This document shows, piece after piece, positions 1 to 64,000 of a DNA stretch of 64,000 nucleotides (position 1 is the first letter of the stretch; every line of letters starts with the position of its first letter). This stretch comes from a virus. Position numbers and translations under genes: made by a program. Location: the IMG/VR virus record IMGVR_UViG_3300034283_001913, positions 1-64,000 of that record. The stretch is one strand, 5' to 3'. Under the pieces are notes generated by a model. That model saw nothing but the letters and a program-made list of their open reading frames with translations. It had not been told where the DNA came from and made no database searches.

Positions 1-1
1 A

Positions 2-691
2 GTTGTTCTCCAAGATGGAGAAATAGCTTGGACAACAGATACCCAAGAATTTTATGTTGGTGATGGTGTAACTCTAGGGGGTATATTTATTGGACCTGGA
101 ACAGTGGGTGCTTTTGTACCTTTAACTAGAAATATTACTATTAATGGTATAACCCAGGATTTATCAGTAGATAGAACATGGACAATTGCTGCGGGAGTTA
201 CCTCAGTAAATACAGCTACTGGTGCAGTAAGTTTACTAGTATCTAATACTGGAACAGGTGGTACTCTACAGTGGAATACTACTACTCTTGAAATACCAGA
301 AGCAGCATCTACTAAAACTGGATTGCTCACATCTACTGATTGGACTACCTTTAATAATAAGCAAGATGCAATAACTCTTACTACATTAGGTACATCAGGT
401 GCAGCTACTCTAATAGGTAGCACACTTAATATACCTCAATATGCAGGCACAGTAACATCAGTAGGGTTATCTTTACCCTCAGAATTTGCTATATCAGGTT
501 CTCCAGTAACTGGCTCAGGTACTTTAACAGGTACTTGGAATACTCAAAATGCTAACCAAGTATTAGCGGGACCTAGCACTGGTGCACCAGCAACTCCTAC
601 ATTTAGAGCTCTTACAATAGATGACATGCCAGCTCAAGTAGTAAGTGCATTATCTTCAGCTAATCTATTTAACTATTATAACTTTATATGA
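2..691 (+). CDS. Tail fibre protein, 5'-truncated, with Mtd_N-like N-terminal motif
   Basis: The frame of ORF 104..691 is open back to base 2 and reads VVLQDGEIAWTTDTQEFYVGDG (GEI..TDT...VGDG fibre motif). It also has GVTSVN and GTVTSVGLS fibre repeats. Confidence 0.75.
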   Translation, partial: VVLQDGEIAWTTDTQEFYVGDGVTLGGIFIGPGTVGAFVPLTRNITINGITQDLSVDRTWTIAAGVTSVNTATGAVSLLVSNTGTGGTLQWNTTTLEIPEAASTKTGLLTSTDWTTFNNKQDAITLTTLGTSGAATLIGSTLNIPQYAGTVTSVGLSLPSEFAISGSPVTGSGTLTGTWNTQNANQVLAGPSTGAPATPTFRALTIDDMPAQVVSALSSANLFNYYNFI

Positions 692-948
692 AGTATACAG
701 CGCCAGATGGGTTTGTTATAGAATCCAAAGAAAATGAAGTTGTAACATATACATGCTCATGTTATATGCCTGATGGTGTATATGAAAGCTTTGAAACAAC
801 AGGAGCTAATACACCTATTGGTATTCAGCAAATCAAAGTAAGTAGAGCAGTGTCTAACAATCAGATGGTTATAACTATTACAATGAGTAATGACCAAGAG
901 TTATTAGACTATATTCAATCTTGTCAATCTCAAATAATCCCAGAATAA
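688..948 (+). CDS. Hypothetical protein (tail-fibre associated)
   Basis: 86-aa ORF overlapping the upstream stop, in a tightly packed operon. Confidence 0.6.
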   Translation: MKYTAPDGFVIESKENEVVTYTCSCYMPDGVYESFETTGANTPIGIQQIKVSRAVSNNQMVITITMSNDQELLDYIQSCQSQIIPE

Positions 949-949
949 T

Positions 950-1369
950 ATGGCAGCAAATACAATTCCTATCTTTATTGACTCAGGTAACTTTACTCCT
1001 GGTAGAATAGCAGCAGCAAATACAGCATCTGATGGATCTGGTGCTTTAGTAACAGTAGTAACATCAGGTGTAGATGGTACTCGTGTAGATGGTGTGAGGT
1101 TTAGAAACTCTCAAGCATCGGCAGCTACTTCTTCTGCAATGGTTATGAGGATATTCTTATCTGATACAGGTGGTGCTAACTATAGACTTATTGGTGAAGT
1201 TGCCACAGCCGCAGCAACAAGAACAGCTTCTGTTGTTGGTGCAACATCTATATTTACTTTTGACCAACCTATTATTATGCAATCAGGTCAAATTATGGCG
1301 GTGTGTCAATCTGTTTATGCCGGTGTTCAAGATCAATTTGACGCAGTAGCTTACGCTGGAGATTACTAA
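950..1369 (+). CDS. Hypothetical virion/tail-associated beta-rich protein
   Basis: 139-aa ORF; its stop overlaps the next start (TAATG). Confidence 0.65.
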   Translation: MAANTIPIFIDSGNFTPGRIAAANTASDGSGALVTVVTSGVDGTRVDGVRFRNSQASAATSSAMVMRIFLSDTGGANYRLIGEVATAAATRTASVVGATSIFTFDQPIIMQSGQIMAVCQSVYAGVQDQFDAVAYAGDY

Positions 1370-3225
1370 TGGCTGTTTATTACTTCAGAAATACAGGTGA
1401 TGTAAACTGGGGTACTGCTACCAACTGGAGTTTAACAGATGGTGGCGGTGCTACTGGTGCTGTACCTACAGCTACTGATGATGCTATATTTACTAACAAT
1501 AGTGGAAATTGTACGGTTAATGCTTCTGGAAGAGTTTGTTTAACACTAAACTTCTCAACATATACCAATACAATTACAATGACCAACCAGATTGCTGTAT
1601 CAGGAAATGTTACACTTGGTGCAGGTATGGGTATTGCTGGAGCAGGTAGATTAGTGCTTCTTGCAACTGCTACATTAACTAGTAATGGGAAAATTTGGCC
1701 AAATGAGTTAGCAACAGGTGGCTCATCAATCATCACATTCACATTAGCAGATGACTGGGTAGTTTCTGGAGCTTTAAATCTTACAAATTCAAGTACTACA
1801 GGTGCTGCTCAAAAAAATACTTTTAATGGGTTTACATTATCTTTTGGTGGTAGCTTAACTGTATTTACAAATGGTAACAGAGATGTTGGAGGTACAACAA
1901 AGTTTATAATGAATGGTACTGGTAACTGGACAAATGGAACCAGTTCCTCTGTTAGAAATAGTTTGGATATAAACACTACTGGAACATTTACATTTGCATC
2001 AGCTCAAATAAATTATTCAACAGGCACCTTAACATATATAGCAGGTACAGTTATAACAACAGGAAATAATTTTGTTATGCAAACTTCAGCTACTTTAGAT
2101 ACAAGTGGTATGACTTTGAATCAAGTAACAGCAGCTACGGGTACACATACATTAATTAGTGACCTCAATACAAATGTATTGTCCATAGGTGCTGCAACAT
2201 TTAATGGTGCTAATATAAATCTAAAAGGTAATATATCAATAACTAATAATACAGGTTCAGCAGGAACATCCACCTTAATATTCAATGGAACAGGTAATCA
2301 AACTTGGAGTGGTGGCTCATTCTTAAGAATGAAGACAACAATAGATAAACCAAGTGGTACATTGTTTCTAACAGGAACTATCCAGTTTAATGGTAATACT
2401 TTAACCTATATATCAGGAGAAGTTATACAAACAGGTGTATTAAGTATAAGTAATGCAGCAACAACTTTAGACACAAATTCTTTAGTGTTTAATACTGTGA
2501 ATATACTTAATAATATAGCAGTCACTTTACTTTCTGATTTGAATATTGCAGGTGCTTTAGGACTTAATGGTATAGTAACTATTAATGGAGCTGGAAGAAA
2601 AGTAAATATAGGTGGCTCATTTAGTAATTCAAATACTGGCGCAACACCACAAGGTGGTACTGCTGATATTGTTATGGTAGGTACTGGAATTATAGCAAGT
2701 GCTGGAATACCATTTAGCTTTAATTTGGAAATAAATACAGATGGAGTGGTAAGCATAAGTGGTACAGTAAGATTTAGAGATGACACATTTAAACTGACAA
2801 AGGGAACTTTATCTGCTACTTCAACAGGGGTATTGTTATTAACAGCTAACTGTACTTTGCTTGGTATGCATAAAGCATCTTTACCAACTATATCAGTAAC
2901 AGCAGGTATTACAGTAACAATGAATGAGTTCTTTAGCGGAACACCAACAAAAAGTGTCAATGTATCTTCTGTAACCGCTGGTTCTACATATACAATAGTT
3001 TTTCAAGATGGATTTGAAAAGATAGCAAAGTTTGTGGATGTGTCAGATTGCACACTATTAAGACCGCTACAACTATTAATGTTGACAAACAATTCACTGG
3101 TTAGGTGTGCAGGTATAAGAATGAATAACCAATCACCTAATGGAGTAGCTAAGAACATGCCAAGTATCAATCAGTCAATGAGTTACTCTGCTGGTTTACT
3201 TACCAGTGACCCAGCAATAAACTAA
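1369..3225 (+). CDS. Putative tail spike/adhesin (beta-helix-like, G/T/N/S-rich)
   Basis: 618 aa with an NW...NWS...GAVPTATDD start and repetitive T/G/N beta-strand pattern. Confidence 0.65.
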   Translation: MAVYYFRNTGDVNWGTATNWSLTDGGGATGAVPTATDDAIFTNNSGNCTVNASGRVCLTLNFSTYTNTITMTNQIAVSGNVTLGAGMGIAGAGRLVLLATATLTSNGKIWPNELATGGSSIITFTLADDWVVSGALNLTNSSTTGAAQKNTFNGFTLSFGGSLTVFTNGNRDVGGTTKFIMNGTGNWTNGTSSSVRNSLDINTTGTFTFASAQINYSTGTLTYIAGTVITTGNNFVMQTSATLDTSGMTLNQVTAATGTHTLISDLNTNVLSIGAATFNGANINLKGNISITNNTGSAGTSTLIFNGTGNQTWSGGSFLRMKTTIDKPSGTLFLTGTIQFNGNTLTYISGEVIQTGVLSISNAATTLDTNSLVFNTVNILNNIAVTLLSDLNIAGALGLNGIVTINGAGRKVNIGGSFSNSNTGATPQGGTADIVMVGTGIIASAGIPFSFNLEINTDGVVSISGTVRFRDDTFKLTKGTLSATSTGVLLLTANCTLLGMHKASLPTISVTAGITVTMNEFFSGTPTKSVNVSSVTAGSTYTIVFQDGFEKIAKFVDVSDCTLLRPLQLLMLTNNSLVRCAGIRMNNQSPNGVAKNMPSINQSMSYSAGLLTSDPAIN

Positions 3226-3239
3226 AAACTAGGTGGTTT

Positions 3240-3273
3240 TTTGCAAATCTCGATGGTAATCTGTATATTATAG
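3240..3273 (+). promoter_or_regulatory. Putative phage promoter TTTG-N20-TATATTATAG
   Basis: Intergenic. The same bipartite motif and spacing recur at 6862, 23182 and 27786. Confidence 0.65.
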
Positions 3274-3291
3274 AAAACAAAGAGTCGTGGC

Positions 3292-4614
3292 ATGAGTATA
3301 GGTAACCTAAAAGACTATGGTAATAAGGGGAATAATTTTCCCTATCAACTTAGAAACCTGCAGCTTCTGGGTGACATCAATCAAGGTATTGTTGATCTTA
3401 CCAATGCTATAGTTCCTTCTGCTGTAGGACCTATGGCAAATGATGCTTTTGGTAGATTAAGAGTATCTAATCCATTAACTCTATTTGATTCTTCTCACAG
3501 GTATCATGATAATGGTTTGTGGAATACTTCTACAGCTAGCGGTGGTGCTGCAGTTTTTAGTCCTAATGAAGGATTAGTAAACTTAAATGTAAACACCACC
3601 AGCGGATCTCAGGTATTAAGAGAAACCACAAAAGTCTTTTCTTATCAACCAGGTAAATCATTACTAGTATATAACACTTTTGTAATGGCTCCTGCTCAAA
3701 CTAATCTTAGACAAAGAGTAGGCTACTTTGGTACAGATAATGGTGTATATCTTCAGTTAAACAACAACACCTTAAGCTTTGTAGAAAGAAGTATTGTTAC
3801 AGGTATTGTTACCGAGAGTGTAGTAAACCAGTCTTCTTGGAATGTAGATAAATTAGATGGTACAGGTCCTTCTGGTGTTGTTTTAGATATGACCAAAGCT
3901 CAGATTTTATTCGCAGATATAGAGTGGCTAGGTGAAGGAACTGTAAGATTAGGTTTTATTATAGATGGAGCATTTATACTTTGTCATAGATTTAACCATG
4001 CAAACCTTATTGCATCTACCTATATAACCACAGCTTCTCTACCCTTAAGGTATGAGATTACAAATACTGGGATTACGTTAAACTCTAGTACGCTAAAACA
4101 AGTTTGTTCTACTGTAATATCTGAAGGTGGTTATGAACTAAGAGGTGCACAATTAGCAGTAGGTACCCCTATTACAGCTCCTACAAGTTTAGCTGTTGCG
4201 GGTACTTATTATCCTATTGTAAGTATAAAACTTAGAGCAGGTTATCTAGATGCTGTAGTTATCTTAACTGCTTTATCTATTATGGGTGTTGCAACAGGTA
4301 TTTACAACTGGAAAGTAGTAGCAGGGGGAACTACTTCTGGAGGAGCTTTTGTTCCTGCTGGTGTAAACTCTGCTGTAGAATATAATATTACAGGAACTAG
4401 TTTTACTGGAGGAAGAACTTTGGCATCAGGGTTTCTTACCTCAAGTACACAATCATCAGTAAACTTAGATATTCTAAAAGAAGCGCTGTTTTCTTTTCAG
4501 CTAGAAAGAAATAGTTTTACTAGTACACCATATGAGATATCTCTTATTGTTAGTGCAAGCACTAATACAGAGCTCATATACGCTTCTATGGATTGGGAAG
4601 AAGTAAGTAGATAA
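3292..4614 (+). CDS. Putative virion structural protein
   Basis: 440 aa with a DAFGRLRVSNPLTLFDS motif recalled from aquatic phage proteins. The N-terminus is shared with the next ORF. Confidence 0.65.
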   Translation: MSIGNLKDYGNKGNNFPYQLRNLQLLGDINQGIVDLTNAIVPSAVGPMANDAFGRLRVSNPLTLFDSSHRYHDNGLWNTSTASGGAAVFSPNEGLVNLNVNTTSGSQVLRETTKVFSYQPGKSLLVYNTFVMAPAQTNLRQRVGYFGTDNGVYLQLNNNTLSFVERSIVTGIVTESVVNQSSWNVDKLDGTGPSGVVLDMTKAQILFADIEWLGEGTVRLGFIIDGAFILCHRFNHANLIASTYITTASLPLRYEITNTGITLNSSTLKQVCSTVISEGGYELRGAQLAVGTPITAPTSLAVAGTYYPIVSIKLRAGYLDAVVILTALSIMGVATGIYNWKVVAGGTTSGGAFVPAGVNSAVEYNITGTSFTGGRTLASGFLTSSTQSSVNLDILKEALFSFQLERNSFTSTPYEISLIVSASTNTELIYASMDWEEVSR

Positions 4615-4634
4615 AATATAAAAATATATAAATC

Positions 4635-4892
4635 ATGTCAGTAGGAAATCTTAAAGACTACGGTAATAAGTGGGGAAACAACTTTCCTTATCAGCTCCAG
4701 ACTCTTCAACTTTTGGGTATGTCCCAAAATCTTAATTTACAAGAAAAAGTATTTCAAAATGCCACAGCTGCTGGATTGACTGCAGATATAAACACGTTTT
4801 TTAGCACTAACAAAGATCTATTTCTTGTGGCTAAAAGTGTAGTATTTGATGGGAGTAAATGGTACGCCTTTATAACAATAGCTTCTCTTTAA
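4635..4892 (+). CDS. Hypothetical protein sharing its N-terminal peptide with 3292..4614
   Basis: MSVGNLKDYGNKWGNNFPYQL versus MSIGNLKDYGNK-GNNFPYQL. Confidence 0.7.
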   Translation: MSVGNLKDYGNKWGNNFPYQLQTLQLLGMSQNLNLQEKVFQNATAAGLTADINTFFSTNKDLFLVAKSVVFDGSKWYAFITIASL

Positions 4893-4895
4893 AAC

Positions 4896-5195
4896 ATGGA
4901 AAATATACTTCTTTCGGCCGGATCAGAAGGTGTGCCTAGTCTTGGTGCATTTGAAACTCTAACTCAGTATGGGGCTTTAGGCGTAGTTGTATTAGGCCTG
5001 GGAGCTGTACTTTGGTTCATGCTCAAAAGACAAATTGCATCAGAAGATAGATTAAAAGCTCGTGTAGATGAACTTGAAAAAGAACTCAAAGAGTATATCA
5101 AAAATGATCAAAATCAGTTACGCAGTACTATTGAAAATAATACGCGTGCTGTGGAGAGCTTTAGAGATCTTTTACTGACCAAGAAAAGTAAGTAA
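4896..5195 (+). CDS. Holin-like protein (one TM helix plus coiled coil)
   Basis: Hydrophobic YGALGVVVLGLGAVLWFML followed by a charged coiled coil; lies in the lysis cassette. Confidence 0.55.
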   Translation: MENILLSAGSEGVPSLGAFETLTQYGALGVVVLGLGAVLWFMLKRQIASEDRLKARVDELEKELKEYIKNDQNQLRSTIENNTRAVESFRDLLLTKKSK

Positions 5196-5196
5196 T

Positions 5197-5700
5197 ATGA
5201 AAAAGCTATTGTTGCCTTTTCTTTTATTAGCCGTAGTGGCTCTTGTACTTTCCGGACTTTATTCCGCTGGAGACAAGCATGTAGAAGTAGTGGATAACAA
5301 TGCTACGCTTTCTCAACAAAACACTCAGCTTAAATCTGAAAATAGCGAGTTAAAAACTGAGAATACTCAGCTGATCGCTAAGAATGAAAACCTTATTCAA
5401 CAAGTTGAAGAGGTTACTATGATGGCAGATAGTATCAAAGAAACAAATGTTGAGAAGCCTGTACCTGTTATAGTGCAAGATAAGATTGAAGCAAAATATG
5501 GATGGGCAACTCCAAACTATGTATTTGAGTTGCTTGTATTTCAGTTAGACAATGGTCCAACTAAACAAGACTATAAAGCAAGTTTACTTGAGGTTTTAAA
5601 TAACAGGGCTCTTTATTATCCTTCAGAACAAGATCCCGAACAACCAGGTAAAATAGTAAAGCGCTCCGAAATAGACAGTCTAGTTAACCTTAAATACTAA
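5197..5700 (+). CDS. Membrane-anchored coiled-coil protein (spanin-like candidate)
   Basis: N-terminal MKKLLLPFLLLAVVALVL signal/anchor followed by heptad repeats (LKSENSELKTENTQL). Confidence 0.45.
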   Translation: MKKLLLPFLLLAVVALVLSGLYSAGDKHVEVVDNNATLSQQNTQLKSENSELKTENTQLIAKNENLIQQVEEVTMMADSIKETNVEKPVPVIVQDKIEAKYGWATPNYVFELLVFQLDNGPTKQDYKASLLEVLNNRALYYPSEQDPEQPGKIVKRSEIDSLVNLKY

Positions 5701-5703
5701 AAG

Positions 5704-5979
5704 ATGAAAAAGTTTTTTAATCAGTTGTTTTGTGACAACAACTCAATCAATGAAAAATCCGTAGTTGGATTTGCGGCTTTTGTAATGATGATCTTATTTG
5801 CTATAGCAGATGTGATCACAGGATTTTTAGGAAAAGAGCTTGTTGTTAACGAGTTTATTTTCAACTCTTTTTTGATCCTTGTATTAGGATCTTTTGCAAT
5901 AGGATCGATAGATAAATATACTAACAAGAAGCTAGGATCTACTTCTGAGACTCCTTCCGAAGAAGAAGCTGCTTCATAA
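5704..5979 (+). CDS. Putative holin (two TM helices)
   Basis: Two hydrophobic segments and a charged C-terminus; directly upstream of the candidate lysin. Confidence 0.6.
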   Translation: MKKFFNQLFCDNNSINEKSVVGFAAFVMMILFAIADVITGFLGKELVVNEFIFNSFLILVLGSFAIGSIDKYTNKKLGSTSETPSEEEAAS

Positions 5980-5990
5980 AATAAAATAAC

Positions 5991-6536
5991 ATGCGCAAGT
6001 ATACAATAGAAGAGCTAAAAGCTGAGTTTAAGAAACATGGTCATAAGTGGTTTGACTTTATGATTGTGGGAGTTAGATCTACTCTTGACAAACCTAATGA
6101 GTTTGATGATCTGATCGGTTTGGTATCCGGAGGTAAAATTACTTGGTACACAGGCACTACTAATCCGGGTGTAGACTGGCTTAAGAGTCTGATGAATCCT
6201 AAAGGAACAGCTGTTCTTAAACCAGGCCAGTATATCGATACATGGGGATTAGGTCTTCATCAAGGGAAGTACGAAGCTTTCAAACAGATAAAGCCCGTTA
6301 CTGTTTATCGCGATAAGGATTTAGATGATAAGTCTGAAGAAACTGCGGTGACTGATACTGGATTATTTGGTATCAACATTCACCGAGCAAATGAAAAAGC
6401 TATATCTAAATTTATAGGTAAATGGTCTGCAGGTTGTCAAGTATTAAACAACCCGGCTGATTTCGCAAGCCTCTTAGCAGCAGCAAAAGGATCAGGTCTT
6501 AAAGCTTTTACATACACACTTTTAAAAGAGTTTTGA
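5991..6536 (+). CDS. Putative endolysin with L,D-transpeptidase (YkuD)-like catalytic motif
   Basis: GINIH-x14-SAGCQV resembles the YkuD H-x14-17-[ST]HGC motif; flanked by holin-like genes. Confidence 0.55.
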   Translation: MRKYTIEELKAEFKKHGHKWFDFMIVGVRSTLDKPNEFDDLIGLVSGGKITWYTGTTNPGVDWLKSLMNPKGTAVLKPGQYIDTWGLGLHQGKYEAFKQIKPVTVYRDKDLDDKSEETAVTDTGLFGINIHRANEKAISKFIGKWSAGCQVLNNPADFASLLAAAKGSGLKAFTYTLLKEF

Positions 6537-6537
6537 C

Positions 6538-6849
6538 ATGTCTGACGGTGTATTGCATTTTTTATTAGGTGTTGCGGGATCAGTAATCATGGTTCTTTTT
6601 GCCATCATAGGTTACTTTTTAAGAGTAATCCATGCTGATGTAAAATTTGCTGTGCAAGAAACCGGTAAAAACAAAGGTCGAATAGAGCTGGTTGAACAAC
6701 AACTTAATAGCGATGTAAAGCGTATCGAACAAACAACACAGCTCGAATTGAGAAATCTCGCTAATACGGTAGATAAGCTAACTATTAGCGTTGATCAGCT
6801 TGTTAAGTTCCAACTTGATAGCATGAAAGCTCATCAAAACCATTCTTGA
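6538..6849 (+). CDS. Holin-like membrane protein (one TM helix plus coiled coil)
   Basis: N-terminal hydrophobic helix and heptad-rich C-terminus. Confidence 0.5.
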   Translation: MSDGVLHFLLGVAGSVIMVLFAIIGYFLRVIHADVKFAVQETGKNKGRIELVEQQLNSDVKRIEQTTQLELRNLANTVDKLTISVDQLVKFQLDSMKAHQNHS

Positions 6850-6861
6850 TTTCTTAATCTG

Positions 6862-6894
6862 TTTGTAGGTACGGTTTTTTTTATTATATTATAG
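6862..6894 (+). promoter_or_regulatory. Putative phage promoter TTTG-N19-TATATTATAG
   Basis: Intergenic copy of the recurrent motif. Confidence 0.65.
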
Positions 6895-6913
6895 ATGAAA
6901 ACGTGTTAATATC

Positions 6914-7606
6914 ATGGCTACAGAATCTAAACTTATCCCTTCAGCTACCAACCTCTCTAACTTGTTTTATGGGGTGAAGCTTTATAGTAAAAACGTTTAC
7001 CGTCAACCGGGCAAGATCATTGGTAAATACAGCAATATCTACACAGATGTGGTAGACTTTGTTGCAAGTATTTATGCTAAAGAGCTTGCTGTTGCTAATA
7101 GCAACGCTACATGGAATTATAAACTTGCTGACGGTAGCAATCAAACATCTGCTTTTTCTCCAGACCAAGGTATCCATTATGAAACCTTAGGTATGATTGT
7201 AGCAGTATCTGAGTTTGAGTGGAACGAGCTTCAGCAAACTATCAGCAAAGCTCTAAACATTATACGTTTCCCTAACGCTTTTCATACCGTAAATACTTCA
7301 TACAGTTTGTCTGATATGCTGTATTTCTACAGAAAAATGGGAGTTTTTAGCGGAGGTACTGCAGCGACTTTAAGTCTTACTGATGCTAATGGAAATCCGT
7401 TACCCGGATCCCCTTTTGCTCAAGGCGTTACTTATGCTACAGCTTGGAATACTGTAAAGGTACCAGCAGACTTAGCATTAGGAATAACCACTCCTTATAT
7501 CGCTCCTGTATACAACCCTACGCCTGTTGTAGGTGATGAGTATTTCTATCGCTTTACTGGGGTAAGAGTTTGGGAAAGTCCTTTTGCAGGATACGACGCT
7601 TATTAA
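6914..7606 (+). CDS. Hypothetical protein (apparently monocistronic)
   Basis: 230-aa ORF between a promoter-like motif and a terminator. Confidence 0.7.
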   Translation: MATESKLIPSATNLSNLFYGVKLYSKNVYRQPGKIIGKYSNIYTDVVDFVASIYAKELAVANSNATWNYKLADGSNQTSAFSPDQGIHYETLGMIVAVSEFEWNELQQTISKALNIIRFPNAFHTVNTSYSLSDMLYFYRKMGVFSGGTAATLSLTDANGNPLPGSPFAQGVTYATAWNTVKVPADLALGITTPYIAPVYNPTPVVGDEYFYRFTGVRVWESPFAGYDAY

Positions 7607-7632
7607 GATTACACACACCTAGTTAAGTGTTC

Positions 7633-7667
7633 AGGGCTCCGGGCTATTCTCGGAGCTCTTTTATTTT
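7633..7667 (+). terminator. Rho-independent terminator
   Basis: AGGGCTCCGGG-ctatt-CTCGGAGCTCT stem (11 bp with G-U pairs) followed by TTTATTTT. Confidence 0.85.
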
Positions 7668-7678
7668 AGCTCTGAGAC

Positions 7679-7715
7679 TAAATTTTGCAGGTTTACACTT
7701 TTTAGCATATATTCG
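7679..7715 (+). promoter_or_regulatory. Bacteroidota sigmaA-like promoter (TTTG-N20-TATATTCG) overlapped by TAAAT-N7-GTTTA palindrome
   Basis: TTTG at 7684-7687 and TATATTCG at 7708-7715 approximate the -33/-7 consensus TTTG/TAnnTTTG. The palindrome spans 7679-7695. Confidence 0.55.
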
Positions 7716-7735
7716 CAAAAGTTTAACCATAAATA

Positions 7736-7757
7736 GTCAGTCATGTCAGAAACCAAC
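7736..7757 (+). promoter_or_regulatory. Bipartite motif GTCAGTCAT..AAACCAAC over the start codon (candidate antisense target 1)
   Basis: 9+8 nt exactly complementary to 30861-30881; includes the AT of ATG 7743. Confidence 0.55.
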
Positions 7758-8075
7758 ACTGAAAGAGAGCCGACAGAACAAGAGCTCCAAGCGTATCGCG
7801 AGAACATGAAAAAGTTCTATGATCAGCAGATACCTTTTCTAAAAAAACAAAAAGAGTATGAAATGCTTTTGGCGGATATTGAAGAGGCTAGAGCTAAACG
7901 TATCACTATGAGTATGCGTATTGCTCAGATTATGGCCGGTCCTCCAGAAGAACCTTCAGAAGAAGAAAAAGCCAAAGCTGTAGAAGCTATGCAGCAGGCT
8001 ATTCAGAATGATGAATCTTCTGAAGAAGAATCTGAAGAAACTTCTCCTAAACCGAGAAAACTTAAAGCGAAGTAA
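7743..8075 (+). CDS. Hypothetical acidic coiled-coil protein
   Basis: 110-aa ORF, first gene after the promoter. Confidence 0.75.
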   Translation: MSETNTEREPTEQELQAYRENMKKFYDQQIPFLKKQKEYEMLLADIEEARAKRITMSMRIAQIMAGPPEEPSEEEKAKAVEAMQQAIQNDESSEEESEETSPKPRKLKAK

Positions 8076-8078
8076 ACC

Positions 8079-8450
8079 ATGGCAAAGGTAAACCTAGTAG
8101 ATAAGCGAGCTAAGCTTAGTCTATGGGATGCTGTTAAGTTTCAGCTGATCACTCATTGTTATCTAAACAGAATAACAATGAGTGATTCTGAGCTTAACTG
8201 TCTCACTCTCCTTGGTATTCAAGGGGAGTGTGAGCTTACCGATTTTTGCACATTAGCTGCAGGCGAGAACATCTTTAAGACTACGCAAACAGTAAGAAAT
8301 TGCTTAGCAAAAATGGAAACAGAAGGTTTTATACGGAAAGAGGGCAGAAGTAAAAAGAAGATTATGATTAATCCGGATCTTAAGCTTCAAGCTCAAGGAA
8401 ATATACTATTGGATTTTAAGTTCGTATATGCTGAACCCAAAGAAAGCTAG
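8079..8450 (+). CDS. Putative winged-helix DNA-binding protein
   Basis: TTQTVRNCLAKMETEGFIRKEG...KIMINP resembles a wHTH recognition helix plus wing. Confidence 0.55.
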   Translation: MAKVNLVDKRAKLSLWDAVKFQLITHCYLNRITMSDSELNCLTLLGIQGECELTDFCTLAAGENIFKTTQTVRNCLAKMETEGFIRKEGRSKKKIMINPDLKLQAQGNILLDFKFVYAEPKES

Positions 8451-8823
8451 AGATTTTATAACGCCTACTTCTAAAGAACTGGAGATGGACCCAGAATTTG
8501 TAGAAGCCGTTGTAGATTTTTATTGGAAAGAGATTAGAAAGGCTTTGTCAAATTTATCTGCTCCGCAGATCTTTGTAGCTAATCTTGGCACCTTTAGAGT
8601 AAAACACTGGGAGCTGGAAAAAAACAAAAGTGAATATCAGAGTTACATTGATAGACTCGATTTGACAAAGATGACTTTTCAGCAACACGCTATTAAGAAA
8701 GAGTGGGAAAGTCGTATCGAGAATATTGACGAGATGATAAAAATGGTTGATTTGGATAAGGATCGTAAGAAAAAAATAAAACAGAAAAGACATGATACAA
8801 GCTCTAAAAAAGATTTGGAATAG
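8428..8823 (+). CDS. HU/IHF-like DNA-binding protein
   Basis: Helical N-terminus followed by QIFVANLGTFRVK, matching the HU-family 'I.GFGTF' strand. Confidence 0.55.
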   Translation: MLNPKKARDFITPTSKELEMDPEFVEAVVDFYWKEIRKALSNLSAPQIFVANLGTFRVKHWELEKNKSEYQSYIDRLDLTKMTFQQHAIKKEWESRIENIDEMIKMVDLDKDRKKKIKQKRHDTSSKKDLE

Positions 8824-9127
8824 CAGAAAGCTTATTCTAGAAGGTGTAAAAAACAGTTTTTTACGCAGGCCTGCTGTAGAAAAGATAGCTTTTGAAAGGA
8901 TGGAAATCTGCATAGAGTGTCCTCTTATAGATAATACTGGAGAAAGCTGTCTTGTTCCCGGGACACAACCTTGTTGTGGAGCTTGTGGCTGTAAGCTATC
9001 CTTTAAAACGAGATCTCTTGCTTCTCAGTGTGAACACCCTGATGGTCCTCGTTGGAAAGCTACTATGACCCAGGCAGAAGAAGATGTTTATTACAAAAAG
9101 ATTAACTATAATCCTTACGAAAAATGA
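8792..9127 (+). CDS. Cys-rich putative Zn-binding protein
   Basis: ERMEICIECP...CCGACGC.L..KTRS....C.....W pattern. Confidence 0.65.
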   Translation: MIQALKKIWNSRKLILEGVKNSFLRRPAVEKIAFERMEICIECPLIDNTGESCLVPGTQPCCGACGCKLSFKTRSLASQCEHPDGPRWKATMTQAEEDVYYKKINYNPYEK

Positions 9128-9429
9128 GCTGGCAAAAGTGTCCTATCTGTGAAGGAACAGGCGTTTATCCTGGACCAGGAACCTTTAGTAATGTTCCTAC
9201 CTGCCCTACCTGTAAGGGGAAAAGAATTATTTCTACTGTATCAGGTCAACCGCCAATAGACGGCGGAGTATACGTCTACTCTCAATCAACTCAAAAAGTA
9301 ATAGAGCCAGCTGTGTGGCCTAATCAATCATATACCAACTCAAACACCACTCATAATGTCCGTGATATTTCAACAGAAAGACCACAGTTACAAGAGCCTC
9401 GATCCGAACGAATCGACCCAGTGGATTAG
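9124..9429 (+). CDS. Small protein with DnaJ-type Zn-finger repeats
   Basis: CPICEGTG and CPTCKGK (CxxCxGxG-like). The 3' end overlaps the next gene by 74 nt. Confidence 0.55.
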   Translation: MSWQKCPICEGTGVYPGPGTFSNVPTCPTCKGKRIISTVSGQPPIDGGVYVYSQSTQKVIEPAVWPNQSYTNSNTTHNVRDISTERPQLQEPRSERIDPVD

Positions 9430-10186
9430 TGTAACATCTTTTGTAAGTCAGTTTAAGCAAAAATTTGATCCAGTATCTCAAGCTCTAAAGTCTTCTAAGA
9501 ATAAGAAGTCTAAGTGGTACGGCATGAGTGCTGATGAGATACAGCAAGCTTGGGAAAACGAAGGTAAAAGGGCTACCGATTTAGGTACCTGGTATCACGA
9601 TCAAAGAGAAAAAGATCTTATTTCTCATGAGACTATCCAGCGCTCTGGAGTACATATTCCTATTATAAAACCTATCTACGATGGACAGATAAAACTTGCT
9701 CCTGATCAGAAGCTTACAGAAGGCATCTATCCGGAGCATTTTGTTTATCTAAAGTCTGCAGGTCTTTGTGGACAATCTGATAGAGTAGAAGTAGTAAAAG
9801 ATACTGTAGATATCATAGACTACAAGACAAACAAAGAGATTAAAAAAGAGTCTTTCAAAAACTGGGAAGGTAAATCTCAAAAGATGACGGGACCTTGTTG
9901 CCATCTAGATGATTGCAACTTTAATCATTATGCTCTTCAGCTAAGTATTTATCTCTATATCATTCTTAAACATAACCCTAGATATAAACCAGGAAAACTT
10001 ACACTACATCATATAGTATTCGAAGAAGAAACTGTAGACAAGTATGGTTACCCTGTAGCTAAAAAAGACTCAGACAACAATCCTATTGTAAAAGAAGTCG
10101 TACCTTACGATGTCCCTTATCTTAAAGATGAGGTCATAAACATGATTAACTGGTTACATGACAATAGAGACAGCTTAAAGAAATGA
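9356..10186 (+). CDS. PD-(D/E)XK family nuclease
   Basis: SVT..., G..YH, E, GQSD, IIDYKT and YALQLSIY motifs. Confidence 0.85.
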   Translation: MSVIFQQKDHSYKSLDPNESTQWISVTSFVSQFKQKFDPVSQALKSSKNKKSKWYGMSADEIQQAWENEGKRATDLGTWYHDQREKDLISHETIQRSGVHIPIIKPIYDGQIKLAPDQKLTEGIYPEHFVYLKSAGLCGQSDRVEVVKDTVDIIDYKTNKEIKKESFKNWEGKSQKMTGPCCHLDDCNFNHYALQLSIYLYIILKHNPRYKPGKLTLHHIVFEEETVDKYGYPVAKKDSDNNPIVKEVVPYDVPYLKDEVINMINWLHDNRDSLKK

Positions 10187-10377
10187 GTAATGATGATTAT
10201 CAACAATACAGATTCTTCTGTGAAGAAGTAAAAGCCATGAAAGAACCTCGTATAAAAATAGATTTTAAGCTATTCCCCGGAGTGTGCTTTGGAATAACTT
10301 TTCCTATGCAGAGATATACTGACATGCACATAGTTTTTCTATGCATAGGTATTTACATAAAATGGAGAAAAAGATGA
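10183..10377 (+). CDS. Hypothetical small protein
   Basis: ATGA overlaps at both ends suggest translational coupling. Confidence 0.55.
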   Translation: MSNDDYQQYRFFCEEVKAMKEPRIKIDFKLFPGVCFGITFPMQRYTDMHIVFLCIGIYIKWRKR

Positions 10378-10886
10378 TTAAGTTATTTGATGTAGAAAAT
10401 GGTAATGTTGTTCCCACGGAGCACTGTTATGCTTTAAGTTTTCTAAAGAATATTATGGATACTCATCCAGACAATTACATGGATATTTACAAGTATCTGT
10501 TTTATATGACTTGTCCAAATCCGGATCTAAACCCTTATTTCAATGTGCCTGCTGAAGATAAAGAGGAGCTTATCCTAAAAGATATAAATGCTAGTTTCTC
10601 TACAGAGGATGAGATGATTCTTGAAGCAAGAATAAAGTGTGATAGGCTTTTTGAAACACCTACTGTAAGAGCTTATCATGGGATGGCCAGGATGATCGAT
10701 CGTTTAGCTAAGTATATGGAGAATACACCTATCTCTCATGGTCGAGATGGTAATATTAATTCCCTTGTAGCTGCGGCTAAGAATTTTGAAGGTATCCGAT
10801 TATCTTTTAAAGGTGTTTACAAAGATCTTCTTGAAGAACAGAAAAAACATAGAAGAGGCGGAGCTGATTCTGCATATGATCAATGA
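10374..10886 (+). CDS. Conserved hypothetical protein, possible terminase small subunit
   Basis: Immediately upstream of and coupled to the large terminase. Start placed at the ATGA overlap (10374). Confidence 0.5.
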   Translation: MIKLFDVENGNVVPTEHCYALSFLKNIMDTHPDNYMDIYKYLFYMTCPNPDLNPYFNVPAEDKEELILKDINASFSTEDEMILEARIKCDRLFETPTVRAYHGMARMIDRLAKYMENTPISHGRDGNINSLVAAAKNFEGIRLSFKGVYKDLLEEQKKHRRGGADSAYDQ

Positions 10887-13090
10887 GTAATCTAACTTAC
10901 ATATCTGTTCCTACTTGGGAAAACGGGAAGTGGATTGACAATACAAACTTCGAGACTAAAGAAGATTTTCGTCTTTTTGTAAGATCTTGTTTTAAAGAAC
11001 CAGGTCAGTATTGCTTTGATGAGACATCTCATTCCTTTAATGAGCAGGCCAGGTTATATAATCAGAATCGATTTTATTGCGCAGCTCCTTTCAAAAGCAA
11101 AGACTTTATAGCTTACTGGGATTTTGAGAAAGAAAAGTGTCGGTTTGGGGCAATCTTTAAAAACAATAAGGAAACCTGGTACCTACCTCGAGAGTACTAC
11201 ATGTGGTTAAACTTTCTCCCTATCAACGATAAAGAGAAAAGAAGATTTGATTTTCCGCAAGTAAGAGATGCTCAGTATCATATGGCTTTGTATGAGTTAT
11301 TAGCAGAGCTTAATTACTTACACTGCGCTATTCTTAAAAAACGTCAGATAGCTTCATCATATTACCATTCTGCAAAGCTTATAAATCAAATGTGGTTCGA
11401 AGAAACACCTATCTTAAAGATGGGCGCTTCTTTAAAAGATTATGTTAATGAGAAAGGTACTTGGAAGTTTTTAGAAGAATACCGCTCTTTTCTTAACGAG
11501 AATACTGCTTGGTATCGTCCTATGAACCCAGGTAAAGTTGGTAACTGGCAACAGCAAATTGAAGAAGTCAGCTCCACTGGTAGAAAGTACATGAAAGGTC
11601 TAAAAGGAGTGCTTTCAATGGTAACCTTTGAAAAAGATCCTACATCTGGTGTCGGTGGTCCTTGTACCTACTTCTTTCACGAAGAAGCAGGTATTGCCCC
11701 TAAGATGGATACTACTGTCGAGTTCTTGTTTCCGGCCTTGCAATCTGGTCATGTCACTACGGGAACCTTTATTGCAGCTGGATCTGTGGGTGATCTGGAT
11801 CAATGTCAGCCTTTAAAAGAAATGATCCTTCGTCCAGGAGCTAATAGTATCTATGCTGTAGAGAGTAATCTTTTAGATGATAAAAATACTACGGGTTTCA
11901 CCGGTCTTTTTATTCCTGAGCAGTGGTCGATGCCTCCATATATTGATCAATACGGAAACTCTCTTGTAGAAGATGCTGTAAACGCTATAGATCTGGAAAG
12001 ATTAAAATGGAAAAAAGATCTTTCTCCAGAGAAATATCAACTTCGTATATCGCAGCATCCAAAGAATATTGCCGAAGCTTTTGCTTACCGTAAGGTATCT
12101 AAGTTTCCTTTAGAACTCGTCGGCGCACAAAAGCGTAGGATATTAGATAAAGAGTATCCGTATGAGTTTATAGATCTTACAAAAGATGAGACAGGAAAGA
12201 TTGTTCCTAAAGAAAGTAACAAACTTCCTATATCAGAGTTCCCGATTACAAAAAATACAGAAGACAAAACAGGAGTATTAGTGGTATATGAACGCCCTGT
12301 AAAAGATCCTTCGTGGGGCATGTATTATGCTTCAATTGACCCGGTATCTGAAGGCAAGACTACTACTTCAGATTCTTTGTGTTCTATCTACGTTTATAAA
12401 AACCCTGTAGAAGTAACTCGGGTAAACGGAGACCAGTCAGAAACTTTTGTAGAACAAGATAAAATAGTTGCTGCTTGGTGCGGTAGATTTGATGATATCA
12501 ATAAAACCCACGAGAGATTAGAAATGATCATCGAGTGGTATAATGCCTGGACAATAGTAGAAAATAATATCTCTCATTTTATCCGGCATATGATAAGCAA
12601 ACGTCTCCAGCGTTATCTGGTTCCTAAAAATCAAATAGCTTTTCTTAAAGATCTTGGAGCTAACGCTAACGTTTTTCAGGACTATGGTTGGAAAAACACA
12701 GGTACTCTATTTAAGAATCACATGCTTAGCTACCTCATTGAGTACCTAAAAGAGGAGATTCACGTAGAAACTAAAGATGATGGAACCATTGTAAAGCGTA
12801 CTTATGGGATAGAGAGGATTCCGGATATCATGGCGATGATTGAAATGGAATCTTACGATGAGGATATAAACGTCGATCGTTTAGTATCTTTGGCTGCCCT
12901 GATATCCTTTGCCAAAATTCAGCAAACAAGCAGAGGATATAAGAAACGGGTAGACTACGTTAACAAAACACCCTTGCAAAAGTCAGATAATTTATATAAA
13001 TTACAGAGTAGCCCTTTTAGGCATATAGGAAAAGGGTCATCGAGCTCAGGGAGAAAACCTCCAAGAAGCCCGTTTAAAAACATTAGATAA
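10883..13090 (+). CDS. terL: Terminase large subunit
   Basis: LKKRQIASSY Walker-A-like motif, FFHEEAG Walker-B motif, ASIDP nuclease Asp and NVDRL; precedes the portal gene. Confidence 0.92.
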   Translation: MSNLTYISVPTWENGKWIDNTNFETKEDFRLFVRSCFKEPGQYCFDETSHSFNEQARLYNQNRFYCAAPFKSKDFIAYWDFEKEKCRFGAIFKNNKETWYLPREYYMWLNFLPINDKEKRRFDFPQVRDAQYHMALYELLAELNYLHCAILKKRQIASSYYHSAKLINQMWFEETPILKMGASLKDYVNEKGTWKFLEEYRSFLNENTAWYRPMNPGKVGNWQQQIEEVSSTGRKYMKGLKGVLSMVTFEKDPTSGVGGPCTYFFHEEAGIAPKMDTTVEFLFPALQSGHVTTGTFIAAGSVGDLDQCQPLKEMILRPGANSIYAVESNLLDDKNTTGFTGLFIPEQWSMPPYIDQYGNSLVEDAVNAIDLERLKWKKDLSPEKYQLRISQHPKNIAEAFAYRKVSKFPLELVGAQKRRILDKEYPYEFIDLTKDETGKIVPKESNKLPISEFPITKNTEDKTGVLVVYERPVKDPSWGMYYASIDPVSEGKTTTSDSLCSIYVYKNPVEVTRVNGDQSETFVEQDKIVAAWCGRFDDINKTHERLEMIIEWYNAWTIVENNISHFIRHMISKRLQRYLVPKNQIAFLKDLGANANVFQDYGWKNTGTLFKNHMLSYLIEYLKEEIHVETKDDGTIVKRTYGIERIPDIMAMIEMESYDEDINVDRLVSLAALISFAKIQQTSRGYKKRVDYVNKTPLQKSDNLYKLQSSPFRHIGKGSSSSGRKPPRSPFKNIR
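12973..13006 (+). promoter_or_regulatory. Possible internal promoter for the portal gene (CTTG-N20-TAAATTACAG)
   Basis: Degenerate copy with identical spacing, 90 nt upstream of the portal start. Confidence 0.4.
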
Positions 13091-13095
13091 AAGCC

Positions 13096-15864
13096 ATGAA
13101 GGTATTAAATGCGATGCAACTTAAGGCGGGGGCCAAGGCGGAATATAACCGCATGGGCTCAATAACCCAGCCTGTTCAGTTTTTACCAAGAGACGAAAAA
13201 GACCAAGAGTGGACTGCATGGAACATGGACTGGTTAGAGTGGCAAGGTCTAAAGCAGATTAGAAGAAATGCTCGCCGGCTTATGAAAAACTATAAGTTGG
13301 CTAAAGGGATCATTGATAAAACAGATTATATCGTTGAGAATGATAATGAGATGAGGGATATGGTTGAAACACTTGTTCAAGAAGACTTTAGTGCTCTTGA
13401 GCTCAAGTTTTACCCAATCATCCCGAATGTTATCAATGTTCTTACATCAGAGTTTGCAAAGCGTAATACTAAAATCACCTTTAAAGCGGTAGATGAGTAT
13501 ACTTACAATGAGAAGATGGAGCTCAAGCGTCAAGCTATTGAGAACGTTCTTCTACAAGATGCTCAGCAAAAGCTTATTACAAAGATGATTGAAATGGGCG
13601 CAGACCCTCAGGACCCTGAGATTCAACAGAGTATGCAGGAACAATTAGCTCCTGAAAATCTGAAGAGTCTGCCGGATATTCAAAACTTCTTTGACAAGAG
13701 CTATCGTAGCCTTTGTGAAGAGTGGGCTCAGCATCAGTACAAAATTGATGAAGATCGATTTAAGATGGATGAGCTTGAAGAACGTGGTTTCCGGGACAGC
13801 TTGATTACTGATCGTGAATACTGGCACTTCCGTATGGGAGAAGATGATTACGATATCGAACTGTGGAATCCGGTACTTACTTTCTACCACAAGTCTCCGG
13901 ATGTGCGTTACATTTCTCAAGGTAACTGGGTCGGAAAGATTGAGATGATGACTGTGGCAGACGTCATAGATAAATACGGCTATCTGATGACTCAAGAACA
14001 ACTTGAGTCTCTTGAAGCTATTTATCCAGTAAGATCTGCAGGTTATCCGCTCCAGGGTTACCAGAACGATGGTAGCTACTACGATGCTACTAAAACACAC
14101 GAGTGGAACACCAATATGCCAGGTCTGGCCTATCGCCAGTTTGTATCCATGTATGATAACTTCATCTACAACGGTGGAGATATTATCAACTGGATTATGG
14201 GTGAATCAGAAGACTACTTTGACATGGGCATGGCCTTTATGCTCCGTACTACAACAGCATACTGGAAATCTCAGCGCAAAGTAGGCCATCTTACAAAGAT
14301 CACAGAGTCTGGCGAAATGATTACAGATATTGTAGATGAAAGCTTTAAGGTTACCGACAAGCCTATCTATGATACTACTCTTATCAAAAACAAAAATAAA
14401 GACAATCTTATCTTCGGCGAACATGTTGAATGGATCTGGATTAACCAGGTTTGGGGAGGCGTAAAGATTGGTCCTAACCACCCATCTTTCTGGGGTATGA
14501 ATAACCCGGGCGGTGTAAACCCTATGTATCTGGGTGTTGGCCAAAACAAAATAGGACCTCTCAAGTTCCAGTTCAAAGGAGACAGTACTTTATACGGTTG
14601 CAAACTTCCTGTAGAAGGATCTGTATTTTCAGATAGAAATACACGCTCTACCGCGCTTGTAGATCTTATGAAACCGTATCAGATTGGATACAACATTGTA
14701 AACAATCAGATTGCAGATATCCTAGTGGATGAGCTGGGGACCGTGATTCTGTTGGATCAGAACGCGCTGCCTCGCCATTCACTAGGTGAAGATTGGGGTA
14801 AGAACAACTTGGCTAAGGCTTATGTAGCAATGAAGAATTTTCAGATGCTACCTCTTGATACAAGTATTACAAATACTGAGAACCCGCTTAATTTCCAGCA
14901 TTTTCAAAAGCTTGACCTTGAGCAAACTCAGCGCTTAATGTCAAGGATACAGCTTGCCAACTATTTCAAGCAACAGGCTTTTGAAACAATAGGAATCACT
15001 CCGCAACGCTTGGGTCAGCAGATTGGTCAAACCAATACAGCTACCGGTATAGAACAAGCTATCGCAGGATCCTATGCTCAGACAGAGATGTACTTTATAC
15101 AGCACTCTGATTATCTAATGCCTCGAGTTCACCAGATGAGAACGGATCTTGCTCAGCATTATCATTCTACAAAACCTTCTCTGCGTCTTCAGTACTCTAC
15201 CAGTAAAGATGAGGCTATTAATTTCCAAATCAACGGTACAGATCTTTTGCTTCGTGATCTTAACGTCTATGCTACAACCCGGGCAAATCACAGAGCCGTA
15301 GTAGAGCAAATGAAAAATCTTGCTGTATCTAATAATACAGCTGGGGCATCTATATACGATCTGGGAACTATTATCCAATCAGAGTCTCTTGCAGAACTGG
15401 ATCATGTTCTCAAGAATACCGAGAAAAAAGCTCAAAAGCAGCGTCAGGAACAGATGGCTCACGAGCAGAAGATGAAAGAGATGGAGATGCAGCAGAAGAC
15501 TCAAGAAAAGCAAATGGAGCTGGATCACAAAATGGCCGAGGCAGAAAAAGACCGTCGAAAGGATCTTCTTGTTGCAGAAATTCGAGCAGCGGGTTATGGC
15601 GCTATGCAAGACATCGATCAGAACATGCAAAGCGATTTCAGAGATACTATGGAAGAAATGCGCAAAACAGACGAGTTTCAGCAGACTATGGGCTTTAACC
15701 AAAACAAAGAAACAGCTAAGCAAATGGCTCATCAGGATAAGATGAATCTTGAAAGAGAAAAGCTTGCTGCTCAGAAGGATATGAAGCAGATGGAGATTGA
15801 AATAGCTCGCACTAATAAGAACAAGTATGATGTTCCAAAAAAGTCCGAATCTAAGAAAAAATAA
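13096..15864 (+). CDS. Portal protein
   Basis: 922 aa with YPIIPNVINVL, LVDLMKPYQ..YNIV.NQI and GITPQRLGQ motifs and a C-terminal coiled coil; crAss-like synteny. Confidence 0.9.
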   Translation: MKVLNAMQLKAGAKAEYNRMGSITQPVQFLPRDEKDQEWTAWNMDWLEWQGLKQIRRNARRLMKNYKLAKGIIDKTDYIVENDNEMRDMVETLVQEDFSALELKFYPIIPNVINVLTSEFAKRNTKITFKAVDEYTYNEKMELKRQAIENVLLQDAQQKLITKMIEMGADPQDPEIQQSMQEQLAPENLKSLPDIQNFFDKSYRSLCEEWAQHQYKIDEDRFKMDELEERGFRDSLITDREYWHFRMGEDDYDIELWNPVLTFYHKSPDVRYISQGNWVGKIEMMTVADVIDKYGYLMTQEQLESLEAIYPVRSAGYPLQGYQNDGSYYDATKTHEWNTNMPGLAYRQFVSMYDNFIYNGGDIINWIMGESEDYFDMGMAFMLRTTTAYWKSQRKVGHLTKITESGEMITDIVDESFKVTDKPIYDTTLIKNKNKDNLIFGEHVEWIWINQVWGGVKIGPNHPSFWGMNNPGGVNPMYLGVGQNKIGPLKFQFKGDSTLYGCKLPVEGSVFSDRNTRSTALVDLMKPYQIGYNIVNNQIADILVDELGTVILLDQNALPRHSLGEDWGKNNLAKAYVAMKNFQMLPLDTSITNTENPLNFQHFQKLDLEQTQRLMSRIQLANYFKQQAFETIGITPQRLGQQIGQTNTATGIEQAIAGSYAQTEMYFIQHSDYLMPRVHQMRTDLAQHYHSTKPSLRLQYSTSKDEAINFQINGTDLLLRDLNVYATTRANHRAVVEQMKNLAVSNNTAGASIYDLGTIIQSESLAELDHVLKNTEKKAQKQRQEQMAHEQKMKEMEMQQKTQEKQMELDHKMAEAEKDRRKDLLVAEIRAAGYGAMQDIDQNMQSDFRDTMEEMRKTDEFQQTMGFNQNKETAKQMAHQDKMNLEREKLAAQKDMKQMEIEIARTNKNKYDVPKKSESKKK

Positions 15865-15913
15865 CCCTTTAGCAATATACTGCGCTTAATCTTGTATAGT
15901 ACTTTAAAAAGTG

Positions 15914-15955
15914 TAAATATTAAAAGTTTAATCGCATATTTTTGCTATATTACAT
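15914..15955 (+). promoter_or_regulatory. TAAAT-N7-GTTTA palindrome followed by promoter-like TATTTTTG/TATATTAC
   Basis: Palindrome at 15914-15930, TAnnTTTG at 15937-15944 and TATATTAC at 15946-15953. Confidence 0.5.
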
Positions 15956-15956
15956 T

Positions 15957-15976
15957 GTCAGTCAAGTATAACCAAC
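15957..15976 (+). promoter_or_regulatory. Bipartite motif GTCAGTCA..AACCAAC (candidate antisense target 2)
   Basis: 8+4+7 nt complementary to 30861-30881; ends 7 nt before ATG 15984. Confidence 0.55.
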
Positions 15977-15983
15977 CAACAAT

Positions 15984-17237
15984 ATGGCAGAGAATAATGA
16001 AAGCGGTACAACTACCGTAACAACCGTAGACTTGGATATTGATAATATCCTAGGTACCCCAGGCGCTGAGAATATCATGGTTCCCAGCGACTCACAAAAG
16101 AAAGAGACTGCAAAGCCCTCAATCTTTAGTGCAAAACCTGTAGACATGTCGTTCCTTGAAAAGGATGAAGAAGATGATGAATCTGAGTCTCAACCAGCAG
16201 CCCAGGAAACAAAAGCTGCAGCTGTTACTCAGGAACAGATTCTAGAGCAGCTGGATGAGCTGAATGACTTTGAGACCGATAAAGGTACAGGTCGCCCTAA
16301 AACGGATAAGAGTGCTATGATTGAGCTTACTAAAAAGCTAATCGAAGCCGGTAAACTGATTCCGTTTGATGACGACAAGCCTATCGAAAAGTACACAGTT
16401 CAAGATTTTGAAGAGCTATTAGAAGCTAATATGCAGGAAAAAGAACGCAAGATGCGTGAAGAAGTTCCTCTAGAGTTTTTTGATAGCTTGCCTCAAGAGC
16501 TCCAGTATGCCGCCAAGTATGTTGCAGATGGAGGAAACGATCTAAAAGGTCTGTTTCGCACATTGGCTCAGGTAGAAGAAGTACGATCGCTAGATCCTCG
16601 AGATGAAAGCGACCAGGAGCAAATCGTTCGTGCTTACCTACACGCTACCCAGTTTGGAACCTCTGAGGAGATCGAAGAGGAAATTACAGCCTGGAAAGAT
16701 CGTGATGAACTAGGCTCAAAAGCTAACAAGTTCAAGCCAAAATTGGATGCGATGCAGCAACAGATTGTTGCCCGTCAACTGAACCAGCAAGAGCATATGC
16801 GTAAACAGCAGGCCGTTCAAGCTCAGATGTACATGGAGAATGTGTATAAAACACTAGACCCAGGCGACCTCAATGGAATCAAGTTAGACAAGAAGACTCA
16901 AAGCATGTTGTATGCAGGTCTTGTTCAACCTAACTACCCATCTATCTCCGGAAGACCTACCAACCTTTTGGGACATCTTTTGGAAAAGTATCAGTATGTA
17001 GAGCCTCGTCATGACCTTATCGCGGAAGCTCTGTGGCTGTTATCTGATCCAGATGGATATCGTGCAAAGGTGAAAGAGGGCGGAAAGAAAGAAGCTAATG
17101 AGAAGACAGCTAGAATGCTTAAAACAGAGCAGGCTAATAAGAACTCTTCGTACACACCAGATGACGAAGAGCGTATTACACCTCAGCAGTCTCAAAAGAA
17201 GCTTCAAAGAGCTAGTAACAATTTTTTCAAACGATAA
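15984..17237 (+). CDS. Acidic scaffold-like protein (gene preceding MCP in crAss-like phages)
   Basis: D/E-rich N-terminus and helical core; lies between portal and capsid genes. Confidence 0.7.
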   Translation: MAENNESGTTTVTTVDLDIDNILGTPGAENIMVPSDSQKKETAKPSIFSAKPVDMSFLEKDEEDDESESQPAAQETKAAAVTQEQILEQLDELNDFETDKGTGRPKTDKSAMIELTKKLIEAGKLIPFDDDKPIEKYTVQDFEELLEANMQEKERKMREEVPLEFFDSLPQELQYAAKYVADGGNDLKGLFRTLAQVEEVRSLDPRDESDQEQIVRAYLHATQFGTSEEIEEEITAWKDRDELGSKANKFKPKLDAMQQQIVARQLNQQEHMRKQQAVQAQMYMENVYKTLDPGDLNGIKLDKKTQSMLYAGLVQPNYPSISGRPTNLLGHLLEKYQYVEPRHDLIAEALWLLSDPDGYRAKVKEGGKKEANEKTARMLKTEQANKNSSYTPDDEERITPQQSQKKLQRASNNFFKR

Positions 17238-17268
17238 CAAACAACTAACAATTAACAATTAAACAGAG

Positions 17269-18894
17269 ATGAGTACTCCAGTTTTAAACAATGGTCTATT
17301 TCTCCGTGATACGAACTACCAGGCTAGTTCTCACGTAGATTCTTACCACTTAGTAAACATGCTGAAAAATGCAGAACCTATGGACTTAGGTCCAGTAGAC
17401 ATCTGGGCTATGACCCAGAAGGTTGAAATGCCTCTTTATCAGCTTTCTAGCTTTGGTGGAAAGAATATTATTATGGTTGATAATGCTCGTGGTGAGTATA
17501 AGTGGCAGACTCCTGTGTCTCAGGATCTTCCTTATATCATCGAAGACATTGAACCACAAAACACTACTAAAGGTGTTGACGGTACAACCTTCAAAATCAA
17601 AATCAACCGTCGCGAGTTTGGACATGGTGATATCATCACTTATGACAAGTACAATGGTTGTGAAATGTACATCACTGCTGATGATATCCTTCCTATGGGA
17701 GATGGTTTCATCTACACTGTGCAGTTGGTAAACAATGACAACTACAAGTATTTGGATAACAAATATCTTGCAAACGGAACTAAGATCTTCCGTAAAGGTT
17801 CGGCTCGTGGTGAATACGGTGAGCGTTTCTCCGACATCATGACTCGCTCTGGTTTCCGCGAGTTCTACAACTTCGTAGGTGGAGCTGAAGCACACGTACA
17901 CTACTCAGTATCTTCTCGCGCTGACTTGATGGCTCGTGGTGGTATGAATGCTGATGGTACAGTTCCTGTAACTGAAATCTGGCGCAACTTTGATAAGAGC
18001 ATGGACCCTGCAATCACTAAGATTGAAGACATGGTATCAAAGATGGGCAAAGATTATGTAAAGCGTGCTATGGGTAACGGTACACTTACTCGTACATTCC
18101 TTACTACGATGGAAGCAGCTCACCTTACTAAGGTTGCTACAGACATCGAGACTTACTTGATGTGGGGACATGGTGGTCGTGTTAAACAAGACGGACCAGA
18201 TGATATCCGTATGTCAGTAGGTCTTTGGAAGCAGTTGGATAACTCCTTCAAGCGTGTTTACAATAAGAGCTCTTTCAACCTTGAGTTGTTCCGTGCTGAA
18301 TTGTACAACTTCTACGCGGGTCGTGTTGAGTTCCAGGGTCCAGATCCTAAGCGTCAATTGATCGTTCAAACCGGTATGGGTGGCATGCGTCTTGTTAACG
18401 AAGCTATCAAGCGTGAAGCTGCTAACTCAGGTCTTGTAATCCAGGCTGCTCAGAATAACGGTATCGGAGCTATCTCCGGCCAGGGCATGGATCTTGGATT
18501 CGGATTTGCGTACACTAGCTACGTGATCCCATTCCTTGCTAACGTGAAGTTTGTTCTTAACCCAGCGTTTGATAACGTACATACCAACGATATTGAAAAC
18601 CCAATCATCGATGGTAACCCATTGTCATCTTATAGCTTTATCATCTTCGATATCACTGATACCGGAAACGATAACATCTTCATGCTGAAGTTATCTTGGG
18701 ATAACCAGTTGAAGTGGTGGTACCAGAACGGTACTATGGATTACATGGGCCGTACACAAGGATTTGCATCTACCGGTCAGTTTAACGGTTACCGCGTATA
18801 CATGACTCAAACAATGCCAGCAATCTGGGTGAAAGACCCAACCAAGGTATTGAAGATCGTTATGCGTAACCCAATCACCGGCGGATCATTCTAA
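17269..18894 (+). CDS. Major capsid protein
   Basis: 541 aa with codon bias typical of high expression, GLWKQL and C-terminal IWVKDPTK motifs; crAss-like position. Confidence 0.88.
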   Translation: MSTPVLNNGLFLRDTNYQASSHVDSYHLVNMLKNAEPMDLGPVDIWAMTQKVEMPLYQLSSFGGKNIIMVDNARGEYKWQTPVSQDLPYIIEDIEPQNTTKGVDGTTFKIKINRREFGHGDIITYDKYNGCEMYITADDILPMGDGFIYTVQLVNNDNYKYLDNKYLANGTKIFRKGSARGEYGERFSDIMTRSGFREFYNFVGGAEAHVHYSVSSRADLMARGGMNADGTVPVTEIWRNFDKSMDPAITKIEDMVSKMGKDYVKRAMGNGTLTRTFLTTMEAAHLTKVATDIETYLMWGHGGRVKQDGPDDIRMSVGLWKQLDNSFKRVYNKSSFNLELFRAELYNFYAGRVEFQGPDPKRQLIVQTGMGGMRLVNEAIKREAANSGLVIQAAQNNGIGAISGQGMDLGFGFAYTSYVIPFLANVKFVLNPAFDNVHTNDIENPIIDGNPLSSYSFIIFDITDTGNDNIFMLKLSWDNQLKWWYQNGTMDYMGRTQGFASTGQFNGYRVYMTQTMPAIWVKDPTKVLKIVMRNPITGGSF

Positions 18895-18906
18895 TGCTCC
18901 GCACTC

Positions 18907-19016
18907 GCACTGGCAAGGGAGTACCCGTAAGTCTCCCTTGCAATCAGTGCCTTAGCTCAGATGGTGTTTTGCCGGCAAACAGTAGAAACACGAAAGGTTC
19001 GATCCTGATCTGAGCT
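18907..19016 (+). ncRNA. Candidate structured RNA (long hairpin plus multi-stem junction with T-loop-like GGTTCGATCC)
   Basis: Pairings GCACTG/CAGTGC, GCAAGGGAG/CTCCCTTGC, AGCTCAGAT/ATCTGAGCT, GTGTTT/AAACAC and AGG-ttcgat-CCT in a GC-rich intergenic island. Confidence 0.6.
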
Positions 19017-19020
19017 CTAA

Positions 19021-19039
19021 CGTCAGTAATATAACCAAC
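19021..19039 (+). promoter_or_regulatory. Bipartite motif CGTCAGT..AACCAAC (candidate antisense target 3)
   Basis: 7+7 nt complementary to 30861-30882; ends 14 nt before ATG 19054. Confidence 0.55.
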
Positions 19040-19053
19040 CAACAATCAACAAA

Positions 19054-20070
19054 ATGAGTAACTTTATCATGACAGAGCTCCCTACGCTTTCAGAGCAAGG
19101 GAATGTTTCAATTAAACCGTTCTTTGACCCTAATGTGGATAATCTAGGTTTGCAGAACTATGGCTTATCTCTTTTCGATGGAGTATTCCACGAAGAGCAA
19201 CTTGCTTGCATAGAGCAAAATGGTACAAAAAGGTATATCACCGGTTTGAATCCTTTTGCTCCAGAAGTAAAACTTCTTCCTCAAGAACTTCGTGAGGCTC
19301 GGATTAAAGAGATTAACAAAATAGTTTCACAGCTAGAGGCTGAGCTTAATGCTAATATTCTTGATCCTAACGATCCGGATTTTTGGAATAAGGTAAAGCT
19401 TCTGCGTCCTGATAACTATGAGTTTTGGGAAAAGATCTCAATTCGCTGTGGTAATCAGCCGGTTCCTCTTGATCCGTCGAAAAATCCTTTTGATTTGATC
19501 AAGTTATATGCTGTTGAAGCTGGAGGATTCTCAATTGTAGCAAAGAGCTACGAAGATGCGAGAAGTCGTCCGGTGTCACCAAAGTTCTACCTCGATAAAT
19601 CTATCAACACTATTGCTAGCAAAACAGAGATCAAAAAGCTTAAGAACAAAGCTCTTGTTGAACTTGAAGGTTTATTCCGTTCTAAACAGAATAAGCTTAT
19701 GTATGTAGCAAAAGTTGTAGACGGTAACAGTGTTCAATACAAGAAGTCTACACCTAATGATGTTATCTATGATAACATGGATAAGTTTATCAACGGTGAA
19801 GGTGTAGAAAGCAACATACGTCGTGCAGCTGAAACCTTTATTGATGCTGCCTCTTTAGATATCGAAACTCTTAAGCTTAAAGCTCTTGTGAAAGATTCAA
19901 CTTTCTACAAGTTGATTTCACCTAAAGGTGACGGCATGATTTACCACTTAGCTACAAACAGTATTATGGGCCGTAATCCATCAGAGTGTTTGGAGTTTTT
20001 GAAGAATCCTTTAAATGATAAAATCCTCGAAGATCTTCTTAAGATTGTAGAGGCTAACTGGAAAAAATAA
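19054..20070 (+). CDS. Conserved crAss-like protein downstream of MCP
   Basis: 338 aa; synteny with the capsid module. Confidence 0.7.
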   Translation: MSNFIMTELPTLSEQGNVSIKPFFDPNVDNLGLQNYGLSLFDGVFHEEQLACIEQNGTKRYITGLNPFAPEVKLLPQELREARIKEINKIVSQLEAELNANILDPNDPDFWNKVKLLRPDNYEFWEKISIRCGNQPVPLDPSKNPFDLIKLYAVEAGGFSIVAKSYEDARSRPVSPKFYLDKSINTIASKTEIKKLKNKALVELEGLFRSKQNKLMYVAKVVDGNSVQYKKSTPNDVIYDNMDKFINGEGVESNIRRAAETFIDAASLDIETLKLKALVKDSTFYKLISPKGDGMIYHLATNSIMGRNPSECLEFLKNPLNDKILEDLLKIVEANWKK

Positions 20071-20081
20071 AACATCATACC

Positions 20082-20267
20082 ATGGCTAAAAATCAAGCAG
20101 GCGTTGGAGGGGTAAAGAACCCTAACACCGTATTCACAGAAGTAGTGAAGAATCCTACCCGTTATAAGGGCGGCATGAACACTTGTCCTGAAGTTGTTAA
20201 AAACCCTACTCGTTATACAGGCGGTCTGAATCAGGCAGCTTGTGACGTTCCTAAAAAAGGTAAGTAA
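20082..20267 (+). CDS. Small basic protein with internal repeat
   Basis: EVVKNPTRY[KT]GG[ML]N occurs twice. Confidence 0.7.
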   Translation: MAKNQAGVGGVKNPNTVFTEVVKNPTRYKGGMNTCPEVVKNPTRYTGGLNQAACDVPKKGK

Positions 20268-20446
20268 TGGCAAAGAAATCTAGTAAACCCGGACCTAATA
20301 AGGTAAACATGAAGACTGTAGGTAAAACTACAGCTTTAGTTACAAACTATGGTAAGAACTACAAAGGACCTCAGCCTAATAAGTCTAGAACAGGAAAACC
20401 TGCTCCAGCTTTCAAAAAAGGCGGAACGCTTAAGAAAAAGAAATAA
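20267..20446 (+). CDS. Small Lys-rich protein (59 aa, not in ORF track)
   Basis: Manual translation MAKKSSKPGPNKV...PAFKKGGTLKKKK; TAATG overlap with the previous ORF. Confidence 0.7.
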   Translation: MAKKSSKPGPNKVNMKTVGKTTALVTNYGKNYKGPQPNKSRTGKPAPAFKKGGTLKKKK

Positions 20447-20448
20447 CT

Positions 20449-20577
20449 GTGGCAAAACAACAAACTAAGGTATCTTCATCAAAAACAGTTTTTGGTAAGA
20501 GAAGAGTAGGTAAAGCTAAAAAGCGTAAATCGCCTAAGGATAAACTTACTAAACCTTATATTGGACAAGGAAAGTAA
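20449..20577 (+). CDS. Small Lys/Arg-rich protein (42 aa, GTG start, not in ORF track)
   Basis: MAKQQTKVSSSKTVFGKRRVGKAKKRKSPKDKLTKPYIGQGK fills the gap between neighbours. Confidence 0.6.
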   Translation: MAKQQTKVSSSKTVFGKRRVGKAKKRKSPKDKLTKPYIGQGK

Positions 20578-20581
20578 AACT

Positions 20582-20734
20582 ATGGCAGCCAAAGATAAAA
20601 AGTGGATACAAAAAGCAGTGAATCCTAAACATAAGGGTTACTGCACCCCTATGTCTAAGCCGACATGTACACCAAAAAGAAAGGCTCTTGCCAGAACTTT
20701 TAAAGCAATGGCTAAAGCTAGAAAAGGAAAATAA
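20582..20734 (+). CDS. Small basic protein (50 aa, not in ORF track)
   Basis: MAAKDKKWIQKAVNPKHKGYCTPMSKPTCTPKRKALARTFKAMAKARKGK. Confidence 0.7.
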   Translation: MAAKDKKWIQKAVNPKHKGYCTPMSKPTCTPKRKALARTFKAMAKARKGK

Positions 20735-20736
20735 CC

Positions 20737-20925
20737 ATGGCTAAAACTAAAAGCAAAGTAAACCAAGCAGGAGTCTATACCAAACCAGGTATGAGAAAAT
20801 CTTTGTTCAACAAGATTAAAGCTGGTTCTAAAGGCGGAGATCCCGGCGAATGGTCTGCTCGTAAAGCTCAGTTACTTGCTAAAGAGTACAAGTCAAAAGG
20901 TGGAGGATACAAAACCAAGAAGTAA
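20737..20925 (+). CDS. Small basic protein
   Basis: GEWSARKAQLLAKEYKSKGGGY motif recalled from aquatic phage small proteins. Confidence 0.75.
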   Translation: MAKTKSKVNQAGVYTKPGMRKSLFNKIKAGSKGGDPGEWSARKAQLLAKEYKSKGGGYKTKK

Positions 20926-21191
20926 TGGCAAAGAATCCTCAGCAAAGTCTTAGAGACTGGACAGATCAAAAGTGGATGACTTCTGGCACTTATGCTAATA
21001 AGAAGAAGGGATCATCTAAAGAAGTAAAGTCAAAGGGTAAGAAAAGATATCTTCCCGAATCAGCTTGGTCTTCTTTATCTGCCGGAGAAAAGGCTGCGAC
21101 TAATAAAGCAAAAGCTGAGGGTAATAGAAAAGGTAAACAGTTTGTTTCCCAACCAAAAAATATAAAGCAAAAAACTAAAAAACACAGATAA
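20925..21191 (+). CDS. Small basic protein
   Basis: QSLRDWTDQKW...RYLPESAW..LS..EKAATNKAK...KQFVSQP; coupled overlaps at both ends. Confidence 0.75.
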   Translation: MAKNPQQSLRDWTDQKWMTSGTYANKKKGSSKEVKSKGKKRYLPESAWSSLSAGEKAATNKAKAEGNRKGKQFVSQPKNIKQKTKKHR

Positions 21192-21349
21192 TGGCAAAGA
21201 ACGCAAAACAACAAGCGGCAATAGCGATGTCTATGAAAGCTGTAGGTAAGAAGCCTAAGATGGCTAAAGGTGGTGCAGCAGGCACTGCTCTTAAGAATGC
21301 CTTGATTAAGGCAGGTTATAAAAAAGGCGGATCTACTAAGAAAAAGTAA
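21191..21349 (+). CDS. Small Lys/Ala-rich protein (52 aa, not in ORF track)
   Basis: MAKNAKQQAAIAMSMKAVGKKPKMAKGG...YKKGGSTKKK; TAATG overlaps at both ends. Confidence 0.7.
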   Translation: MAKNAKQQAAIAMSMKAVGKKPKMAKGGAAGTALKNALIKAGYKKGGSTKKK

Positions 21350-21603
21350 TGGCAAAGTCACCAGCTTGGCAGCGCAAAGAAGGCAAGTCTCCTAGTGGAG
21401 GACTCAATGCTAAAGGTAGAGCTTCTTATAACAGAGCTAACCCTGGTAAACCTGGGCTTAAAGCTCCACAACCTGAAGGTGGTTCTAGAAAGAAATCTTT
21501 CTGTGCCCGAATGTCAGGTATGAAGAAGAAGCTTACTAGCAGTAAGACAGCTAATGATCCCAATAGCCGGATCAATAAAGCGCTGCGTAAATGGAAATGT
21601 TAA
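21349..21603 (+). CDS. Small basic protein
   Basis: MAKSPAWQRKEGK..GGLNAKGRASYN...RKKSFCARM...DPNSRINKALRKWKC, a motif recalled from many phages. Confidence 0.8.
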   Translation: MAKSPAWQRKEGKSPSGGLNAKGRASYNRANPGKPGLKAPQPEGGSRKKSFCARMSGMKKKLTSSKTANDPNSRINKALRKWKC

Positions 21604-21622
21604 CCTTTAAATACTATAAACA

Positions 21623-21859
21623 ATGAAAAAAGTAACACCAAAAGCAAAAACCGGAAAGATGGTAAACCCTAATCCTACAGCTAAAGCGTCTCCTATGAAA
21701 AGCGGAGGAAAGGTTATGGCTAAAACAGGAAGAACTATTACTAAAGATCAGCCTCTGAATGCTCAAAATTCAGGTATGGCTAAGTACGGTAAGTCTATGA
21801 CTAAAGCTATGTACGGCAAGTCTATGATGAAAAAGGGTGGTGCCAAAAAAGGCAAGTAA
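21623..21859 (+). CDS. Small Lys/Met-rich protein with xxKxG repeats
   Basis: Contains KAKTG, MKSGG, MAKTG, MAKYG, KAMYG and MKKGG. Confidence 0.7.
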   Translation: MKKVTPKAKTGKMVNPNPTAKASPMKSGGKVMAKTGRTITKDQPLNAQNSGMAKYGKSMTKAMYGKSMMKKGGAKKGK

Positions 21860-21867
21860 TCTAAGAG

Positions 21868-22572
21868 ATGGATAATAATACCATATATCTAAAGATTAAG
21901 CAACGTCTTAACAAACTTGCTAGCAACGACTATGATAACATAGAGTGCTGGCAAGTTGTTGAGGCTTTTAATAAGGGCCAGGTAGAATGGTGCCGTAGAA
22001 ACCTTCATGGCACAAATCTTAAGCAAGAAGGGGATGAGCAATCTAAACGCCGGATAGATGATTTGCAGAAGCTGCTTATTAGCGTTCCTGTAGTATTATC
22101 AGATGCCCAGCTTTATTTCGAAACCCCCGATATTCCTGCTGATTATTTAGAGTGGAAAAGAATCTCGGCTTATGCCAAAAATGATTGTTGCCCTAAAGGC
22201 CGGCGGATGGTTATTTACCTCGCTGAAGAAGGCAACGTAGATGAATTACTCCGAGATAAAAACAAACAACCTAGTTTTGAGTGGGCAGAAACTTTCTGTA
22301 CTATTATCAACAACCGGGTGCGTATTTATACCAATAATAAATTTTCGGTAGAAGATGTAGAACTTTCATATTACCGTCAACCGGTAAGAATCCAAATAGC
22401 TAACTGTGTGGACCCGTATACACAGCAAGTAAGCCTTGTCAATGTAGAATGTGAGTTTAAAGATGATCTTGTAGAGGTGCTCATTGATGAAGCGGTAAAA
22501 ATCATAGCGGGAGATATTGAGTCAATAAATCAGATGCAGCGTGCTTCGCAGTCTGTAGAACAGAATAACTAA
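21868..22572 (+). CDS. Putative head-tail ring/adaptor protein
   Basis: 234 aa with YYRQP...CEF...LVEVLIDEAVKI C-terminal pattern of crAss-like ring proteins. Confidence 0.6.
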   Translation: MDNNTIYLKIKQRLNKLASNDYDNIECWQVVEAFNKGQVEWCRRNLHGTNLKQEGDEQSKRRIDDLQKLLISVPVVLSDAQLYFETPDIPADYLEWKRISAYAKNDCCPKGRRMVIYLAEEGNVDELLRDKNKQPSFEWAETFCTIINNRVRIYTNNKFSVEDVELSYYRQPVRIQIANCVDPYTQQVSLVNVECEFKDDLVEVLIDEAVKIIAGDIESINQMQRASQSVEQNN

Positions 22573-22574
22573 CA

Positions 22575-23165
22575 ATGGAAAAGCCCGGAAATATCCTAAA
22601 GCGTAGTCTAAAGACAGATAGTCCTGCCGCTCAACAGACTATACAAAAAAAACCTTCTGTTAAAAAACATAATCCTCTTATCAGTGATCACTGTATAGAG
22701 TATTTGAATTACAGGATTGAACAAGAAGAATATTCTGGCAGAATATATCTTGCTATGTCTATGTGGTTGAATGATAATGGATATCTCAATGCGGCTAAGC
22801 TATGGAAGAAGTATTCTGATGAAGAAATGCTTCATGCTAACGATGCTAGAGAATATCTTTTAGCTATGGGCGTACAGCCTCTGACTCCTAAGTTAGATGC
22901 TCCTAATCAGTCTTTTACAGGACTTCCTGATATTATCCAGAGATCTTATGAACATGAGATCGAGGTTACTACTCAGATTAAAGACTTATCGACAGAAGCT
23001 CTTAAAAAAGGTGATCATATGCTTTATCAGTTAGGTTTGGCTTACTTAAAAGAACAAGTAGAAGAGCATGGAAAGATGCAAGATCTCATGGATCAGATTG
23101 AATCTTTTGGTACAGATAAGATAGCTATGCGTCTTTTTGACCACGAGCTGAAAGATTACCTCTAA
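22575..23165 (+). CDS. Ferritin (non-heme, FtnA-like)
   Basis: Ferroxidase-type motifs EQEEYS..IYLAMS.W, DEEMLHA, YEHEIEVT and EQVEE. Confidence 0.88.
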   Translation: MEKPGNILKRSLKTDSPAAQQTIQKKPSVKKHNPLISDHCIEYLNYRIEQEEYSGRIYLAMSMWLNDNGYLNAAKLWKKYSDEEMLHANDAREYLLAMGVQPLTPKLDAPNQSFTGLPDIIQRSYEHEIEVTTQIKDLSTEALKKGDHMLYQLGLAYLKEQVEEHGKMQDLMDQIESFGTDKIAMRLFDHELKDYL

Positions 23166-23181
23166 AAAATATTTATATTAG

Positions 23182-23215
23182 TTTGCAAAATCTGATATAA
23201 AATCTTATATTATAG
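23182..23215 (+). promoter_or_regulatory. Putative phage promoter TTTG-N20-TATATTATAG
   Basis: Intergenic copy of the recurrent motif. Confidence 0.65.
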
Positions 23216-23251
23216 TGTTAATATTGTTTATCAACCTAAAATCAAACAAAA

Positions 23252-24856
23252 ATGGCTTATTTTAACCACGCCTTTACCAAGATGTTCTTAGGAACTCAGG
23301 TAACCGGATCAGGGGCCGGTCAAAACCCTAACACAAATCTTAGTGATGGTTTTATTATTACTTCTGGTATTCCAACCTCTGCGTTGGCTAATACTACAGG
23401 TACAGTAAACAGTATCTATGGACCAGGGTCTTATGGATTCTTTGACGCAACTACTTATTTATCTGTTACAGAATCAGATATTACAGGATGTTGCCCATTG
23501 ATTCTTGCGTCTGCTTCTCTTTTGTCTAAAGACAAAATCGGACCTTTCCACGGTGGATACAAAGAATCTAACAAGTCTAAGGTTATCAATCCTCGTTATG
23601 TAACTAAAGCTTACGTAGTAGAGGAGTGTGCTCCTCAGCAGTCTATTACTTCTATTGGTAATACTGCTTACACTAGCACTTTGGTTACAGCTATGTCTGT
23701 AACAATTACTGACGGCGGCACCGGATATACTCCAGGTACTTATACAAACGTTCCTTTTACCACATCAGGATCAGGTGTAGGTGTTTTGGCAACAGTTGTT
23801 GTTTCCGCTGGTGGAGTAATCACTAGTGTAGTAATTACTAACTTCGGTTACGGATATGTGTCAACAGACACAATTACTCCAAATGATACAGCTTATCCAG
23901 CTATCGGTACTCCAACTGATGATGCAATTATTACTCTTACAGTAACAGGTGCTCCTGCAAACTGCTGCTATGAGTTCCTTTGCGGAGAAACTTACTACTT
24001 GCGTATCGATCTTAAAGGGTCTCCGGTTTTGCGTTATCTTAACCACAATGCTTATCAGACTCTTTCAGCTTACACTGGATGCTGCTCTGGTCCAACTCCA
24101 ACTGCAGTAGATTCTACTTTGGTTATGATTGAGTGGGGTAAAGCATTAGTTATTAACCAGTATCTTACACCTTTTGTTCTTCCAGTTGTATTTGATGAAT
24201 CAGGTGTAGCTTGGTTCCCTCCAGGAACTACTGTAGATCCTACAACAGGAGCTCCGGTAACTTCGGCTCAGTGGTGGGATGCTTATGTATCTCCAGGTCA
24301 CACTCCAGGTGAGTGCGCAGGTTTGCGTTTATTTGGTGCTTATGTAGAGACTAAGTTTGGTAACTGTTCTTTCCAGCTTACTGACTTCTTCGAAAAAGAG
24401 CCTGTGTTGATTTACGCTTCTCTTGTTGATTATAACGGAGATCCTTGCGTATTCGAAAGCATCTGCGTTTATCGCGAGTGTACAGGTCTTCAAGGAATGG
24501 GCTTTGGTGAGCAAGTTGTTCGTGATTTGATTCTTGCTGAATCTTATCTGCAGAACTTCTTCCACACTGATATCCGTATTCGTGAAATCACTCAAGGTGA
24601 TCAGATTTTGAATAGTGTAAACCGTAACGCATTATATACTCGTTACTACCTCTTGCACAGTGTTCCTCGTCTGAACAATCCTACCGGTGTATTTGATAAC
24701 GATCAGTACATGTTGGAAATTATTTCTACAGGTCGTAACACTGATTTGGAAGACTTCTTGAATACTTGGTTAGAAGCTTGCGCAGGTTGTGTACCATTTG
24801 AAGTAAACTCTTGTGTACCTTGCGTAGTTGTTCCTAACTTCGAACCAGTAGGTTAA
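23252..24856 (+). CDS. Putative abundant virion protein (auxiliary capsid-type)
   Basis: 534 aa with biased codons, its own promoter motif and terminator; Cys-rich; crAss-like position. Confidence 0.6.
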   Translation: MAYFNHAFTKMFLGTQVTGSGAGQNPNTNLSDGFIITSGIPTSALANTTGTVNSIYGPGSYGFFDATTYLSVTESDITGCCPLILASASLLSKDKIGPFHGGYKESNKSKVINPRYVTKAYVVEECAPQQSITSIGNTAYTSTLVTAMSVTITDGGTGYTPGTYTNVPFTTSGSGVGVLATVVVSAGGVITSVVITNFGYGYVSTDTITPNDTAYPAIGTPTDDAIITLTVTGAPANCCYEFLCGETYYLRIDLKGSPVLRYLNHNAYQTLSAYTGCCSGPTPTAVDSTLVMIEWGKALVINQYLTPFVLPVVFDESGVAWFPPGTTVDPTTGAPVTSAQWWDAYVSPGHTPGECAGLRLFGAYVETKFGNCSFQLTDFFEKEPVLIYASLVDYNGDPCVFESICVYRECTGLQGMGFGEQVVRDLILAESYLQNFFHTDIRIREITQGDQILNSVNRNALYTRYYLLHSVPRLNNPTGVFDNDQYMLEIISTGRNTDLEDFLNTWLEACAGCVPFEVNSCVPCVVVPNFEPVG

Positions 24857-24895
24857 TATTTTCTTGTAATCTGGGAGAGTGAACTCTCTCCGTAT

Positions 24896-24926
24896 ATAGG
24901 GGGAGAGTTCATCTCCCCCTATTTTT
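24896..24926 (+). terminator. Rho-independent terminator
   Basis: ATAGGGGGAGA-gttca-TCTCCCCCTAT perfect 11-bp stem followed by TTTT. Confidence 0.85.
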
Positions 24927-24935
24927 ATTATAGCT

Positions 24936-25487
24936 ATGGCCCAACACGTTCTTAGTCTAGAAGCTCCAGATACGATGAATAAAACTATTCTTCGTATTGT
25001 TGATACAAGTGTTTATAATACCCAGATTCCTGTAACCTGCCCTTTATTGCAAGTAACGCTTCCTGGTTTTGATAGACCTGTAAATTTTGACAGTTCTTTT
25101 ATACAACCCGGTTTTATCTTAAATTTGACAGCTTGTGATTTAGAAATCCAGACGGCCGGTTGTGGTACAACCTATAATAATCTTGCAGATGGGATTTACA
25201 TTATTAAGTATAGCGTATCTCCTAATGACCAAGTTTATGTAGAGTATAACCATCTTCGTATGACTACAGCGTTGTGGAAGTATTACAACTTGATGTGTGA
25301 TCTAGACTTGGGCGCTTGCGATCCTCCGGAAAAAGTAAAGGACAAGCTTAATAAGCTTCGTCTTATCCGGATGTATTTGGATGCTGCAAAATCTCTTGTA
25401 GAGTTTTGCCATCAGCCTGATAAAGGAATGCAGATCTTTAATTACGCCGTGCGTCAGCTGGACAAAATGGATTGCAAGTCTTGTTAG
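24936..25487 (+). CDS. Putative tail/fibre-docking structural protein
   Basis: 183 aa with LADGIYIIKYSVSP motif and helical C-terminus. Confidence 0.55.
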   Translation: MAQHVLSLEAPDTMNKTILRIVDTSVYNTQIPVTCPLLQVTLPGFDRPVNFDSSFIQPGFILNLTACDLEIQTAGCGTTYNNLADGIYIIKYSVSPNDQVYVEYNHLRMTTALWKYYNLMCDLDLGACDPPEKVKDKLNKLRLIRMYLDAAKSLVEFCHQPDKGMQIFNYAVRQLDKMDCKSC

Positions 25488-25497
25488 TGTAACCAAC
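25483..25497 (+). promoter_or_regulatory. Bipartite motif GTTAGT..AACCAAC (candidate antisense target 4, one G-U pair)
   Basis: Ends 14 nt before ATG 25512; the C-to-T change remains pairable with G. Confidence 0.4.
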
Positions 25498-25511
25498 AAA
25501 ACCTATATACC

Positions 25512-25700
25512 ATGACTTGTTCAAATTGCGGTGCTAAATTATCTTGTGGCTGTCAAAAAAGAGTAGCTTCTAATGGAGCTAATGTGTGTTCTACTTGTCA
25601 AATTTCTTATGAAGCTATGCTTAAAACACCGTCAGCCCCATCTAGTCCAAATGCTCCTTCCAATATAAATATCAAGTATAATCCTCCTGGTAGACGTTAA
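25512..25700 (+). CDS. Small Cys-rich protein
   Basis: CSNCGAKLSCGCQ...CSTC. Confidence 0.65.
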   Translation: MTCSNCGAKLSCGCQKRVASNGANVCSTCQISYEAMLKTPSAPSSPNAPSNINIKYNPPGRR

Positions 25701-27785
25701 ATGCAAACCTCAAAGACATATTGGGTCGGTGCATCCGGCACTGCTTATCGCTTAGATAACTTTACTCTTCCTTGGATTAATGTTTCTGTAGCTAATACTT
25801 TTCCAGATGCTGCAAAGCTTCCTCTCTACGATGTAGAGACAGATCCTATCGATTCTAATAAAGTCTTTGCTGTGGGTATGGGTAATCCCTCAGATTCAAT
25901 CTTTGGGATATACGTATCTACTGATGGAGGAGTCACCTGGTATGTCCCCGGGGGAAACTACCAAACAAATCAGTTTAGTTCTACACAGATTACCTGGTAT
26001 GAGGTCCATGTTCAGGATTCTCAAAATATCATGGTATCTGGTCAGAACGGTTATATTGCTGTAAGTACAGATGGAGGTTTAACTTTCAATCTAAGTACTC
26101 AGATGCCTCTTTTACCAGAAGGAGGTTTAGCACCAGATTACCCTACTTGTTATAGTTTACATTTTATCAGCCCTTTGATCGGGGTAGTAGGTACTCGTAG
26201 ACATGTGCTTATTACATATGATGCCGGTGTTACTTGGCTCATTCTTAATTTAGGTAATCCTATTACAAGTACTTTAGGCCAGTTTGCTCTTGAGATTCGA
26301 GGTATACATTTATCTGCAGATCAACAGACTGTTGTAGCTCTTTCTAGTAATTACATATTTACTTCTACTGACGCTGGAAATACTTTTGTAGATACAGAAT
26401 CTTTCCTTGGAGAGAACGGTTTACACCTTACTTGGACAACCGATTCTATTCTTTGGGGATTTGGAGCTAGAGATATGGTATTCCAGACTCTAGATGGTGG
26501 TTCTACTTGGAGTGTTATCCAACCTTATTTTGCACAAGGGCTGCCTCATTATGCCGGTCATTTCTATACGAACACCGAAGGGTTTTTTAGTGAGAACAAT
26601 GAGCTATTCTCTACTTCGAATGCTGCTTTAACAGGAACATCTTCTTGGTCTGGAAACATTCGTATAAATGCTGTTTGGACAGTAAGAGAACCTGTTGTAT
26701 GCTTTCTTCTTGAAGACTGCGAAGACAAGTTGCCTGATATTATAACAGATACAGATCTTTCTTCTTATCTGGGTCAAGTAATAAAAATTAAAGGTTACAC
26801 AGCTTGTTGGACTGTATCTGAGACTCAAAACTGTGATACAGTTGTACCGGTAACAGTATCTGGTACACCATATCAAGACTGTACAGCTTGTTTATCTGTA
26901 CCTTGTTATTTACTTACAGATTGTAGTAATCCTCAAAATACTATAGAAGTTACTAATCCAGAGTTTGCTGGGTATATAAATCAAGTTGTACAAATCTGTT
27001 CTGAAGCCGGATGCTTTTGTTATACAATAACAGATAACGGAACATGTTTACCTAACATTCTCTTATACACTTCTATTACGTGCTTTGAAGATTGTCAAAG
27101 TTGTTTACCTCCGCCTATTCCTCCAGTTGAACTTATTAAGCGTACGGTAAAACCTGGATACAATACACCAGGATGCCCACCGGCTTATACAGAAAAGATC
27201 AACTGTACATTTGGAGAACAGGTTTGGGATGAAGTAGTAGCTGTAAGATATGGCGTAAAGATTTGCTGTGATCACGATGTGGATAAGTGGGATATTAAAA
27301 AACAAATACTCGATTTGAAAGCTATTTATGACCCTGCTTTAGATATACCACCTACACCTAGTTGTAAATGTTATATCATAAATCAGTATGCTGGATCAGC
27401 TACATATAAGTTTATTAACTGTGGTGGAGCACTTACTGAAATTGTAAGCGCGCCTAATACTACCTATAATATCTGTGCTCAAGACTTTCCAAAAGTTTAT
27501 TGTTTATCTGAAGGAGGTTCTTTTGAGATAACTAAACAAGATACTTCTTGTACAGATGATTTAGGTTGTATACCTATTCCTTGTTATTGTTACAGCACAA
27601 TTAATACAACTAGAAATCCAATAGATGTTACATATATAGATTGTGCTACAAAAACACAAGTTACTGTATCATTACCTAATGGAGAAGGCTTATACATCTG
27701 TGCTCAAGAAGGTAGTGTTATTGGTGGTATAGTATCTCCCCCTGGAGAATCTTGTAATACATCTGAAGAATGTCAACCCATCTAA
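25701..27785 (+). CDS. Virion protein with BNR/Asp-box beta-propeller and Cys-rich repeats
   Basis: Asp-boxes STDGGVTW, STDGGLTF, TYDAGVTW, STDAGNTF and TLDGGSTW, followed by C[FY]LL.DC repeats. Confidence 0.75.
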   Translation: MQTSKTYWVGASGTAYRLDNFTLPWINVSVANTFPDAAKLPLYDVETDPIDSNKVFAVGMGNPSDSIFGIYVSTDGGVTWYVPGGNYQTNQFSSTQITWYEVHVQDSQNIMVSGQNGYIAVSTDGGLTFNLSTQMPLLPEGGLAPDYPTCYSLHFISPLIGVVGTRRHVLITYDAGVTWLILNLGNPITSTLGQFALEIRGIHLSADQQTVVALSSNYIFTSTDAGNTFVDTESFLGENGLHLTWTTDSILWGFGARDMVFQTLDGGSTWSVIQPYFAQGLPHYAGHFYTNTEGFFSENNELFSTSNAALTGTSSWSGNIRINAVWTVREPVVCFLLEDCEDKLPDIITDTDLSSYLGQVIKIKGYTACWTVSETQNCDTVVPVTVSGTPYQDCTACLSVPCYLLTDCSNPQNTIEVTNPEFAGYINQVVQICSEAGCFCYTITDNGTCLPNILLYTSITCFEDCQSCLPPPIPPVELIKRTVKPGYNTPGCPPAYTEKINCTFGEQVWDEVVAVRYGVKICCDHDVDKWDIKKQILDLKAIYDPALDIPPTPSCKCYIINQYAGSATYKFINCGGALTEIVSAPNTTYNICAQDFPKVYCLSEGGSFEITKQDTSCTDDLGCIPIPCYCYSTINTTRNPIDVTYIDCATKTQVTVSLPNGEGLYICAQEGSVIGGIVSPPGESCNTSEECQPI

Positions 27786-27822
27786 TTTGTAAAAGAGCTA
27801 ATAATTCCCTATATTATAGGGA
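27786..27822 (+). promoter_or_regulatory. Putative phage promoter TTTG-N20-TATATTATAG
   Basis: Intergenic copy; the proximal box lies in a perfect TCCCTATA-t-TATAGGGA inverted repeat. Confidence 0.65.
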
Positions 27823-27837
27823 GAATAAAAGATAAAA

Positions 27838-29328
27838 ATGAAGCCTCTAAACGCCGATTCTGCAAGCTGTACGCCGATCTCATCAAATTGTGTGATCTGG
27901 CAGGGCCCCGATATTCCGTGTATAAAACTCTGTAAAGGAGATACAATAAGCGCTGTTGTTTACAAGCTTGCTGTAGAACTCTGCACAATTATGGAGCAGA
28001 CGGATATAACTAATTATGATCTTACCTGTCTTAATATTCAGGGATGTGGGCCTAAAGATTTAGCAGAACTCATTCAGATTTTGATTGATCGTATCTGCGC
28101 TTTAGAAGGTTGTTGTAATGATAACCCACCTACACCGGGTACGGGTTGTCAAGATTGTGTTGTTAATATCGCTCCGTGTTTTTATTATACAAATGAGCTT
28201 GGGGATACGATAACTACCATGCAGCTAAACGACTATGTTTTAGCTATTGGTAATCGTGTTTGTAGCATTTTAGATCAGATCACGATCATCAATGCTATTC
28301 TTAATAACCATGAGATCCGAATCACGGCTTTAGAAAACGCTCCTCCTCCAACATTTACACTTCCTAAAGTAACACCTGTTTGTGTTCTTCCATCTGTACC
28401 TACAGATATGAACCTGGTGTTATCAGCTTTGGAATCTCAGTTCTGTACTTTACTTACAGCAACTGGGACAGCTACAAATATTTTTGATGCTATTCTTTTC
28501 CAGTGTCCTGGATTAAATAGTGCTCCAAGATTAGGAGGTCCGGGAACAATGTCTTCTATACCAGGTTGGGTAAATACTGTTCAGAATCTTTCTGACTCTA
28601 TTAAAAACATCTGGTTAACCATCTGTGATTTAAGAGCTGCGGTAGTAAATATTCAAGAGAACTGTTGTCCTCAAGCTTGTGATGGAATCGATATTACTAT
28701 TACAGCTAGTTTGACCGGAAGCACGCTTACTATTTTCCCTACAGGAACTATTCCTGCAGGATTTACACAATGTGCTCCAAGCTTCCTTACATCGTTTAAC
28801 GTGTCTGATGAAAGCGGCAACTCGATTGTTCTTACTGGTGATATTATTGGTAACCTCAATTCTAGTATTGTTTTCAATCTTGCAGCTACTCCAATCAATG
28901 TTTTAGATAATCTGACCATTACAACAACAGTATGTCTTACTAAAGATGGTAATGTCTGCAGTTATAGTCTTAGCTACTACTTAGCTAATACGGGAGACTG
29001 TCCGGTTATAACCTATAGTGTAACAGACACAACTATTAATTATAGTGGTTTGGTAACTATGACTGGTACTGCAACATATATTGTAGAACTTTGGAATGGA
29101 GCAGGAACAAGTTTGTTATCTAGCCAGTCTACTGCTCTTACTGTTCCGCCAGCAAGTCCTTTAACGGGTACCTTTAGCAGTCTTACTGCTAGCACTACTT
29201 ACAAGCTAAGAGTAAGAGTAACTTCTGGCGGATCTACTATATTTACCTGTCCATTTACTACAGTGGTGACCCTTGCTCCGGCATGTCCTCCACCAACTAG
29301 TGTTGTACCTTCAATAACTATCCCATAA
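27838..29328 (+). CDS. Cys-rich fibre-like structural protein with C-terminal FN3-like domain
   Basis: SSNCVIWQGPDIPC motif, short coiled coils and FSSLTASTTYKLRV. Confidence 0.7.
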   Translation: MKPLNADSASCTPISSNCVIWQGPDIPCIKLCKGDTISAVVYKLAVELCTIMEQTDITNYDLTCLNIQGCGPKDLAELIQILIDRICALEGCCNDNPPTPGTGCQDCVVNIAPCFYYTNELGDTITTMQLNDYVLAIGNRVCSILDQITIINAILNNHEIRITALENAPPPTFTLPKVTPVCVLPSVPTDMNLVLSALESQFCTLLTATGTATNIFDAILFQCPGLNSAPRLGGPGTMSSIPGWVNTVQNLSDSIKNIWLTICDLRAAVVNIQENCCPQACDGIDITITASLTGSTLTIFPTGTIPAGFTQCAPSFLTSFNVSDESGNSIVLTGDIIGNLNSSIVFNLAATPINVLDNLTITTTVCLTKDGNVCSYSLSYYLANTGDCPVITYSVTDTTINYSGLVTMTGTATYIVELWNGAGTSLLSSQSTALTVPPASPLTGTFSSLTASTTYKLRVRVTSGGSTIFTCPFTTVVTLAPACPPPTSVVPSITIP

Positions 29329-29329
29329 T

Positions 29330-29896
29330 ATGGCAACTTGTCCAACATGTAAATGCACAAAACTACCGTGTGGGTGTGAAGATCAAGGTCTTCACACCGG
29401 CTCACCGTGTGCTATTAATACACCATATTGTCCAAATCCTGAACCGTGTCCAGAGACATTTAGCGATTGCTGCATTATCCACAATGGAGATACTATTTAT
29501 GCGGGAGCTAATAATCCTACTCAAATATTTCCGATTGCTCAAGGAGAAAGACTTTGTGATATTCTTCAAAAAATGGTAGTGTGGCTTCAAGATCCTGAAG
29601 CTGTTATAGGAGACTGTCCGGCCGTTATAGGTATTAAATCTATGGCTATCACTTCTACAAGTATTCAGGTTGTTTGGACTACTTCCGCAGGAGCTGTTAA
29701 CTATGTAGTAGGCTATACTACCGATCCAGGTGTTGTAGCTTGGACAAATAGTGCTTCTCTTGCACCTACTACGACTAGTTATACTATTACCGGACTTACG
29801 GCAAATACTACATATTTTATAAGAGTAGTACCTACATGCTTAGCTCCTGCAAGTAACCCTTACGTCATCATTCAAGTAACGACCAAATCAGTGTAA
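29330..29896 (+). CDS. Cys-rich protein with fibronectin type III domain
   Basis: ITSTSIQVVW...SYTITGLTANTTYFIRV. Confidence 0.75.
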   Translation: MATCPTCKCTKLPCGCEDQGLHTGSPCAINTPYCPNPEPCPETFSDCCIIHNGDTIYAGANNPTQIFPIAQGERLCDILQKMVVWLQDPEAVIGDCPAVIGIKSMAITSTSIQVVWTTSAGAVNYVVGYTTDPGVVAWTNSASLAPTTTSYTITGLTANTTYFIRVVPTCLAPASNPYVIIQVTTKSV

Positions 29897-29897
29897 A

Positions 29898-30842
29898 ATG
29901 GCTCCAGTACCAGCAACGCTTCAAATAGACTTTACCAGTAATTATCCAGCAGGATCTCATAGAGTTTGCTATCGAATCGCAGGATCAGGATCACCTTATA
30001 CATGCACTACAGTAGCATGTACACCGTTTGTGCCCCCTGCTCCTCCTGTAGGTTGTCAAGCTCTTATTGCTATTACAGTAGACAACGAATCTTGTGATCC
30101 TGTAACTTACGAAGGATATGTTCAAGCTACCTGCGAAGCACTAAGTTCTACTGCGGGTAGAGGACCTTTCACAATTACATTTACTCCTGCGCCTACGTGT
30201 ACTCCAGTAAGACTTCAGTGTAACAATGTAGACATACTTAGCATTACTATTACGAACGGCGGTACAGGTTACGATCCTCTTAGTCTTCCAAATGTAACTG
30301 CAGTTGGAGGAGGAGGAACTTCTGTTCTTACAGCTGTGGTAAGTGGAGGTGGAGTACTTACGGGAATAAATGTAGTATCTTCTTCTGGATATTCTTCTTT
30401 ACCGGCAATATCTATTGATCCATCACCTGCTCCAGGCGGCGTTCAAGCAACAGCGGTTGCGGTAATGTCTCCTTGTCCTGGATTTGTTGCAGGTGATAAC
30501 TGTGACGGATCATCTAAAGGTTCTATCGGTGAACAAGAAATTGGTGCAGATTTTAATATCTGTTATACCGGTGGTTTAAGTGGAGGAGGAACTCCTGTGT
30601 TCCCTTCAGAATATACAGCTACCAATGCTACAACAGAGTGTTGCTATGATTGTAGGATTTATACTATTTCCGCAATCGATCCATCAACTGCTGTAACTTA
30701 TAGCGATTGTACAAATAACGGTAATACTGCAACAGTAAACGTATTACTAGGAGCTCCTCCAACAATTATCTGCGCAACAGAGGGATCTGTTACTGCTTAT
30801 CCTTCTTCAGGTGTAAGTATTGTAATGGGAGCAGCTTGTTAA
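29898..30842 (+). CDS. Cys/Gly/Thr-rich structural protein
   Basis: SITITNGGTGY domain and a C-terminal Cys repeat shared with 25701..27785 (ICA.EGSV). Confidence 0.7.
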   Translation: MAPVPATLQIDFTSNYPAGSHRVCYRIAGSGSPYTCTTVACTPFVPPAPPVGCQALIAITVDNESCDPVTYEGYVQATCEALSSTAGRGPFTITFTPAPTCTPVRLQCNNVDILSITITNGGTGYDPLSLPNVTAVGGGGTSVLTAVVSGGGVLTGINVVSSSGYSSLPAISIDPSPAPGGVQATAVAVMSPCPGFVAGDNCDGSSKGSIGEQEIGADFNICYTGGLSGGGTPVFPSEYTATNATTECCYDCRIYTISAIDPSTAVTYSDCTNNGNTATVNVLLGAPPTIICATEGSVTAYPSSGVSIVMGAAC

Positions 30843-30848
30843 AAATAT

Positions 30849-30914
30849 GTCATGGGTAAAGTTGGTTTACTAATGACTGACGGCGGGGGCCCTGGGGAAA
30901 CTCAGGGCTCTTTT
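30849..30914 (+). ncRNA. Candidate antisense sRNA: GUUGG-loop hairpin, linker and terminator
   Basis: GTCAT-g-GGTAAA[GTTGG]TTTACT-a-ATGAC hairpin; 30861-30882 is complementary to four start-region motifs. Confidence 0.55.
30885..30914 (+). terminator. Rho-independent terminator with GAAA tetraloop
   Basis: GGGCCCTGGG-gaaa-CTCAGGGCTC followed by TTTT. Confidence 0.85.
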
Positions 30915-30920
30915 GCATCC

Positions 30921-30970
30921 TAAACCTAGAATGTTTATTTTTATCACTCAAAAAGTTTTTGTATATTATA
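30921..30970 (+). promoter_or_regulatory. TAAAC-N7-GTTTA palindrome followed by TATATTATA promoter-like box
   Basis: Palindrome at 30921-30937; TATATTATA at 30962-30970. Confidence 0.5.
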
Positions 30971-30985
30971 TCTGCCCAAGTCATA

Positions 30986-31573
30986 ATGGAAACATTTCAA
31001 AGCCCTGATATTAAAGCTCCTCGTTTTAGATTAACATCTAAGAGTTATCTCAATCGTGAGACCTTTGATGCTTTTTTCAAAAAGCATCCAGAGTATAGCT
31101 CTTACAACATGGAAGATGTTAAAAAAATCATTAACACTTTCAACGAGATGATTTACAAGGGGATTATAGAAGAGCGCGATGGAATAGAACTTCCGGAAAA
31201 TCTTGGGAATGTTTTTATAGGATCTTGTAAAGCTCCCAAAAAACAGAACACTGATTTTTATAAATCCAAGGTATATGGAACCAGAGTGATTAATCGTAAT
31301 CTTGCTTCTGATGGATACCTTGCTAAAATATTTTATACTAACTATCAAAACAGATACAAGTTTCGTAATGCGGGTCTTTGGAAACTAAAAGGTTGTCGGG
31401 ATTTTACTAGACTTGTTTCTTCTACATATAAAGAAGATTGGCCGAAATACATTGTTATAGAAGAGTACGTAAAGATTTCTTCTATGCTCAAGAAACATAA
31501 GATTAAATCTTATGCTAAGATGAAGAGCCAAGAGCCGATCCCAGATAATTATAATGAATTTGATCTAGACTAA
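30986..31573 (+). CDS. IHF/HU-like protein of the crAss-like tail module
   Basis: VKKIINTFNEMI...GIELPENLGNVFI; ATG 30986 chosen because it lies downstream of the promoter box. Confidence 0.6.
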   Translation: METFQSPDIKAPRFRLTSKSYLNRETFDAFFKKHPEYSSYNMEDVKKIINTFNEMIYKGIIEERDGIELPENLGNVFIGSCKAPKKQNTDFYKSKVYGTRVINRNLASDGYLAKIFYTNYQNRYKFRNAGLWKLKGCRDFTRLVSSTYKEDWPKYIVIEEYVKISSMLKKHKIKSYAKMKSQEPIPDNYNEFDLD

Positions 31574-31574
31574 G

Positions 31575-32243
31575 ATGATTACAGTAGGCGACAGCATCTC
31601 ACGAGTACGTAATGTGCTTAAAGCTGTTAAGGAAGATCCTTTCTTGACAGATAGATTTATAGCTAGTATTATTCTTAAATATGCTAAGCTATTGATTAAG
31701 CGTCAAGATGATGCTAATAAAATCATGCGCTTTCAAAGCTTGTTTGATGTTTTGCCTTGTGTAGATCTTATTGAAATAGATAGAGTAGAAGCTTGCTGTG
31801 GACCAATCAGATCCAAGTGTATTATTAAGCGTACTAAAGAGCGCTTACCTCAAATACTAGAGGGAACATACGGACCTCTTTTCAGATCTGTTACATCGAT
31901 TGATGGATCTGTAGAGCTTTTCAAAACTTATCCGGCTACATATACCGCGATGAGTAACACTACTAATTTTAAGTATAACAAGACAAAATACTTCTGGTAT
32001 CTTAACGGTTATCTATACTTTCCAAATATTGAGTGGGATGCTATTCGTATCGAAGCTTTATGGGACGGGGATGTAGAATATTTTAAGTGTGATGTTGACC
32101 CTTGTCTTCCTATTCAAGATCAATCATTCAGAATACCAGAATACTTGTTTGCTGAAATAGAGCAGATGGCTCTTAAGGAAATACTTACTACTGGTCAGAT
32201 TCCATCGGATGGTGCTGATAACCAGCAAAACATTCTTAGATAA
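31575..32243 (+). CDS. Putative tail ring protein
   Basis: 222 aa with KYFWYLNGYLYF...F.IPEYL...IEQM pattern; synteny. Confidence 0.65.
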   Translation: MITVGDSISRVRNVLKAVKEDPFLTDRFIASIILKYAKLLIKRQDDANKIMRFQSLFDVLPCVDLIEIDRVEACCGPIRSKCIIKRTKERLPQILEGTYGPLFRSVTSIDGSVELFKTYPATYTAMSNTTNFKYNKTKYFWYLNGYLYFPNIEWDAIRIEALWDGDVEYFKCDVDPCLPIQDQSFRIPEYLFAEIEQMALKEILTTGQIPSDGADNQQNILR

Positions 32244-33289
32244 TGAGCTACAATTATACACTCAAATATAGAACCTTCGAGCAGCTTCTTAGCGAAGTGC
32301 TTGTAGATTTTCAGAACTATAATCTGGAAGCTTATATTGAACCTCATCAGCTAATCAAAGTAGCCAAAAGAGTTAACTATGATTTGGGGCTGAGAATCTT
32401 TATGACGAAAGAAGCAGTTCTCGAAGTAGAGAAAGGACGTGTAAAACTTCCTGATGATTTCTTTGTCTTAAACTTTGCACTCATCTGTGATGAGGTTACA
32501 GTTCACCAAGGCATGCCGCAGGGAACCTGGATAGAAGAAAGACCTTACGTTCCTTTTTATAGAGAACAACCTGCTGTTATAGATCCTTGTACAGCTCCTG
32601 TAGTTAATTGTCAAGTTTGTCAGCAACCTTCTTGTACTTGCCAAACAGCTTGCAATATAGATGGAGAGTGCACCGGATCTTTTAATCCACAAGCTCCTTA
32701 CGGTAACTATTGTAATAAACCACGGGTTTATCTTAATTGTAAAGACGAGTGCTACGAACTGGTACAGATTGTAAAAACTGAGACAAGAACATACAAGCGT
32801 CTTATTCCGATTAAGATAATTAACAATGCTCAATCTATAGATTGTGATTGTCCTAATCTTTATTGGGATACTCCTAATATGGCTTGGATAAAAGACAATT
32901 ACCTTTATACCACTTTAGACTGTGCTAAGATCTATATCAATTATCAAGGCATGTTAGAAGATGAGGAAGGTAATCTTATGGTACCTGATCATGATATGAT
33001 CAATGAGTATTATGAGTATGCTATGAAGCAACGTATCCTAGAAAATCTTATCATGAACGATGAGCCTCAAGCTGCGCAAAAACTTCAGCTTGTTGAAACA
33101 AGATACAGAGCGGCAAGAAACTATGCTTTGAGTATTGTGAATACACCAAACTGGTCAGAGATGAAACAGCTTTGGGAAATGAATCGTAGAGCACAATACG
33201 CTAAGTATTATAATATGTTCAAGAGCTATCCATGGAACCAATGGTTCCCGGGTAATCTGGGTGTGGTATCTACTAATAAAGGAAGATAA
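32243..33289 (+). CDS. Tail tubular/ring protein with Cys-rich insert
   Basis: GRVKLPDDF and IYINYQG...DEEGNLMVPD motifs; directly precedes the muzzle gene. Confidence 0.7.
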   Translation: MSYNYTLKYRTFEQLLSEVLVDFQNYNLEAYIEPHQLIKVAKRVNYDLGLRIFMTKEAVLEVEKGRVKLPDDFFVLNFALICDEVTVHQGMPQGTWIEERPYVPFYREQPAVIDPCTAPVVNCQVCQQPSCTCQTACNIDGECTGSFNPQAPYGNYCNKPRVYLNCKDECYELVQIVKTETRTYKRLIPIKIINNAQSIDCDCPNLYWDTPNMAWIKDNYLYTTLDCAKIYINYQGMLEDEEGNLMVPDHDMINEYYEYAMKQRILENLIMNDEPQAAQKLQLVETRYRAARNYALSIVNTPNWSEMKQLWEMNRRAQYAKYYNMFKSYPWNQWFPGNLGVVSTNKGR

Positions 33290-36200
33290 TGGCAGGTTTG
33301 CAAAATACATCTAGTCAAGATCCTCGTCGTTTTGACAAGGAGATGAATGAAGATATAAATGATTTTCATCTCTCGCCGGATTCTTGGACACAAGCTCGTA
33401 ACGCTATCAATAACTCTAAAACAGGAGATATTGGTAAGATAGGTAATGAGCCGTCAAATCTTTTTTGTACAAAAGCTCCTTATCCTATAATCGGTGTAAT
33501 ACATACTCAAGCTGATGAATGGGTTGTGTTTTCTACAGACGATGTAAATTCTGAGATAGGTACTTTCAAAGAGTCTAGCTGTACTTACACTACTTTAGTT
33601 AATGATCCTTGTCTTGCTTTTGATAGAGCTAATCTTATCAAAGGAGTGTCTCGCCCTACCGGAGAATGTAGTTTCAAGGTATACTGGGATGATGGAAAAA
33701 ATCCTTCTAGAGTTCTTGATTTAGAAAATATTCCTTGGATACAAGTTTGTACTGATGAGAATGGTGTAGTTATTCCTGGTCCTGCTGGCTATGATCCTGT
33801 TGGATGTATTACATGTGTAGATACTACTAATCTTGATTGTGATAAAATACGGTTAGCAAGACTTGTTACACAACCTTGTATAACAGTACAAAAAGGTACA
33901 GGCGGAGGAACATTACCAAACGGTTCTTACTTTGCGGTAATAGCTTATACAATCGGGGGATCAAATACTGAAATAAGTAGTCAAAAAGTTACTGATTACT
34001 TTCCTCCGAGCAATCTTCAAAGTTTATTTGATCATGAAAATGTAGCTGGTTCTTTAGATATTATTATAGATTCTATTGATCCAGATTTTGATGAGTATGA
34101 GCTTGTTTTAGTATCAATTATTAATCAGCAAACTGTAGCTCGCCGAGTAGGTATTTATAGTACTCAGCAAAAGAGAGTTACTCTCGATATTATTGATTCT
34201 CGCTGGGTAAGTGTACCTATTGAAAACATTCCTATTCGTACTACAGTATTTGAAAGATCTGATGCGATGTTTTCTGTAAATGACTATTTGATCAGAACGG
34301 GACCTCGTGCAAGATTTGATTTTAACTACCAGCCTTTAGCTAACCAGATTGTTACAAAATGGGTAGCTGTTGAGTATGATCAAGACTATTATAAGGATGG
34401 CGGATCAAATACTGGTTATATGCGCGATGAAGTATATGCGTTCTTCATACGCTGGATATATGACACCGGTGATAAGTCTGCATCATATCATATTCCAGGA
34501 AGACCAGCTTTTGCCGGAGAAAAGAATTTTCAGGTATCAGATGCTCTTCCTGAAGAAATATCAGGAGGCTTTAACTATAAGTGGGTAATAGAAAATACAG
34601 CTTCACAAATCGGCCCTCCAACAGCAATCCCTACAGCAGATGGCGGATTTCAGATTGCTGAAGGATACATGGGCTATTGGGAGTCTACTGAAGAATACCC
34701 TGATAAAAAACCAGAGATTTGGAATGCCAATGATCCAGCGCATCCGTGGACAGCTCCTAACATAGTACCTTATCCAGGTACCAATCCTAATGCTAATGGT
34801 GATTATGATCTCTGTGGAGAAAAGATTCGTCATCATCGTTTTCCAGATAGTATTTTGAACTTTACAAATGGTACAGCAAACCACTTTGTAGGTTCTTCTC
34901 CCAATTTTAATGGTGATCCCGCGATACGGATAATGGGCGTAAAGTTTGAAAACGTGCGCCCACCCGTAGACAATCAGGGTAACATTATTTCTGGTGTTGT
35001 AGGATTTGAAATCTTGCGTAGCACCCGTCAAGGGAATCGTACAGTTCTTGCTAAAGGTGTAGTATCCAATATGGGTGTCTACACTATTGAAGGCAACATT
35101 ACACCTCGCACCGGTTTATATCCTAACTATCCTTACAACGATCTTAATATAGATCCTTTCTTATCTGCTACAGAAACTAATGCGCCTGTTTGCAAAATAG
35201 ATGGTTCTCCTACGGCTGCAGGAGATGGCTATACGCCAGTAGGAAGTTTTTCTAATACTATTTATAGTTTCCATTCCCCTGATACAAACTTTAGTAAACC
35301 TTTTTTATCAGGAAAAGAGTTTAAGATTTATGAAGAACTAAGAGGCACTGTTACAGGGAAGTTTGAGTTTTCTGAAAGACATCCTAAGACTAAGCTTATT
35401 TCTAATACAGCTTTTTATACATCAGTTATTGTAGGTATAGGTATAGCATCTGTGGCTATGAATGGGGAAAGAACCATTCGTAGAAACATGCCGTATCAAA
35501 TCATGACTCCTACGGATCTTATTACAAATGCTCCAGGAGTTGCTGCAGCAAACGCTGGTTATGGTGTTATGGCAACAGCCCTTGCTACCGCTAACGCTGC
35601 TGCTTGGGATGCTGGAGGAATTTTAGGTTTGAATGCTTTAGGATTTGGTCCAGGAACTTATTATGCAACTCTTGCGACTATTGGAGCTACTGCAGGAATT
35701 ATTCCTGGATTAGCTGGATATAGTTATCAAATTGATCAAAAAGGAGGAGCAACTGAAGATATTCCTGTTCCGTTACTTATTGTTCAAGGTATCCCTACTT
35801 TTATATCGTTTTGGTCGCAGGGGGTTGATTCAACACTAGATCTTATAAGATCTATTATTAAATATAGAGATTTTGCTCTTAAGTATAATTCTCATTGTTT
35901 GTATGATTCTTTTGCTATTCCTCCAGTATCTGGTGATCGTCGTAGAAGTATTATCGAGCAAAGTTATCTTGGGCCGAACATTTTAGATTTTGGTAGCAAC
36001 TATCGAATCAACAATCTGTTTAGATCTACTACTGTAGCTTTACAAGTAAATTCTCCATTACCTTTTCCTGTAGGTGATAATACTCGTCAGCTTGCTACAT
36101 CTCCTGTAGCCAATCTTATGGAACCATATGGATTGTTTAATAATCAAATGAGACTTATCAATCCAACAGCAAAAGCTTTCACTACAAATTCGGTTTGCTA

Positions 36201-38370
36201 TTACGTAGGCTATAAGCAAAGACTTCGTAATCAATATGGTCAAATAGAAGGTATAATTCAGGTTCCGGTATCAACTTGTTGGACAGATAAGAGTACTAAA
36301 TCTACTGCTGAAACAGTAACACTTTTTAATGGTGATATTTACTTAGCTAGATATACAGAAAAGAATACTTTCTTCTATTTCTACGATTGGTTGTATGATC
36401 AGCCGGATGGTTATGAGTTTAACTATCTAGAAAAGCGGATGCTTCCTTATCCTCGCTTTTGGCTCAATAGTCAAAAGTTTGAAGTACAGGATTCTATATC
36501 GGCGCTTACTGATTCAGTGACGTCGTTGTTTACACCTAGCGATCCAATTTGGGAACAGATTCCACCTAGTAGACAATTTTCTTTAGATGGATATTCTTGT
36601 CATGGTATCCTTACTCTTCAAGGAAAAGGCTTTGCTGTAAAGTTTGCGTACTTTTATCTTTTCAACTCTGGAGTAAAAGATTTCTTTGTTGAGACAGAGA
36701 TTAACGTAGGCTTACGTGATTGGGGCGATATGGATTCTCAGAAACATTACCCTATCCTCGATGTCAAAGCTCTTTTTGATACTTCGATTATAAAAGCCGG
36801 TAACTATTACAAATACGATATAAGTCTGGGCATTGGTAAAACGTATCTCAACTATGTTTCCTGGGGAGAAACACAACCTAGAATATATGATCCAAACCTA
36901 GCTGAAACTTGTTATCAGTATTATCCTACAAGAGTAATCTACTCTCTACCTGCACAACGTGAAGGCACAAGAGATAACTGGTACTTGTTTCTTGCCAACA
37001 ACTACTTTGATTTTAACAATAAAGTAAGTTGTATCAAACCGATTAATAAAAACGGTGCGGTAATCTTTTTCTATGCCGAAAGCCCTGTACAATTCTTAGG
37101 AGTAGACCAGCTTCAAACAGATGCTGGTACTAAGCTTACGATTGGTGATGGAGGATTGTTTAGTCAACCTATGCAGAGTCTTCTTAATGCTGACAAACCA
37201 TATCAGTATGGATCTTGTCAAGACAGACTTAGTGTAATCAATACTCCTCTAGGTATCTATTGGATTAACCAAGACCAAGGTAAAATCTTCACTATCAAAG
37301 GTGGTATAACAGAAATATCCGGCGAAGATTTGAGATGGTGGTTCCTTAACTATTTACCATACAAGCTTCTCGAGGCCTTCCCTAATTTTGAGTTAGTAGA
37401 AAACCCAGTAATCGGTATAGGATGTCAATCTATCTACGACAACGAAAACCAGTTAGCGTATTTTACTAAGCGAGATTTTGTTGTAAAAAGAAGTCTTCCG
37501 GCTGGGACTACTATTACATATGTAAACAGGGATAACTTCCTTGTAAACAATATGCTTCCGATAAAGCTAGGCGATCCTGATTATTTTGAAGATGCATCCT
37601 GGACCGTAAGTTTTGATCCTAAGCGAGGAGCTTGGATTAGCTGGCACGATTGGCATCCTAATCTTTTGATCCCAGGTAAAAATACTTTCCTGAGCGTTCT
37701 TAATGATAATCCTAATCAGAATCAGGAGAATGGTATATGGATACATAATTACCGCTGTGACAGCTACTGTAACTATTACGGTATAGACTATCCTTTCGAG
37801 ATAGAATATATGGTCAACACTGTGCAGAACGTAAACACATTGCGGTCGATTCAGTATCAGATGGAAGTATACAAATATGCTGATAACTGCTACGATCGAT
37901 TCCATGTGCTAGATTTTAACTTTGATGAAGCTGTTGTTTATAACACAGAACAGTGTTCAGGTCTTCTCAAGCTTAATCTTACACCTAAGAACAATGCTCC
38001 TTTGATCTTGAGCTATCCACAGGTTAACCCGACTAATATTGAGATCCTTTATTCTAAAGAAGAACAGAAGTATCGCTTCAATCAGTTTTGGGATATTACA
38101 GATAGCAGAGGAGAGTTTCCGATTGGATCGGCTTATCCTCCTCCTACACCTAACGTAGGTTCGTATGCTGAGAGGATGATTTGGAACACAGAACCTAATG
38201 GTTATGTTAGGATTCTTAATCCAAATAACTTAAATTATAGTAAAGATCCTCTGCAAAGAAAAAAGTTTAGACACTACGCAAATTTTGTATTTTTACGTAG
38301 AAAGGTGTCTGGCAATCGTAAGATCCTGGTACTCATTACAAACAACAAAAATCTTCTATCTCAGCGATGA
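33289..38370 (+). CDS. Tail stabilization/muzzle protein
   Basis: 1693 aa with GNEPSN, VYWDDGKNPSR, GYMRDEVYAF, IRHHRFP and WTVSFD...WISWHDWHP motifs. Confidence 0.8.
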   Translation: MAGLQNTSSQDPRRFDKEMNEDINDFHLSPDSWTQARNAINNSKTGDIGKIGNEPSNLFCTKAPYPIIGVIHTQADEWVVFSTDDVNSEIGTFKESSCTYTTLVNDPCLAFDRANLIKGVSRPTGECSFKVYWDDGKNPSRVLDLENIPWIQVCTDENGVVIPGPAGYDPVGCITCVDTTNLDCDKIRLARLVTQPCITVQKGTGGGTLPNGSYFAVIAYTIGGSNTEISSQKVTDYFPPSNLQSLFDHENVAGSLDIIIDSIDPDFDEYELVLVSIINQQTVARRVGIYSTQQKRVTLDIIDSRWVSVPIENIPIRTTVFERSDAMFSVNDYLIRTGPRARFDFNYQPLANQIVTKWVAVEYDQDYYKDGGSNTGYMRDEVYAFFIRWIYDTGDKSASYHIPGRPAFAGEKNFQVSDALPEEISGGFNYKWVIENTASQIGPPTAIPTADGGFQIAEGYMGYWESTEEYPDKKPEIWNANDPAHPWTAPNIVPYPGTNPNANGDYDLCGEKIRHHRFPDSILNFTNGTANHFVGSSPNFNGDPAIRIMGVKFENVRPPVDNQGNIISGVVGFEILRSTRQGNRTVLAKGVVSNMGVYTIEGNITPRTGLYPNYPYNDLNIDPFLSATETNAPVCKIDGSPTAAGDGYTPVGSFSNTIYSFHSPDTNFSKPFLSGKEFKIYEELRGTVTGKFEFSERHPKTKLISNTAFYTSVIVGIGIASVAMNGERTIRRNMPYQIMTPTDLITNAPGVAAANAGYGVMATALATANAAAWDAGGILGLNALGFGPGTYYATLATIGATAGIIPGLAGYSYQIDQKGGATEDIPVPLLIVQGIPTFISFWSQGVDSTLDLIRSIIKYRDFALKYNSHCLYDSFAIPPVSGDRRRSIIEQSYLGPNILDFGSNYRINNLFRSTTVALQVNSPLPFPVGDNTRQLATSPVANLMEPYGLFNNQMRLINPTAKAFTTNSVCYYVGYKQRLRNQYGQIEGIIQVPVSTCWTDKSTKSTAETVTLFNGDIYLARYTEKNTFFYFYDWLYDQPDGYEFNYLEKRMLPYPRFWLNSQKFEVQDSISALTDSVTSLFTPSDPIWEQIPPSRQFSLDGYSCHGILTLQGKGFAVKFAYFYLFNSGVKDFFVETEINVGLRDWGDMDSQKHYPILDVKALFDTSIIKAGNYYKYDISLGIGKTYLNYVSWGETQPRIYDPNLAETCYQYYPTRVIYSLPAQREGTRDNWYLFLANNYFDFNNKVSCIKPINKNGAVIFFYAESPVQFLGVDQLQTDAGTKLTIGDGGLFSQPMQSLLNADKPYQYGSCQDRLSVINTPLGIYWINQDQGKIFTIKGGITEISGEDLRWWFLNYLPYKLLEAFPNFELVENPVIGIGCQSIYDNENQLAYFTKRDFVVKRSLPAGTTITYVNRDNFLVNNMLPIKLGDPDYFEDASWTVSFDPKRGAWISWHDWHPNLLIPGKNTFLSVLNDNPNQNQENGIWIHNYRCDSYCNYYGIDYPFEIEYMVNTVQNVNTLRSIQYQMEVYKYADNCYDRFHVLDFNFDEAVVYNTEQCSGLLKLNLTPKNNAPLILSYPQVNPTNIEILYSKEEQKYRFNQFWDITDSRGEFPIGSAYPPPTPNVGSYAERMIWNTEPNGYVRILNPNNLNYSKDPLQRKKFRHYANFVFLRRKVSGNRKILVLITNNKNLLSQR

Positions 38371-41300
38371 AGAAAAAAGGAGCCATAACAAATACCGGGT
38401 ATCTACCTAACTCGCCAGATAGGTTTAATGATTTCAACATTATACCTAGTCCTTACATTACAATGCAGGGAGTGCCTTATCCTATAATGGCTATACCTAA
38501 TAACCAGGGTCCTCCGACGGTTATGTATCCTGGACAGAATTACATGTTTCCAGGGAGCACTATGGTGAAGGAAATACCTATGCCTATTTTTGAAACAAAA
38601 GAAGATTTCTATAAAGATGCTCTTCGTAGAAAAAGAGATGCTTACTGGGATAATACTTCTTCTGGATCAGGCATACCGTTTCCTACAGCAAACATGCCTT
38701 CAAGATCTACAGGTGTACCATGGCCTACGGTAAAATCTGAATATACTGGGATAGCAATGCAAGTAGGGGGTCCTAGACCTACTATTGTTTACGATAGAAA
38801 TGATCCTAGATTAAAAGCTTATACAGACAGTCTAAGTACATATAACAACGCTCAGCTTTATAATATAGCGATACAAAATTTAGTAAATCAAAACCTTGCA
38901 AATCGTGCTACACGTACTCATGATCGTTATTACCTGACAGGATGGGGATCAAATTATGGTTTTTCATCAGAAGACGAAGCAAAGAGAGCTTATCATCAAT
39001 TTAAGGGGCAGCAAAATAGACTACAATCTCAATACGGATTAGTGTATAATAATGCTGTTAGTCATACAGTTCCTTTTAGGAGTACAGGAACGTTATATTT
39101 TCATCATCCTCCAACATATGATCAGCGTCGAGGATTTACAAATGTTTTCGGGGTGTGGCCCCAAACTGCAATTTTTCCAAGACCTCAGCCTGTAATATAT
39201 CAAGCGCCTCCTGTACCAGCTAAACCGGCATCTAAACCTAAATCAAGTAAGCCGGTGCCAGCCAAACCTAAACCTGCGCCTACTTCAACTCCTGTTTCAA
39301 CACCAGCACCAGTACCAGCACCAGTACCAGCACCAGTACCTGTACCGGTACCTGTACCGGTACCTGCACCAAAAGTGCCGGCTCCAGTACCAGTAGCTAA
39401 ACCTGCTACTTATCAACCTCCTCAATACCAGGTTATGCAAGCAGGTAAACCTCTTTTTAATCCGGATGGTAGCCCGGTGATGCAATCAGGTCGTGCTCCT
39501 TTACCAGCACACCTTCAAGCACCAAACACAACTCCAGAGCAGCGTGCTGCTTGGTGGACAAGTCATGGATATAATTCAACTGGTACAGGTGTTTATAATG
39601 CTCCACCGATTAAAAAAGGTGGTTGGATTAATCAGTATCAGAAAGGTGGAGTAACTATCAACTCAGAAGAAGAGTATCAAAAATCTCTTCTCATGAAGAA
39701 TAAGACTAAGGAGAGAATAGATGCTGAGAGAGCTTGGGTTGCTAAAAAAGTAGCTGCCGCTAATCAAGCTAAAACTCAGCAACCGTTCTTTACCTCTTTT
39801 CCAAAGAGTAGTGGTACACCTTTACCTCAAAGTAGTCCAGCATATACTTATAACTGGAGTCCTGCAGATATTCAATCTAAACCAGGTTCTGTTGCAACAC
39901 CGCAAGTAGTTATGACCAGTGCCTCTATGCCTCAATATGATTATATCAGAGAGGGAAAGGTCATTAAAGCTAAGGCAGAAGCAAAAGAAAAAAAGGATGC
40001 GGCTGACTTGCAGGTTCAAAAAAATCTTTATGGTAATACCTTAGGAACACTTAGATACTACGCTAATAAAACAGAGGAATGGGCAGAAGGAGAAGAAGGA
40101 TCTAAGTATTATTACAAAGACCCAGATACTGGGCAGATGAGATCTTTTAGCGAAGTAGGAGCTTACGAACAAGTAGGTATACCTTTACAATCTGCAGCGT
40201 ATGGTTCTTTTCCACTTTTTGAAGCAGCAGCACCTGTTGTTTCTTTAATGGGAAAAGGAGTTAGTAAAGCTATAGCTCCTATAATGAAGTCAGCATATGT
40301 AACTAATCTAAAACAATCTTTACCTATAGTTGCTAAGGAAACTAATTACGCAGCGCTACGTTTTCTAAATCCTAAGCTTTATAAGCAACAGGTAGATGCT
40401 TTAAATAGAGGAAATACGTGGTCAAAGAATTGGATACAAGATGCGGCTACTATTGAAAAAATTAATAATGATCTTTTAGCGGGAGATATCGGTATAGAAG
40501 CCGCAGACCGCTTATATCGTTGGGAACATGCTCAGTCTAAATTTTATCCATTAAGAAATCAGTACGCTGATATGCTTATAGGAAGACCTCATATTTTTAC
40601 TGATCCTAAAGATCTTGGCGGCAGCGGTGTCATAGGTGGTGTGTATTACCCTCCAAGTTTTACAGCATATGATGATGCTTTATCAGCAATTTTTCCAAAA
40701 AGATCAGGACAATCTTGGGTAAATAGAACCCTTTCTCCTGAAGAATTAGAATCTGTTGCGGTGCATGAAAACACACATGCTTGGACTGATGCTAATGATT
40801 ATTTACCACAGCTCCATCAGGATGTTTATAGATCTATGATTCGGAATCCGATTTATGCTAGACCTAAAACAGATTTTGCAGAGTATATGGTAGATCCTAC
40901 AGAAATACATGCTCGAGTAATGCAGTTACGTCATGCAGAAGGTATAAGACCTAAAGATCTTATTGATGATACTGCGGCCGAAATGTATATGGGATTAGCT
41001 TCTGAAGGTTATTATCGTAACATTTTTGGCGGAAAACAGTTTGGCCAGATGTGGGATAATCCTACTCAAAAAGTAACAGGTTTGTATTTTTCTGAACCTG
41101 TTGAAAGTCAGTATCCTTTAAGTGCTTTGTTTATGGGATCTTATGCTAAAGGCGGATCTACAAATCCAGATACAGCTAAGAGAATTTTACAATCCGGTTA
41201 TTCCTACGGCAGAAGACTAAGCACTGCTCAGAGAAGATATTTTGCTGCAATAGCGGGTACTGATGAGTACGGTAATGATCCGAAAGAGCAAATGGAAGAC

Positions 41301-44300
41301 GAAACAGAAGTTATGATGGAGTATAAAAAAGGCGGTCTTAAGCGTGGACGCGATAGCAAGCGCACTTCTAAAAATATAAAGAGCAGTATCAATGAGATTC
41401 TTTATAAAAGAAATGAAGATCTCTTTGGACCAAAGGGTAAGAAATATTTTAAGCCTTACCAAGATGGTGGTCAACCTGCAGCTCCTATGACTTACGACGA
41501 GTACGCGGATGCTTATTTTCAAAAGCTTGCGGAACTAGAAGCTGAAAAAGCTCGCGTTGCTCAAGTGAGATCTAATATTATACCTACAGCTCAAAAAATA
41601 GATGCAGCAGCCAACCCTCAAAAATTCTTAGTAGGAGCACCTGCTACTGGTAATTTTTGCAATGCTTATACAAATCAGTGTTACAATATTGCTGGTGCTA
41701 CAACAGTTGCTCCAATTGGGAACATACCTGCAGGATCTCGTATGCCAATGATTCCTGGTAACCTTGCTCAACAAGCTGTTTTATCTCAAGAAGGAATAGT
41801 TCCTATTCCTTTATCAGAAGCTCAACCAGGAGACATTATAAAGAAAGAGTACTATTCACCGGGTCTTCCTTGGCAAGGAAATTATAATCCGAAAGGAAAT
41901 CCTTATTGGTCACCGGGACATAGTATGATCTATGCTGGTACTGATGCTCAAGGAAATCCTATGGTTTACAATAGTCCTGGTGGTAGAAATGTTTTTGAGT
42001 CTAGAACTTTCAAACCTTCTGAGTGGAAAGAAAATACTCGAGGTACTTTTACAGGTAGCCCTATGGGTACATCTAGAATGCAAGCTTATAAGTATGTAGG
42101 TAATACTCCAACTCTTGAATCAGAAGCTCAACAGAATCGTCAACAGATGCTAGCAGCTACACCTTACATAGCACCAAAACCAGCATATTTGTCTTCTCCA
42201 GTTACTGGTGTTATTACTCCTAACTACCAGCAAATGTATGATCAAAGAAAAGAGCAGTTTGATCAAGAAAGAAAAGCTATAGAAAATAAAAAATATTTAT
42301 CAAAACGTAAGAAAAAAGCTGATTTAGAAGCTCTTGATCAACAAGAAAAAGATACTTTAGCAATGTACATACAACCTACGTCACCCGTAGTACAAAACAA
42401 CAATGATATGAGTACTCCACAAAAAAAGCAAGGAGGCATCGCATTCCCACAGCAGCCTACTGAAGAAAGATTCTTTGAAAGAGGATATGTTCCTAATTCT
42501 CCTGTGGGATTTTATGCTATGGGAGGGCCAACAGATATGATTGCTTTCCCTCAGCAACCGCCGGCAAATATGTTCTTTAGCGGCTATCCGTTCCAACCTC
42601 AATATATGGGTGGCGGAAGTACTTATACTCATTATAATATGGGAGGAATTTATCAAAACGGAGGAAGCCCTCAAAATTTAAGTACAGTATATTCTGACTA
42701 TAAAACTGTTTATCAAGGGATGTCTCCTCAAGATATTCAGGAAGAATTGTCAAATGTTAATGCTCAAATAGCTGCCCCTAATGTTTATCCTCAAGAAGGA
42801 TTAGACATTAAGCGACAAGTTCTTATGGATATACTTTATGCTCCTAAAAAGAATATGGGAGGAAAAGTTCTTCCTGGAGGAGCTCATGAAAATGTTCCTT
42901 GTATGGAATGCGGAGGAAGCTACGATGTTGGCGGATCAATCTTCGGATACGGTTATCGCCCTGCCACTGAGTTTGGTGGTAATGTAGGTTTAGAGCAAGC
43001 TCAAAATGAGATGGTAGAGACTTACAAAAAGGGTGGTAAAAAAGCTAAAGCTGCTCTAATGAAATACATGCGCTCTATGCGTAAACAAGACGGTGGAGAA
43101 GCTCCTCAGAATGTAGGTCAGAGCGGTTATCTTATGGATAATCAAACAACTTTTAACAACTACCTAAAAGATAATATGCTTACTGCGGTAGATGAAAAAG
43201 TTGCTGATGAAATGTTTCAAGATGGCGGAAGCTTCGGATTCAATCCTTACAACTCTATGCAACAAAGAGCGGATATGAATCGATATAACTCAGGAGAACA
43301 AGCTAGAGCACAAGCTCGTGCTAACATGAGAGCTATGAATCAGCAGTTTATTCCGCAAGCTTATAACTCAATCTTTGCTCAAGCTGGAGCGGCTATGCCG
43401 GACACTTATACAGATGATCAAGGTAATGAGGTACCAATGACTCCAGAAAAATGGGCTCAGATACAGGCAGGAACACCGGGAAGTAATACTAATTATGATC
43501 CTTCAATGATTTGTACAAGTCAAGGTTGTTTTCCTCAAAGAACTGGTCAAACATCTTCTAATTATCTTACCAAAGAGGATGCTCAAAAAATGCTTGATGA
43601 TTATCTAAAGCAGTATTACCCTCAGGGAAATTATCCTGTATATAATCCGTATGGATATAATCCTTATGGGTATAATCCTGAGTATAGAACTGGTTATGGC
43701 ATGTTCCCTTACAATCCTACTGGACCTTATTACAAAACTAAGTTCAAAGGATGGAGCAACATGCCTACTACGTATAACTGGCAACAAGGCACCGGTTATG
43801 TAGCAAACAATCCTACAGCCGGTATGACTCCTGAACAAATAGAAAAGTACTGGGGAGATAAAGGCTTTAAGGCTAATGTTGAAGTAGATAAAAAAAGCGG
43901 CCTATTACATACAATTGCTCCTACAAGATTTGCACCTCGCCGAGTAAAGACTAATGTAAGTCTTGAAAGGATGCCTGGTCAAAGCGGATCATCTTCAGCG
44001 AGTGGATCAAGTTCTACAACTGGATCATCTTCGACAACAGGATCAAATTATACAGACCCTAATGCTAATCCTGCAGGAGATATGCCAAGAGATGCTCAAG
44101 GAAATATCATAATGGCTAATCCTTATGCTCAAAGATTTGAACAAGTTGTGACACCTGAACAAGAACAGCAGATGGATGCTCTTTTATACCGTCGTAAAAT
44201 GGGAGGAGCATATGCATACGGTGGATATTATCAAGATGGTGGTGAAGAAACGGCTCATGAAGGAATAGGTAACTCTATGGGTTATAGCACTGATGAGCGT

Positions 44301-44681
44301 CGTCGTTTTGGAATCTTTACAAATCCTTCTACACCACCGTGGATGATTGCCGGATTAGATTTAGGAGCAAGAATCGGAGAGATGGACGAACAACAAGCTA
44401 TGTTGGATCGTATCCGCTCTCGTCAAGGAGCGGATGCTAACTATTACGCTCAGGGTATGAAAAAAGGAGATTATACATTTGATATTTATGCCGGACAAAG
44501 TTTCCGCCCAGATCAAATGGGAGCAAAGGTTCAACCTGGATCTATGGGTAATATAGGAGCTATGAATATTGGTAATCCTTATCAAAGTAAACTAGGTGGT
44601 GAAAACGACTATGTTTACATGGATGACAATGAGATTGCGGAGTTTATGGCAAAAGGTGGTACAATTGAATACTTAGACTAA
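38367..44681 (+). CDS. Large modular cargo protein with zincin-like (HENTH) and NlpC/P60-CHAP-like modules
   Basis: HExxH at about aa 800; FCNAY...QPGDII...GHSMIY at about aa 1098-1190; about 20 xxxGG motifs. Confidence 0.7.
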   Translation: MKKKGAITNTGYLPNSPDRFNDFNIIPSPYITMQGVPYPIMAIPNNQGPPTVMYPGQNYMFPGSTMVKEIPMPIFETKEDFYKDALRRKRDAYWDNTSSGSGIPFPTANMPSRSTGVPWPTVKSEYTGIAMQVGGPRPTIVYDRNDPRLKAYTDSLSTYNNAQLYNIAIQNLVNQNLANRATRTHDRYYLTGWGSNYGFSSEDEAKRAYHQFKGQQNRLQSQYGLVYNNAVSHTVPFRSTGTLYFHHPPTYDQRRGFTNVFGVWPQTAIFPRPQPVIYQAPPVPAKPASKPKSSKPVPAKPKPAPTSTPVSTPAPVPAPVPAPVPVPVPVPVPAPKVPAPVPVAKPATYQPPQYQVMQAGKPLFNPDGSPVMQSGRAPLPAHLQAPNTTPEQRAAWWTSHGYNSTGTGVYNAPPIKKGGWINQYQKGGVTINSEEEYQKSLLMKNKTKERIDAERAWVAKKVAAANQAKTQQPFFTSFPKSSGTPLPQSSPAYTYNWSPADIQSKPGSVATPQVVMTSASMPQYDYIREGKVIKAKAEAKEKKDAADLQVQKNLYGNTLGTLRYYANKTEEWAEGEEGSKYYYKDPDTGQMRSFSEVGAYEQVGIPLQSAAYGSFPLFEAAAPVVSLMGKGVSKAIAPIMKSAYVTNLKQSLPIVAKETNYAALRFLNPKLYKQQVDALNRGNTWSKNWIQDAATIEKINNDLLAGDIGIEAADRLYRWEHAQSKFYPLRNQYADMLIGRPHIFTDPKDLGGSGVIGGVYYPPSFTAYDDALSAIFPKRSGQSWVNRTLSPEELESVAVHENTHAWTDANDYLPQLHQDVYRSMIRNPIYARPKTDFAEYMVDPTEIHARVMQLRHAEGIRPKDLIDDTAAEMYMGLASEGYYRNIFGGKQFGQMWDNPTQKVTGLYFSEPVESQYPLSALFMGSYAKGGSTNPDTAKRILQSGYSYGRRLSTAQRRYFAAIAGTDEYGNDPKEQMEDETEVMMEYKKGGLKRGRDSKRTSKNIKSSINEILYKRNEDLFGPKGKKYFKPYQDGGQPAAPMTYDEYADAYFQKLAELEAEKARVAQVRSNIIPTAQKIDAAANPQKFLVGAPATGNFCNAYTNQCYNIAGATTVAPIGNIPAGSRMPMIPGNLAQQAVLSQEGIVPIPLSEAQPGDIIKKEYYSPGLPWQGNYNPKGNPYWSPGHSMIYAGTDAQGNPMVYNSPGGRNVFESRTFKPSEWKENTRGTFTGSPMGTSRMQAYKYVGNTPTLESEAQQNRQQMLAATPYIAPKPAYLSSPVTGVITPNYQQMYDQRKEQFDQERKAIENKKYLSKRKKKADLEALDQQEKDTLAMYIQPTSPVVQNNNDMSTPQKKQGGIAFPQQPTEERFFERGYVPNSPVGFYAMGGPTDMIAFPQQPPANMFFSGYPFQPQYMGGGSTYTHYNMGGIYQNGGSPQNLSTVYSDYKTVYQGMSPQDIQEELSNVNAQIAAPNVYPQEGLDIKRQVLMDILYAPKKNMGGKVLPGGAHENVPCMECGGSYDVGGSIFGYGYRPATEFGGNVGLEQAQNEMVETYKKGGKKAKAALMKYMRSMRKQDGGEAPQNVGQSGYLMDNQTTFNNYLKDNMLTAVDEKVADEMFQDGGSFGFNPYNSMQQRADMNRYNSGEQARAQARANMRAMNQQFIPQAYNSIFAQAGAAMPDTYTDDQGNEVPMTPEKWAQIQAGTPGSNTNYDPSMICTSQGCFPQRTGQTSSNYLTKEDAQKMLDDYLKQYYPQGNYPVYNPYGYNPYGYNPEYRTGYGMFPYNPTGPYYKTKFKGWSNMPTTYNWQQGTGYVANNPTAGMTPEQIEKYWGDKGFKANVEVDKKSGLLHTIAPTRFAPRRVKTNVSLERMPGQSGSSSASGSSSTTGSSSTTGSNYTDPNANPAGDMPRDAQGNIIMANPYAQRFEQVVTPEQEQQMDALLYRRKMGGAYAYGGYYQDGGEETAHEGIGNSMGYSTDERRRFGIFTNPSTPPWMIAGLDLGARIGEMDEQQAMLDRIRSRQGADANYYAQGMKKGDYTFDIYAGQSFRPDQMGAKVQPGSMGNIGAMNIGNPYQSKLGGENDYVYMDDNEIAEFMAKGGTIEYLD
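39297..39395 (+). repeat. In-frame Pro-Ala/Pro-Val tandem repeat
   Basis: ACCAGCACCAGT x3, then ACCTGTACCGGT x2. Confidence 0.85.
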
Positions 44682-44682
44682 C

Positions 44683-47214
44683 ATGAAAAGAAAAGTCAGA
44701 ATAGTGTCCATGCCTAAGGCACAGTCTGGGCTGGCTGTAAAGATGAATGCCGGTAGAGCAGCGATTGGTTTAAATGCTAATCAGCTTAGCTGGCCTGTTA
44801 TGGCCGGCGAGTTTTCTGCTCCAGATCTTAAGGTAGCAAGTACAATACAAGAAGCAAAGGGTCCTTTTAATATTGAAGCTGAAAAAGGTGAAACTATTTT
44901 TCAGCCTGCAGGTTTTGGAGGAATCCCAGCGCACTTTAAAATCGGTGGTAAAAAACACTACGATGGTGGAACAAAGCTAAATGCTCCACCAGATTCCTTT
45001 ATCTTCTCTGACCACAGTTCTATGAAGATAAAAGATGGTGATGTCCAAAAGATGTTTGGTAAAACCGAAAAGAAAAGTGGATATACCCCGGCCGATATTG
45101 CTAAGCAATACGATATAAACAAGTATGTCAAGATTCTTAGAGATCCTGATTCAGATCGTCTTCAGCGCGAAACTGCAGAGATGATGATCACCAACTACAA
45201 TTTAAAGTTGGGTAAGCTCGCTTTAGCGCAAGAGTCTATCAAAGGATTTCCTCAGGGGATCCCGGCTATTGCTATGCCGTATATGATGACTATGAATATT
45301 GATCCTAATGATTTTACACAGACGCAGGGTCAACCGGAACAACCAGCTCCAGACAATATGTCTAAAGGAGGAAGTTATGTTCCTAAAGCTCAGCGAGGAT
45401 TATTCAATCGTCGTAAAACAACAATGCGTTATAATCCTCAATCCGGAGCTTACGAAGTTCTAGATGAAAACGGTAACGTTATTGGTTTTGGTAATCCTGG
45501 ACCTCAATATCCTGCTCCGCCGGTATACGGTGGATATCCTCCTGTTATGGGCGGAGGTATGGGTATTCCTGCTCCAGGTAAATCAGGTACTGAAGTATCT
45601 AGAGTAGTTAAGCGCCAGGATATACCTAAAGACGGTATTATCATCAAACGTGCTGATTATAAAACAGAAAAAGAATACATAGAGGCTCGTGACAATGCTT
45701 ACCAAACTAGAGGAAACAAAAAAGTTTATACTCAAGGTTCGGATGGTAAATACTATAAGGTTGGTGAAAAAGCTCCTACGGGAACTACACCTGATGAAAA
45801 CCTTAGCATGTTAGGAAAAGCTTTTGGTAATGACAAAGTACAGAAAGCTCTTTACGATAAGACTTTAGCTGCGGCTAAAAACTCAGAAAACCTAGGAAAA
45901 AATCCAGGCTTCACTGTACAAGAGTTAGAAGCTATGACTCCTGCTCAACTTACAACACAATTTCTTGAGATGCAGAACAGAAATGTTAAACTGTCTGCTC
46001 ACTTAAAAAGTGAGGGTATAGGGTTTAACTGCTTTGATAATAAAGGAGATTTTAAGTCCGGTCCTGACTGTAAAAACGATAAGTATAAAACTTTAAATGA
46101 AGCTTTTGTAGGAGCAGGTGTTCAACCTCCAGCCGATAGAAAAGCAATAGGGATTCAACAAATATCCTACATCGGATATCGTGACCTTCTATCTGATAAA
46201 AAGCTAGACCCAACTTTAGCAGAAACTCTTAAGCCTTTTGCTATTGAAGCAAAAGGCTATGACGATGAAACAGGACCAGATGCAAACAAAAGAATTTCTA
46301 AAGCTGACGGTGTTTATACCAATACTACAGCTGGTGAGGTGGCAGGTATAAGAAGCGCTCCGAGTATCATCGAAGAGCTTGCAGAAGAAACTGAAGAAAA
46401 AGTAACTGATCCTGCGGCTCCTGAATACACAGCTGGAAATCTTTCCGCTCCTTGGTGGTTACAAGATATCATAAATATTTCAGGTAAGTTTGGAGATTGG
46501 GCAAGACTTAGAAAACGTTATCCAAATCTTCCTGTACCTGAAGTAGTACTTCCAGAAGGAGTGTTCGCTGATCCTAATCGCGCTCTAGCAGCTAATGCTG
46601 AACAAGCTAATATTATGGCTCAGAATCTTGCTGCTTTCCAAGGACCTCAAGCTTTATCTAGTCGTTCTTCTCAGATTCAAGGACAGGCTGCTCGTCAAGC
46701 TGCAGACATCATGGGTCGTTACGATACCATGAACGTCGGTATAGCAAATCAGCTAGAGTCTCAAAGATCACAAATCCTTAATGCGGCTAATACAAATCGA
46801 GCTAATATAAAAGCTCAAGAAGATATGTATAACGCTATTGTAGATCAGAACTTCCAGAACGCTGAGACAGCAGCTAGAAATAATCTTCGCCAGTCTTATA
46901 TCAATGCTATGAATAATCGCTGGACAGCCTTTAACGTTAATCAGCTTACAGATCAATATCAGATGCATCCGGAAATTGGTGGAGGAATCTTCTTTGATCA
47001 TGGAAGACCTGTTCAGCCGGATAGCTCATCTTCTACATCACTTAGCGATGCTTTCATGACAAATCGTGAAAATATGCCAGGTGTAGATGACAGCGTTATC
47101 TGGCAGATTACAAAGAACCAGATGGGAGTAGCTGATGAGAACGCGGTTGATCCTAACTACCAGGCTATGCTTCAGGCTCAAGCTAACATGTACAATACAT
47201 CACAAGGACAATAA
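44683..47214 (+). CDS. Virion cargo protein
   Basis: NIEAEKGE...GGKKHYDGG...FIFSD N-terminal motif recalled from crAss-like cargo proteins; Q/N/A-rich coiled-coil C-terminus. Confidence 0.65.
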   Translation: MKRKVRIVSMPKAQSGLAVKMNAGRAAIGLNANQLSWPVMAGEFSAPDLKVASTIQEAKGPFNIEAEKGETIFQPAGFGGIPAHFKIGGKKHYDGGTKLNAPPDSFIFSDHSSMKIKDGDVQKMFGKTEKKSGYTPADIAKQYDINKYVKILRDPDSDRLQRETAEMMITNYNLKLGKLALAQESIKGFPQGIPAIAMPYMMTMNIDPNDFTQTQGQPEQPAPDNMSKGGSYVPKAQRGLFNRRKTTMRYNPQSGAYEVLDENGNVIGFGNPGPQYPAPPVYGGYPPVMGGGMGIPAPGKSGTEVSRVVKRQDIPKDGIIIKRADYKTEKEYIEARDNAYQTRGNKKVYTQGSDGKYYKVGEKAPTGTTPDENLSMLGKAFGNDKVQKALYDKTLAAAKNSENLGKNPGFTVQELEAMTPAQLTTQFLEMQNRNVKLSAHLKSEGIGFNCFDNKGDFKSGPDCKNDKYKTLNEAFVGAGVQPPADRKAIGIQQISYIGYRDLLSDKKLDPTLAETLKPFAIEAKGYDDETGPDANKRISKADGVYTNTTAGEVAGIRSAPSIIEELAEETEEKVTDPAAPEYTAGNLSAPWWLQDIINISGKFGDWARLRKRYPNLPVPEVVLPEGVFADPNRALAANAEQANIMAQNLAAFQGPQALSSRSSQIQGQAARQAADIMGRYDTMNVGIANQLESQRSQILNAANTNRANIKAQEDMYNAIVDQNFQNAETAARNNLRQSYINAMNNRWTAFNVNQLTDQYQMHPEIGGGIFFDHGRPVQPDSSSSTSLSDAFMTNRENMPGVDDSVIWQITKNQMGVADENAVDPNYQAMLQAQANMYNTSQGQ

Positions 47215-47260
47215 ACTTTATAGGTTTAAAAAACTTATAAGATTTTTGTCTAAATTTCGC
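47212..47260 (+). promoter_or_regulatory. TAAAC-N7-GTTTA palindrome followed by TAAATTTCGC promoter-like box
   Basis: Palindrome at 47212-47228, upstream of the three giant cargo/RNAP genes. Confidence 0.5.
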
Positions 47261-47267
47261 AGATACA

Positions 47268-50200
47268 ATGGCAACATACATACAAGGTGTAACTGATTAT
47301 ATTCCAGAGCTACAACCGTTCCAACCGGATTTTAATATGCTCGCTAACGTTCTGCAGACTAAGCAGAGTCGTTATGATGCGGCCCACAAACAATTAAGCA
47401 GTGTATATGGTACATTGCTTAATTCTCCTATGCTTAGACAGCAAAATATTGATGCTCGAGATCAGTTCTTTAAAAGCATCGATCAAGAGATTCAAAGGAT
47501 GTCTGGGATAGATCTGTCTTTGCAGCAGAACCAAACTGCAGCTATGGATGTGTTCAAAGGTCTTTATGAAGATAAGAATGTGGTGAAGGATATGATGTGG
47601 ACTAAGAACTACATGAACGAGCTCAAGCGGGCAGATGCTTTTAAAAGTTGTGTTGATACTAAAAAGTGTGGTGGTAGTTGGTGGGAAGGCGGAGTAAAAG
47701 CTCTTAACTACAAAGCTCAAGAGTTTAAAAATGCTTCAACAGAAGATGCTTTAAATTTTGCTGATGCTTCTTACGTCGCAGCACAAGACTTTACAGAAGA
47801 TGCTATTAAGCTTGCAAAAGACTCAGGCTTTGAAGTAAAGTTTGATGAAGTTAAAGGAGACTGGATTGTTACTACCAAAAATGGTAAAGAGATGATTCAG
47901 CCTCTTGCTGATTTCTATCTTTCTCGTTATGGCAACGATGGTAAAATCGTAGAGTTCTATAAGACGCGGGCTTATCTAAATCGTATGGATTGGGTAACAG
48001 CGAATCTATCTAACTATGCAGATGCCAATGAAGCTAACATGGCTTACATTAGTAATCTTGTAGAAGCATCTAAGAGAAAAGTTACTCAAGGAAAACAAGA
48101 AGCTTCTGAAGCCGCAGATATTGCAAAGACTCGATCTCAGCGTATTGACAAGACCATTAAAGAGCAAGGATATATTCCTAGCATGAATTGGTTAGAGGGG
48201 TGGAGAGAAGACAAAGAAGAAGTAGGTTCTACAGAACAGACTCTACAGGTATATGACGATGCTGATAACAATTTAAAAGCTTTAGGCATAAACCGGGATA
48301 ATGTTCGCTTTGCTGTAGATAATTTTGATTCGGTGATGGGCTTTAATATGCTCAGAGAAACTACCTACAACGTAGCAGAAGGCTATGCTAGACTGAACCA
48401 AGAAGTTACTATTAAAGAAAACCCTTATGCTGTCCAGGCTAAAGCTCAAGCTTTCCAATTACAAAGAGCTAGAGAAAAAGAAGGTTACGTTGAAATAGAT
48501 CCTGAAACTGGTCAAAGACGATACGTTTGGGGAACCGATATGTATCAAAAGTATGAGCTTAAAAGAATAGAAGAAGAAGAGAAAAAAAGAGCTGAGGCAG
48601 AACTTGCAAAAAAATTAACTACCTACACTCCTAAAGATTTTGGAGGAACAGCTACAACACTTGTTGATCAGAACAAAGCTTATAAGGATAACGTTTCTCA
48701 AAGAAATGCTCTTCTTGATAGAAAAAATAGTTCAGCTAAACAATATGTTTTAGAGGGTATTCGTGCTATTCAACAAGCTCATCAAGTAAACCAAAATAAC
48801 CCTAAAGCAGGAGCTTCTTTAGATGCATTAAATCAAGTAACTTACAATATCTTAGGCGGTGCCTCAGGCAAAATAACACCATATGACCTAAGTGATGTAA
48901 CTTACGGTACGATAGGTAAGAAAAACAAGTACGGCATAAACCCTCAAGCTCTTATTACCGGAGATAAAAAAGCTGTTGAAGATTTTGAAAAGCTATTAGA
49001 CGATCCTGCAATTCTTAATCAGCTCTACGCTAATACTAAAACACAATTTGATCCTACAAACGGTTCAGGATGGCTTAATAATTCTTGGGTGACAGAAGAT
49101 ACTCGTACTACGTTATCTAAATACGAGAAAGACTTTAAGCTTAGTGATCAATTTGTAGAGGCTCATACCGACTTTTCTAAAAAACAATCTGAGCTAGCTA
49201 TCACTCTTGCTCAAGCGGATCTTAGTCAAAAACAAAATACAGAAGATGAAGACGATTGGAATGAGATGGATCGCTCTTTTAAAGTGTTTAAAGAAGTTTA
49301 CGATACCTCTAATGTTGATGGTTTTGTAGCAGATGACCCTGCTACAAATAAAACACTAGATGAGAAATTAAAAAAGATTGCTACAGAAAGAGTAAATAAT
49401 TTTAAAAAGAGTAATCCTAGAGGTTATCAGGAGCATAACGCAATGGTTCTTGCTAGAGAAGCTCGTGATGTTTCATTAAATGCTCAAGCGGTAGCAACAC
49501 CTTTTGGAGGATTAACTAAAGCCTTTGTAAAAGCAGGAGAGTATATTAATCCAAGTCTTCAAGCTCTTAGTCAATTAGGTACTGTAGAAGAAATGTCATA
49601 TGATGCTGTTGTAAAAGAATATAAGCAAGGCTATGCTATGTGGAGACAAGCTTATTCAGATAAAGGAGCTTCTTGGACAAATCCAAAAGGATTAAAAGCT
49701 ACAGATGACGCCGCTCATGGATATTCCGGAGTCATAGATTCTGGAGTAAGTCCTGAGTATTCTCAATCCAATATGGATTTTATGGATATGATTCAGAACT
49801 ATAACACATTGAGAGATGAGGCAAAAATCTATTACGGTAACATTGAAAATACAGGTGAAAGATATAGAGATGGTGAAGACAATGATGCTGGAGCTAGAGA
49901 CATATTAGACCAAGTAATAAAAGATTTTCCTTTAGGTGGAAGACTTTCAAAAGAAGGTTTACCGATAAATGAAGATAGAGTTGCCGGAGGATTTGATATT
50001 GTACCTATAGCCGCAGGTGATGAAAAAACTATGGCTTTTAGAATTGTTCCTAGTAAAGCTTGGGGTAAGCAATATCGTTCAGCTCAAGGTAAAAGCGATA
50101 AGCTTATTGATGATGACAGATACGCTGATGAAGGGATTGTTGTATACATGCCTAAGGATAAAATGCAAAGTGACTATCTAAGAAGAAGTGTATATGACGA

Positions 50201-50516
50201 GTATGATTTTATTATGGAAAATACAGGGAAGCTTAAAATAGAAAACCCTATGGCTGGTAATATTACTATAACAAAAGAAACAAACATGTATCGGTTAGAT
50301 ATGAATCTTATCGAGTACGATGATAATGGTAATAATATTTCACGAGCCGCTGAACCTACCTATCATGACCTTACGTTAGATCTTGGCGATCTTTATACAA
50401 GATTTAGTCAAAATCTTGATATCAATGCTATGCTTAATAGAACTACTTTGACTAATGCCGCTCAACAGTATAAAGGAGATCCTAATCAGATTTTATATAA
50501 CACCCCAGCTCAGTAA
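47268..50516 (+). CDS. Large virion cargo (ejection) protein
   Basis: 1082 aa, helical; first of three giant genes ending in the RNA polymerase. Confidence 0.65.
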   Translation: MATYIQGVTDYIPELQPFQPDFNMLANVLQTKQSRYDAAHKQLSSVYGTLLNSPMLRQQNIDARDQFFKSIDQEIQRMSGIDLSLQQNQTAAMDVFKGLYEDKNVVKDMMWTKNYMNELKRADAFKSCVDTKKCGGSWWEGGVKALNYKAQEFKNASTEDALNFADASYVAAQDFTEDAIKLAKDSGFEVKFDEVKGDWIVTTKNGKEMIQPLADFYLSRYGNDGKIVEFYKTRAYLNRMDWVTANLSNYADANEANMAYISNLVEASKRKVTQGKQEASEAADIAKTRSQRIDKTIKEQGYIPSMNWLEGWREDKEEVGSTEQTLQVYDDADNNLKALGINRDNVRFAVDNFDSVMGFNMLRETTYNVAEGYARLNQEVTIKENPYAVQAKAQAFQLQRAREKEGYVEIDPETGQRRYVWGTDMYQKYELKRIEEEEKKRAEAELAKKLTTYTPKDFGGTATTLVDQNKAYKDNVSQRNALLDRKNSSAKQYVLEGIRAIQQAHQVNQNNPKAGASLDALNQVTYNILGGASGKITPYDLSDVTYGTIGKKNKYGINPQALITGDKKAVEDFEKLLDDPAILNQLYANTKTQFDPTNGSGWLNNSWVTEDTRTTLSKYEKDFKLSDQFVEAHTDFSKKQSELAITLAQADLSQKQNTEDEDDWNEMDRSFKVFKEVYDTSNVDGFVADDPATNKTLDEKLKKIATERVNNFKKSNPRGYQEHNAMVLAREARDVSLNAQAVATPFGGLTKAFVKAGEYINPSLQALSQLGTVEEMSYDAVVKEYKQGYAMWRQAYSDKGASWTNPKGLKATDDAAHGYSGVIDSGVSPEYSQSNMDFMDMIQNYNTLRDEAKIYYGNIENTGERYRDGEDNDAGARDILDQVIKDFPLGGRLSKEGLPINEDRVAGGFDIVPIAAGDEKTMAFRIVPSKAWGKQYRSAQGKSDKLIDDDRYADEGIVVYMPKDKMQSDYLRRSVYDEYDFIMENTGKLKIENPMAGNITITKETNMYRLDMNLIEYDDNGNNISRAAEPTYHDLTLDLGDLYTRFSQNLDINAMLNRTTLTNAAQQYKGDPNQILYNTPAQ

Positions 50517-50521
50517 TAATC

Positions 50522-53500
50522 ATGGCAGAACCGGTTAATCCTTTAGATGCTCCTACTTCTAACATACAACTTGATGTATCGGCAGGGTTAGTAGATCCTA
50601 GAAGTTTAGATATCACTGATATAAAAGTTCCAGATCCTCCTCGGTCATATCCTGTGGGAGTGATGAGTACAAACATGATACCTACTCAAAAACAGGTAAG
50701 TGTTTCCTCGTCTCAAGCAGGTGCCGAAAGATTAAGAGAACTTGGTAGAACAGCTGGAACTTGGGCTAATAACCCTACGTACTATTCTAAAGTAAAAGCT
50801 TATAACTCTGATTATGATGGAGCAAACTTTAAGAAGTATGCAGCTTTGCCTAGTGTTTATAAAAAGTATGGCTTTACTCCTTTCAGAGATAATGAATCGC
50901 TTTATAATAAAGAATCTAGTTGGCTAGAGAGATATAGTCGAAGTTTGACCTCTAGTTTGAATCTTGCTCAGTCTGCATATACAGATATGCTTCCTTGGAA
51001 TACTTGGAGGGATTGGAATGATCCTAATATTACATCGGCTAAAGAAATGGCTCGATGGCACGCTATAGGTCATGACAGCAAAGGAGGGCTAGGATCTTGG
51101 ATTAATAATATGACTGTAGACTTTGGTTATACAGGAGGTATTCTTGCCGAGATGGCCTCAGAAGAAATTGTTATTTGGGGGGCGTCTACTCTTTTAGCTC
51201 CAGAGACTGCAGGAGCAAGTTGGGCTGCAGCGGCCACACAAGCTGGTAGAAACATTAAAAAAGCTCTTAATCTTTACGATAAGTTCAAAGATGTACAAAA
51301 AGGTATCACTACCACATATGACTGGCTTAAAAAAGCAGATAAAGCAAATGATTTTTGGAAGTTTGCTAAAACATACGGAGGCAAGGGTATTAGCGGTATA
51401 GGAAAAGCGATTCTTCCAGAAACATTTAAGTATGGAACAGAGCTTGCTAAAAGTCCTAAAGCTTTTGAAAAAGCTCTTAGTTGGGCCGGAGCCTCTAAAA
51501 CATTTGGAGCTTTCTATCGCGATGCTCGAGCTTATACAGCAATAGTATCCGAATCCAAACTAGAAGGAGGAAGTACAGAACTAGATGTAAGAGATAGTCT
51601 TATAGATGAGTACTATAAGAAAAACAACGGAAAGCTTCCTGGAGAAGAAGATTTAAAAAGAATCTATGAAGAAGCCGGTAATGCCGGTCGACAAGCTTTC
51701 TATTGGAACCTTCCTGCTCTTTGGATATCTAATAAGATAGTTTTTGATAAAGCTCTCAGAGGTTGGAAACCGATGTCTGCTTTTAGAGAAGAACTTGAAA
51801 AAGGTATTAAAGGTAAACTAGTATACGATGAAGCTTTAAGAAAAGCAGGTAAAGCTGCCTGGAGCGTTGTAGATGATGGATGGAAAGGTACTTGGAAAAC
51901 TCTTACTACAGGCGCTACATATCGACCTAAAAATCTTCTCAATAACGCCTTAGGTTCTTTTGTAAACTATAGCAAAGCCAATATTACAGAAGGTCTTCAA
52001 GAAGTATATCAGGACGTGGTACAAAATACCATGACTGATTATTATAAAGATCGTTTCCATAACTTCTATACTACAGGTTCAAGATCTGTATTTGGATCTT
52101 TTTATGATCATATGAAAAATATTGATCCAGGAAGAGCTGTTGAAACTTTTTCTTCAGGATACTTTATGGGCTCTATGGCCAAGTTTCCTCAGAAGCTAAT
52201 GTTCGATATTGTACCAGAACAGTTTCATAAGTGGACTAAACCGGAAGATTATAAACAGTGGAGGGATAGTCAAGAAAAAAACACAAAGAGTATTGTAGAT
52301 GCTCTTAACGCTGCTACTGAGAATAACGGTTTCTGGGATGCTATTACTGAAAACACAGTATCTCAGATTACCAATCAGCGAGAAGCTGATATGGCCAATG
52401 AGGCCAATGACAAGCGTTCTTATTACACTATTACAGACGATAGTGTATCTCAACATCTTCATACTCTTATTCGTTTCGGAAAACTAGATCTTATAAGAGA
52501 TCAAATTAAGGATATGAAAGGTCTTGATGCTAAAGGTTTACAAGAAGCCTTTGGTCCAATGGAGGGCACTGATCAAGAAGTAAGCAATGAATATCAATCT
52601 CGCTTAGATTCTTTCCTTAAGAAAGCTGATATGGTCGAGAAGATGTTTACTGAAACTGAAGAGAAATACGGTAATCCTTTTGATCCAAAAAGCTATAACC
52701 GTAAGACTGATCCTGAAGGGTATGAAAGAGAATATAACGCTTGGGTAGGATGGGAAGAAGCTAAAAAAGCTGCTGTAAAATCTAGCTACGACTTTTTCAG
52801 AACAACTGGTCGTATGAAGAGTGTTATGGATGAGCTTATTGCAAATAAGCCAGTTGCTGAAAGTATAGCTTCTGAATACATGATGGCTCTTAATACTAAT
52901 ACTCTTGATGTAGAAATAGAGTCTCTTAAAGGTAATAAAGCCAAAAATGAAAAAGGTCTTATTGAAGTTTACCGTGAAGGAGATGAAGAATCTCAAAAGA
53001 AAGCGGATGAGCTGCAGGGTAGATTAGATGTTCTTGAAAAATACAGAGACGCTATCGACGAGTATAAAAAAGCCGTTGAGATAGATAAAGCTAATCAAAC
53101 AGGAGTTGTTAGCGAAGAACAGAGATCTGTCGAAAAAGGAGCTAAAGTAAAACAAGGTACAAAAGTCAAGAATAAAAAAGGCCGGGAAGCTGTTGTTGCT
53201 AAGATTAAAAAGGGCAAAGCTTATGATGAAAACGGCGGTCTTATCGGTAAGGTAAGCAGTTTAGAAATACTTGAGGGAGAAAGAGAAGAGGATATACTAA
53301 CTAGTGCTACACAGAACCTTTACGACAACTATAGAGAATTTGTCAAATATATTTCTAGAGCTAAAGGTGAAGTAGCAATAGATGCTGGTATTGATGAGTC
53401 TTTTATGAAGCTCAAAGATTACTATGCTTTAGGAGTTGACCGAGAGTCTTATGCAGCAGCTGTTGACATCCTGCACAATCCTAGTAAGTTTACAGAATAC

Positions 53501-56137
53501 GCTAGTCGTATTGCTCAACTTGCTGGAGAACTTAAGCGTCAAAATAAAGCTAAGATTGAAGAAAGCTATAAGAAGTTCTTAGCAGGTATGCATAAGAGCC
53601 AGCTTTTCTCAAAGCTTTATGAGATGGGAGTATTTGTAGATGAAAAAGGTATGGAAGCTATCCTTGAAGAAAAGATACCTTCTGTTTTCTACTACATTGC
53701 CGGCGAAAAAGAAATGGTTCCTTTTGAATCTGATACTTATAAAAAGATCCTTGATCTATTTGAAAAGTATGAAGCTGCACAAGGAGTTCGATTTACAGAG
53801 AAGCCTATACCCGAAGAAGAGATGCGGATGGATGCTCTTATGTTTTCTGGACAAACCCGTAATAAAATCAAAGGTGACGTCAGAACATATGAGGATCTTG
53901 CCAAAGAATATGGCTTTAATCTTGACCCTTCTGTAGAAACTAAAGTTAAAACTAGAGATATTTTACAAAAAATAATCGATAGTAAGTATTCTACTTACCG
54001 GGAAAAAGCTCTTGCTAGACGTCTTTTAGGTATTGTATCTAAGGAGAGTGTAATAACCTTTAAGAAGCTTAGCCTAGGCGGATACTTTCAATATAGTGCT
54101 GATGGTAAAACAGGAACCTTTATAGATCCTAGATATTTTTCTTCAGACTATAGAGGAGATTCAAAAGCTATTGAAACAGTTTTTCTTCATGAGCTTATCC
54201 ATGAGATTACCAGCTTTGAACTAGATAAAAACCCTCAGTTCAAAGCGGCTATTAAAAAGCTTATGGATAGAGCTATCAAAGAGTATGAGACTAATCGTCC
54301 TTCTGATGAAATGGTATATGGTTATGCTGTATCAAAACCTTTCTATGGTCTTAAAAATGAACATGAGTTTCTTGCTGAGATGTTTACAAATCCTAGGTTT
54401 GCGGCATGGCTTGATACAATAGAATACGAAACTACAGGCAAAACTGTTTGGAAAGAGTTTTTGAATATGCTTCAGTATATGCTGTCGCAGATTCTTGGAG
54501 TAACAAAGGATAATACTCTCCTTAAGGAAGCTCTTAATATTGCTACATCCTACATCGAAACTATCCATGGTCAGAGCGTGGCTCAGCCAGAAAGAGTTGG
54601 AGAAAAGATACGTCCTGGTCGTCGCAGACCGTCTACCGGACCTACAGCAGGAGCTACGCTTAATCCTGGATCAAGTATTGAACAATACAGATCGGCGGGT
54701 GTATTGCCAGCTCTTGTGCAGTCTTATAGAAATTTTGTTAAAGATCGTACAGGGGCTGATAGCCTTACTGCAGAACAGTGGCCGGATCAAAACGTTGCTT
54801 CTAAAACAGATGACGAGGTAGCAAATAGCCCAGAATTTAGACAGTATCTGCAGATGGGCAGCGGAGAAGTACAAAGGATTCTTAATGAATACAATAGAAC
54901 AAAAGTTGCTCCTCAACCGACTCCTGCTCCTACAGCAGCAACATTTACTCCGACTACACCTTATGGTACACCAACAGGGGCTCCTCTTACAACAGCTACC
55001 CCTGCTCCTGCTGTCCCTACCGGTATAGTAGAAGTTACTCCTGAAAAAGAAACTGAGATTATCAATGCTGTTACTGAAGAAGATTACATTGCTTCATCAG
55101 AAGGTATTACAGAAGAGGGTATTCAAAAAGCCAGAGGAGCCGAAAAACAAAGAGCTGTTGCGGATGCTAAAACTGCAGCTAAACATGCTCTTGATTTTAT
55201 CTCTGGTAAGATAGATGCTAAAAACTATCTCAATAGATTAGGCTATGATATGGCGTCTCTTACTCCGCAAGACATTACAGATCTCTCGGAAAGAGAGTCT
55301 GCATACTGGCGTAGTAAACTGGGACCAGTTCCTCAAGCTCAGCCGGTTGCAACTCAAGAAGTTGTAGATGGTGCTGAGGCTGCTGCAGTAGAAGATACTA
55401 CACCTGCTGAATACCAGCAGAAGAAACAGCTTGTTTCAGATCTGGGTTACAACTGGAATCAGGTAAACCGGATGACTAAGTCGGAAGCTCAATATCTTAT
55501 TGATAATGATATTTCTGCTGAACAGCTTGCTGAAAGTAAGCGTATGGCGGAGGAATCCGCTAGAAGAGCCGCTGAAGAACAATCTCAGATGTTGTACCAA
55601 GCTACCATGCAGGAGCTTGAGCAAATGATTGCTGATGCGGAAAGCAAGTCTGAGTTAGACGCTGCGGAAAGCGCCATCTCTATAGCGATTTACGAAGATG
55701 AGATAAGTGTAGCAGATGTTTCCAGATTGGAAAGCCTTATTGAACAAAGAAAACAACAGCTAGCCCGAGATATCAAGTATGAGGATATTGAAGAAAACAC
55801 AAGCTTGATCATGAAAAATGGATCTAGAGTAGTTGTTGTTAAAAAAGAAAATAATACTTTATATCTTCGTCCTTACGGTCAGCCCGGAGGAAGAGTCTTT
55901 ACAGTTAAAGCTGACAAAGTCAAAGAAAAAATCTTATATAAAGACCAACCATTTGTGGAACAATTTGACGTAATCCCTCCAGTAGATCCTGAAAGTCAAG
56001 CAGCCGCTGTACAAGTTATTAATGACGCGGTTGAGCTGAATACTACAGATACTATTACCGAGGATCTTGAGGATGCTCGTACAGCTGTTACAGCTGAGAT
56101 AGAAGATGATTTTGATAACTCTTTAGGATGCCAATAA
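50522..56137 (+). CDS. Giant virion cargo protein with hydrophobic N-terminal helices and zincin-like domain
   Basis: 1871 aa; FLHELIHE...EFLAE zincin motif at about 54188. Confidence 0.7.
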   Translation: MAEPVNPLDAPTSNIQLDVSAGLVDPRSLDITDIKVPDPPRSYPVGVMSTNMIPTQKQVSVSSSQAGAERLRELGRTAGTWANNPTYYSKVKAYNSDYDGANFKKYAALPSVYKKYGFTPFRDNESLYNKESSWLERYSRSLTSSLNLAQSAYTDMLPWNTWRDWNDPNITSAKEMARWHAIGHDSKGGLGSWINNMTVDFGYTGGILAEMASEEIVIWGASTLLAPETAGASWAAAATQAGRNIKKALNLYDKFKDVQKGITTTYDWLKKADKANDFWKFAKTYGGKGISGIGKAILPETFKYGTELAKSPKAFEKALSWAGASKTFGAFYRDARAYTAIVSESKLEGGSTELDVRDSLIDEYYKKNNGKLPGEEDLKRIYEEAGNAGRQAFYWNLPALWISNKIVFDKALRGWKPMSAFREELEKGIKGKLVYDEALRKAGKAAWSVVDDGWKGTWKTLTTGATYRPKNLLNNALGSFVNYSKANITEGLQEVYQDVVQNTMTDYYKDRFHNFYTTGSRSVFGSFYDHMKNIDPGRAVETFSSGYFMGSMAKFPQKLMFDIVPEQFHKWTKPEDYKQWRDSQEKNTKSIVDALNAATENNGFWDAITENTVSQITNQREADMANEANDKRSYYTITDDSVSQHLHTLIRFGKLDLIRDQIKDMKGLDAKGLQEAFGPMEGTDQEVSNEYQSRLDSFLKKADMVEKMFTETEEKYGNPFDPKSYNRKTDPEGYEREYNAWVGWEEAKKAAVKSSYDFFRTTGRMKSVMDELIANKPVAESIASEYMMALNTNTLDVEIESLKGNKAKNEKGLIEVYREGDEESQKKADELQGRLDVLEKYRDAIDEYKKAVEIDKANQTGVVSEEQRSVEKGAKVKQGTKVKNKKGREAVVAKIKKGKAYDENGGLIGKVSSLEILEGEREEDILTSATQNLYDNYREFVKYISRAKGEVAIDAGIDESFMKLKDYYALGVDRESYAAAVDILHNPSKFTEYASRIAQLAGELKRQNKAKIEESYKKFLAGMHKSQLFSKLYEMGVFVDEKGMEAILEEKIPSVFYYIAGEKEMVPFESDTYKKILDLFEKYEAAQGVRFTEKPIPEEEMRMDALMFSGQTRNKIKGDVRTYEDLAKEYGFNLDPSVETKVKTRDILQKIIDSKYSTYREKALARRLLGIVSKESVITFKKLSLGGYFQYSADGKTGTFIDPRYFSSDYRGDSKAIETVFLHELIHEITSFELDKNPQFKAAIKKLMDRAIKEYETNRPSDEMVYGYAVSKPFYGLKNEHEFLAEMFTNPRFAAWLDTIEYETTGKTVWKEFLNMLQYMLSQILGVTKDNTLLKEALNIATSYIETIHGQSVAQPERVGEKIRPGRRRPSTGPTAGATLNPGSSIEQYRSAGVLPALVQSYRNFVKDRTGADSLTAEQWPDQNVASKTDDEVANSPEFRQYLQMGSGEVQRILNEYNRTKVAPQPTPAPTAATFTPTTPYGTPTGAPLTTATPAPAVPTGIVEVTPEKETEIINAVTEEDYIASSEGITEEGIQKARGAEKQRAVADAKTAAKHALDFISGKIDAKNYLNRLGYDMASLTPQDITDLSERESAYWRSKLGPVPQAQPVATQEVVDGAEAAAVEDTTPAEYQQKKQLVSDLGYNWNQVNRMTKSEAQYLIDNDISAEQLAESKRMAEESARRAAEEQSQMLYQATMQELEQMIADAESKSELDAAESAISIAIYEDEISVADVSRLESLIEQRKQQLARDIKYEDIEENTSLIMKNGSRVVVVKKENNTLYLRPYGQPGGRVFTVKADKVKEKILYKDQPFVEQFDVIPPVDPESQAAAVQVINDAVELNTTDTITEDLEDARTAVTAEIEDDFDNSLGCQ

Positions 56138-56138
56138 G

Positions 56139-59100
56139 ATGATTTGCGTATTAACAACAGAACAACAGCGAAAGTTCCGAAAAAAGGTTGCGAAGAACTT
56201 ACTAGACATAACAGAGCAAAATACTCCTTTCAGTGTAAAGGAGTATGCTACTTCTGTCTATAACCGTGTCTTAGAGAAGACGCAGAACTCAGATCTTGCT
56301 CTTACATATGCGGCTCTGGCTCCTCTTTATATTGATCAGATAGCCAGTGCTGACAGAAATGTCAAGATGGCTTTGATGGATAAAAACGTGAGCTTTGATG
56401 AAATAGCTCGGATGGTAAGAGATTTTGGAAATGAGGAAACAGGTCTGGAAGCTGTTAAAACTACTTTAGGTATAGCAGCTAATATCGTCGGTGATGTTCG
56501 TAATATGAACGAGAGTTTGCAACAACAGACTCAAGAGCCTCCGGTTCAAGCCCCTCCCGTAACACCATCTGTTTCTGCTAATCAACCGGTACCTGATCCT
56601 GATTTAAGGACATCTTCTTCTAAGAAACAGTTTAATGCGGCTAAGCCTACTATTATGGCTACAAGAACGCAAGAAGCTATTTCTGATAAAAAGGGTGATC
56701 CAAACTACAATGTGCCTAATCCTGTTCTTGTTCCTTTCTTTAAAACAATTAGAGATGTTTTAACTAAACTATTTTCTCCGGTTGTAGATAGAGATGCGAA
56801 TAAGATAGAGATTGTTCCAGGTATGCCTGGCGTAAAGTTACGCTTGATGCCTATTAATCAGATTGACAGATCTAAAGTCTTAAGTAGAGATCTTCAACCT
56901 GCAGAGGCAAACAAGCCTAGTAACTATGATTCCAATGAGCCTGTACTTGTCCTAACAGATAAATACGGTCAGCCTATTTTTTTTAATGATAACGGTGAGT
57001 ATGATCCAAACGGAACACCTCGTTACTATTATTTCAGACAACTCTATTCTGGAAACTTTGATGCGCAAGGTAATCTGCAACCGTATAGAGCAGTTACACC
57101 AGGTACAGCAGATGATTACAGTCGCATAGATGCTTTAGCTAGACAGAAAAGAATTTCAAAAGAGGAAGCTCGTGCACAGATTATAAAAGATCTTGAGCTT
57201 GTTCAGAAACTTCGTAAAGCTCTTAAGGATAATCCTGATGAGATGCTTCTTATGGATATTACGGGAGGAAGCATGGGTTATGCTGACTGGGACTTTAATA
57301 CTTTTACTCGTCTTTCTTCTATTGATTTTGCAGGTGAAAATATCAGATTTGAATCTGCTAAAACAGAAGGAGGCGTGGTTGATTTAGGAAGAGTTGTATT
57401 TACTACAAAACAGTTACCTGGATTAAAAATTGAGCTAGAGAGACCTGTAATAAAAGACTCTCCCAATATGGTAGATCTTTTGGCAAACCTTATGACTCAA
57501 GATCTTGTAGAGAAGAATAGTGTTGGAGATACTGTTAAAGTAAGTGTTCAAAAAAGAATCGATTATATCAATCAGTATTTCATGACCAGACAAGAAGGTC
57601 TGGATGTTTACTCTAATGAAGATGGTTCTTTTACTGTGAAGTTGATGGGTAATGTAATATACCAATCTCTTCCTACTCTTTATAAAAATCAACAAGGAGA
57701 CTTTGTCAATAGAGAAGTTGCGCCTACAGCTCAAGAGCTCGCTGAAAACGAGCTCATGGGTCAAACAGCTAGGACTGAAATAAAAAATTATCTTTCTAAT
57801 CTTCAGGTTCAAGCTAAACCTTTGGATTCTAATAGTGTTACAGATTTTCAAAAGCGTAAAGCTATTTCTGGTACAAACTTTTATGATCCGCAAACTAGAT
57901 CTAAGTTTACAAAACCTGGCGATATTTTTTATAATACAGCTACAGGTCTTTATTACAGTGTACAGTATCCTAAAGGTAACGTCAAAGCCGATTTATTAAA
58001 TAGAAATTTCTCTGATCTTTCTATTGCTAGAGAAGGCGATCGTTTCATGGTTAATCAAACAGAAAAACCATATAACGATTACATAAAAGAAAACTTTACC
58101 ATACACTATCCTTTAAACGCTCAGCGCCAGCTCTTCCGTCTTAATGCCTATCTATCATTTGAGCCTACTAGTTCTACGATGGAAAAGATTAATCCGAGAG
58201 TTGAACCTCGTGTAGAAACACCAGTTGCTACATCTACTACTACGGATGCTACTGTGCCTCCTGTACAGACAAGTGCTCTACGAGATGCGATGAATAATCC
58301 AGAACTTGATAAGGGCATAGATGTAAAGAAAGATGAGTTAAAAGCTACTGAAGCTCAAATCGAGGCTGCCCGTAAGTGGTACGAAAATCATCCTCTTAGT
58401 AAATACTTTCCTTTTGAGGCCATGTTTACCATGGTTAACTCAAAAAATCGTCGTGCGGTAGCTACATGGTCTATGCAAGGTATTACTTTGTATAGAGGAT
58501 CTGATTACTCAGATCTCTACCACGAAGCATGGCATGGATTTACTCAAGCTTTTCTTTCTCCTGCTCAGAAAAAAGCTTTGTATGCAGAAGCTGGTAAAAT
58601 GTCTGGATCCTTTGTAGATTACAAAGGAAACACTGTTAAATTCTCTGATGCTGATGAAAAGCAGCTTGAAGAGTATCTAGCTGAAGATTTTCGTAAGTGG
58701 ATGCTCAAAGGTGGAAAAGCAGATATTGCGCAGCCTGTTAAGAAGACTATCTTCCAGAAGATACTTGATTTCTTAAAAGCTTTGTTCGGCGACCTTACTT
58801 ATGACGAAGTTGTAGCAGACTCTAAAGCTCTTCGTACTATTCATACTTTATATGAAAAACTCCGTGTAGGAAATCTTAGCGAATACACATTCTCTGAAGA
58901 CAACGCTACTTTCGGAGTACTAGAAAAAGGTATGATGGCTATCAAAGAAGATGCTTCTGTAAAATCTTTGAGCTATGAAGACTCTAGATATCTTGTAGAG
59001 TTGACTGATTCTTTGATGTCAGAGTTTGTAGATGAATTTTCTAAGAACAAAAGATCATCAGGAAATATATCATATAAATGGACCAGCACTCTTCTTAAGA

Positions 59101-62100
59101 AAAAAGCAGGTCTCAAACTTGCTTATCAGCATGTTCTAGAAAGATCTATCAATACTAGAAATGCTCTTAAGGCAAAGTTGGATGCTGCTACAGAAGACGT
59201 TGTAAAAAACAGTCTTACCAAACAAGTTCAGCGCCTAGATTGGTTCATTGACAACTTTGGTAATGTTGATAATCTTCTTGAGAACCGTCCTAAAAAAGGA
59301 GAGGATACTCGCAGCGTTATTGCTTATCATATGCTTAAGTCTCAGGTTCTTGAACCTGAAACAAAAGAAGGTTTCTTTGATGAGGATGTTACTAAAGAAG
59401 AAGATCTTTGGTCTAAAGGAAGAGAAGGATATGATAAGGGAGGTAACGAGCTTTCTCACCAAGAGATGGCGAGTACCGAGATTCTATTCTTAATGCGTAG
59501 TCTACACAAAGTAGACAAGAACGGTCAGCCGGTATATATGCCTGGCACAGAATATGAGTATGAGGAAAACGGTGTAAAGAAAAAAGCAGGTGTTCCTCAG
59601 CTTGAATCGTTTGACCGGGTATGGAATGCTACAGCAAAGCTTTTGCAAAACACTCTAAACATTGAGACTATGTTTGCTAAGTTAGCTGAATACAGAAAGA
59701 ACAACAAAGATTTCCCTATGGCTCAGCTTATGGATAAGATGGGCCCTGTGGATACAACGGGTACAACAGAATGGCATCTTTGGACAAACTTCTGGCAAAC
59801 TTTTAATAAATCTCGTGTACCTCTTGTACAAGCTGGTGTAGAGATTGTTAATGTAAATAAAGAAGGTAAAGCTCTCAATTTTGAAAACTGGAGATACGAG
59901 ATTAAGATTGGACAATCTTCTGGTAATATAAAACGGGTTGCTACAGATTGGGAACATTACTTTGCTTCAGCTAAAACTAGGTTTATAAAACCGGATAAAA
60001 ATGGTGTAAACTATCTGGACATGGCTGAGGTAATTAAAGCTTACCCTAAAGCGCCTACAGGAGCTAAAGAACAGTTAGCTTTTTTAAGAGATATCGGATT
60101 CTTACTAGAGGAAGATAATCTTGACATTGAAAATGCTCTTCTTGATGAACAGTTTGATGCAAAACCTTTTTGGTATGTAATTAGTAAGCTTAATAAGAGA
60201 AGAGATAATTCGGGTAAACCCGCTGTAAAGATTACTAGACTTTCTCATCTTAAAGAAAAGTATCCTTCTTTTCAAGGTAAAGATGATAACGGCAGAGATG
60301 TTACATATCCTGAACTAGAAGGTGAAGGCCAAAACTGGAATAAGATTCTTGAAGCTGAAGCTAAATACTCAGATCTCAGAGGAAACTTCATGGTTACAAA
60401 TGCTGAGGGTAATACTCAGTTTGAACATACCTTGAATAACTCTTTGACTATTATGGTCAATGCTGTTAACGATGTATCTACTTATCAAGAGCTTATCAAC
60501 TTACCGTGGATGAGACATCTTGATGTAAAGAGAAACCCGTGGGCTAAGTCTTCTGTATGGCTTAATTCCATATTTGATATGGAGGATCTTGATGGAGAAG
60601 GAAATATTATAGGAAAGAAAAGATTAGATCCTAAAGGACAACCTGTAAAGTTTGTATTAGAAAATCTTAGCGGTGTTGCTGTAGAAAAAAATGGTGAGTT
60701 TGAAAATGAAAAAGGTATTTCTTCTGCCAAGGCCGATGTAGTTACAAAGCTTTTGATGGACCTACACTTAAGTATATTAAGAGGTTCTCCGGAGCTTATG
60801 AGACATGCTGATAAGGGAACATCTTTTTCTGTATTTGTAAGTCGTATATACAATCCTAAAGTTTCTACAAAAGCTGGACAACTTGCTACAGCGTATGTTC
60901 CTACTATTCAGTTGCTCAGAGATCTGAAAAATGATAACAATCAGTCTCTTGGTTATAGTGAAGGAGATGAGAATATGTTTAGCAACTATATGCTTGGTTA
61001 TATCAATGCAGAGCATGCTCGTATAAGACAGCTCCGTAAAATGGCCAAGGACGGTGCAACAGATTTTGACTTTAAGTATCTGACCAACGGTAGAGGATTT
61101 GTAGCTTTTTCTGATGTATTAACTATAGATACTAAGAAAGCTTTGCTTAAACTAGATCAAGACCTAGATACGTATCTTAAGCAGAATACAGAAGACGCAA
61201 GAGCTCTTCGTAATGCGATGAAGACTGATGTGATTCAGTACTTTAACAAAGAGACGGCTCGTGTAATGGATATGTTTAAGAATGCTAGAGGTATCGATGG
61301 TAAGCTTTTGGTCGGTAAAAGCGTCTTGACAAAACTTAGTGGTCAAATCCGAAATGAAAATCTTGGGTCTGATAATCTTAAAACAGGAGCTCAAGAAAAT
61401 GCCCTGGTTAAATCTTTCGTAATAAACAGTTGGATTCACAATATGGAATCTGTATCTGTTATCTATGGTGATCCTGCTCTTTATAACATGAAGAAAGAGG
61501 AGTTCCATAAACGTAACGCAGGTGTAGGTTCTACCGGTACAATTTATCGTACAGATTCTTTGGCTATGGACTATGTAAATGGAGTTCTTGGCCGAGGATA
61601 TCGTAAAAAGAGATTCCCAGAAAAACAAGAAGACTATCCTTTTGATGGTCGTATGAACACAGCTGTTGTAAGGGATAATGAAATCCGTTCTACATATTTT
61701 AGTCAGTATGCTGATGCTCTTATTAAAGATGAGATGGCTCGTACTAATGTTAGTCGTCAGGAAGCAGAAGCTAAAGTACTTGGAGCGGAAAGAGATAAAG
61801 ATGGTAATATTACCAAACTTGGTACTGTATCAGATCCTATTGAAGGAGGCTTGATATATGCGTACCAGAAGATGAATGAAGGAGATGCTCAAGGTTGGAT
61901 AACTTTTGACTCTTATAGAATACTTCTTAACCTAGAAGGTAAGTGGAGTGATCAGCAAGAGGAGATGTACCAGAAGATTATAAATGGTCAAGATATCGAT
62001 CATAGAACACTTACTCAATTCTTCCCTCCTCAAAAGCTGCAGTATTTTGGACCGCTCGATACTGAAGGATTGCCTATTACGGCGTTCCACAAGTTTTCTT

Positions 62101-64000
62101 TATTTCCTCTTGTACCTACAGTAATCAAAGGTACCAAGCTTGAAGATCTACACGATAAGATGGTCAATGAAAACATTGACTATGCTTTATTCCAATCAGG
62201 TTCTAAAGTAGGTACCATTACTAAGGAGGCTAAGAAGAAAGAAAAAGATGGCTTTACATCTTTTGATCCAGTATATGATAAGCTTTATTCTTCTGATGGA
62301 GATCGCCAGATTTCTGAAGAAACCTTTACTAAAAACACAATCTTCTTAAATTATCTGAAGAACCAGCTTGAGATTGCACCGGAGTTTAAAGAGAAGGTTA
62401 CTTTCTCTACTCAGTTACGAAAGCTTATTGAAGATGGTCTTATTGAAGGAGGAGTGCCTGTAGATTTCCGCAAAGATGTAAAAAATATCAATCAGCGTCG
62501 AGCTCTATGGAAAGCCCTCAGAACAGAAGAAGCTAGAGAAAGAGAATCTCCTAAATACAAGCTTTATAAAAAGTATGAGAGCAATGTTCAGAAGCTTACT
62601 GAGCTTAAGAAGCTAGAGCTTTTGGATGAGATGAACTGGAAGATGGTTAATGGCAAACCAGAAGGTAGCCTGAAAAATCTTTTAGAGTTTGTAAGAAAAG
62701 AGATGACTCGTCAGGAGATGGCGGATCACGAGATTGATTTTGTAGATCTTGGCTATGGCGGAAATAAGATTAAGCATGACTTTTCAATGTCTCTGTCTGC
62801 AGAGAAGATTGAGAAGATGCTTAACTCTATTGTTACTCGTCGACTGATTAAGCAGAAAGTAAACGGTGAGGCTCTTATTCAAGTATCTGGTGCTGGATTT
62901 GAAACAGCCTCTTCTACTGGTAGAGATTATACTAATCCTACAGATGAGCAGAGAAAGAGATGGGGTACAAACGATCTTCCTACTTATCATAAAAAAGCTG
63001 ACGGTACAACTGCAGCTATGAAAGTAAAAGTTGCAATGCAAGGGCAGTTTAAGAAACTACTTAATCTTCGCGACAAAGAAGGTAATAGAATAGGTACCGT
63101 AGATAAGCTTAACACTTTGCTTCAAGATGAAGAGTGGTTAAATACAGCGGATCACCGGCGCATGATTACGATGGTCGGTGTGCGTATTCCAGTTCAGGGT
63201 CTTAACTCTATGGAGTTTATGGAGGTGTATGAGTTCTTACCAGAAGAAGCTGGTAATATCATAGTGCCGCCGGCAGAGATTGTTGCTAAATCGGGATCTG
63301 ACTTTGACATTGATAAGCTTACAGTGATGATGCCATCATATACTACGGAGATCCAAGAAGACGGATCTCGTAGAATAACTATGGCTAGGCAGCGTACTAA
63401 GCAAGAAGTAGATAAACTCTATGCTCAATATGAAAGATACTATGTAGAAAAAGAAAGAGCTCTTACAGAAGTATCACCTGTTACAGGTTCTCTTGAAGAT
63501 CTTGCACCTTTTAATAGTCTTTTATTTAGCATATTTGGAGACACTGCTGAAAATCTGGATGCGGAGCTTGCAGATATTCTTAGAGAAGAAGGTAAGATTT
63601 CTTCTAAAGAAGATTTTGCTCGTAAGCTCAATGGTACAAAAGCCGTTGAGAATGATCTCATCTGGAACATTAAAGAGATCCTTGAGCTTGAAGATAACTT
63701 TGCTGCTCTAATTAAGCCTAACGGTACAGATATTGTTAAGCCTCTTGCAGACGAGCTTGCTTCTAAAGTCACTCAGTATAATCCTAAACAAAGACTTTCG
63801 GGAGAACTTTCAGCAGAGGATGCTGCAGAGCTTGGTGAAATTCCTGGTCAGATTGCTGGAACAAGAATATTTGAAATAGGTTACAACCAGTATAAGCATA
63901 GTTCAAATAACATTGGTAAACAAACTCTTGGTCTGGGTGCCGTAGATAATACTTTCAACAGCATCTTTAACCGAATAGGAGCTTATCTATTACCGGTAGC
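56139..64000 (+). CDS. Giant virion RNA polymerase, 3'-truncated (not in ORF track)
   Basis: ATG 56139. In the same frame: HEAWH zincin (58521), DAQGW (about 61884), RIPVQG (about 63183) and catalytic GSDFDIDK (DFDID at 63300-63314), as in crAss-like phi14:2 gp66-type enzymes. Confidence 0.9.
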   Translation, partial: MICVLTTEQQRKFRKKVAKNLLDITEQNTPFSVKEYATSVYNRVLEKTQNSDLALTYAALAPLYIDQIASADRNVKMALMDKNVSFDEIARMVRDFGNEETGLEAVKTTLGIAANIVGDVRNMNESLQQQTQEPPVQAPPVTPSVSANQPVPDPDLRTSSSKKQFNAAKPTIMATRTQEAISDKKGDPNYNVPNPVLVPFFKTIRDVLTKLFSPVVDRDANKIEIVPGMPGVKLRLMPINQIDRSKVLSRDLQPAEANKPSNYDSNEPVLVLTDKYGQPIFFNDNGEYDPNGTPRYYYFRQLYSGNFDAQGNLQPYRAVTPGTADDYSRIDALARQKRISKEEARAQIIKDLELVQKLRKALKDNPDEMLLMDITGGSMGYADWDFNTFTRLSSIDFAGENIRFESAKTEGGVVDLGRVVFTTKQLPGLKIELERPVIKDSPNMVDLLANLMTQDLVEKNSVGDTVKVSVQKRIDYINQYFMTRQEGLDVYSNEDGSFTVKLMGNVIYQSLPTLYKNQQGDFVNREVAPTAQELAENELMGQTARTEIKNYLSNLQVQAKPLDSNSVTDFQKRKAISGTNFYDPQTRSKFTKPGDIFYNTATGLYYSVQYPKGNVKADLLNRNFSDLSIAREGDRFMVNQTEKPYNDYIKENFTIHYPLNAQRQLFRLNAYLSFEPTSSTMEKINPRVEPRVETPVATSTTTDATVPPVQTSALRDAMNNPELDKGIDVKKDELKATEAQIEAARKWYENHPLSKYFPFEAMFTMVNSKNRRAVATWSMQGITLYRGSDYSDLYHEAWHGFTQAFLSPAQKKALYAEAGKMSGSFVDYKGNTVKFSDADEKQLEEYLAEDFRKWMLKGGKADIAQPVKKTIFQKILDFLKALFGDLTYDEVVADSKALRTIHTLYEKLRVGNLSEYTFSEDNATFGVLEKGMMAIKEDASVKSLSYEDSRYLVELTDSLMSEFVDEFSKNKRSSGNISYKWTSTLLKKKAGLKLAYQHVLERSINTRNALKAKLDAATEDVVKNSLTKQVQRLDWFIDNFGNVDNLLENRPKKGEDTRSVIAYHMLKSQVLEPETKEGFFDEDVTKEEDLWSKGREGYDKGGNELSHQEMASTEILFLMRSLHKVDKNGQPVYMPGTEYEYEENGVKKKAGVPQLESFDRVWNATAKLLQNTLNIETMFAKLAEYRKNNKDFPMAQLMDKMGPVDTTGTTEWHLWTNFWQTFNKSRVPLVQAGVEIVNVNKEGKALNFENWRYEIKIGQSSGNIKRVATDWEHYFASAKTRFIKPDKNGVNYLDMAEVIKAYPKAPTGAKEQLAFLRDIGFLLEEDNLDIENALLDEQFDAKPFWYVISKLNKRRDNSGKPAVKITRLSHLKEKYPSFQGKDDNGRDVTYPELEGEGQNWNKILEAEAKYSDLRGNFMVTNAEGNTQFEHTLNNSLTIMVNAVNDVSTYQELINLPWMRHLDVKRNPWAKSSVWLNSIFDMEDLDGEGNIIGKKRLDPKGQPVKFVLENLSGVAVEKNGEFENEKGISSAKADVVTKLLMDLHLSILRGSPELMRHADKGTSFSVFVSRIYNPKVSTKAGQLATAYVPTIQLLRDLKNDNNQSLGYSEGDENMFSNYMLGYINAEHARIRQLRKMAKDGATDFDFKYLTNGRGFVAFSDVLTIDTKKALLKLDQDLDTYLKQNTEDARALRNAMKTDVIQYFNKETARVMDMFKNARGIDGKLLVGKSVLTKLSGQIRNENLGSDNLKTGAQENALVKSFVINSWIHNMESVSVIYGDPALYNMKKEEFHKRNAGVGSTGTIYRTDSLAMDYVNGVLGRGYRKKRFPEKQEDYPFDGRMNTAVVRDNEIRSTYFSQYADALIKDEMARTNVSRQEAEAKVLGAERDKDGNITKLGTVSDPIEGGLIYAYQKMNEGDAQGWITFDSYRILLNLEGKWSDQQEEMYQKIINGQDIDHRTLTQFFPPQKLQYFGPLDTEGLPITAFHKFSLFPLVPTVIKGTKLEDLHDKMVNENIDYALFQSGSKVGTITKEAKKKEKDGFTSFDPVYDKLYSSDGDRQISEETFTKNTIFLNYLKNQLEIAPEFKEKVTFSTQLRKLIEDGLIEGGVPVDFRKDVKNINQRRALWKALRTEEARERESPKYKLYKKYESNVQKLTELKKLELLDEMNWKMVNGKPEGSLKNLLEFVRKEMTRQEMADHEIDFVDLGYGGNKIKHDFSMSLSAEKIEKMLNSIVTRRLIKQKVNGEALIQVSGAGFETASSTGRDYTNPTDEQRKRWGTNDLPTYHKKADGTTAAMKVKVAMQGQFKKLLNLRDKEGNRIGTVDKLNTLLQDEEWLNTADHRRMITMVGVRIPVQGLNSMEFMEVYEFLPEEAGNIIVPPAEIVAKSGSDFDIDKLTVMMPSYTTEIQEDGSRRITMARQRTKQEVDKLYAQYERYYVEKERALTEVSPVTGSLEDLAPFNSLLFSIFGDTAENLDAELADILREEGKISSKEDFARKLNGTKAVENDLIWNIKEILELEDNFAALIKPNGTDIVKPLADELASKVTQYNPKQRLSGELSAEDAAELGEIPGQIAGTRIFEIGYNQYKHSSNNIGKQTLGLGAVDNTFNSIFNRIGAYLLPV

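Follow-up and report, generated by a model that had tools for sequence, protein, structure and literature searches.

A conserved 3′-UTR hairpin of an uncultured lake crAss-like phage is probably an RNA that tunes the translation of several virion genes

In an uncultured lake crAss-like phage, the tail-appendage operon ends in a hairpin that is probably a phage RNA tuning the translation of several virion genes. The element is single-copy and syntenic, it belongs to the plus-strand RNA, and in most relatives its G/U-rich loop, UUUGUUGGUUU, faces a C/A-rich leader, AAACCAACAA, located 5′ of start codons. On balance, we favour the reading that an antisense seed, embedded in the 3′-UTR and displayed in the hairpin loop, pairs with a phage-private leader box carried by a small regulon of virion genes.

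The window analysed here comprises the initial 64 kb of a record (G000) of 82.6 kb (82,603 bp) that is estimated to be 69% complete. All of its long ORFs lie on the plus strand, and the features discussed below are collected in Table 1. The phage DNA was matched in 24 DNA runs, mostly lake-water metagenomes, with no RNA run among the matches listed, and Megablast against the phage collection gave no match. For the capsid protein, the nearest cultured phage is Leptolyngbya phage Lbo-JY46, at 28% identity. The MAGs that contain related contigs span many phyla (5 of 18 are labelled Bacteroidota), and no host was assigned from these. For the clade contigs L218–L235, the MAG labels include Micavibrio, Clostridium, Rickettsiales, Campylobacteraceae, Patescibacteria, Chitinophagaceae and others; the presence of this phage DNA in such MAGs likely reflects mis-binning.

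We also observed a run of small Lys-rich ORFs (<80 aa), often starting with MAK, inside the capsid module (20071–21867), and, in the gap that follows the capsid gene (18907–19016), a structured element containing a T-arm-like GGTTCGATCC. The latter, in which ARAGORN called no tRNA, ends a few nucleotides 5′ of the target box at 19022. Sequence resembling it is present in L001, L007 and L081–L084, and a different structured stretch occupies the equivalent place in L008, L010, L022 and L027.

Table 1. Positions of the hairpin, the candidate target sites and the reference genes in the window
Feature	Position	Strand	Basis or detail
Site 1, gene 7743–8075 (110 aa)	7736–7757	+	GTCAGTCAT overlaps ATG 7743; AAACCAAC in codons 3–5
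Portal gene	13096–15864	+	PHROGs
Site 2, leader of scaffold-like gene 15984–17237	15957–15980	+	5′ of ATG 15984
Major capsid protein (MCP) gene	17269–18894	+	PHROGs
Site 3, leader of post-MCP gene 19054–20070	19022–19043	+	5′ of ATG 19054
Site 4 (GTTAGT variant), leader of 62-aa Cys-rich ORF 25512–25700	25483–25497	+	5′ of ATG 25512
Last gene of tail-appendage (tail-fibre) operon, 314 aa	29898–30842	+	ORF; 3′-UTR carries the hairpin
P1 hairpin, 11 bp	30849–30877	+	Computed fold
P1 loop GUUGG, invariant core	30861–30865	+	Fold; alignments of relatives
Linker UGACGGC, 7 nt	30878–30884	+	Sequence
Intrinsic terminator	30885–30916	+	Fold; 12-bp GC-rich stem (30885–30912), GAAA loop, then UUUU
Tail ring protein 2 gene, crAss type	31575–32243	+	Pfam CrAss_Ring_2, E 2.6e-21

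Structure, strand and conservation of the hairpin

The original prediction described an 11-bp hairpin with a GUUGG loop, followed by a linker and a GAAA-loop terminator, and proposed that the RNA derives from a 3′-UTR. The architecture was borne out by the computed fold, in which P1 consists of 5 + 6 bp with one 1 × 1 internal loop and a 5-nt loop, GUUGG. P1 and the terminator together reached a dG of −30.9 kcal/mol with z of −4.9, and none of 200 shuffles folded equally well. A simple terminator scan missed the terminator because its U run has only 4 T. The stop codon of the upstream gene is located at 30840–30842, which places P1 on the sense strand between that codon and the terminator of its own gene; the 3′-UTR location is thus supported, for a hairpin conserved at the RNA level. 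The reverse complement of 30861–30881 is GTCAGTCATTAGTAAACCAAC. Moreover, the linker together with the 3′ arm of P1 reads AUGACUGAC, the complement of the GTCAGTCAT box. Only five nucleotides are exposed in this phage, and the remaining complementary segment is locked inside the 11-bp stem. The product of the hairpin-bearing gene gave weak PHROG matches to virion structural and baseplate proteins; it varies among relatives, with only four found, at 54–56% identity.

No Rfam family reached the gathering score in the whole window, and a search of 30780–30990 with E up to 10 returned only nine chance-level matches. A tRNA scan found none. A DGR target-site hairpin was rejected after self-BLAST of 29898–30960 against the genome, in which no template repeat was present beyond chance-level matches of 14–42 nt. 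A small ORF within the element was also rejected, as the 23-codon frame seen here is not kept in relatives (read by eye).

Relatives were collected in two sets, one of 80 loci around ring protein 2 homologues with 53–78% identity and another, more diverse set of 80 loci. In most loci of the first set, the region upstream of the ring gene has the same layout, namely the stop codon of a variable gene, the hairpin, the linker, a GC-rich terminator and a promoter-like TATATTA. The hairpin is flanked by a highly variable gene on one side and by the conserved ring-protein block on the other. A covariance model built on an alignment of 57 unique copies gave exactly one plus-strand match in 78 of the 80 loci of the first set, the other two being without upstream DNA, and matches in 77 of the 80 more distant loci; G000 has one strong match. 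The model also matched once in each of the five genomes in which the hairpin lies ~1.9 kb, and not 0.7 kb, upstream of the ring gene. As for the three loci of the second set without a match, L290 does contain a hairpin that the filters missed, L316 has none within 4 kb, and L273 offers only 695 nt of upstream sequence. Two loci (L119 and L140) were left out of alignment A2 as chance GTTGGT matches, and the true hairpin of L119 was later located by the model elsewhere in its locus. GTTGG lies 9–32 nt 3′ of the stop codon of the upstream ORF in 58 of 60 unique copies. The terminator of the relatives keeps a covarying GC stem and has a longer U run. In the 57-copy alignment, read by eye, the sequence immediately 5′ of P1 shows no conserved motif resembling a promoter.

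The P1 stem of most relatives has 6–8 bp, with a loop of 11–12 nt. GTTGG is invariant in all 57 unique copies of the alignment and in 70 of 70 in a wider sample. Around this core, the stems change and still pair. In the 57 unique copies, 96.8% of the cells of the 6-bp stem pair, compared with 20–62% when the partners are slid. On the plus strand, 331 of 342 P1 cells pair, 81 of them as G·U, and the minus strand pairs in 255 of 342; the 81 G·U pairs would become A·C on the opposite strand. As the plus strand pairs better, G·U pairs included, the structure belongs to the plus-strand RNA, and not to DNA or an antisense transcript. In 71 model-aligned rows of the wider sample, double compensatory changes are present at all six P1 pairs. 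In these rows, whose alignment was fitted to the model and so favours the structure, 91.1% of the cells are paired versus 64.9% after shuffling, and the covariation score is 0.705 versus 0.240, with none of 500 shuffles reaching 0.705. The rows come from 70 sources, include one spurious minus-strand match in L097, and leave out duplicates, the variant loops of L287 (GTGAG) and L332 (CTTGG), and three loci that have the terminator only (L292, L280 and L304). The stems of the second set are unrelated in sequence (GUCAGG/CCUGAC, GGAGG/CCUCC, CAUAUG/CAUAUG and others), yet they fold into the same shape, and the loop across them stays U(U)UUGUUGGUUU(U).

A leader box at the start codons of virion genes

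Searching both strands of the 82,603-bp genome gave five copies of the pattern GTYAGT-N(0–14)-AACCAAC; 300 dinucleotide-preserving shuffles contained 0.057 on average and 2 at most. Four copies are sense and lie at start codons, precisely at the four initiation regions named in the original prediction. The motif itself spans 15957–15976 at site 2 and 19022–19039 at site 3. The fifth copy lies inside the hairpin, again as proposed, and is the sole antisense copy of the bipartite pattern in the genome. The spacers had been given as 2–5 nt, which needs correction: the sense sites have 9, 7, 5 and 2 nt between GTYAGT and AACCAAC, and the antisense copy has 8 nt. On its own, AACCAAC occurs at background frequency in the window (7 observed, 6.5 expected), and all seven copies fall within the five sites. 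Site 4 includes the stop codon of ORF 24936–25487.

We ranked 98 initiation regions, those of ORFs no shorter than 60 aa, by predicted pairing with the loop, 3′ arm and linker. The four sites took the first four ranks, in line with the partners proposed at the outset, in the order site 2 (−24.7 kcal/mol), site 1 (−23.8), site 3 (−19.9) and site 4 (−19.3), with −18.2 kcal/mol for the next best. An unrestricted scan of every 40-nt window of the genome was much less selective, placing site 2 at about rank 3, site 1 at about 10 and site 4 at about 16, with site 3 absent from the 27 best. A fifth sense AACCAAC leader is located outside the window on the minus strand (79102–79108 of G000), 10 nt 5′ of the ATG at 79091; the 138-aa minus-strand ORF that follows belongs to an oppositely oriented gene block and ranks 19th of 98 in pairing. 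We also noted a degenerate bipartite motif in the initiation region of the hairpin-bearing gene itself (29863–29900; rank 5 of 98, −18.2 kcal/mol), which may reflect chance or self-regulation.

Promoter-like TTTG-N(about 20)-TATATTATAG elements were seen at 3226–3291, 6850–6913, 23166–23251, 24857–24935 and 27786–27837. At most other operon starts, the TATATTATAG box lies just 3–25 nt from the ATG, without an AACCAAC leader. This spacing suggests that most operons produce leaderless or very short-leader mRNAs, unlike the few AACCAAC-leadered genes.

Among relatives, no 7-mer was more enriched than AACCAAC within 25 nt 5′ of ORF starts, with 140 copies observed and 5.8 expected over 1551 starts in 97 de-duplicated loci; the start assignment was crude, each ORF of 60 aa or more being taken to begin at its first ATG. 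The next box-derived words in the enrichment were ACCAACA, CCAACAA and AAACCAA. The box recurs before the same genes, namely the scaffold-like gene, the post-capsid gene and the small Cys-rich ORF, and in the post-capsid leader (orthologues of 19054) it is kept in most of 84 relatives. Of the 438 plus-strand box copies, 201 have an ORF start no more than 20 nt downstream. The majority 11-nt loop is the exact complement of the 11-nt leader consensus, AAACCAACAAA. Loop and box show no true compensatory covariation because both cores are invariant. Duplexes between element and leader were slightly stronger within the same genome than across genomes (−15.64 versus −14.80 kcal/mol; permutation p 0.011, n = 20), a difference confounded by phylogeny. 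Whole-genome counts of AACCAAC did not separate genomes with and without the hairpin.

Mimicry of rRNA by the hairpin loop was rejected in a weak test, in which a 16S rRNA contained no GUUGGU and its best duplex with the leader consensus reached −8.4 kcal/mol; this single 16S came from the Chitinophagaceae MAG that holds a related contig and may not be that of the phage's host.

Losses and variants among relatives

Three genomes (G023, G024 and G025; loci L292, L280 and L304) keep the terminator and the promoter, and their hairpin is gone. Searches of these whole records, which are 94, 97 and 69% complete, respectively, found no other copy of the hairpin. Their scaffold-like, post-capsid and Cys-rich leaders contain no ACCAAC; remnants such as AAACCACA or AAACCAAT are left, next to a newly appeared purine-rich tract. 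Sense boxes kept without the antisense copy, the combination at odds with the original prediction, were thus not found in these genomes, which have lost both; the outcome favours a link between hairpin and boxes. In a fourth genome (G021, L287) the loop is mutated to GUGAG and the leaders carry only an ACCAAT remnant. By the same rule, at least one ACCAAY leader is present at the capsid-module locus in 20 of 21 hairpin-bearing genomes, and on inspection in the 21st (G010) too. Hairpin and boxes were probably lost together in a single event.

The leaders of this hairpin-less subclade (L333–L340; G021 and G023–G025) carry purine-rich tracts of the GAAGAAAGAAG type, which may reflect a changed initiation signal or host. 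The GUGAG loop at L287 3279–3346 (with L334/L340, G021) is one of only two variant loops seen. By eye, and in this one lineage, there is a faint hint that this loop and the changed leader of the subclade, AAACCACA/AAATCACA, can form a duplex with one bulge.

The original prediction held that the targets are bipartite. Both boxes are indeed present in this genome; across the family, the second box did not hold up. Of the 10 genomes whose linker reads CUGAC, six (G000, c554, c049, G004, G007 and G009) have GTCAG leaders, as against 0 of 11 with CUAAC or CAAC linkers, an association confounded by shared ancestry. Among the other CUGAC-linker genomes, G006 and G002 are without GTCAG leaders, and the leaders of G008 and G010 were not captured. 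The second box is therefore limited to one subclade, and only the AACCAAC/GUUGG match is general. In this subclade the loop is closed to 5 nt because its 5′ side changed, and the second box may compensate for the closed loop. GTCAG lies a few nucleotides 3′ of a promoter-like TATATTA box and may therefore mark the transcription start instead.

A candidate was also found in the cultured phage Lbo-JY46, as a weak covariance-model match (25.8 bits, E 0.0025). It comprises a 7-bp A-U stem with the loop UUUGUUGGUUG, followed by a terminator, and it lies on the gene strand in a syntenic position, with the ring protein 2 homologue ~1.7 kb downstream. P1 was not formed in its minimum-energy fold. The genome showed no enrichment of ACCAAC in leaders. 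The post-capsid and scaffold-like leaders of Lbo-JY46 ranked 1 and 4 among 199 predicted partners of the hairpin, and they were not outstanding in the whole-genome duplex scan. Close relatives of its ring protein were absent from the viral collection. We treat the candidate as a lead only; if real, it offers a laboratory system.

A probable trans-acting RNA, its alternatives and its place among known regulators

In the mechanism that we propose, the mRNA of the tail-appendage operon would end in P1, the short linker and the intrinsic terminator, and P1 would present a G/U-rich loop complementary to the A/C-rich leader box AAACCAACAAA. The box occupies the position of a ribosome-binding site (RBS) before a small, fixed set of virion genes, and the putative regulon comprises the scaffold-like gene, the post-MCP gene, the small Cys-rich ORF and, in this phage, gene 7743. 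The 3′-UTR, acting either within the intact mRNA or after processing to a fragment of ~65 nt, would pair in trans with these leaders and alter their translation. Repression through an occluded initiation region is the most likely and the simplest outcome, and it would couple expression of the tail operon to the output of the head-assembly genes. In this subclade, the second box would extend the pairing, with GTCAGT(CA) in the leaders opposite (AU)GACUGAC in the 3′ arm and linker.

The same hairpin could instead work in cis, as a binding site whose loop is read by a protein of phage or host, a signal for stability or processing, or a helper of termination, with the leader box as an independent translation enhancer. 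The complementarity would then be a by-product of G/U-rich versus A/C-rich composition, and the G/U-rich loop and the A/C-rich leaders may each be selected separately. Several observations speak for this: the hairpin always adjoins the terminator and starts a few nucleotides after the stop codon, the Lbo-JY46 candidate retains the loop in a genome that lacks ACCAAC leaders, the duplex scan of the whole genome had little selectivity, and transcript and pairing are so far predictions. We nevertheless consider a cis role unlikely. It is difficult to reconcile with a top leader 7-mer, among all 7-mers, that complements the invariant loop core exactly, with the match extending over the full 11-nt loop and the 11-nt leader consensus, and with the disappearance of hairpin and boxes together at four separate loci in one subclade.

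The occurrence of the same 7–11-mer on both strands of intergenic DNA, near promoter-like boxes, might also mean that a single sequence-specific protein, a DNA-binding regulator or a polymerase factor, reads AAACCAACAAA either way in double-stranded DNA, the hairpin copy being a reverse-oriented site. The original prediction had likewise preferred RNA–RNA pairing to a DNA-binding protein. The flanking stems covary with G·U pairs that work only in the plus-strand RNA, the leader copies are almost always sense and beside an ATG, and the reverse copy is single and always in the loop, all of which makes such a site improbable. Recombination has been proposed for the promoter–stem-loop cassettes of T4-type phages, and the hairpin does lie exactly at a junction of this kind, where a highly variable gene meets the conserved ring-protein block. 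Hairpin, terminator and promoter could accordingly form a module-boundary cassette, kept alike by recombination at the hypervariable fibre gene and devoid of an RNA role. Recombination, however, would conserve sequence, and not unrelated stems that pair around an invariant loop; it also leaves the leader-box match and the joint loss unexplained, and we regard the cassette as highly improbable.

Pairing of the 3′-UTR seed with the virion-gene leaders thus remains the reading that we favour. A broader picture built on it is possible, and we put it forward tentatively. In that picture, AACCAAC would substitute for the RBS on a few virion mRNAs and the 3′-UTR hairpin would be its trans-acting anti-signal, the two forming a self-contained circuit for translational timing. 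The unit would be inherited across a large environmental crAss-like clade, possibly as far as a cultured cyanophage, and discarded when the leaders turn purine-rich.

Among known regulators, the bacterial base-pairing sRNAs derived from 3′-UTRs, of the CpxQ, SroC and DapZ type, offer one comparison. As in these, the hairpin lies between the stop codon and the shared intrinsic terminator of a protein-coding operon, and the complement of a short seed, more conserved than its surroundings, occurs where translation of several other mRNAs is initiated. The element differs in its origin, a lytic-type crAss-like phage, in its putative targets, the virion genes of that same phage, in displaying its seed in a hairpin loop, and in being known from sequence alone. 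GcvB of enterobacteria is an sRNA whose G/U-rich seed acts on C/A-rich translation-enhancing elements. The present element resembles it in its G/U-rich single-stranded seed and in the A/C-rich box that immediately precedes the regulon's start codons; unlike GcvB, it is a hairpin loop in a 3′-UTR and not a stand-alone sRNA, and its regulon would have only ~4–5 phage genes. The GcvB covariance model (Rfam) did not match in the window, nor in 30780–30990 at E up to 10.

The c4 antisense RNA of phages P1 and P7 and the CI RNA of P4 belong to the immunity regions of temperate phages. The hairpin shares their phage origin and would likewise pair through short boxes with sense copies near the ribosome-binding site, in this subclade in a putatively bipartite manner. 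The differences are the targets, here virion-gene leaders of a crAss-like phage, and a second box that is not general in the family. The c4 and CI RNAs, cited as precedents in the original prediction, gave no match in covariance-model searches (Rfam), either at gathering score in the window or in 30780–30990 at E up to 10. Full-text literature searches returned no description of such an element in crAss-like phages, which does not prove its absence. The text of a 2025 review (PMC12197685), apart from its Supplementary Table S1 of 38 sRNAs without function, makes no mention of crAss, Bacteroid or capsid.

What the element would mean, if our reading is true, concerns a group that is among the most abundant phages known and for which, to our knowledge, very little has been learned about post-transcriptional control. 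The phage would encode, in the hairpin, an RNA that regulates its own head-assembly genes. Signal and anti-signal would both be readable from metagenomes, which would permit comparative tests without culture. Moreover, the pair would give a pointer to how initiation regions are recognised on mRNAs without a Shine-Dalgarno sequence.
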